Part shown: positions 1 through 19,489 of the stretch, piece by piece
Layout of the letters: each line of letters begins with the position of its first letter
Numbering within the stretch: position 1 is the stretch's first letter
Source: an uncultured bacterium
GTDB lineage: Bacteria; CAIJMQ01
Direction of reading: 5' to 3'
Length of the DNA: 19,489 nucleotides
Assembly: GCA_964573245.1 (NCBI GenBank)
Contig: CAZNJA010000019.1
Coordinates: forward strand, 1-19,489
Made by a program: the position numbers and the translations under genes
The notes under the pieces: model-generated
Seen by the model: the letters and a program-made list of their open reading frames with translations, nothing else
Told to the model about the DNA's origin: nothing
Databases searched by the model: none

Positions 1-871
1 TAAGTTTCTCTAAATTTGTATTCGTCGCCGCAATAATTCTTGTGTCCACATTTATTGTTTCAGTCCCGCCCACTCTTTCAAACTGTTTTTCCTCAAGGAC
101 TCTTAACAATTTAACCTGAACCGAAGGAGGTATTTCGCTTATTTCATCCAGAAAAAGAGTACCTCCATCTGATAATTCAAACCTGCCTTGTTTTACCCCT
201 ATTGCGCCGGTAAACGCTCCTTTTTCATGGCCAAATAGTTCCGATTCTATAATTGTCTTTGAAAGAGCAGAACACTGGACTGCAATAAAGTTTTTATCCC
301 TGCGGTCGCTTTTCTGATGGATGGCTTTCGCTATTAATTCTTTACCCGTGCCTGATTCACCCTGAATTAGAACTGTGGCTCTTGTAGGTGCTACTTGTGA
401 AATTGTCTCAAAAATATGCTTTATTTTCTTTGACTGTCCAATAATATTTTCAAACGAATAACGTTCATTGATTTCTTTTTTCAACAATTCATAATCTTCT
501 TTAAGTTTTCTATAGGAAAGGGCTCTTTGTATTATCAAGGATAATTTGTCTAAATTAACAGGTTTTGTAAGATAGTCATATGCTCCCAACTTCATAGCTT
601 CAACTGCATTGTCAACCGTCCCGTAAGCAGTCAAAATTATCACAAACGTTGAAGGTGATATCTCCTGAGATTTTTTAAGGATTTCCATACCATTCATTTT
701 GGGCATCTTCATGTCTGACAAAATAATGTCTGCTTTGTTGCGTTTTAAAGAATTGACAGCTTCATGCCCGTTCGAAAAAGCCATAACCTTATATTTTTCT
801 GCTTCCAGGAATTTCCTCAATCCTTCCCGTGTATTCTTGTCATCTTCTATTATTAGGATATTTTCTCGCAT
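1..871 (-). CDS. Sigma-54-dependent response regulator, NtrC/AtoC family (receiver + AAA+), 3' end runs off the window
   Basis: Not in the ORF track; manual translation from ATG at 871: [11 protein letters not shown]...[15 protein letters not shown]...[24 protein letters not shown] (receiver), then GESGTGKE (Walker A), [31 protein letters not shown]. Confidence 0.95.
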
Positions 872-968
872 AAATGATACTCTGCCACTATTTTTTTTAT
901 ATTGTATTACATTCTCTTCGCTTCATCCACTACACTTAATATGTAAATAGGCCATTACTTTTGAATTG

Positions 969-1451
969 TTAAAGCTTTAATATTTCTACTTCCAATTTTT
1001 CTGTATCAAGTATGACAACGGTGGGATTATTAAATAACCATCCCCCACACTCCCCGGGATTGATAATTAATGGTGGCCCCTGCCTTATATCTATTTTATG
1101 AGTGTGCCCATAGATTATAATATCGTATCTTCCGCTTTGAGCAAATTCTTCAATCAGGTCTTCCCTATGTATTAAAATTATTCTTTTCCCATCAATAATG
1201 CCTTTATAAACATTATCGTGTATTATGCCGATATCTTTAAACCGTTCTTCTATAAGTAATTTATCGCCGTCATTATTCCCAAATACGCCCGTAAATTTGC
1301 ATTTCAGGCTCATAAAAGGTTTTGCAGTAAAAGCGGATACAAAGTCCCCCGCATGAAACACATGACTGACTTGCTTTTGGTTGAATATTTCTACCGCCTT
1401 ATATAGATAAGGGACATTGTCATGAGAGTCGGATAGAATTCCAATAAGCAT
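969..1451 (-). CDS. Metallophosphoesterase, YfcE/MJ0936 family
   Basis: Motifs SDSH, HAGD, GNND, GHTH, NPGE of calcineurin-like phosphoesterases; 160 aa. Confidence 0.9.
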   Translation of the reverse strand: MLIGILSDSHDNVPYLYKAVEIFNQKQVSHVFHAGDFVSAFTAKPFMSLKCKFTGVFGNNDGDKLLIEERFKDIGIIHDNVYKGIIDGKRIILIHREDLIEEFAQSGRYDIIIYGHTHKIDIRQGPPLIINPGECGGWLFNNPTVVILDTEKLEVEILKL

Positions 1452-1469
1452 AGATATACAGGGGAAAAA

Positions 1470-2327
1470 TTATTTTATATAGCCTTTATTACCGTCTTTA
1501 TTACTACTTGGAGTGGTTCTCGGTTTCAACATTCTGCCCAAAGTGCCCTCGCCTTTTTCAAGCCTGTCGGTAATTATCTCTATATTTTCTATAGTTGCTT
1601 TAAGATGAGGTTCAATATCTTTTATGGTTGTTTTAACTTCTTCCACGGTTTGTCTTAAATCTTTGACTGCCTGCAAAGTTTCATTATAAAGTTCTTCTTC
1701 GTTTACCAACTTACCGACAGTGCCTTCACCTCTTTCTACAGTGGCAACTATTTTATTCAAATTGTCTGCAACTTCATTGAGAGAGATAAGAAGCTTTTGT
1801 AGTGGTTCCCTATTTTCTTTTAAAATTTGGCGGGTTTCGTCCGATGTTTTCAGAAAAGAATCTGTCAAGTTTACTATTATGTCTTTGATTTCGTCCCAAG
1901 TTTCTCCGAATTGGCTTACTATATCTTCGAATACAGGAGGGTCCATCCCTTTTACAATTTCTCCCGGGGCAATTGGTTTGGCTTTAGTTCTGCCGGGAGA
2001 AATAGCCACATATTTGCCTCCCATTACCGAAACTTGAGAAATGGTAATTCTTGAATCTTCGCCTATTTTGGTCCTTTCCTGAACCCAGAGTCTAACCAAT
2101 ATTTTCTCTCCTGTTTCCTCAAGAGACGAAACTTCTCCTACTTTTAGCCCCGCAAGCCGAACATCGTCTCCTGCTTTTAGTCCCGCTACATGGTTAAAAG
2201 CGACTAAAAAACGGTAGCCTCCCCTAAAAGGACGAATCTTGCCAAAAATAACGATAACTGCTATTGTGAGGAAAATAGTTATGACAAAAAATATTCCGAC
2301 TCTTTTCTCGTGCGACAATTTCACCAT
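1470..2327 (-). CDS. mlaD: MCE/MlaD family lipid ABC transporter periplasmic component
   Basis: N-terminal TM anchor, MCE motif GLKAGDDVRLAGLKVGEV...GGKYVAISPG, helical tail with GEGTVGKL repeats; in operon with mlaF/mlaE-like genes. Confidence 0.88.
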   Translation of the reverse strand: MVKLSHEKRVGIFFVITIFLTIAVIVIFGKIRPFRGGYRFLVAFNHVAGLKAGDDVRLAGLKVGEVSSLEETGEKILVRLWVQERTKIGEDSRITISQVSVMGGKYVAISPGRTKAKPIAPGEIVKGMDPPVFEDIVSQFGETWDEIKDIIVNLTDSFLKTSDETRQILKENREPLQKLLISLNEVADNLNKIVATVERGEGTVGKLVNEEELYNETLQAVKDLRQTVEEVKTTIKDIEPHLKATIENIEIITDRLEKGEGTLGRMLKPRTTPSSNKDGNKGYIK

Positions 2328-2370
2328 TTTTTTATTCCTTATAATTAACTGAAGTTATAAGTTCATTTTT

Positions 2371-2410
2371 TGTAACCATTGTTAACCGTTTTTAATTATT
2401 ATTAACCTTC
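2371..2410. repeat. Degenerate 10-nt tandem repeat (xxTAACCxTT x4), intergenic
   Basis: tgtaaccatt gttaaccgtt tttaattatt attaaccttc. Confidence 0.45.
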
Positions 2411-2430
2411 TAACAACCAATTGATTCAAC

Positions 2431-3195
2431 TTATCCGATTTTAATCGGGCCTTCAATTCTACCATGAATAAACTGTTGAACGTAAGGGTTTTCGCTTTTC
2501 ATAAATTTTTCTTTTTCGTTTATCTCCATAATCTTGCCGTCATATAACAACCCTACTCTATCCGCTACTCTGTTTATACAATTAAGGTCATGAGTAACGA
2601 CTATGGAAGTTGCGCCTGTTAGTTTTTTTACTTCCAAAATCAATTGATTGATTGAATTGGCTATAATCGGGTCAAGCCCGCTTGTGGGTTCGTCGTAAAG
2701 AATTATTTGCGGGTCCATTACAAGCGCTCTTGCGAGCCCTACTCTTCTTCGCATTCCGCCGGACAGAGAATCCGGCATCTGCTCTTTTATATCCTTTAAT
2801 CCGACAAGGTCCAGCTTTTCTTTAACCTTTTTATTTATTTTTTCCTCCGTCAAATTCGTCCCTTCTCTTAACGGCAACGCTACATTTTCAGACACAGTCA
2901 AAGAATTCAGCAGAGCTCCGGCTTGAAACAGCATCCCAAATAACATCCTTCTAATCGAACTTATTTCTTCTTCTTTAAGAGGGGCTATATCTATCGCGCC
3001 GATATAAATTTGGCCGCTGTCCGGCCTCATAAGCCCTATTAAATGCTTTAACAGCACGGACTTTCCGATTCCGCTCTTGCCCAATATTCCAAGAGTTTCA
3101 CCTTTCTTAATATCAACATCTAATTCGTCCAGAACTTTATTGCCGTTGAAACTCTTGGTTAACTTTTTTACTCTGATAGTAATTTCTTCTTCCAT
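2431..3195 (-). CDS. mlaF: ABC transporter ATP-binding protein, MlaF/Mkl family
   Basis: Walker A GKSGIGKS, LSGGMRRRV signature, LYDEPTSGLDP, VVTHD; C-terminal PYVQQFIHG..EGPI typical of MlaF. Confidence 0.92.
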   Translation of the reverse strand: MEEEITIRVKKLTKSFNGNKVLDELDVDIKKGETLGILGKSGIGKSVLLKHLIGLMRPDSGQIYIGAIDIAPLKEEEISSIRRMLFGMLFQAGALLNSLTVSENVALPLREGTNLTEEKINKKVKEKLDLVGLKDIKEQMPDSLSGGMRRRVGLARALVMDPQIILYDEPTSGLDPIIANSINQLILEVKKLTGATSIVVTHDLNCINRVADRVGLLYDGKIMEINEKEKFMKSENPYVQQFIHGRIEGPIKIG

Positions 3196-3210
3196 TTTCC
3201 TTTAATTTTT

Positions 3211-3984
3211 TTAATACAGCATGTGTGTTATAAAATAATCCGCAACCAATATTAGCAAAAACGAATCTACAACAGATAAGGTGGTGGCTTTCCCAACGCC
3301 TCTTGCTCCGCCTTCGGTTTTAAGCCCGTGATAACAAGCCATAGTCGCGATTATACCGCCGAAAACTGCCGCCTTTACAATACCGTTTGCGACATCTTTT
3401 AATGTAACAAAATTCACCATATGCCTCACATATTCGTATAATTTTATATTTAACTGGGCTCTGCCGATTAAGAAACCGCCGCTTATACCCAAAACGTCCG
3501 TCAAAATGGTAAGCAAAGGCAAAACCATTATTGCCGCGACGAAACGCGGCATAACCAAATATCTTATCGGGTCGATAGCCATAGAGCGCAGCGCGTCCAC
3601 TTCTTCTGAAACCTGCATTGTCCCTATTTCCGCTGTCATTGCTGCGCCTGCTCTGCCCGCCACTATAAGACCCGTGAGAACAGGACCAAGTTCTCTTACC
3701 AAAGTAGCCGCAACCCCGACCCCCAAAAATTGTTGCGCCTGAAATTTTAAAAGTTCATGTCCCGCCTGAAGTCCCATAACCATTCCCGTAAATATTGCCA
3801 TAAGGGATACCATGGGCACGGAATCAACGCCGATTTCAGCCACCTGTTGAATTATGCGTTTTGAGTTGCGATGAGCGACTGTGGAAAAACATAAAGTCCT
3901 AAACAAGAGTATTATTACTTCCCCCACCTTTTGGATTCCGCGCCAGAACGCGCTGTCTTTGTTATTGTTTGCCATTTTTGTCAA
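3211..3984 (-). CDS. mlaE: MlaE family ABC transporter permease
   Basis: RELGPVLTGLIVAGRAGAAMTAEIGTM..SEEVDAL..MAIDPIRYLVMPR and GGARGVGKATT motifs. Confidence 0.93.
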   Translation of the reverse strand: MTKMANNNKDSAFWRGIQKVGEVIILLFRTLCFSTVAHRNSKRIIQQVAEIGVDSVPMVSLMAIFTGMVMGLQAGHELLKFQAQQFLGVGVAATLVRELGPVLTGLIVAGRAGAAMTAEIGTMQVSEEVDALRSMAIDPIRYLVMPRFVAAIMVLPLLTILTDVLGISGGFLIGRAQLNIKLYEYVRHMVNFVTLKDVANGIVKAAVFGGIIATMACYHGLKTEGGARGVGKATTLSVVDSFLLILVADYFITHMLY

Positions 3985-6115
3985 ATTCGATAATTTTATC
4001 CAACCGCTCGACGAACTTCTCGACCCGGGTCAATGAGGGGTCTGTTTTGAGCGCTTCCTCATAAGCCTGCCTTGCTTTTGTAAAGTCTTTCATATTAAAA
4101 TAACAATCTCCGAGTCTTAATAAAATTCTAACATTTTTTTTGCCCGATTGCATTGCTTTTATATAGTTCTGCGCCGCTTCTTCCCATTGTTTTTTATAAT
4201 AGTAAACTTCTCCCATACCGGCATATGCTCCGCCAAAATCTTCAAGATTAGGATTTATTTTTTTCTTCAGTTCCTGGATTTCAGCAGCTGTCTGGTAACT
4301 AGCCAACGCTTTATCCTCATCTCCAAAATGCATATAAACGGCTCCTACATTGCAATATGTTTTAGGTTCATAAGGGTTTAACTGCAGAGAAACCTGCAAT
4401 TGTGTCAATGCATTTTCCCATTTGCCTATTCTCAAATAAATAGAGCCCAAATTATAATTTATATCAGCGTAATTAGGTGCCAACTCTTTTAATTTCAAAT
4501 ACACATTTAATGCTTCCTCTGTCTTATTTATTCTAGCGTACACAAAAGCAAGACGGTAATAAGCTTTCCAATTATAACGGTTCCACTTAATAGCTTTCTG
4601 AAACTTTTGTATGGATTCCTTCCATCTTTCTTGCTCTCTCAATACAAGAGCGGTTTTTAGATAAACGGAACTTGTTATCATCTTAACCGTTGCGTTTGTA
4701 TAAAGAATTCCCAGCAATATGGCAATGGGGACTATAAACCATAAAAGAATTTTATTTTTAGGAAACTTTTTATTGAAATAGTTCTTTTCTTCTTGAGTGG
4801 TTTTGATCTGCAAAGGATAATCTCTTAATTTACACCCTGCGCAAATCAACCCGAGAAAAAGATAAAAATAAATAGCGGATGCTTCAAGACGCAAATTCAC
4901 GCATGTCATATTCTGGGTAAACAATGCTATCACTCCGGCGAGTAAACCTGCGTGAACAATATTTGATAAATCCAGAGACTGCCTATTAAAAACTCTTATT
5001 CCCCTAAAGAAAACTATTCCTAAAAATAAAAGAAAAATGCCGAGTCCGATAAGCCCTATTTCGCTTGCAGTTTGTAAAATTTCATTATGAGCGTGGTCTG
5101 TTGCATTTACCGAATATATATTCAAAAAATATTCCGGAACACGAAAGCGGGGATACACAATTATAAAAGTGCCCATCCCCCAGCCCAAAAACGGACGGGC
5201 AAGTATCATTTTCAAAGTCCCCTGCCACATATAAAGTCTTACCCCTACCGTGCCTTTTGTCATTTCATTTTCAAGATAAGATTTAATCTGCGGCGCTTTC
5301 TGAATTAAAAAGCCGCTACCTACAAATAATACGATAACGAGCCCTATGGCAACAGAAGTCTTCCATTTCGGTTTTAATATATATTTCCCGAACAAAATCA
5401 ATAAAAAAAGCAGAGAAACAGCCAATGCCAGCCACGCACCGCGCGAACCCAAAAGATGCAGAAGAAAAATCGTTATTATTGTCAGAATAAAAAATAACGA
5501 GGAAACAAAAAAGTTTTTACGAATAAAATTGTATATCCCCAATAAAATTACGACAGGTAGAATTGTAACCAAGTATGCTGAAAAAAAGTTGGGATTCCCG
5601 AACGTGGAAATTATTACAGGGTTTTTATTATGCAAGTAGTTAAATAATGCATGAAAGGAAAGTCCCGCAAAAACTACAATTATAAAAACGACAACACTAA
5701 GTAAATCTTTTTCCCTTTTTATCAGATTTACAACGACAAAATACAGAAAAAAACAAGTCAAAAGCCGGCTTAATTCTCTTATGCTTGCATACATAAAGCT
5801 GGAAGTGAGCAGATTTATGACAAGCCATGCGGTCAAAAATGCCAAAGCGATAAAAGACGGGTCTTTGTAAAATGAGATTTCCCCTTTTTCAAGAATTTGA
5901 TAAAGCCAAAGGACAAAAACAATAATTAAGAGAAACTGCGCAATCGCAAGTTTGATAAGCACATAATTGTAAGCCCGCGGAATCATCGCAAGCGCCGCAG
6001 AACAGGCAATAATGATTATAAGTGTAAGATAAATCTTGTCAAAAATATTGGAAGGAGCAGAAACAATTGCTTTGCCTGCGGATTTTATCTTTTTCAATTT
6101 CCTCATTTCGGACAA
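3962..6115 (-). CDS. O-antigen ligase (Wzy_C/WaaL-like) membrane protein with C-terminal TPR repeats
   Basis: Many TM segments; STFGNPNFF, SRGAW, R..MW..T.KMI..RPFLGWGMGTF, HAHNEILQ motifs; C-terminal TPR-like helical repeats. Confidence 0.85.
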   Translation of the reverse strand: MSEMRKLKKIKSAGKAIVSAPSNIFDKIYLTLIIIIACSAALAMIPRAYNYVLIKLAIAQFLLIIVFVLWLYQILEKGEISFYKDPSFIALAFLTAWLVINLLTSSFMYASIRELSRLLTCFFLYFVVVNLIKREKDLLSVVVFIIVVFAGLSFHALFNYLHNKNPVIISTFGNPNFFSAYLVTILPVVILLGIYNFIRKNFFVSSLFFILTIITIFLLHLLGSRGAWLALAVSLLFLLILFGKYILKPKWKTSVAIGLVIVLFVGSGFLIQKAPQIKSYLENEMTKGTVGVRLYMWQGTLKMILARPFLGWGMGTFIIVYPRFRVPEYFLNIYSVNATDHAHNEILQTASEIGLIGLGIFLLFLGIVFFRGIRVFNRQSLDLSNIVHAGLLAGVIALFTQNMTCVNLRLEASAIYFYLFLGLICAGCKLRDYPLQIKTTQEEKNYFNKKFPKNKILLWFIVPIAILLGILYTNATVKMITSSVYLKTALVLREQERWKESIQKFQKAIKWNRYNWKAYYRLAFVYARINKTEEALNVYLKLKELAPNYADINYNLGSIYLRIGKWENALTQLQVSLQLNPYEPKTYCNVGAVYMHFGDEDKALASYQTAAEIQELKKKINPNLEDFGGAYAGMGEVYYYKKQWEEAAQNYIKAMQSGKKNVRILLRLGDCYFNMKDFTKARQAYEEALKTDPSLTRVEKFVERLDKIIEFDKNGKQ

Positions 6116-6139
6116 TTATACTCAAGCTGTTCTAAAATG

Positions 6140-6706
6140 TCATTCCTCACCGTTAGTCGGTTTATAAAAATAAACTTTTGCCTCACCGTATTTTCTCTCA
6201 TCTATAACAGACATATTATTGACGGAAACAGACAATTGGGTTTTGTGATGAACTCTTACTATAATCAAGCCCTCCGGTTTAATTAACGATAAAAAAGAAG
6301 CATGAGTTAATGTTTGATAAGCAAAATCCGTATTATAAGGCGGGTCTATAAACACGATAGAAAAAGTTTTTTCCATTTTTTCCATATACTCGATTGCTTC
6401 TTTAAAATCTCTGCTTAAGACCGATATTTTTTTGTCGAGTTGAAGTTTTTGAGCATTTTCTTTGATTAATTTTATATTTTGACGACTTTTATCTACGAAT
6501 GTAACCTTACCGGCCCCTCTGGATAATGCTTCAAACCCTAAAATCCCCGTTCCTGCAAACATATCCAAAACTTGGGCACCGATTACCCTGTCAAACAATA
6601 TGGAAAAAATAGCGTTTTTGATTTTATCGGTAATAGGACGCAGTAAAGGAGAACGCTTACCGCTTTTTAATTCTCTGCCTTTTTTCTCGCCGCTTGATAT
6701 CCTCAT
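6140..6706 (-). CDS. rsmD: 16S rRNA (guanine966-N2)-methyltransferase
   Basis: MRISSG..KGR, LRP, LDMFAGTG.LG.EALSRGA, FIDPPY, RKYG. Confidence 0.92.
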   Translation of the reverse strand: MRISSGEKKGRELKSGKRSPLLRPITDKIKNAIFSILFDRVIGAQVLDMFAGTGILGFEALSRGAGKVTFVDKSRQNIKLIKENAQKLQLDKKISVLSRDFKEAIEYMEKMEKTFSIVFIDPPYNTDFAYQTLTHASFLSLIKPEGLIIVRVHHKTQLSVSVNNMSVIDERKYGEAKVYFYKPTNGEE

Positions 6707-6752
6707 CTTGATTCTAATTTTACACTTTCCTTGTCTGGTTAGAAACCCCTAT

Positions 6753-6848
6753 AACTAAAGAACTAAAAAATAAAAGGACGAAAGAACAACTGCTTGAAAG
6801 TTTTTGGGTTCCTGCGTTTATTTGTTCCTTAATTTTTCGGTTTTCCTT
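6753..6848. repeat. Degenerate 8-nt tandem repeats: an A-rich run followed by a T-rich run in the divergent intergenic region
   Basis: AACTAAAG AACTAAAA AATAAAAG GACGAAAG, then TTTTTGGG TTCCTGCG TTTATTTG TTCCTTAA TTTTTCGG. Confidence 0.4.
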
Positions 6849-6851
6849 CAT

Positions 6852-6880
6852 TTGACTTTTAATATCCCATGCGATAATCT
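6852..6880 (+). promoter_or_regulatory. Putative sigma70 promoter for the plus-strand block
   Basis: TTGACT (6852-6857), 17 nt, TAATCT (6875-6880); followed by SD GGAGG 6895-6899 and ATG 6906. Confidence 0.55.
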
Positions 6881-6905
6881 GCTATCTTAATAAGGGAGGC
6901 AGTTT

Positions 6906-7043
6906 ATGCAAAACAAGGAACGCCGTTCAGGGGAAAAACGAAGAACAAAAAAGCGAAGAATATCCAAAGGCGCAAAACGCCGTTATTCGGAGCGAAGAAA
7001 CGGCAAAGACAGAAGGCAAAAAAAAGACCGAAGGAAATCCTAA
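6906..7043 (+). CDS. Small Arg/Lys-rich protein (45 aa) with [DE]RR repeats
   Basis: Below the ORF-track cutoff; MQNKERRSGEKRRTKKRRISKGAKRRYSERRNGKDRRQKKDRRKS*; SD GGAGG 6 nt upstream and a promoter-like sequence before it. Confidence 0.7.
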   Translation: MQNKERRSGEKRRTKKRRISKGAKRRYSERRNGKDRRQKKDRRKS

Positions 7044-7065
7044 TACATACTTTTTAAAAAACTAC

Positions 7066-7551
7066 ATGCACACTTTAACAAGTCTTATCGTAATATTTTT
7101 TATTTTCATCTCATCCACCATATACGCAATAGAGCCAACGGTAAACTTTTCCGGAACATGGTCTTTAAATAGCGATAAAACCTTACTGCAAGGGAAAAGG
7201 ACATCTGCCCAAGGAGAGATGGACATCCGCCAAGAAGAAAATAGTCTAACCATTAAAAGGATTTCGCCGGGTCGGCAAGAGGACACAGTTATAAGTATTG
7301 AAGAATTACCGTTAGACGGACAAGAAAAAGACATTGTGATATCCGGCAAACGCGCAAAATTATATGTGAGTTGGTCAACAGACGGCAAAAAAATGACAAT
7401 TTTCTATATTATTCTTTTTGCCCAAAACGATACTAGAACCACTACTGAAGTTTGGGAACTGTCAGAAGACGGAAAAACTCTTTCAATCAATTACACATCT
7501 AAATCATCCAAAGGCACACGAACAGCCACCTATGTTTATGACAAACAATGA
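7066..7551 (+). CDS. Hypothetical exported protein, lipocalin-like beta-barrel possible
   Basis: Signal peptide ending IYA; FSGTWSLN motif; beta-strand-rich; ATGA overlap with the next gene. Confidence 0.7.
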   Translation: MHTLTSLIVIFFIFISSTIYAIEPTVNFSGTWSLNSDKTLLQGKRTSAQGEMDIRQEENSLTIKRISPGRQEDTVISIEELPLDGQEKDIVISGKRAKLYVSWSTDGKKMTIFYIILFAQNDTRTTTEVWELSEDGKTLSINYTSKSSKGTRTATYVYDKQ

Positions 7552-8762
7552 AACACTACCAAGTTATAATAATTGGCGCAGGAGGGGCAGGGTTAATGTG
7601 CGCTTTGACTGCCGGGCAAAGAGGGCGCAAAGTCCTTATTTTGGAACATACAAATCAAATCGGCAGTAAAATCCTTGTTTCAGGCGGAGGACACTGTAAC
7701 TTTTCAAACCTCCTTGTTCAATCGGAAAACTATACATCCAACAATCCCAAATTCTGCAAATCCGCATTAAGCAGATTTACCCCGGATTCTTTTATTTCAC
7801 TATTGGAAAAATATAATATTTCATATCATGAGAAAAAAGCAGGGCAACTATTCTTAAACAAAAAATCACAAGAAATTGCAAATATATTATTGAAAGAATG
7901 TAAAATCAGCGGCGTAAAAATTCAGGTAAACTGCAAAATCGCAAAGATAGAAAAAGGGCGAAACTTTTTAATAAAAACTAATTCAGGTGATTACACATCG
8001 GAATCTTTGGTCATAGCAACAGGTGGTCTCTCAATGCCTGAAATTGGCGCTTCAAATTTCGGATATGAAATTGCCAAACAATTCGGATTGAACATCATTC
8101 CTACCCGTCCCGCTTTGGCTCCGTTACTTTTTAACAACAAAAATCTTCGTGATTTGGCAGGCATTTCCGTAGATGCTCTCGTTTCCTGCGAAACCCTGCA
8201 CCAGTCCCGAACTAATACGACTTCGGGACGACGCAGGGCAAGGAAATCTTTTAGGGAATCCATGCTTTTTACTCACAAAGGATTAAGCGGTCCTGCAATA
8301 CTGCAAATTTCAAACCATTGGAATAAGGGAAATGGGATTGCAATAAATCTTCTGCCTGATATTGATTTAGCCGAAAAGATAGAAAGATGGCAGAGAGAAA
8401 GACCCAAAGCGGAATTAAAAACCTTAATAAGCGAACTATTGCCAAAACGTCTTGTTCAAAAATGGTTCAAGTTATATTGTTCTAACAAACCAGTAAACCA
8501 ATACAATAAAAAAGAAATCAACCAAATCGCAGAAACTTTCCACAAATGGAGTGTTATTCCTTCAGGAACGGAAGGTTATAAAGTGGCTGAAGCAACAAAA
8601 GGCGGAGTTGATACAAGGGAAATATCTTCCAAAATATTCAAAGCCCATAAAGTAAAAGGGCTCTACTTTATCGGCGAAGTGTTGGACATAACAGGCGAGT
8701 TAGGCGGTTTTAATCTCCACTGGGCTTGGGCATCGGGTTACTGTGCAGGACTGTTTGTGTAA
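7548..8762 (+). CDS. NAD(P)/FAD-dependent oxidoreductase, HI0933/YhiN/BaiN family
   Basis: IIIGAGGAGLMCA, GSKILVSGGGHCNFSN, ATGGLS.P.IGAS.FGY, LFTHKGLSGPAILQIS, GLYFIGEVLD.TGELGGFN..WAWASG. Confidence 0.93.
   Translation: MKHYQVIIIGAGGAGLMCALTAGQRGRKVLILEHTNQIGSKILVSGGGHCNFSNLLVQSENYTSNNPKFCKSALSRFTPDSFISLLEKYNISYHEKKAGQLFLNKKSQEIANILLKECKISGVKIQVNCKIAKIEKGRNFLIKTNSGDYTSESLVIATGGLSMPEIGASNFGYEIAKQFGLNIIPTRPALAPLLFNNKNLRDLAGISVDALVSCETLHQSRTNTTSGRRRARKSFRESMLFTHKGLSGPAILQISNHWNKGNGIAINLLPDIDLAEKIERWQRERPKAELKTLISELLPKRLVQKWFKLYCSNKPVNQYNKKEINQIAETFHKWSVIPSGTEGYKVAEATKGGVDTREISSKIFKAHKVKGLYFIGEVLDITGELGGFNLHWAWASGYCAGLFV
8194..8238. repeat. 45-nt palindromic element inserted in frame in the oxidoreductase gene
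   Basis: CCCTGC-ACCA-GTCCCGAA-(10 nt)-TTCGGGAC-GAC-GCAGGG. Confidence 0.7.
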
Positions 8763-8794
8763 CCCCCACACACCAAAATCTTTGATGTGGGGGT
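8762..8794. repeat. GC-rich hairpin (REP-like) right after the stop codon; no adjacent U-tract
   Basis: ACCCCCACA (8762-8770) / TGTGGGGGT (8786-8794), inner CAAA/TTTG. Confidence 0.6.
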
Positions 8795-8857
8795 AAACGA
8801 TTTCTCTTGATTTCTTGTGAGTTAAGAGGTTTAATAAGATAAATAAGGGAGTAAATT

Positions 8858-9376
8858 ATGAATAAAAGACAGGTTCTTGATATCGTTCTCATTATTTTCG
8901 GGATTTATTTTTTAATGTATTTTATTCAATCTATGGTGCAAACAATTTTTATAATGTTCTTTCAAGAAGAACTTATCAAAAAAGGTATCTATTTTTTCAT
9001 GCTGTACCTATATCTATTAATTCCTCTTGCAATTGCCGCTTTTTTCTTATTCAAAAGAGAAAAGTTACTTAATATGCTTATTGGCAAATCAGAACAGCAA
9101 GGAGCGCAACAATCCGAAACAATGCCTTGCTATGGAAGATTGGCTTTTTGGCTTCAAATTCTTGGTTTATATTATTTTATTTCATCGGTTGCACGAGCTA
9201 TTCCACAGCTTACTAGAGTAATATCAATGTCTTCACACTATTCTGCCAAACACTTCTGGTGGCAGGAGATGGGAAGTTCTATAGTAACGATTATTCTGGC
9301 TTTTCTGCTACTATGGAAAAGCGAATTAATCGCGGATTTTATAAATAAGATTACCAAACAACCACAACCTAAATAA
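8858..9376 (+). CDS. Hypothetical membrane protein (~4 TM)
   Basis: SD GGGAG upstream; four hydrophobic segments. Confidence 0.75.
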   Translation: MNKRQVLDIVLIIFGIYFLMYFIQSMVQTIFIMFFQEELIKKGIYFFMLYLYLLIPLAIAAFFLFKREKLLNMLIGKSEQQGAQQSETMPCYGRLAFWLQILGLYYFISSVARAIPQLTRVISMSSHYSAKHFWWQEMGSSIVTIILAFLLLWKSELIADFINKITKQPQPK

Positions 9377-9386
9377 GGAGGTTTAA

Positions 9387-9683
9387 ATGGCAAACGGTCA
9401 AGGGGAACAAAAAAAAGAAATAAAAGTCAGTTGTCCGCCGCATCTGCAGAGCGGCTCATATTCCAATAATATGATAGTTATGCATACTAAAGAAGAATTC
9501 GTGATGGATTTTTTGATGATTGTCCCGCCGGCAGGGACTGTAACCTCAAGAGTAATCTTAAGCCCCGGACACGTGAAAAGAATGATAAAAGCATTGCAGG
9601 ACAATATCGCCAAATACGAAACAAAATTCGGCGTCATCCAAGCCGCCGAAGAACCCAAAGGCAAAATGGGGTTTCATGCGTAA
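9387..9683 (+). CDS. DUF3467 family protein
   Basis: SD AAGGAGG; G.YSN..IV.HT.EEFVMDF...RVILSPGH.KR...AL..NI.KYE.KFG pattern. Confidence 0.85.
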   Translation: MANGQGEQKKEIKVSCPPHLQSGSYSNNMIVMHTKEEFVMDFLMIVPPAGTVTSRVILSPGHVKRMIKALQDNIAKYETKFGVIQAAEEPKGKMGFHA

Positions 9684-9698
9684 AAAAAGGAGGATAGT

Positions 9699-10445
9699 AT
9701 GAAAACTTTCCTAAATGTTTTGTGTACTGTGTTATTTATTTTAGTTTTTTCGCAGGTTGCTTTTACTTTAGATGAAGAAGAGCCACGTTTAATCACGGTT
9801 ACAGGCGATGCTGAAGTAAGAGTTGTGCCTGATGAGGTTATTCTTACTCTTGGTGTAGAAACATCAAACAAGGATTTAAACGTTGCCAAAAAAGAGAATG
9901 ATGAAAAAGTAAAAGGGGTAGTTGAAGTTGCAAAGAAATACAAAATAGAAGGTAAACACATACAAACCGATTATATTAGCGTTGAGCCGCGATATAAATC
10001 CCAGTGGGAACAGAAAACATTTGTCGGTTATTTTGTAAGAAAATCAATTGTTATTACTTTAAAAGATACTTCAGAATTTGAAAATGTCTTAAGCAGTGTA
10101 CTTAATGCAGGAGCAAATTACGTCCACGGTGTTCAGTTCCGCACTACAGAACTTCGCAAATATAGAGACCAAGCACGAGCTCTTGCAATTAAGGCAGCCC
10201 AAGAAAAAGCCAATGCATTAGCCAAAGAATTGGGCCAAAAAGTAGGTAAACCTTATAAAATCAATGAAAATCATGTTGGGTCATGGTCATGGTATAACAA
10301 CTGGTGGGGTTCCCGCTGGGGAGGAGCAATGACTCAGAATGTCATACAGAATGTAGGCGAGTCATCTTCTGCAATGGACAGCACAATAGAATTGGGACAG
10401 ATAAATGTTAATGCAAAAGTTACAGTCAGCTTTGAGCTTGAATAA
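9699..10445 (+). CDS. SIMPL domain (DUF541) exported protein
   Basis: Signal peptide; ITVTGDAEVRVVPD, IQTD.ISVEPRY, AIKAAQEKA.ALA..LG, terminal V.A.VTVSFEL; SD AGGAGG. Confidence 0.9.
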   Translation: MKTFLNVLCTVLFILVFSQVAFTLDEEEPRLITVTGDAEVRVVPDEVILTLGVETSNKDLNVAKKENDEKVKGVVEVAKKYKIEGKHIQTDYISVEPRYKSQWEQKTFVGYFVRKSIVITLKDTSEFENVLSSVLNAGANYVHGVQFRTTELRKYRDQARALAIKAAQEKANALAKELGQKVGKPYKINENHVGSWSWYNNWWGSRWGGAMTQNVIQNVGESSSAMDSTIELGQINVNAKVTVSFELE

Positions 10446-10475
10446 AATTTGGCTTTTTGGGTGGGGGAAAAATAC

Positions 10476-10510
10476 AGTTATAAGTTTTAAGTGGTAAGTT
10501 ATAAGTAGAA
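10476..10510. repeat. 7-nt tandem repeat AGTnnnA x5
   Basis: AGTTATA AGTTTTA AGTGGTA AGTTATA AGTAGAA. Confidence 0.6.
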
Positions 10511-10521
10511 AGGAGAACACA

Positions 10522-10902
10522 TTGAAGATATTTCCGGACAAATTGACAGATAGTGAATATGTAGAACGCATTAGAGTTTCTTTAAAAAGACGCTGGATAA
10601 AATTTTATATCTTTTTGGGGATAAGTATGGTGTTTTTCGCTATTGTATATTTTCTTGGTAGAGATTTGTTTAGTAAAGTCATAAGTTTATGTAATGCTAT
10701 AACTGCCCAATCAATTCCTAATGTACCTCCAGACAGTAAAACATTAATATTGATAGGTATAGTTGCTGGTACATTAATCGCTGTTCTCTTATTTACAGCG
10801 GGTAGTTTCTTGGTTCAGACTATGGAAATCGCTTTTAGTAATCGTAAAGACCAGATGCTTGTTAAATATTTTGATGAAGCTAACAAAAACAAGAATTCTT
10901 GA
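10522..10902 (+). CDS. Hypothetical 2-TM membrane protein
   Basis: TTG start with SD AAGGAG; two hydrophobic segments. Confidence 0.7.
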   Translation: MKIFPDKLTDSEYVERIRVSLKRRWIKFYIFLGISMVFFAIVYFLGRDLFSKVISLCNAITAQSIPNVPPDSKTLILIGIVAGTLIAVLLFTAGSFLVQTMEIAFSNRKDQMLVKYFDEANKNKNS

Positions 10903-10926
10903 CTTTTTAGTTGTAAAGAGTAGAAT
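10899..10926 (+). promoter_or_regulatory. Putative sigma70 promoter upstream of cas12a
   Basis: TTGACT (10899-10904), 16 nt, TAGAAT (10921-10926); each box 5/6 consensus. Confidence 0.65.
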
Positions 10927-10932
10927 TAGTGA

Positions 10933-11054
10933 AAGTTTAATAGTCCTGAGTTTCGAAGGGGGAACCTGGACATTAAAACCAGTTAAAAGTTGGTCCGCCA
11001 AATTTTTAGTGGTGGAAAGAAAAACCTTCGCTTGAAAAAGGCGAAGGTTTTTTT
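10933..11054 (+). ncRNA. Putative structured leader RNA / sRNA upstream of cas12a (family not recognised)
   Basis: Three consecutive hairpins (10936-10977, 10978-10994, 10994-11016) between the promoter and an intrinsic terminator. Confidence 0.5.
11020..11054 (+). terminator. Rho-independent terminator 36 nt upstream of the cas12a start
   Basis: AAAAACCTTCGC / GCGAAGGTTTTT stem, GAAA loop, T7 tract at 11048-11054. Confidence 0.85.
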
Positions 11055-11090
11055 ATTTGCGTATTTAAATAAATCGCAAAGGAGGTCTTT

Positions 11091-14000
11091 ATGAGTATGA
11101 ATGATTTTGTGGGGAAGTATGCTTTATCAAAAACACTGAGATTTGAATTAAAGCCGTGGGGTGAAACAGCGGAAAAAATCGAGGATTTCAAGAACAAAGC
11201 CATCGTATCAATTGTTGGGCAGGACAGGCAAAGGGCAGAAGATTACAAAAGAATCAAAAAAATTATAGATGATTATCATCGGGGCTTTATTGAACGGGTG
11301 CTTAGACAAGAGATACTACCAGAAGATGATATTCAAAAGGCATTCGTCGCATATATAGCTTTTAAAGGTTCAAAAGATGATGCTAAAAAGAAACAATACC
11401 AGGCTGTTCAAAAAAAACTTAGAATGAAAATAGCCAAAGCATTCGAAAACCAGTTTGGTGCATACAGCTTGTTTGATGCCGGGTTGCTAAATAAAAAAGG
11501 TTCCGGTAAAAATAAAATAAAAGGCGTTCTCTGGCACTGGCTTAAATACCGGCTCAATAAAAAGGAAATTAGTCAGCAGGAATTTAGCGAAGCAGAAAAT
11601 CTAGTAAAAAACTTCGATAAGTTTTCCACCTATTTCAAGGGCTTTAATGAAAACAGGAAAAATATCTATTCAGCCAAGGAACAACAGACAGCTATCAGTT
11701 ACAGAATTGTCCACGATAATATGGTCAGGCATTTTAACAACTGTCTGAGCTTTGAGGCAATTCAGCAAAATCATAAAACCCTTGCGGGACAATTGAAAAA
11801 TTATTCTGATGTTTTTACTGAAGTAGCTTTTAAGAACTATTTAGGCCAAAGCGGAATTGACAGTTACAACGAAAAGATAGGACACAAATCCGATGACATA
11901 AATGCTAGAGGCGTAAATCAGATGATTAATGAGTATTGTCAGAAAAACAGCACTAATGATAAAAAGATTAAACTGCCGAAAATGGCAATACTATATAAGC
12001 AAATCTTGAGCGATGTTGAGGACAAGTTTAAAATCGATGCCTTTGAGAATGACAGGCAAATGCTTGAAACAATAGAGCAATTCTATCAGGAAATTAAAAA
12101 TGATTTGGATGATTTAGAAAACTGTTTAGGGCAATATCTTACGGTGCATAATCTTGGCAAAATAAATTTAAAAAAGGACTCTCTGATAGATATATCACGA
12201 AGGCTCTTCGGGAATTGGGGCTTCGTAAACTCCGCATTGGAAAAATATGCGGACGAGATATTAAAACTAAACAAAAATAAAAAAGAAAAATGGCTCAAGC
12301 AGGAAACTTTTTCAATCGATGAAATTCAAAAAGCATTGAATAGAGCTGTAGAGGGTACAGAACATAAAACACTTGCTCAATATTTTTCAGATTTAAAAGT
12401 TTACGACAAGGGGAAAGAAGAATGCTTGATAAAACGGGTCGAAAACGCTTATAAGGATGCTGAAGAAGTGTTATCACTCAGCGAGTTAGATAAAGACCGC
12501 CACGAACCAAGAGACGGGAAAGAAGGAGGCAAAGGATTTCTCCAGATCGAAAAAATAAAGGAACTACTGGATTCAATTATGGCATTTGTTCAGTTCGTTA
12601 AGCCGCTTTACTTATTCAAAGGCGGCAAAGCTATCGAAATAGGCGATAAACACACCGATTTTTACGATACATTTGATGTCTTATACAAACGAATCTCGTC
12701 CGTAATCGGGATTTACAACAAAACACGAAACTATGTTACCAAGAAGCCTTATTCAACGGAAAAGTTTAAGATAAATTTTGAGACCTCTACATTGTTTGAC
12801 GGCTGGGATGTAAATAAAGAGACCGCCAATTCTGGCATTTTGCTTTTGAAAAACGGAAAGTATTATCTTGGCATAATAAAAAAAGATGCAACAGATATAT
12901 TTAACTATATACTTAAAGCTGATGATTCAGATAATAAAAAGCAAGCCAAAAAGATTTTAAAACAGCAAATTGTTGCAAGTAGTTCAGAAGATTATTATGA
13001 AAAGATGATTTACAAATTATTACCTAGCCCATCGAAAATGCTTCCAAAAGTATTTTTTGCTGATTTGAATATAGCGCACTATAATCCATTAAAGGAGATT
13101 TTAGAAATAAGAGAAAAAGGGTTATATAAAAAGGAGTCAAACAATCCAAAAGCAATGCGACAATGGATTGATTTCCTTAAGGGATCCATTAAAAAACATC
13201 CTGAATGGGGTTCATATTTCTCTTTTGATTTTTCCCCTACTTCCCAATATACCGATATAAGCGGATTCTATAAAGAAGTTGCAGAACAGGGATATAATAT
13301 ATCTTTCGATAAAATTAAGACAAGCTATATAAACGAAAAGGTCAAGAACGGAGAATTGTATTTATTTGAGATTTATAACAAAGATTTTTCCCCTTACAGC
13401 AAAGGCAGACCTAATCTGCACACAAGTTATTGGAAATTGCTTTTTAGCCGAAAAAACCTCGATAATCTTGTATTAAAACTAAACGGAGAAGCTGAAATCT
13501 TTTGCCGACCTGCTTCAATCAAAAAAAATGGGACCACTATTCACAAAGCAGGGCAACAGATTAGCAACAAAAATCCTCTTAACCCTAAAAAACAAAGCAA
13601 ATTTGCTTATGATATTGTAAAAGATAGAAGGTTTACACGGGACAAATTCTTTTTCCATTGCCCGATTACACTTAATTTCAGGGCAGCATCAATAGCAGGT
13701 AGATTCAACGATGCTGCAAATAAATATCTCAAAGATGATCCCAACGTTAACATTATCGGCATAGATAGGGGGGAAAGGCACTTGCTTTATTATTCGGTTA
13801 TAAATAAAAACGGTCAAATATTAAAGCAGGGAAGTCTCAACTCTATTACCAACAGTTACAATAGCAATAGTAAAAATGTGGAAATAAAAATAGATTACCG
13901 CCAACTATTGAATGGAAAAGAAAAGCAACGCGATATCGCCAGAAAGTCCTGGTCAACAATCGAAAATATAAAGGAATTGAAGAGCGGATACCTTTCTCAT

Positions 14001-14930
14001 ATTGTCCATAAGATAGCCCTGCTGATGATTAAATATAATGCGATTGTTGTCTTGGAAGACTTGAATTTTGGGTTTAAGAGGGGAAGATTCAAAGTCGAAA
14101 AGCAGGTTTATCAGAAATTCGAAAAAGCCCTTATTGACAAACTCAATTACCTTGTTTTTAAAGATAGAAGATCGGGCGAAGCAGGACATTACTTAAAGGG
14201 TTATCAATTAACGGCCCTATTTGATAGCTTCCAAAAATTGGGAAAACAAAGCGGCTTTCTGTTTTATGTGATGTCGCATTATACTTCGAAAATAGACCCG
14301 ATAACGGGTTTTGTAAACTTGTTTGGGGCCACTTATGAAAGCATCAGAAAATCACAGGAGTTTTTCAGGAAATTCAACAATATCGTTTATAACGTCCAAA
14401 AGGATTATTTTGAATTTTCCTTTAATTATGCAAATTTTTTCCCGGATAAATCCGGTTCAAAAAAGAAATGGACCGTATGCACGGCAGGTAAAGAAAGATA
14501 CAGATACAACAAAGATAATAAAGAATATATTTGTTGCGATGTTACGGAAGAATTCAAACGGCTGTTAAAAGATAATGGTATCAATTACGAAAATGGTGGA
14601 AATATTATAAAAGCAATCACAAATAAAGAGGAAAAATCATTCTTCCAAAGATTGCATTTTTTGTTAAGCATGACTTTGCAATTACGTCATATATACAAAG
14701 ATGGCGATGAGGAAAAAGATTTTATCCTTTCGCCTGTTGCGGATAAGGATGGCAATTTCTTTGATTCCCGAAAGGCAAAAGAAAACCAGCCGCAAAATGC
14801 TGACGCCAACGGGGCATACAATATTGCAAGAAAAGGGCTTATGGTTTTGGAGCGTATAAGAACGGAAGGTAAGCCCGGCATTATAAAAAATGCTGAGTGG
14901 TTTGATTTTGCTCAGGGCGTGAGGAAATAA
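11091..14930 (+). CDS. cas12a: Type V-A CRISPR effector Cas12a (Cpf1), 1279 aa
   Basis: N-terminal Y.LSKTLRFELKP; FSTYFKGFNENRKNIYS; YNKTRNYVTKKPYSTEKFKINF; KMLPKVFF; RuvC motifs IIGIDRGERHL, VVLEDLNFGFKRGR, NADANGAYNIARKG intact; SD AAGGAGGT. Confidence 0.98.
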   Translation: MSMNDFVGKYALSKTLRFELKPWGETAEKIEDFKNKAIVSIVGQDRQRAEDYKRIKKIIDDYHRGFIERVLRQEILPEDDIQKAFVAYIAFKGSKDDAKKKQYQAVQKKLRMKIAKAFENQFGAYSLFDAGLLNKKGSGKNKIKGVLWHWLKYRLNKKEISQQEFSEAENLVKNFDKFSTYFKGFNENRKNIYSAKEQQTAISYRIVHDNMVRHFNNCLSFEAIQQNHKTLAGQLKNYSDVFTEVAFKNYLGQSGIDSYNEKIGHKSDDINARGVNQMINEYCQKNSTNDKKIKLPKMAILYKQILSDVEDKFKIDAFENDRQMLETIEQFYQEIKNDLDDLENCLGQYLTVHNLGKINLKKDSLIDISRRLFGNWGFVNSALEKYADEILKLNKNKKEKWLKQETFSIDEIQKALNRAVEGTEHKTLAQYFSDLKVYDKGKEECLIKRVENAYKDAEEVLSLSELDKDRHEPRDGKEGGKGFLQIEKIKELLDSIMAFVQFVKPLYLFKGGKAIEIGDKHTDFYDTFDVLYKRISSVIGIYNKTRNYVTKKPYSTEKFKINFETSTLFDGWDVNKETANSGILLLKNGKYYLGIIKKDATDIFNYILKADDSDNKKQAKKILKQQIVASSSEDYYEKMIYKLLPSPSKMLPKVFFADLNIAHYNPLKEILEIREKGLYKKESNNPKAMRQWIDFLKGSIKKHPEWGSYFSFDFSPTSQYTDISGFYKEVAEQGYNISFDKIKTSYINEKVKNGELYLFEIYNKDFSPYSKGRPNLHTSYWKLLFSRKNLDNLVLKLNGEAEIFCRPASIKKNGTTIHKAGQQISNKNPLNPKKQSKFAYDIVKDRRFTRDKFFFHCPITLNFRAASIAGRFNDAANKYLKDDPNVNIIGIDRGERHLLYYSVINKNGQILKQGSLNSITNSYNSNSKNVEIKIDYRQLLNGKEKQRDIARKSWSTIENIKELKSGYLSHIVHKIALLMIKYNAIVVLEDLNFGFKRGRFKVEKQVYQKFEKALIDKLNYLVFKDRRSGEAGHYLKGYQLTALFDSFQKLGKQSGFLFYVMSHYTSKIDPITGFVNLFGATYESIRKSQEFFRKFNNIVYNVQKDYFEFSFNYANFFPDKSGSKKKWTVCTAGKERYRYNKDNKEYICCDVTEEFKRLLKDNGINYENGGNIIKAITNKEEKSFFQRLHFLLSMTLQLRHIYKDGDEEKDFILSPVADKDGNFFDSRKAKENQPQNADANGAYNIARKGLMVLERIRTEGKPGIIKNAEWFDFAQGVRK

Positions 14931-14939
14931 GTATTTATT

Positions 14940-15497
14940 ATGGAAAGTTATATACAGATATCGTATCTGAATGATTTTGTCTTCTGTCCGAGGTCGATAT
15001 ATTTTCACCAACTACACGGAAAATTGACGACGCGGTTATATCACGATACATCCCAGATAGAAGGGAAAGCAGCTCATTCGGCAATAGAGGAAAAGCGCTA
15101 TTCTACTAGCAAAAAGATATTGCAGGGAATAGATGTATATTGCGAAAAATACCGTATCTGCGGAAAAATTGATTTATTCGATGTGGAAGAAGGGCTTTTG
15201 ACAGAGAGAAAAAAGCATATAACCAACATTTATGACGGTTATGTTTTTCAGCTTTATGCCCAGTATTACGGCTTAACGGAAATGGGCTACAATGTTAAAA
15301 GAATGCGATTCTACAGTTGTGATGACAATAAAACGTATCCTGTAAAATTGCCATGTGAAGATGAAAAAATGCAAAAGGCTTTTGAGGATATTATCGATAA
15401 AATAAATTCATACGATTTGGAAAATTTTGTTCAGACAAACAGAAAAAAATGCGAAAAGTGCATATATGAACCTCTTTGTGACCAATCATTATGTTAA
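14940..15497 (+). CDS. cas4: CRISPR-associated exonuclease Cas4 (type V-A)
   Basis: LNDFVFCPRSIYFH, GKID..ERKK, QLYAQY, C-terminal CEKCIYEPLC (1+3 Cys Fe-S ligands). Confidence 0.95.
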   Translation: MESYIQISYLNDFVFCPRSIYFHQLHGKLTTRLYHDTSQIEGKAAHSAIEEKRYSTSKKILQGIDVYCEKYRICGKIDLFDVEEGLLTERKKHITNIYDGYVFQLYAQYYGLTEMGYNVKRMRFYSCDDNKTYPVKLPCEDEKMQKAFEDIIDKINSYDLENFVQTNRKKCEKCIYEPLCDQSLC

Positions 15498-16453
15498 CAG
15501 CTCCTGATTTTAAACAAAAACAGATAATATTCGTGTTAACCAGCGAAGGCGACGAGCTGAGTTTTAAGAACGACAATATAATTATAAAGGATGTCGACGG
15601 CACAATTAAACATCAATCGACATGTTATCGCCTTTTTGCGCTTTTCGTAGCGGGACATATCTGCATCACAAGCGGTTTATTGCAAAGGGCGGAGAAATTT
15701 GGATTCTCGATTGTTTTTATGACTGCGTATTTGCGGGTTTACGGTTTCTGGGGTGTGAACGAGAAAGGCAATGTTCTGCTTCGGAGAAAGCAATATGAGT
15801 ATAAAGGGCTTGAAATAGCCCGGTGTATTGTTTCAAACAAAATAAATAACCAGCTTGAAACGCTTAAATCTATAAGACAGAAATCAAGGGATATTCAAGA
15901 AGCAATTATAAATATTACAAAATATCAGAAGCGTTCGCCTAAAAGTATTTTAACATTGCAGGATTTACTGGGATACGAGGGTATTGTTTCGAAAATTTAT
16001 TTCAATGCTTTATTTAACGAATGCGGATGGACTGCGCGCAGGCCAAGAGTCAAACACGATGCAACAAACTGCCTGCTGGATATTGGCTATACCCTGCTTT
16101 TTAATATAGTGGAGGCATTACTGGATATTTACGGTTTCGATTTGTATCAGGGCGTTTATCATCGGGAATTTTATCAGAGAAAGTCACTGGTCTGTGATTT
16201 AGTGGAACCAATTAGGCCTGTAATAGACAGGCAAATACGCAAGGCATATAATTTAGGGCAGATAAAAGAGGATGATTTTGAAATAGTTAATGACCAGTTC
16301 CGGTTATATGGCAAAAAATCCAAACCTTACATCGGCTGGCTTATGGAAGAGTTGTTGTCACATAAGAAGAATATGTTTTTGTTTATACAGGGTTATTACA
16401 GGGCATTTATGAAAGATGCTCCGATAAACCAATATCCTCAATTCAATCTTTAG
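15491..16453 (+). CDS. cas1: CRISPR-associated integrase Cas1 (type V-A)
   Basis: LLGYEG..SKIYF, RRPRVKHD.TN.LLDIGYTLL, GVYH...YQRKSLVCDLVEP.R. Confidence 0.96.
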   Translation: MLTAPDFKQKQIIFVLTSEGDELSFKNDNIIIKDVDGTIKHQSTCYRLFALFVAGHICITSGLLQRAEKFGFSIVFMTAYLRVYGFWGVNEKGNVLLRRKQYEYKGLEIARCIVSNKINNQLETLKSIRQKSRDIQEAIINITKYQKRSPKSILTLQDLLGYEGIVSKIYFNALFNECGWTARRPRVKHDATNCLLDIGYTLLFNIVEALLDIYGFDLYQGVYHREFYQRKSLVCDLVEPIRPVIDRQIRKAYNLGQIKEDDFEIVNDQFRLYGKKSKPYIGWLMEELLSHKKNMFLFIQGYYRAFMKDAPINQYPQFNL

Positions 16454-16461
16454 AGGCCTTT

Positions 16462-16737
16462 ATGATGATAGTTTCGTATGACATTGCAAACGACAAGCTA
16501 CGTAACAGCTTTGCAAAATTTTTAAAAAAGTTCGGTTTTCGCTTGCAATATTCAGTTTATCAGATTAAAAACAGTAAACGCGTTTTAGACAATATCACCG
16601 CAGAAATAAATTCTTATTATGGGAAAAAGTTTTGCCAGACCGATAGTGTTATAATTCTCCAGTTGAGCCAACAATGCAAAAAGACTTGCTTTGGTTATGC
16701 AGCAAATGAAAACGATGAATTTATGATAATAGATTAA
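16462..16737 (+). CDS. cas2: CRISPR-associated endoribonuclease Cas2
   Basis: IVSYDIANDKLR..FAKFLKKFG.RLQYSVY; 91 aa, follows cas1. Confidence 0.96.
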   Translation: MMIVSYDIANDKLRNSFAKFLKKFGFRLQYSVYQIKNSKRVLDNITAEINSYYGKKFCQTDSVIILQLSQQCKKTCFGYAANENDEFMIID

Positions 16738-16837
16738 GAGTTATGCAAACCTTGGTCTTAATATGAAAAACTATAAAGGAAGTGCGTTTTCTTTTTGGGA
16801 TGTTTGTTTCATCCCGCTTTATTTTTCGAGTACAGCT
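16738..16837 (+). promoter_or_regulatory. CRISPR leader
   Basis: 100-nt AT-rich non-coding segment between cas2 and the first repeat; the degenerate repeat is at the opposite end of the array. Confidence 0.75.
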
Positions 16838-17431
16838 GTCTAATAGACAGAGTAAATTTCTACTATTGTAGATCATTCCCATTATCTGCCATAAAATCGT
16901 CTAATAGACAGAGTAAATTTCTACTATTGTAGATGGCATTATTTCCCCCCTTCCTTGAGGTCTAATAGACAGAGTAAATTTCTACTATTGTAGATCCATT
17001 ATCTGTATATCAAGATGATATTGTCTAATAGACAGAGTAAATTTCTACTATTGTAGATTCCTACAAGATTTTCATAGTAGGATTGTCTAATAGACAGAGT
17101 AAATTTCTACTATTGTAGATCATATATACCGCACTGCCCGTAAAAGTCTAATAGACAGAGTAAATTTCTACTATTGTAGATTAATATCAACGTTCAGTAT
17201 AGACAAGTCTAATAGACAGAGTAAATTTCTACTATTGTAGATTCTTACCGCAAAACGGACAAGGTTTTGTCTAATAGACAGAGTAAATTTCTACTATTGT
17301 AGATATTATAGTATATCAGATATATTTACGTCTAATAGACAGAGTAAATTTCTACTATTGTAGATGCAGGGCGAGGATTATCAGTCAATAGAAAGGTCTA
17401 ATAGACAGAGTAAATTTCTACTATCGAAAAG
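16838..17431 (+). CRISPR. Type V-A CRISPR array: 36-nt repeat GTCTAATAGACAGAGTAAATTTCTACTATTGTAGAT, 9 identical copies + 1 degenerate terminal copy, 9 spacers of 25-30 nt
   Basis: Repeat starts 16838, 16899, 16960, 17023, 17085, 17146, 17207, 17269, 17330, 17396 (last diverges after 17424); 3' AATTTCTAC-TATT-GTAGAT is the Cas12a handle. Confidence 0.99.
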
Positions 17432-17462
17432 TCGAAAATCAAGTTCAGGTATTCTTTCCCTT

Positions 17463-17486
17463 ACTCTCAACTCTAAACTCTCAACT
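17463..17486. repeat. 7-nt tandem repeat ACTCT(C/A)A x3
   Basis: ACTCTCA ACTCTAA ACTCTCA ACT. Confidence 0.55.
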
Positions 17487-17537
17487 GTTCCCTAATTAGG
17501 AATTTTTTTCTTTAGGGTTTTGACTTATCACTTATAA

Positions 17538-17605
17538 TCCGCCTCGCCCGCCATAATATATGGCGAGGCGGGCGAGATCTCCTTCCGATGTTATATCGGA
17601 ACGGA
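17538..17605. repeat. Cluster of GC-rich palindromes downstream of the array
   Basis: CGCCTCGCCCGCCATA..TATGGCGAGGCGGGCG and TTCCGAT-GTTAT-ATCGGAA. Confidence 0.6.
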
Positions 17606-17644
17606 CTTATAACTATCCAATCATTTCTGCTAAAATACCGCATT

Positions 17645-18409
17645 ATGCGATTTTTACCCACGCACCAGTCCGCCAAAGATACAATGGCGGGACGGTGCGG
17701 GGTTTCGCCTTCTCTTAAAAGAGAAGCCCCAGCCTTTAGGCTGGGGAAGGCTTCACTTATTATAATGTTCTTATTGACAGCCGTGTGCTCGGTTAAAGCT
17801 GAACCAATCCAAAAGCATATAGCGCTTGTTTTTGATGACGGGCCGACAACGGACAACGCGCCGAAATTTTTGGAAATATTCAAGCGCGAGGATATACACG
17901 TTACGTTCGGATATATAGGAACGAATGTGGAAAAGCATCCCGATATCGCCAAGAATGTTATTGCCGCAGGACACGAGATAGCAAATCATTCGTATGCCCA
18001 TCTTCACCCGAATGGTTTAAAAGATTCGTCATTGGAACACGAGATATTGTTTGCGCAGGAGGTTATTATTGAAAAAACGGGTTATGCGCCAAGGTGGTAT
18101 TGGCGTCCTTATGTTGAATCCGACCCGCGAATACCCGCAATAGCGGCAAGGGTTAACCTAAAGGTATATATGCCCAACCTCGTATCTTCCGATGACTGGA
18201 AAACGGAAGCAACCGCAGAACAAATCAAACAAAATGCCACATCCAATATCACAGATGGAACGACTATTTTATTTCATGAATTTAGCAGTAAGACAGTTGA
18301 ACAACTGCCTGCAATTATCGCGGAATTAAAAAAGCAGGGATGTGTGTTTCTTACCTTTAGTGAATTGGTTGAATATTTGGAAAGCCAAAAGACCAAAGCG
18401 GATTTTTGA
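17645..18409 (+). CDS. Polysaccharide deacetylase (NodB/CE4 family), exported; likely start ATG 17645 rather than 17588
   Basis: IALVFDDGP, GHEIANHSYAH, WRPY, DW, ILFHE motifs; TGcTAAAAT extended -10 at 17628-17636 lies 8 nt before ATG 17645. Confidence 0.85.
   Translation: MRFLPTHQSAKDTMAGRCGVSPSLKREAPAFRLGKASLIIMFLLTAVCSVKAEPIQKHIALVFDDGPTTDNAPKFLEIFKREDIHVTFGYIGTNVEKHPDIAKNVIAAGHEIANHSYAHLHPNGLKDSSLEHEILFAQEVIIEKTGYAPRWYWRPYVESDPRIPAIAARVNLKVYMPNLVSSDDWKTEATAEQIKQNATSNITDGTTILFHEFSSKTVEQLPAIIAELKKQGCVFLTFSELVEYLESQKTKADF
17723..17756 (+). mobile_element. IS200/IS605-family right-end-like hairpin remnant (no transposase in window)
   Basis: GAAGCCCCAGCC-TTTA-GGCTGGGG-AAGGCTTCAC: subterminal hairpin followed by TCAC, resembling tnpB 3'/right ends. 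Confidence 0.55.
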
Positions 18410-19489
18410 TTAATTCACAACAAAATTCACCAATTTCCCCTTAATCACTATCACTTTTCTAATTTCTTTTCCTTCGATATGTTTTTGGACGTGCGGGTCT
18501 TGAAGGGCTAACTTCTTCAAATCTTCTTCGGATATATTGCACTCAACCTGCAGTGTTGCTCTTAGTTTGCCGTTTACCTGAACTATAACGGTAACAGTTT
18601 CTTCTTTAATCAGTTTCTCGTCATACTGCGGATATTTATTATTAAAAACCGATGGTTTTTTACCTCGCCGTAAGGCGGGCCCCCCTACTCTTTCCCACAA
18701 TTCTTCTGCTGTGTGGGGCGCAAATGGGGCAAGCAGTAAAATCATTCTTTTGAGCACATCTTTGCCAACATCTTGTTTATTTGCATAACCAAAATTTATA
18801 AATTCCATAAATGCGGCGATTGGTGTATTAAACTTTGCTTTGTCCAAATCGTCGCTTACTTTCTTGTTTAGTTTATGGATTTCGCGTATTGCATCTTCCC
18901 CACTTCGTGGGTTTCCTGCACATTCAAGTGTTAAGTTCCAGAGCCGTTCCAAGAACCTGAAAACGCCTTTTACTCCGTTTGTATTCCAGGCGATTGCCTG
19001 GTCAAACGGGCCCATAAACATTTCATATATTCTCAAAGTGTCTGCGCCGAAGTTCTTTATTATTTTGTCGGGGTTTATTACATTGCCGAATGATTTGGAC
19101 ATTTTTCTGCCATCTTCTGCCAGAACCATGCCGTGAGCCGTGCGTTTTTGGTATGGCTCGGGTGTAGGCGCAACCTTTATGTCGTACAGGAATTTGTATA
19201 TGAAGCGTGAATATAATAGATGCAGTGTTGTGTGTTCCATTCCACCGTTATACCAGTCAACAGGCATCCAATATTCAAATACTTTTTTATACTTGGAAAT
19301 TGGTAATTGCCTGCCCGCCAAATCTTGATGGGTGGGGTAATTGTCCCGAAGGGATTCCGAATCCCGATGCAGCTTCGGGACTTCGGAAGACATTCCTTGC
19401 ATTAAATATGCAAGGTAGTACCAGTTTGAGCCCGCCCAGTTTGGCATTGTGTCTGTTTCTCTTTTTGCGTCTGTTCCACATTTAGGGCA
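18410..19489 (-). CDS. leuS: Leucine--tRNA ligase, C-terminal part (5' end outside window)
   Basis: Frame open to the window edge (CPKCG..AKRETDTMPNWAGS); PVDWYNGGMEHTTLHLLYSRF, KMSKS, YEMFMGPF, LLAPFAPH, VQVNGKLR, KLVNFVV. Confidence 0.97.
   Translation of the reverse strand, partial: CPKCGTDAKRETDTMPNWAGSNWYYLAYLMQGMSSEVPKLHRDSESLRDNYPTHQDLAGRQLPISKYKKVFEYWMPVDWYNGGMEHTTLHLLYSRFIYKFLYDIKVAPTPEPYQKRTAHGMVLAEDGRKMSKSFGNVINPDKIIKNFGADTLRIYEMFMGPFDQAIAWNTNGVKGVFRFLERLWNLTLECAGNPRSGEDAIREIHKLNKKVSDDLDKAKFNTPIAAFMEFINFGYANKQDVGKDVLKRMILLLAPFAPHTAEELWERVGGPALRRGKKPSVFNNKYPQYDEKLIKEETVTVIVQVNGKLRATLQVECNISEEDLKKLALQDPHVQKHIEGKEIRKVIVIKGKLVNFVVN
19296..19392. repeat. Nested palindromes plus 7-nt repeats inside the leuS coding sequence
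   Basis: GTAATTG (19303-09, 19337-43) flanking a 27-nt hairpin; GTCCCGAAG (19343-51) / CTTCGGGAC (19373-81); TTCCGAA / TTCGGAA. Confidence 0.7.

Follow-up and report, generated by a model that had tools for sequence, protein, structure and literature searches.

A widely conserved promoter-hairpin-terminator leader precedes many unrelated anti-phage and DNA-repair genes and probably controls them by transcription termination

A widely conserved RNA, made of a promoter, a hairpin, an A-rich linker and an intrinsic terminator, precedes many unrelated anti-phage and DNA-repair genes, and this shared leader probably switches them on or off together through controlled transcription termination. One copy lies in the window (the whole 19,489-nt stretch of DNA analyzed here, from an uncultured bacterium), directly ahead of a cas12a-cas4-cas1-cas2 operon. 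We estimate a probability of roughly 0.6 that the segment 10899-11054 belongs to a conserved family of 5′ leaders acting in cis, each governing the downstream gene through regulated termination of transcription. A sequence-only reading of the same DNA had offered two interpretations, an attenuator or riboswitch and a Cas12a-associated small RNA: recurrence, covariation, co-change of loop and tail and the lack of room for another promoter favor the first, while the second is not supported. The features of the window are as follows.

10899..10926, + strand: sigma-70-type promoter, TTGACT (10899-10904), 16 nt, TAGAAT (10921-10926); sequence and promoter scan
10943..10971, + strand: core of the P1 hairpin, GUCCUGAGUUUCGAAGGGGGAACCUGGAC; folding (-9.9 kcal/mol) and covariation
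10955..10959, + strand: GAAGG on the 5′ side of the P1 loop, proposed 5′ strand of a pseudoknot; conserved in nearly all copies
10972..11024, + strand: A-rich linker (AUUAAA ... AAAGAAAAA), which carries the optional hairpins P2 and P3
10978-10982 with 10990-10994, + strand: hairpin P2, within the linker
10995-11000 with 11010-11015, + strand: hairpin P3, within the linker
11018..11054, + strand: intrinsic terminator with a 16-bp stem, a GAAAA loop and a run of 7 U; folding (-20.9 kcal/mol) and covariation
11025..11029, + strand: CCUUC, first paired bases of the conserved core in the terminator 5′ arm, proposed 3′ strand of the pseudoknot
11078..11085, + strand: ribosome-binding site of cas12a, AAAGGAGG; sequence read directly
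11091..14930, + strand: cas12a, 1279 aa, first gene of cas12a-cas4-cas1-cas2; Pfam RuvC_1, NUC, REC1, REC2 and PI domains
16838-17424: CRISPR array, after cas12a-cas4-cas1-cas2

Direct reading of the sequence confirmed the promoter, the hairpins, the terminator and the complementarity between loop and terminator arm that had been described before. The seven U end 36 nt ahead of the cas12a ATG at 11091, the promoter scan finds no promoter-like site on the + strand between 11054 and 11091, and CGAAGG (10954-10959) is the exact complement of CCTTCG (11025-11030), all as the earlier reading had it. Its P1 helix stands in the core, which covaries across copies, whereas the proposed outer extension TTTAAT/ATTAAA is not conserved in other copies. 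In the core, positions 5 and 25 form a pyrimidine-pyrimidine mismatch, and the base at position 7 is bulged. Cas4, Cas1 and Cas2 were likewise identified by Pfam downstream of cas12a.

The promoter, whose -35 element overlaps the TGA stop (10900-10902) of a 126-aa ORF upstream, is the sole 10-of-12 site on the + strand between 9500 and 12000; the scan returned 9 promoter-like sites against 7.0 ± 2.5 in shuffles, so the match alone is not above chance. The whole leader RNA folds at -45.3 kcal/mol (z = -5.5, equaled by 0 of 200 shuffles), but z drops to -2.3 once the terminator is removed, where 4 of 200 shuffles fold equally well, and folding energy alone therefore says little for P1-P3. The window's terminator hairpin was missed by a simple terminator scan because of the scan's loop rule. 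What raises the leader above chance is recurrence and covariation at more than 80 other loci, not its promoter match.

A second copy in the same genome, a minimal one of 95 nt, precedes a TdeIII restriction-modification operon and lacks P2 and P3; homology between the two copies runs from the -35 element to the T-run and no further, so that the unit is bounded. Of 9 genomes from the window's phylum, 3 carry the leader; in a second phylum 48 of 151 sampled genomes do (84 matches, at most 5 per genome), as does 1 of 32 outgroup genomes. In the genome collection it was found at 3 loci. Among metagenome contigs, 26 of 28 pattern matches have the tail and the terminator; in viral contigs the P1 pattern gave no match. 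Upstream of P1, 59 of 88 distinct copies have a promoter-like site no more than 70 nt away, compared with 28 of 396 control windows; in most copies the promoter and P1 are 13-29 nt apart. At the Rfam 15 gathering threshold there was no match on the window or on 9 other copies, and a permissive scan of 10700-11300 gave only sub-threshold matches driven by the terminator, the top one being the PyrR attenuator (26.7 bits, threshold 54). Our search of the literature on riboswitch candidates, defence leader RNAs, ANTAR and Omnitrophota/Omnitrophica RNA motifs found no published description of the leader; the accessible part of one Omnitrophota paper that touches on RNA motifs reports merely an Rfam run.

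The genes behind the leader comprise defence systems (several restriction-modification types, type V-A cas12a, type I-E cas3, CBASS, Ssp with SspB, and six PADLOC candidate systems), repair genes (radical-SAM/HhH and RadC) and TPR proteins, with no common metabolic theme pointing to a ligand. The leaders sit at the borders between housekeeping genes and defence islands. They are arranged in cis: the gene usually starts 5-60 nt past the T-run (at about 40 of 61 junctions an ORF start lies within 60 nt of the end of the model match), and the space ahead of it is usually too short to hold a separate promoter. Several leaders are found in series, with promoter-less copies behind a promoter-bearing one: three in L103 and two each in L022, L026, L038, L045, L061 and L091. 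The leader is not the sole route of expression at the 8 near-identical loci of the AlwI class and at a few further ones, where another promoter close to consensus lies past the terminator. At locus L033, a two-gene cassette has been inserted and is followed by a degenerate second copy. A diverged subclass of the leader precedes Mrp/Nuo-type antiporter genes.

The structure of the leader is borne out by compensatory changes, which the sequence-only reading had proposed as a check and which occur in P1, P2, P3 and the terminator. In P1 (66 copies), 6 of 10 pairs have changed on both sides, and in the terminator 9 of 13; together these make 15 of 23, a level reached in 0 of 500 shuffles. Paired cells make up 94.3% of the alignment and fall to 63-64% when the partners are slid by one column, in an alignment that was fitted to the model and hence favors the structure. 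The basal stem of P1, GUCC/GGAC in the window, is replaced elsewhere by GUGG/CCAC, GUCG/CGAC or GUGC/GCAC. The two-hairpin insert P2/P3 is found at the same place in L005, L041, L021, L098 and L087; of its 13 pairs, 4 show changes on both sides, a count that understates the helices because 2 of the 6 rows are misplaced in the MAFFT alignment. The leader thus has a generic hallmark of riboswitches, a covarying structured domain in a 5′ untranslated leader.

Between the P1 loop and the terminator arm, a perfect GAAGG:CCUUC match is present in about 62 of 86 distinct copies, a tally in which 5 of the 86 (the window, L048, the second copy in L033, L098 and the second copy in L063) were read by eye. 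Loop and tail are co-conserved, and they change together in two lineages: at L021 2216-2321 the loop is GGAGA and the tail UCUCC, with two compensatory changes, and at L101 the loop is AAAGG and the tail CCUUU. In L102 and L091 427-546, a change on one side gives a G-U pair. Several lineages have lost the outermost pair (CAAGG, AAAGG with CCUUC, UAAGG), and in L046 a mismatch interrupts the helix midway (GAAUG with CCUUU). The proposed pseudoknot offers little variation against which to test it. The two arms of the terminator behave differently: CCUUC in the 5′ arm is near-invariant, while the 3′ arm varies (GCGAAGG, GCGGAGG, GCGAGGG, GUGAAGG, GCGGGGG), drifting to G-U pairs and even a mismatch. 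In two divergent copies, L021 2216-2321 and L056 1390-1491, the partner of the tail is the Shine-Dalgarno sequence of the gene itself, immediately ahead of the AUG, and in such copies the downstream helix may hide the ribosome-binding site in place of terminating. Judged by sequence, CCUUC would belong both to the pseudoknot and to the terminator or anti-Shine-Dalgarno helix, so that the conserved domain and the expression platform appear to be mutually exclusive, as in a riboswitch.

These features suggest how the leader could work. Transcription would start about 7 nt past TAGAAT (near 10933), and the nascent RNA would fold P1, exposing GAAGG at the 5′ side of its loop. The A-rich linker would follow, here with the optional P2 and P3, and then the CCUUC that opens the conserved terminator 5′ arm. 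Pairing of this CCUUC with the GAAGG of the loop would create an H-type pseudoknot, with the A-rich linker lying along P1. When the pseudoknot forms, the terminator would be blocked and RNA polymerase would continue into cas12a-cas4-cas1-cas2; when it does not, the 16-bp terminator would form and transcription would yield no more than a short RNA, about 120 nt long. We infer that a signal stabilizes the pseudoknot, because its 5-6 pairs cannot unaided beat a 16-bp terminator; the leader would then be an ON switch. The signal is most likely a small molecule or an ion, which would make the leader a candidate riboswitch class. Attenuation of this kind predicts that the cas12a operon is silent unless the terminator is overridden. 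We offer more tentatively, as a possibility, that this is a riboswitch-like class in at least two phyla that places unrelated immune and DNA-repair genes under one intracellular signal, an RNA-encoded 'immune regulon'. If so, the signal could be a metabolite related to infection or DNA damage, read by the pseudoknot or through a GAF-ANTAR protein, and the subclass before the antiporter genes could be a specificity variant.

This raises the question of whether the effector might be a protein: the same cis attenuator could be operated by a single GAF-ANTAR protein, whose GAF domain senses a ligand and which binds the leader and blocks the terminator. We consider this unlikely. A single GAF+ANTAR protein, 241 aa long, is encoded in the window's genome (G000). 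In the second phylum, ANTAR is present in 40 of 48 leader-bearing genomes against 54 of 103 leader-less ones (odds ratio 4.5, Fisher p = 0.0003, uncorrected for phylogeny or genome completeness), while 8 leader-bearing genomes show none. Among 41 relatives, all 4 leader-bearing genomes have it, including the sole leader-bearing genome of the outgroup, as do 9 of the 37 leader-less ones. In the window's own phylum, however, ANTAR is near-core, with 7 of 9 genomes over the family cut-off and a weak partial match in G005, leader or not. The expected binding site also differs from the leader. According to the accessible part of PMC3369931, the ANTAR target consists of two mini-hairpins, each with a hexaloop whose first base is A and whose fourth is G; the second hairpin overlaps the base of the terminator. 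No such dual target was found by inspection of the leader: the P1 loop is GAAGGG, and the sole mini-hairpin at the terminator base would have the loop UAAAAC. In the ANTAR-dependent antitermination leaders (targets of EutV, NasR and AmiR; PMC3369931), the element lies upstream of and overlaps the 5′ base of an intrinsic terminator, and when bound it prevents termination. Our leader resembles these in the placement of its element and in its co-occurrence with an encoded GAF-ANTAR protein; in contrast to them, its two conserved words can pair with one another, which hints at an RNA-RNA interaction and not at a pair of similar sites for a protein.

An improbable alternative dispenses with a signal altogether: the leader would be a cassette whose terminator insulates new and potentially toxic genes, expressed through a fixed small leak or by a put-like terminator-resistant polymerase. 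The downstream genes are indeed mostly accessory and often toxic (e.g. nucleases), and the position of the leaders at island borders and the second promoters past some terminators fit this picture. A search with PF02357 for a LoaP/RfaH-type NusG paralogue gave a single locus in G000 (93% complete); with only one NusG-family gene there is no LoaP-like paralogue in this genome, and a factor-free mechanism would be needed. A plain insulator, however, requires neither invariant GAAGG and CCUUC words nor a conserved A-rich linker, and it leaves the loop-tail co-changes and the variants that hide the ribosome-binding site unexplained. Two or three leaders in series suit graded regulation better than insulation.

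We regard as very improbable the suggestion that the unit is an independent gene for a small RNA of about 95-130 nt, acting in trans on neighboring proteins (Cas12a among them) or as an antitoxin-like RNA, or that it marks a hot spot where islands integrate. The unit's strong promoter and terminator, the several copies per genome and the degenerate second copy behind the L033 cassette would agree with this, but promoter-less copies in series would be dead genes, the terminator adjoins the ribosome-binding site of the next gene or gives way to a helix that hides it, and the downstream partners are unrelated proteins. A specific link to Cas12a is not supported: cas12a stands at only 1 of 63 non-redundant junctions, and 401 genomes contained a single further Cas12a homologue, which lacks a leader of this kind. 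With up to 3 mismatches, the 19-nt CRISPR handle occurs only at the 9 array repeats and nothing like it occurs in the leader, so that a guide-like RNA (CreR, CreA or crRNA-like) was rejected. A type III toxin-antitoxin locus (ToxIN-like) was rejected as well, as there is no tandem repeat in 10899-11090 and the downstream genes belong to unrelated families.

That the hairpin only terminates the upstream membrane-protein operon is scarcely credible: the promoter match alone is within chance and the upstream ORF ends at 10902, but the promoter is conserved in the unit behind unrelated upstream genes and homology between copies starts at the -35 element, so the comparative data contradict this reading, which had been named as the refuting case. 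Other identities were rejected. A dnaX-like frameshift site (SD-like word, A-rich heptamer, hairpin) does not fit, since all frames of the leader are closed and the A-run has no fixed heptamer; a T-box-like use of GAA as a Glu codon does not fit the loop variants AAAGG, CAAGG and GGAGA, which keep no codon. A REP or integron attC-like site was discarded in view of the 1-5 copies per genome, the promoter and terminator within the unit and the RNA-type covariation including the conserved mismatch. A known small ribozyme such as pistol has no Rfam match here; that the leader is a new ribozyme is conceivable.

It is instructive to compare the leader with known regulators. PreQ1-I, SAM-II and SAM-V are small H-type pseudoknot riboswitches, in which the 3′ end of an A-rich tail behind a short hairpin pairs with the hairpin loop over 4-6 bp; in preQ1-I-like riboswitches the pseudoknot competes with a terminator or with a helix that hides the ribosome-binding site. 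The leader shares with them the hairpin, the A-rich tail, the proposed loop-tail pairing and the competing expression platform. It differs in that its P1, at about 10 bp, exceeds theirs in length and contains a mismatch and a bulge that are conserved, its linker tolerates two inserted hairpins, and its context is defence and DNA repair rather than queuosine or SAM metabolism. The PyrR attenuator (RF00515) likewise runs from a protein-bound hairpin through an antiterminator to a terminator, but its sub-threshold score comes mostly from the terminator, and no pyr genes lie downstream. The put RNA of phage HK022, the LoaP leader hairpin and EAR cause processive antitermination, acting on the polymerase over long range with no need for complementarity to the terminator arm. 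With these the leader has in common a promoter-proximal structured RNA before an intrinsic terminator and an association with acquired gene clusters.

To our knowledge, how bacteria coordinate their many defence systems is largely open, the known controls being system-specific repressors or Cas-guided autorepression. Recurrence of the leader would mean a shared, RNA-level and probably signal-dependent control of immunity in poorly known bacteria with ultra-small genomes. As a compact element of about 95 nt it is directly testable in vitro and could provide a route to the signal that activates immunity; as a genomic flag, it would mark the uncharacterized genes behind it as candidate new defence functions. 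Known control of defence genes includes the C-proteins of restriction-modification systems and the autoregulation of cas operons by crRNA-like CreR or by long tracrRNA. Like these, the leader is short and immediately precedes restriction-modification or cas operons. The known controls are system-specific DNA-binding repressors or Cas-guided promoter repression; in contrast, the leader, without repeat-like sequence, is a candidate RNA attenuator common to many unrelated systems.

The DNA before cas12a contains all of the elements described in the sequence-only reading, namely a promoter, three hairpins (P1-P3), a terminator, and complementarity between the loop of P1 and the terminator:

10899-10904 and 10921-10926, + strand: promoter, TTGACT-16 nt-TAGAAT, read in the sequence
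10943-10971, + strand: core of hairpin P1, read in the sequence
10954-10959, + strand: CGAAGG in the P1 loop, complement of CCTTCG at 11025-11030, within the 5' arm of the terminator
10978-10982 with 10990-10994, + strand: P2, read in the sequence
10995-11000 with 11010-11015, + strand: P3, read in the sequence
11018-11054, + strand: 16-bp terminator with seven terminal U, ending 36 nt from the cas12a ATG (11091)

The promoter of this unit (10899-11054, the leader) is the best + strand match within 2.5 kb, a region in which promoter-like matches as a class show no excess over chance, and zero promoter-like sites lie from the terminator to cas12a, as the earlier reading had it. Compared with shuffles, the whole leader RNA folds with z = -5.5, mostly because of the terminator, without which z = -2.3. 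The energies in the window are -9.9 kcal/mol for P1, -9.1 kcal/mol for the CGAAGG:CCUUCG duplex, and -20.9 kcal/mol for the terminator. Downstream lie cas12a, cas4, cas1, cas2, and then a 10-repeat array. This array (16838-17424) has ten 36-nt repeats (GTCTAATAGACAGAGTAAATTTCTACTATTGTAGAT) at a spacing of 61-66 nt, the final one degenerate at its 3' end; the AT-rich ~100 nt between cas2 and the first repeat may be the site of the array's own promoter. The window has a SIMPL (DUF541) gene (9699-10445) two genes ahead of the leader; locus L060 of another genome has one (1668-2420) immediately after a leader. Within the window ORF at 7066-7551, a 21-nt unit is repeated imperfectly in tandem (2.5 copies, 7189-7241).

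A second copy of the leader occurs on a different contig of the window's genome. The similarity between the two runs from exactly the -35 through the T-run, with P1 and the terminator identical; the second copy lacks P2 and P3 and lies 21 nt upstream of the gene for a TdeIII restriction endonuclease, behind which comes an N6/N4 DNA methyltransferase. A third copy, in a congeneric genome, has P2 and P3 and precedes a PD-(D/E)XK protein matching PADLOC candidate system PDC-S02 (8e-153). Locus L005 (2-1203, congeneric genome), with a Fic-domain ORF and an MNT/HepT toxin-antitoxin pair before the leader and PDC-S02 and RadC after it, looks like a small defence island.

Wider searches recovered many more copies. 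A 21-letter P1 pattern found three loci in the species-genome collection, in MAGs that their depositors label Planctomycetia, Deltaproteobacteria and Candidatus Omnitrophota, and a relaxed pattern found 28 loci in metagenome contigs, 26 of them complete with A-rich linker, CCTTC and terminator; viral contigs gave 0 matches to the P1 pattern. The GC-rich metagenome loci L039 and L047, which have no linker, CCTTC or terminator, were rejected as chance matches. With a covariance model built from 6 copies, the leader was found in 3/9 genomes of the window's phylum. A 26-copy model gave 84 matches in 48 of 151 sampled genomes of a second phylum, that of the Omnitrophota-labelled genome (≤5 per genome), at least one match being the reverse strand of a terminator and another (L092) a different hairpin. 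The same model matched 4 of 41 relatives of the window's genome, including 1/32 outgroup genomes. The outgroup match, read individually, is genuine and has GUGC/GCAC as its basal stem. The sampled genomes are mutually related and many are incomplete.

The structural conservation that the sequence-only reading called for is present. In 66 copies aligned to the covariance model, an alignment that favours the structure, 94.3% of cells form pairs, compared with 63-64% after a one-column shift of the partners. Both-sided changes occur in 15/23 pairs (P1, 6/10; terminator, 9/13), a level reached by 0/500 shuffles. By eye, the basal GUCC/GGAC of P1 is replaced by GUGG/CCAC, GUCG/CGAC or GUGC/GCAC, and pair 6-24 is G-C in some copies and A-U in others, while a mismatch is maintained at positions 5/25 (U.U, C.C or C.U; rarely U.G, C.A or A-U). 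The apical stem takes two forms, ...GAAGGGGGAAC and ...GAAGGAAUAAAUC, and in either of them GAAGG occupies the loop's 5' side. Within the linker, which is A-rich and typically of the form (N)UUAAAAAAG(U/C/A)AAAA, P2 and P3 form an optional two-hairpin insert at a single fixed position, found with compensatory changes in at least five further loci; longer inserts also occur there.

The P1 tip was proposed to pair with the terminator. CCUUC in the terminator 5' arm is near invariant while the 3' arm drifts (GCGAAGG, GCGGAGG, GCGAGGG, GUGAAGG, GCGGGGG, and mismatched in one copy), indicating that the 5' arm is constrained beyond the needs of termination. GAAGG:CCUUC is perfect in about 62/86 distinct copies. 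In the second leader of L021 the loop is GGAGA and the tail UCUCC, a compensatory change in two of the five pairs, and L101 has loop AAAGG with tail CCUUU; single-sided changes in L102 and one L091 copy give a G-U pair. Other variants speak against the pairing: the CAAGG, AAAGG:CCUUC and UAAGG lineages lack its outermost pair, and L046 (GAAUG with CCUUU) has a mismatch within the helix. The geometry appears compatible with a classical H-type pseudoknot, whose 5' strand would directly follow the 5' strand of P1, with the A-rich 14-16-nt linker running along the ~10-bp P1.

The arrangement of the copies suggests that the leader acts in cis and is not a free small RNA. A promoter-like site lies ≤70 nt upstream of P1 in 59/88 distinct copies, compared with 28/396 control windows; copies without a scored promoter are mainly of two kinds, downstream members of series and the AlwI class, in which TATATA does not satisfy the promoter rule. 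Serial leaders, with a promoter in the first only, number three in L103 and two each in L022, L026, L038, L045, L061 and L091. The next ORF starts ≤60 nt from the end of the model match (~10 nt beyond the T-run) in about 40/61 junctions, often with a Shine-Dalgarno 5-25 nt past the T-run. In the divergent L021 2216-2321 and L056 1390-1491, the post-tail helix pairs with the gene's own Shine-Dalgarno beside the AUG; by sequence, these are the same switch with translational output. What speaks against cis action alone is a near-consensus promoter that follows the terminator in the AlwI class and in a few other copies. The start of transcription, the short RNA, its read-through and the involvement of a signal are all predictions from sequence. 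Locus L033 (100-1130, - strand) has a complete leader, two small ORFs (73 and 151 aa, no family match), and a second leader with its basal P1 stem destroyed, an AlwI-class terminator and a second promoter, as if a gene cassette had entered a leader by insertion or by recombination. At L015 (1920-2066, - strand), a decayed copy with tail CCUCC and no proper terminator abuts a C-terminal AIPR abortive-infection gene fragment, just downstream of an IS3-type HTH_Tnp_1 ORF.

Genes behind the leader, 63 junctions after collapsing near-identical loci (raw counts; classes by Pfam and PADLOC names; eight further copies at contig ends or with short flanks, ORF not scored, lie outside the count)
Restriction-modification: 11 (TdeIII x2, AlwI, AlwI-like with D12 methylase, Eco57I-like, BsoBI, D12, C5, N6/N4 methylases)
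CRISPR: 2 (window cas12a; a type I-E cas3)
CBASS: 1 (HNH-SAVED effector and CD-NTase)
SspB: 1
PADLOC candidate systems: 6 (PDC-S02, S05, S11, S13, S16, S23)
Other defence-like: 7 (RmuC, DUF4062 x2, SMC-like ATPase, GHKL ATPase, MBL protein with prokaryotic E2, AIPR fragment)
Radical-SAM/HhH proteins: 6
RadC: 2 (one with a methylase)
NUDIX: 1
TPR proteins: 6
Proton_antipo_M: 3 (each preceded by the same diverged leader subclass)
SIMPL: 1
Transglutaminase-like: 1
No family: 15

The suggestion of a Cas12a-associated small RNA is not supported: the leader is not specific to Cas12a, and the sole other Cas12a homologue among 401 second-phylum genomes has no such leader. Genes upstream of leaders are housekeeping mixed with defence or mobile. 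The diverged subclass (L054 1253-1358, - strand; L088 178-283, + strand; L090 194-298, + strand) differs in its linker and has P1 GUUCCGAGUUUU(G)AAGGUGGGUCUGG. In all three cases the gene that follows encodes a Proton_antipo_M (Mrp/Nuo-type antiporter) protein rather than a defence protein, and the subclass may be a specificity variant. In L072, L073 and L075, a conserved ~60-aa ORF (MKKTTIE...), without a Pfam match, lies 70-90 nt after the leader and before D12 or C5 DNA methyltransferase genes; it may encode a controller protein.

What would read the leader? Our first choice, judged from sequence, is a direct ligand. The main rival is a GAF-ANTAR protein, of which the window's genome has one (241 aa; contig C61, L108 1474-2199, - strand), with a DUF1846 gene on one side of its gene and that of an HhH-GPD base-excision glycosylase on the other. 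ANTAR co-occurs with the leader in the second phylum (40/48 leader-bearing and 54/103 other genomes; odds ratio 4.5, p = 0.0003, uncorrected for phylogeny or completeness) and in 4/4 leader-bearing genomes among the 41 relatives, but it is near-universal in the window's phylum irrespective of the leader (over the family cut-off in 7/9 genomes). A pair of hexaloops with A1 and G4 defines the ANTAR target (PMC3369931), and hexaloops of that description are not visible in the leader. We therefore place a direct ligand ahead of GAF-ANTAR. A LoaP-like paralogue is unlikely, since the window's genome has only one NusG-family gene.

The leader is not derived from the CRISPR repeat, whose 19-nt handle has no match in it at up to 3 mismatches, nor is it arranged as a type III toxin-antitoxin array. 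It matches no Rfam 15 family (the sequence-only reading had placed it in no riboswitch class), and literature searches found no published description. In architecture, what comes nearest to the leader is preQ1-I and other small riboswitches built on an H-type pseudoknot, a comparison from general background checked against Rfam; in logic, it is nearest to terminator/antiterminator attenuators.
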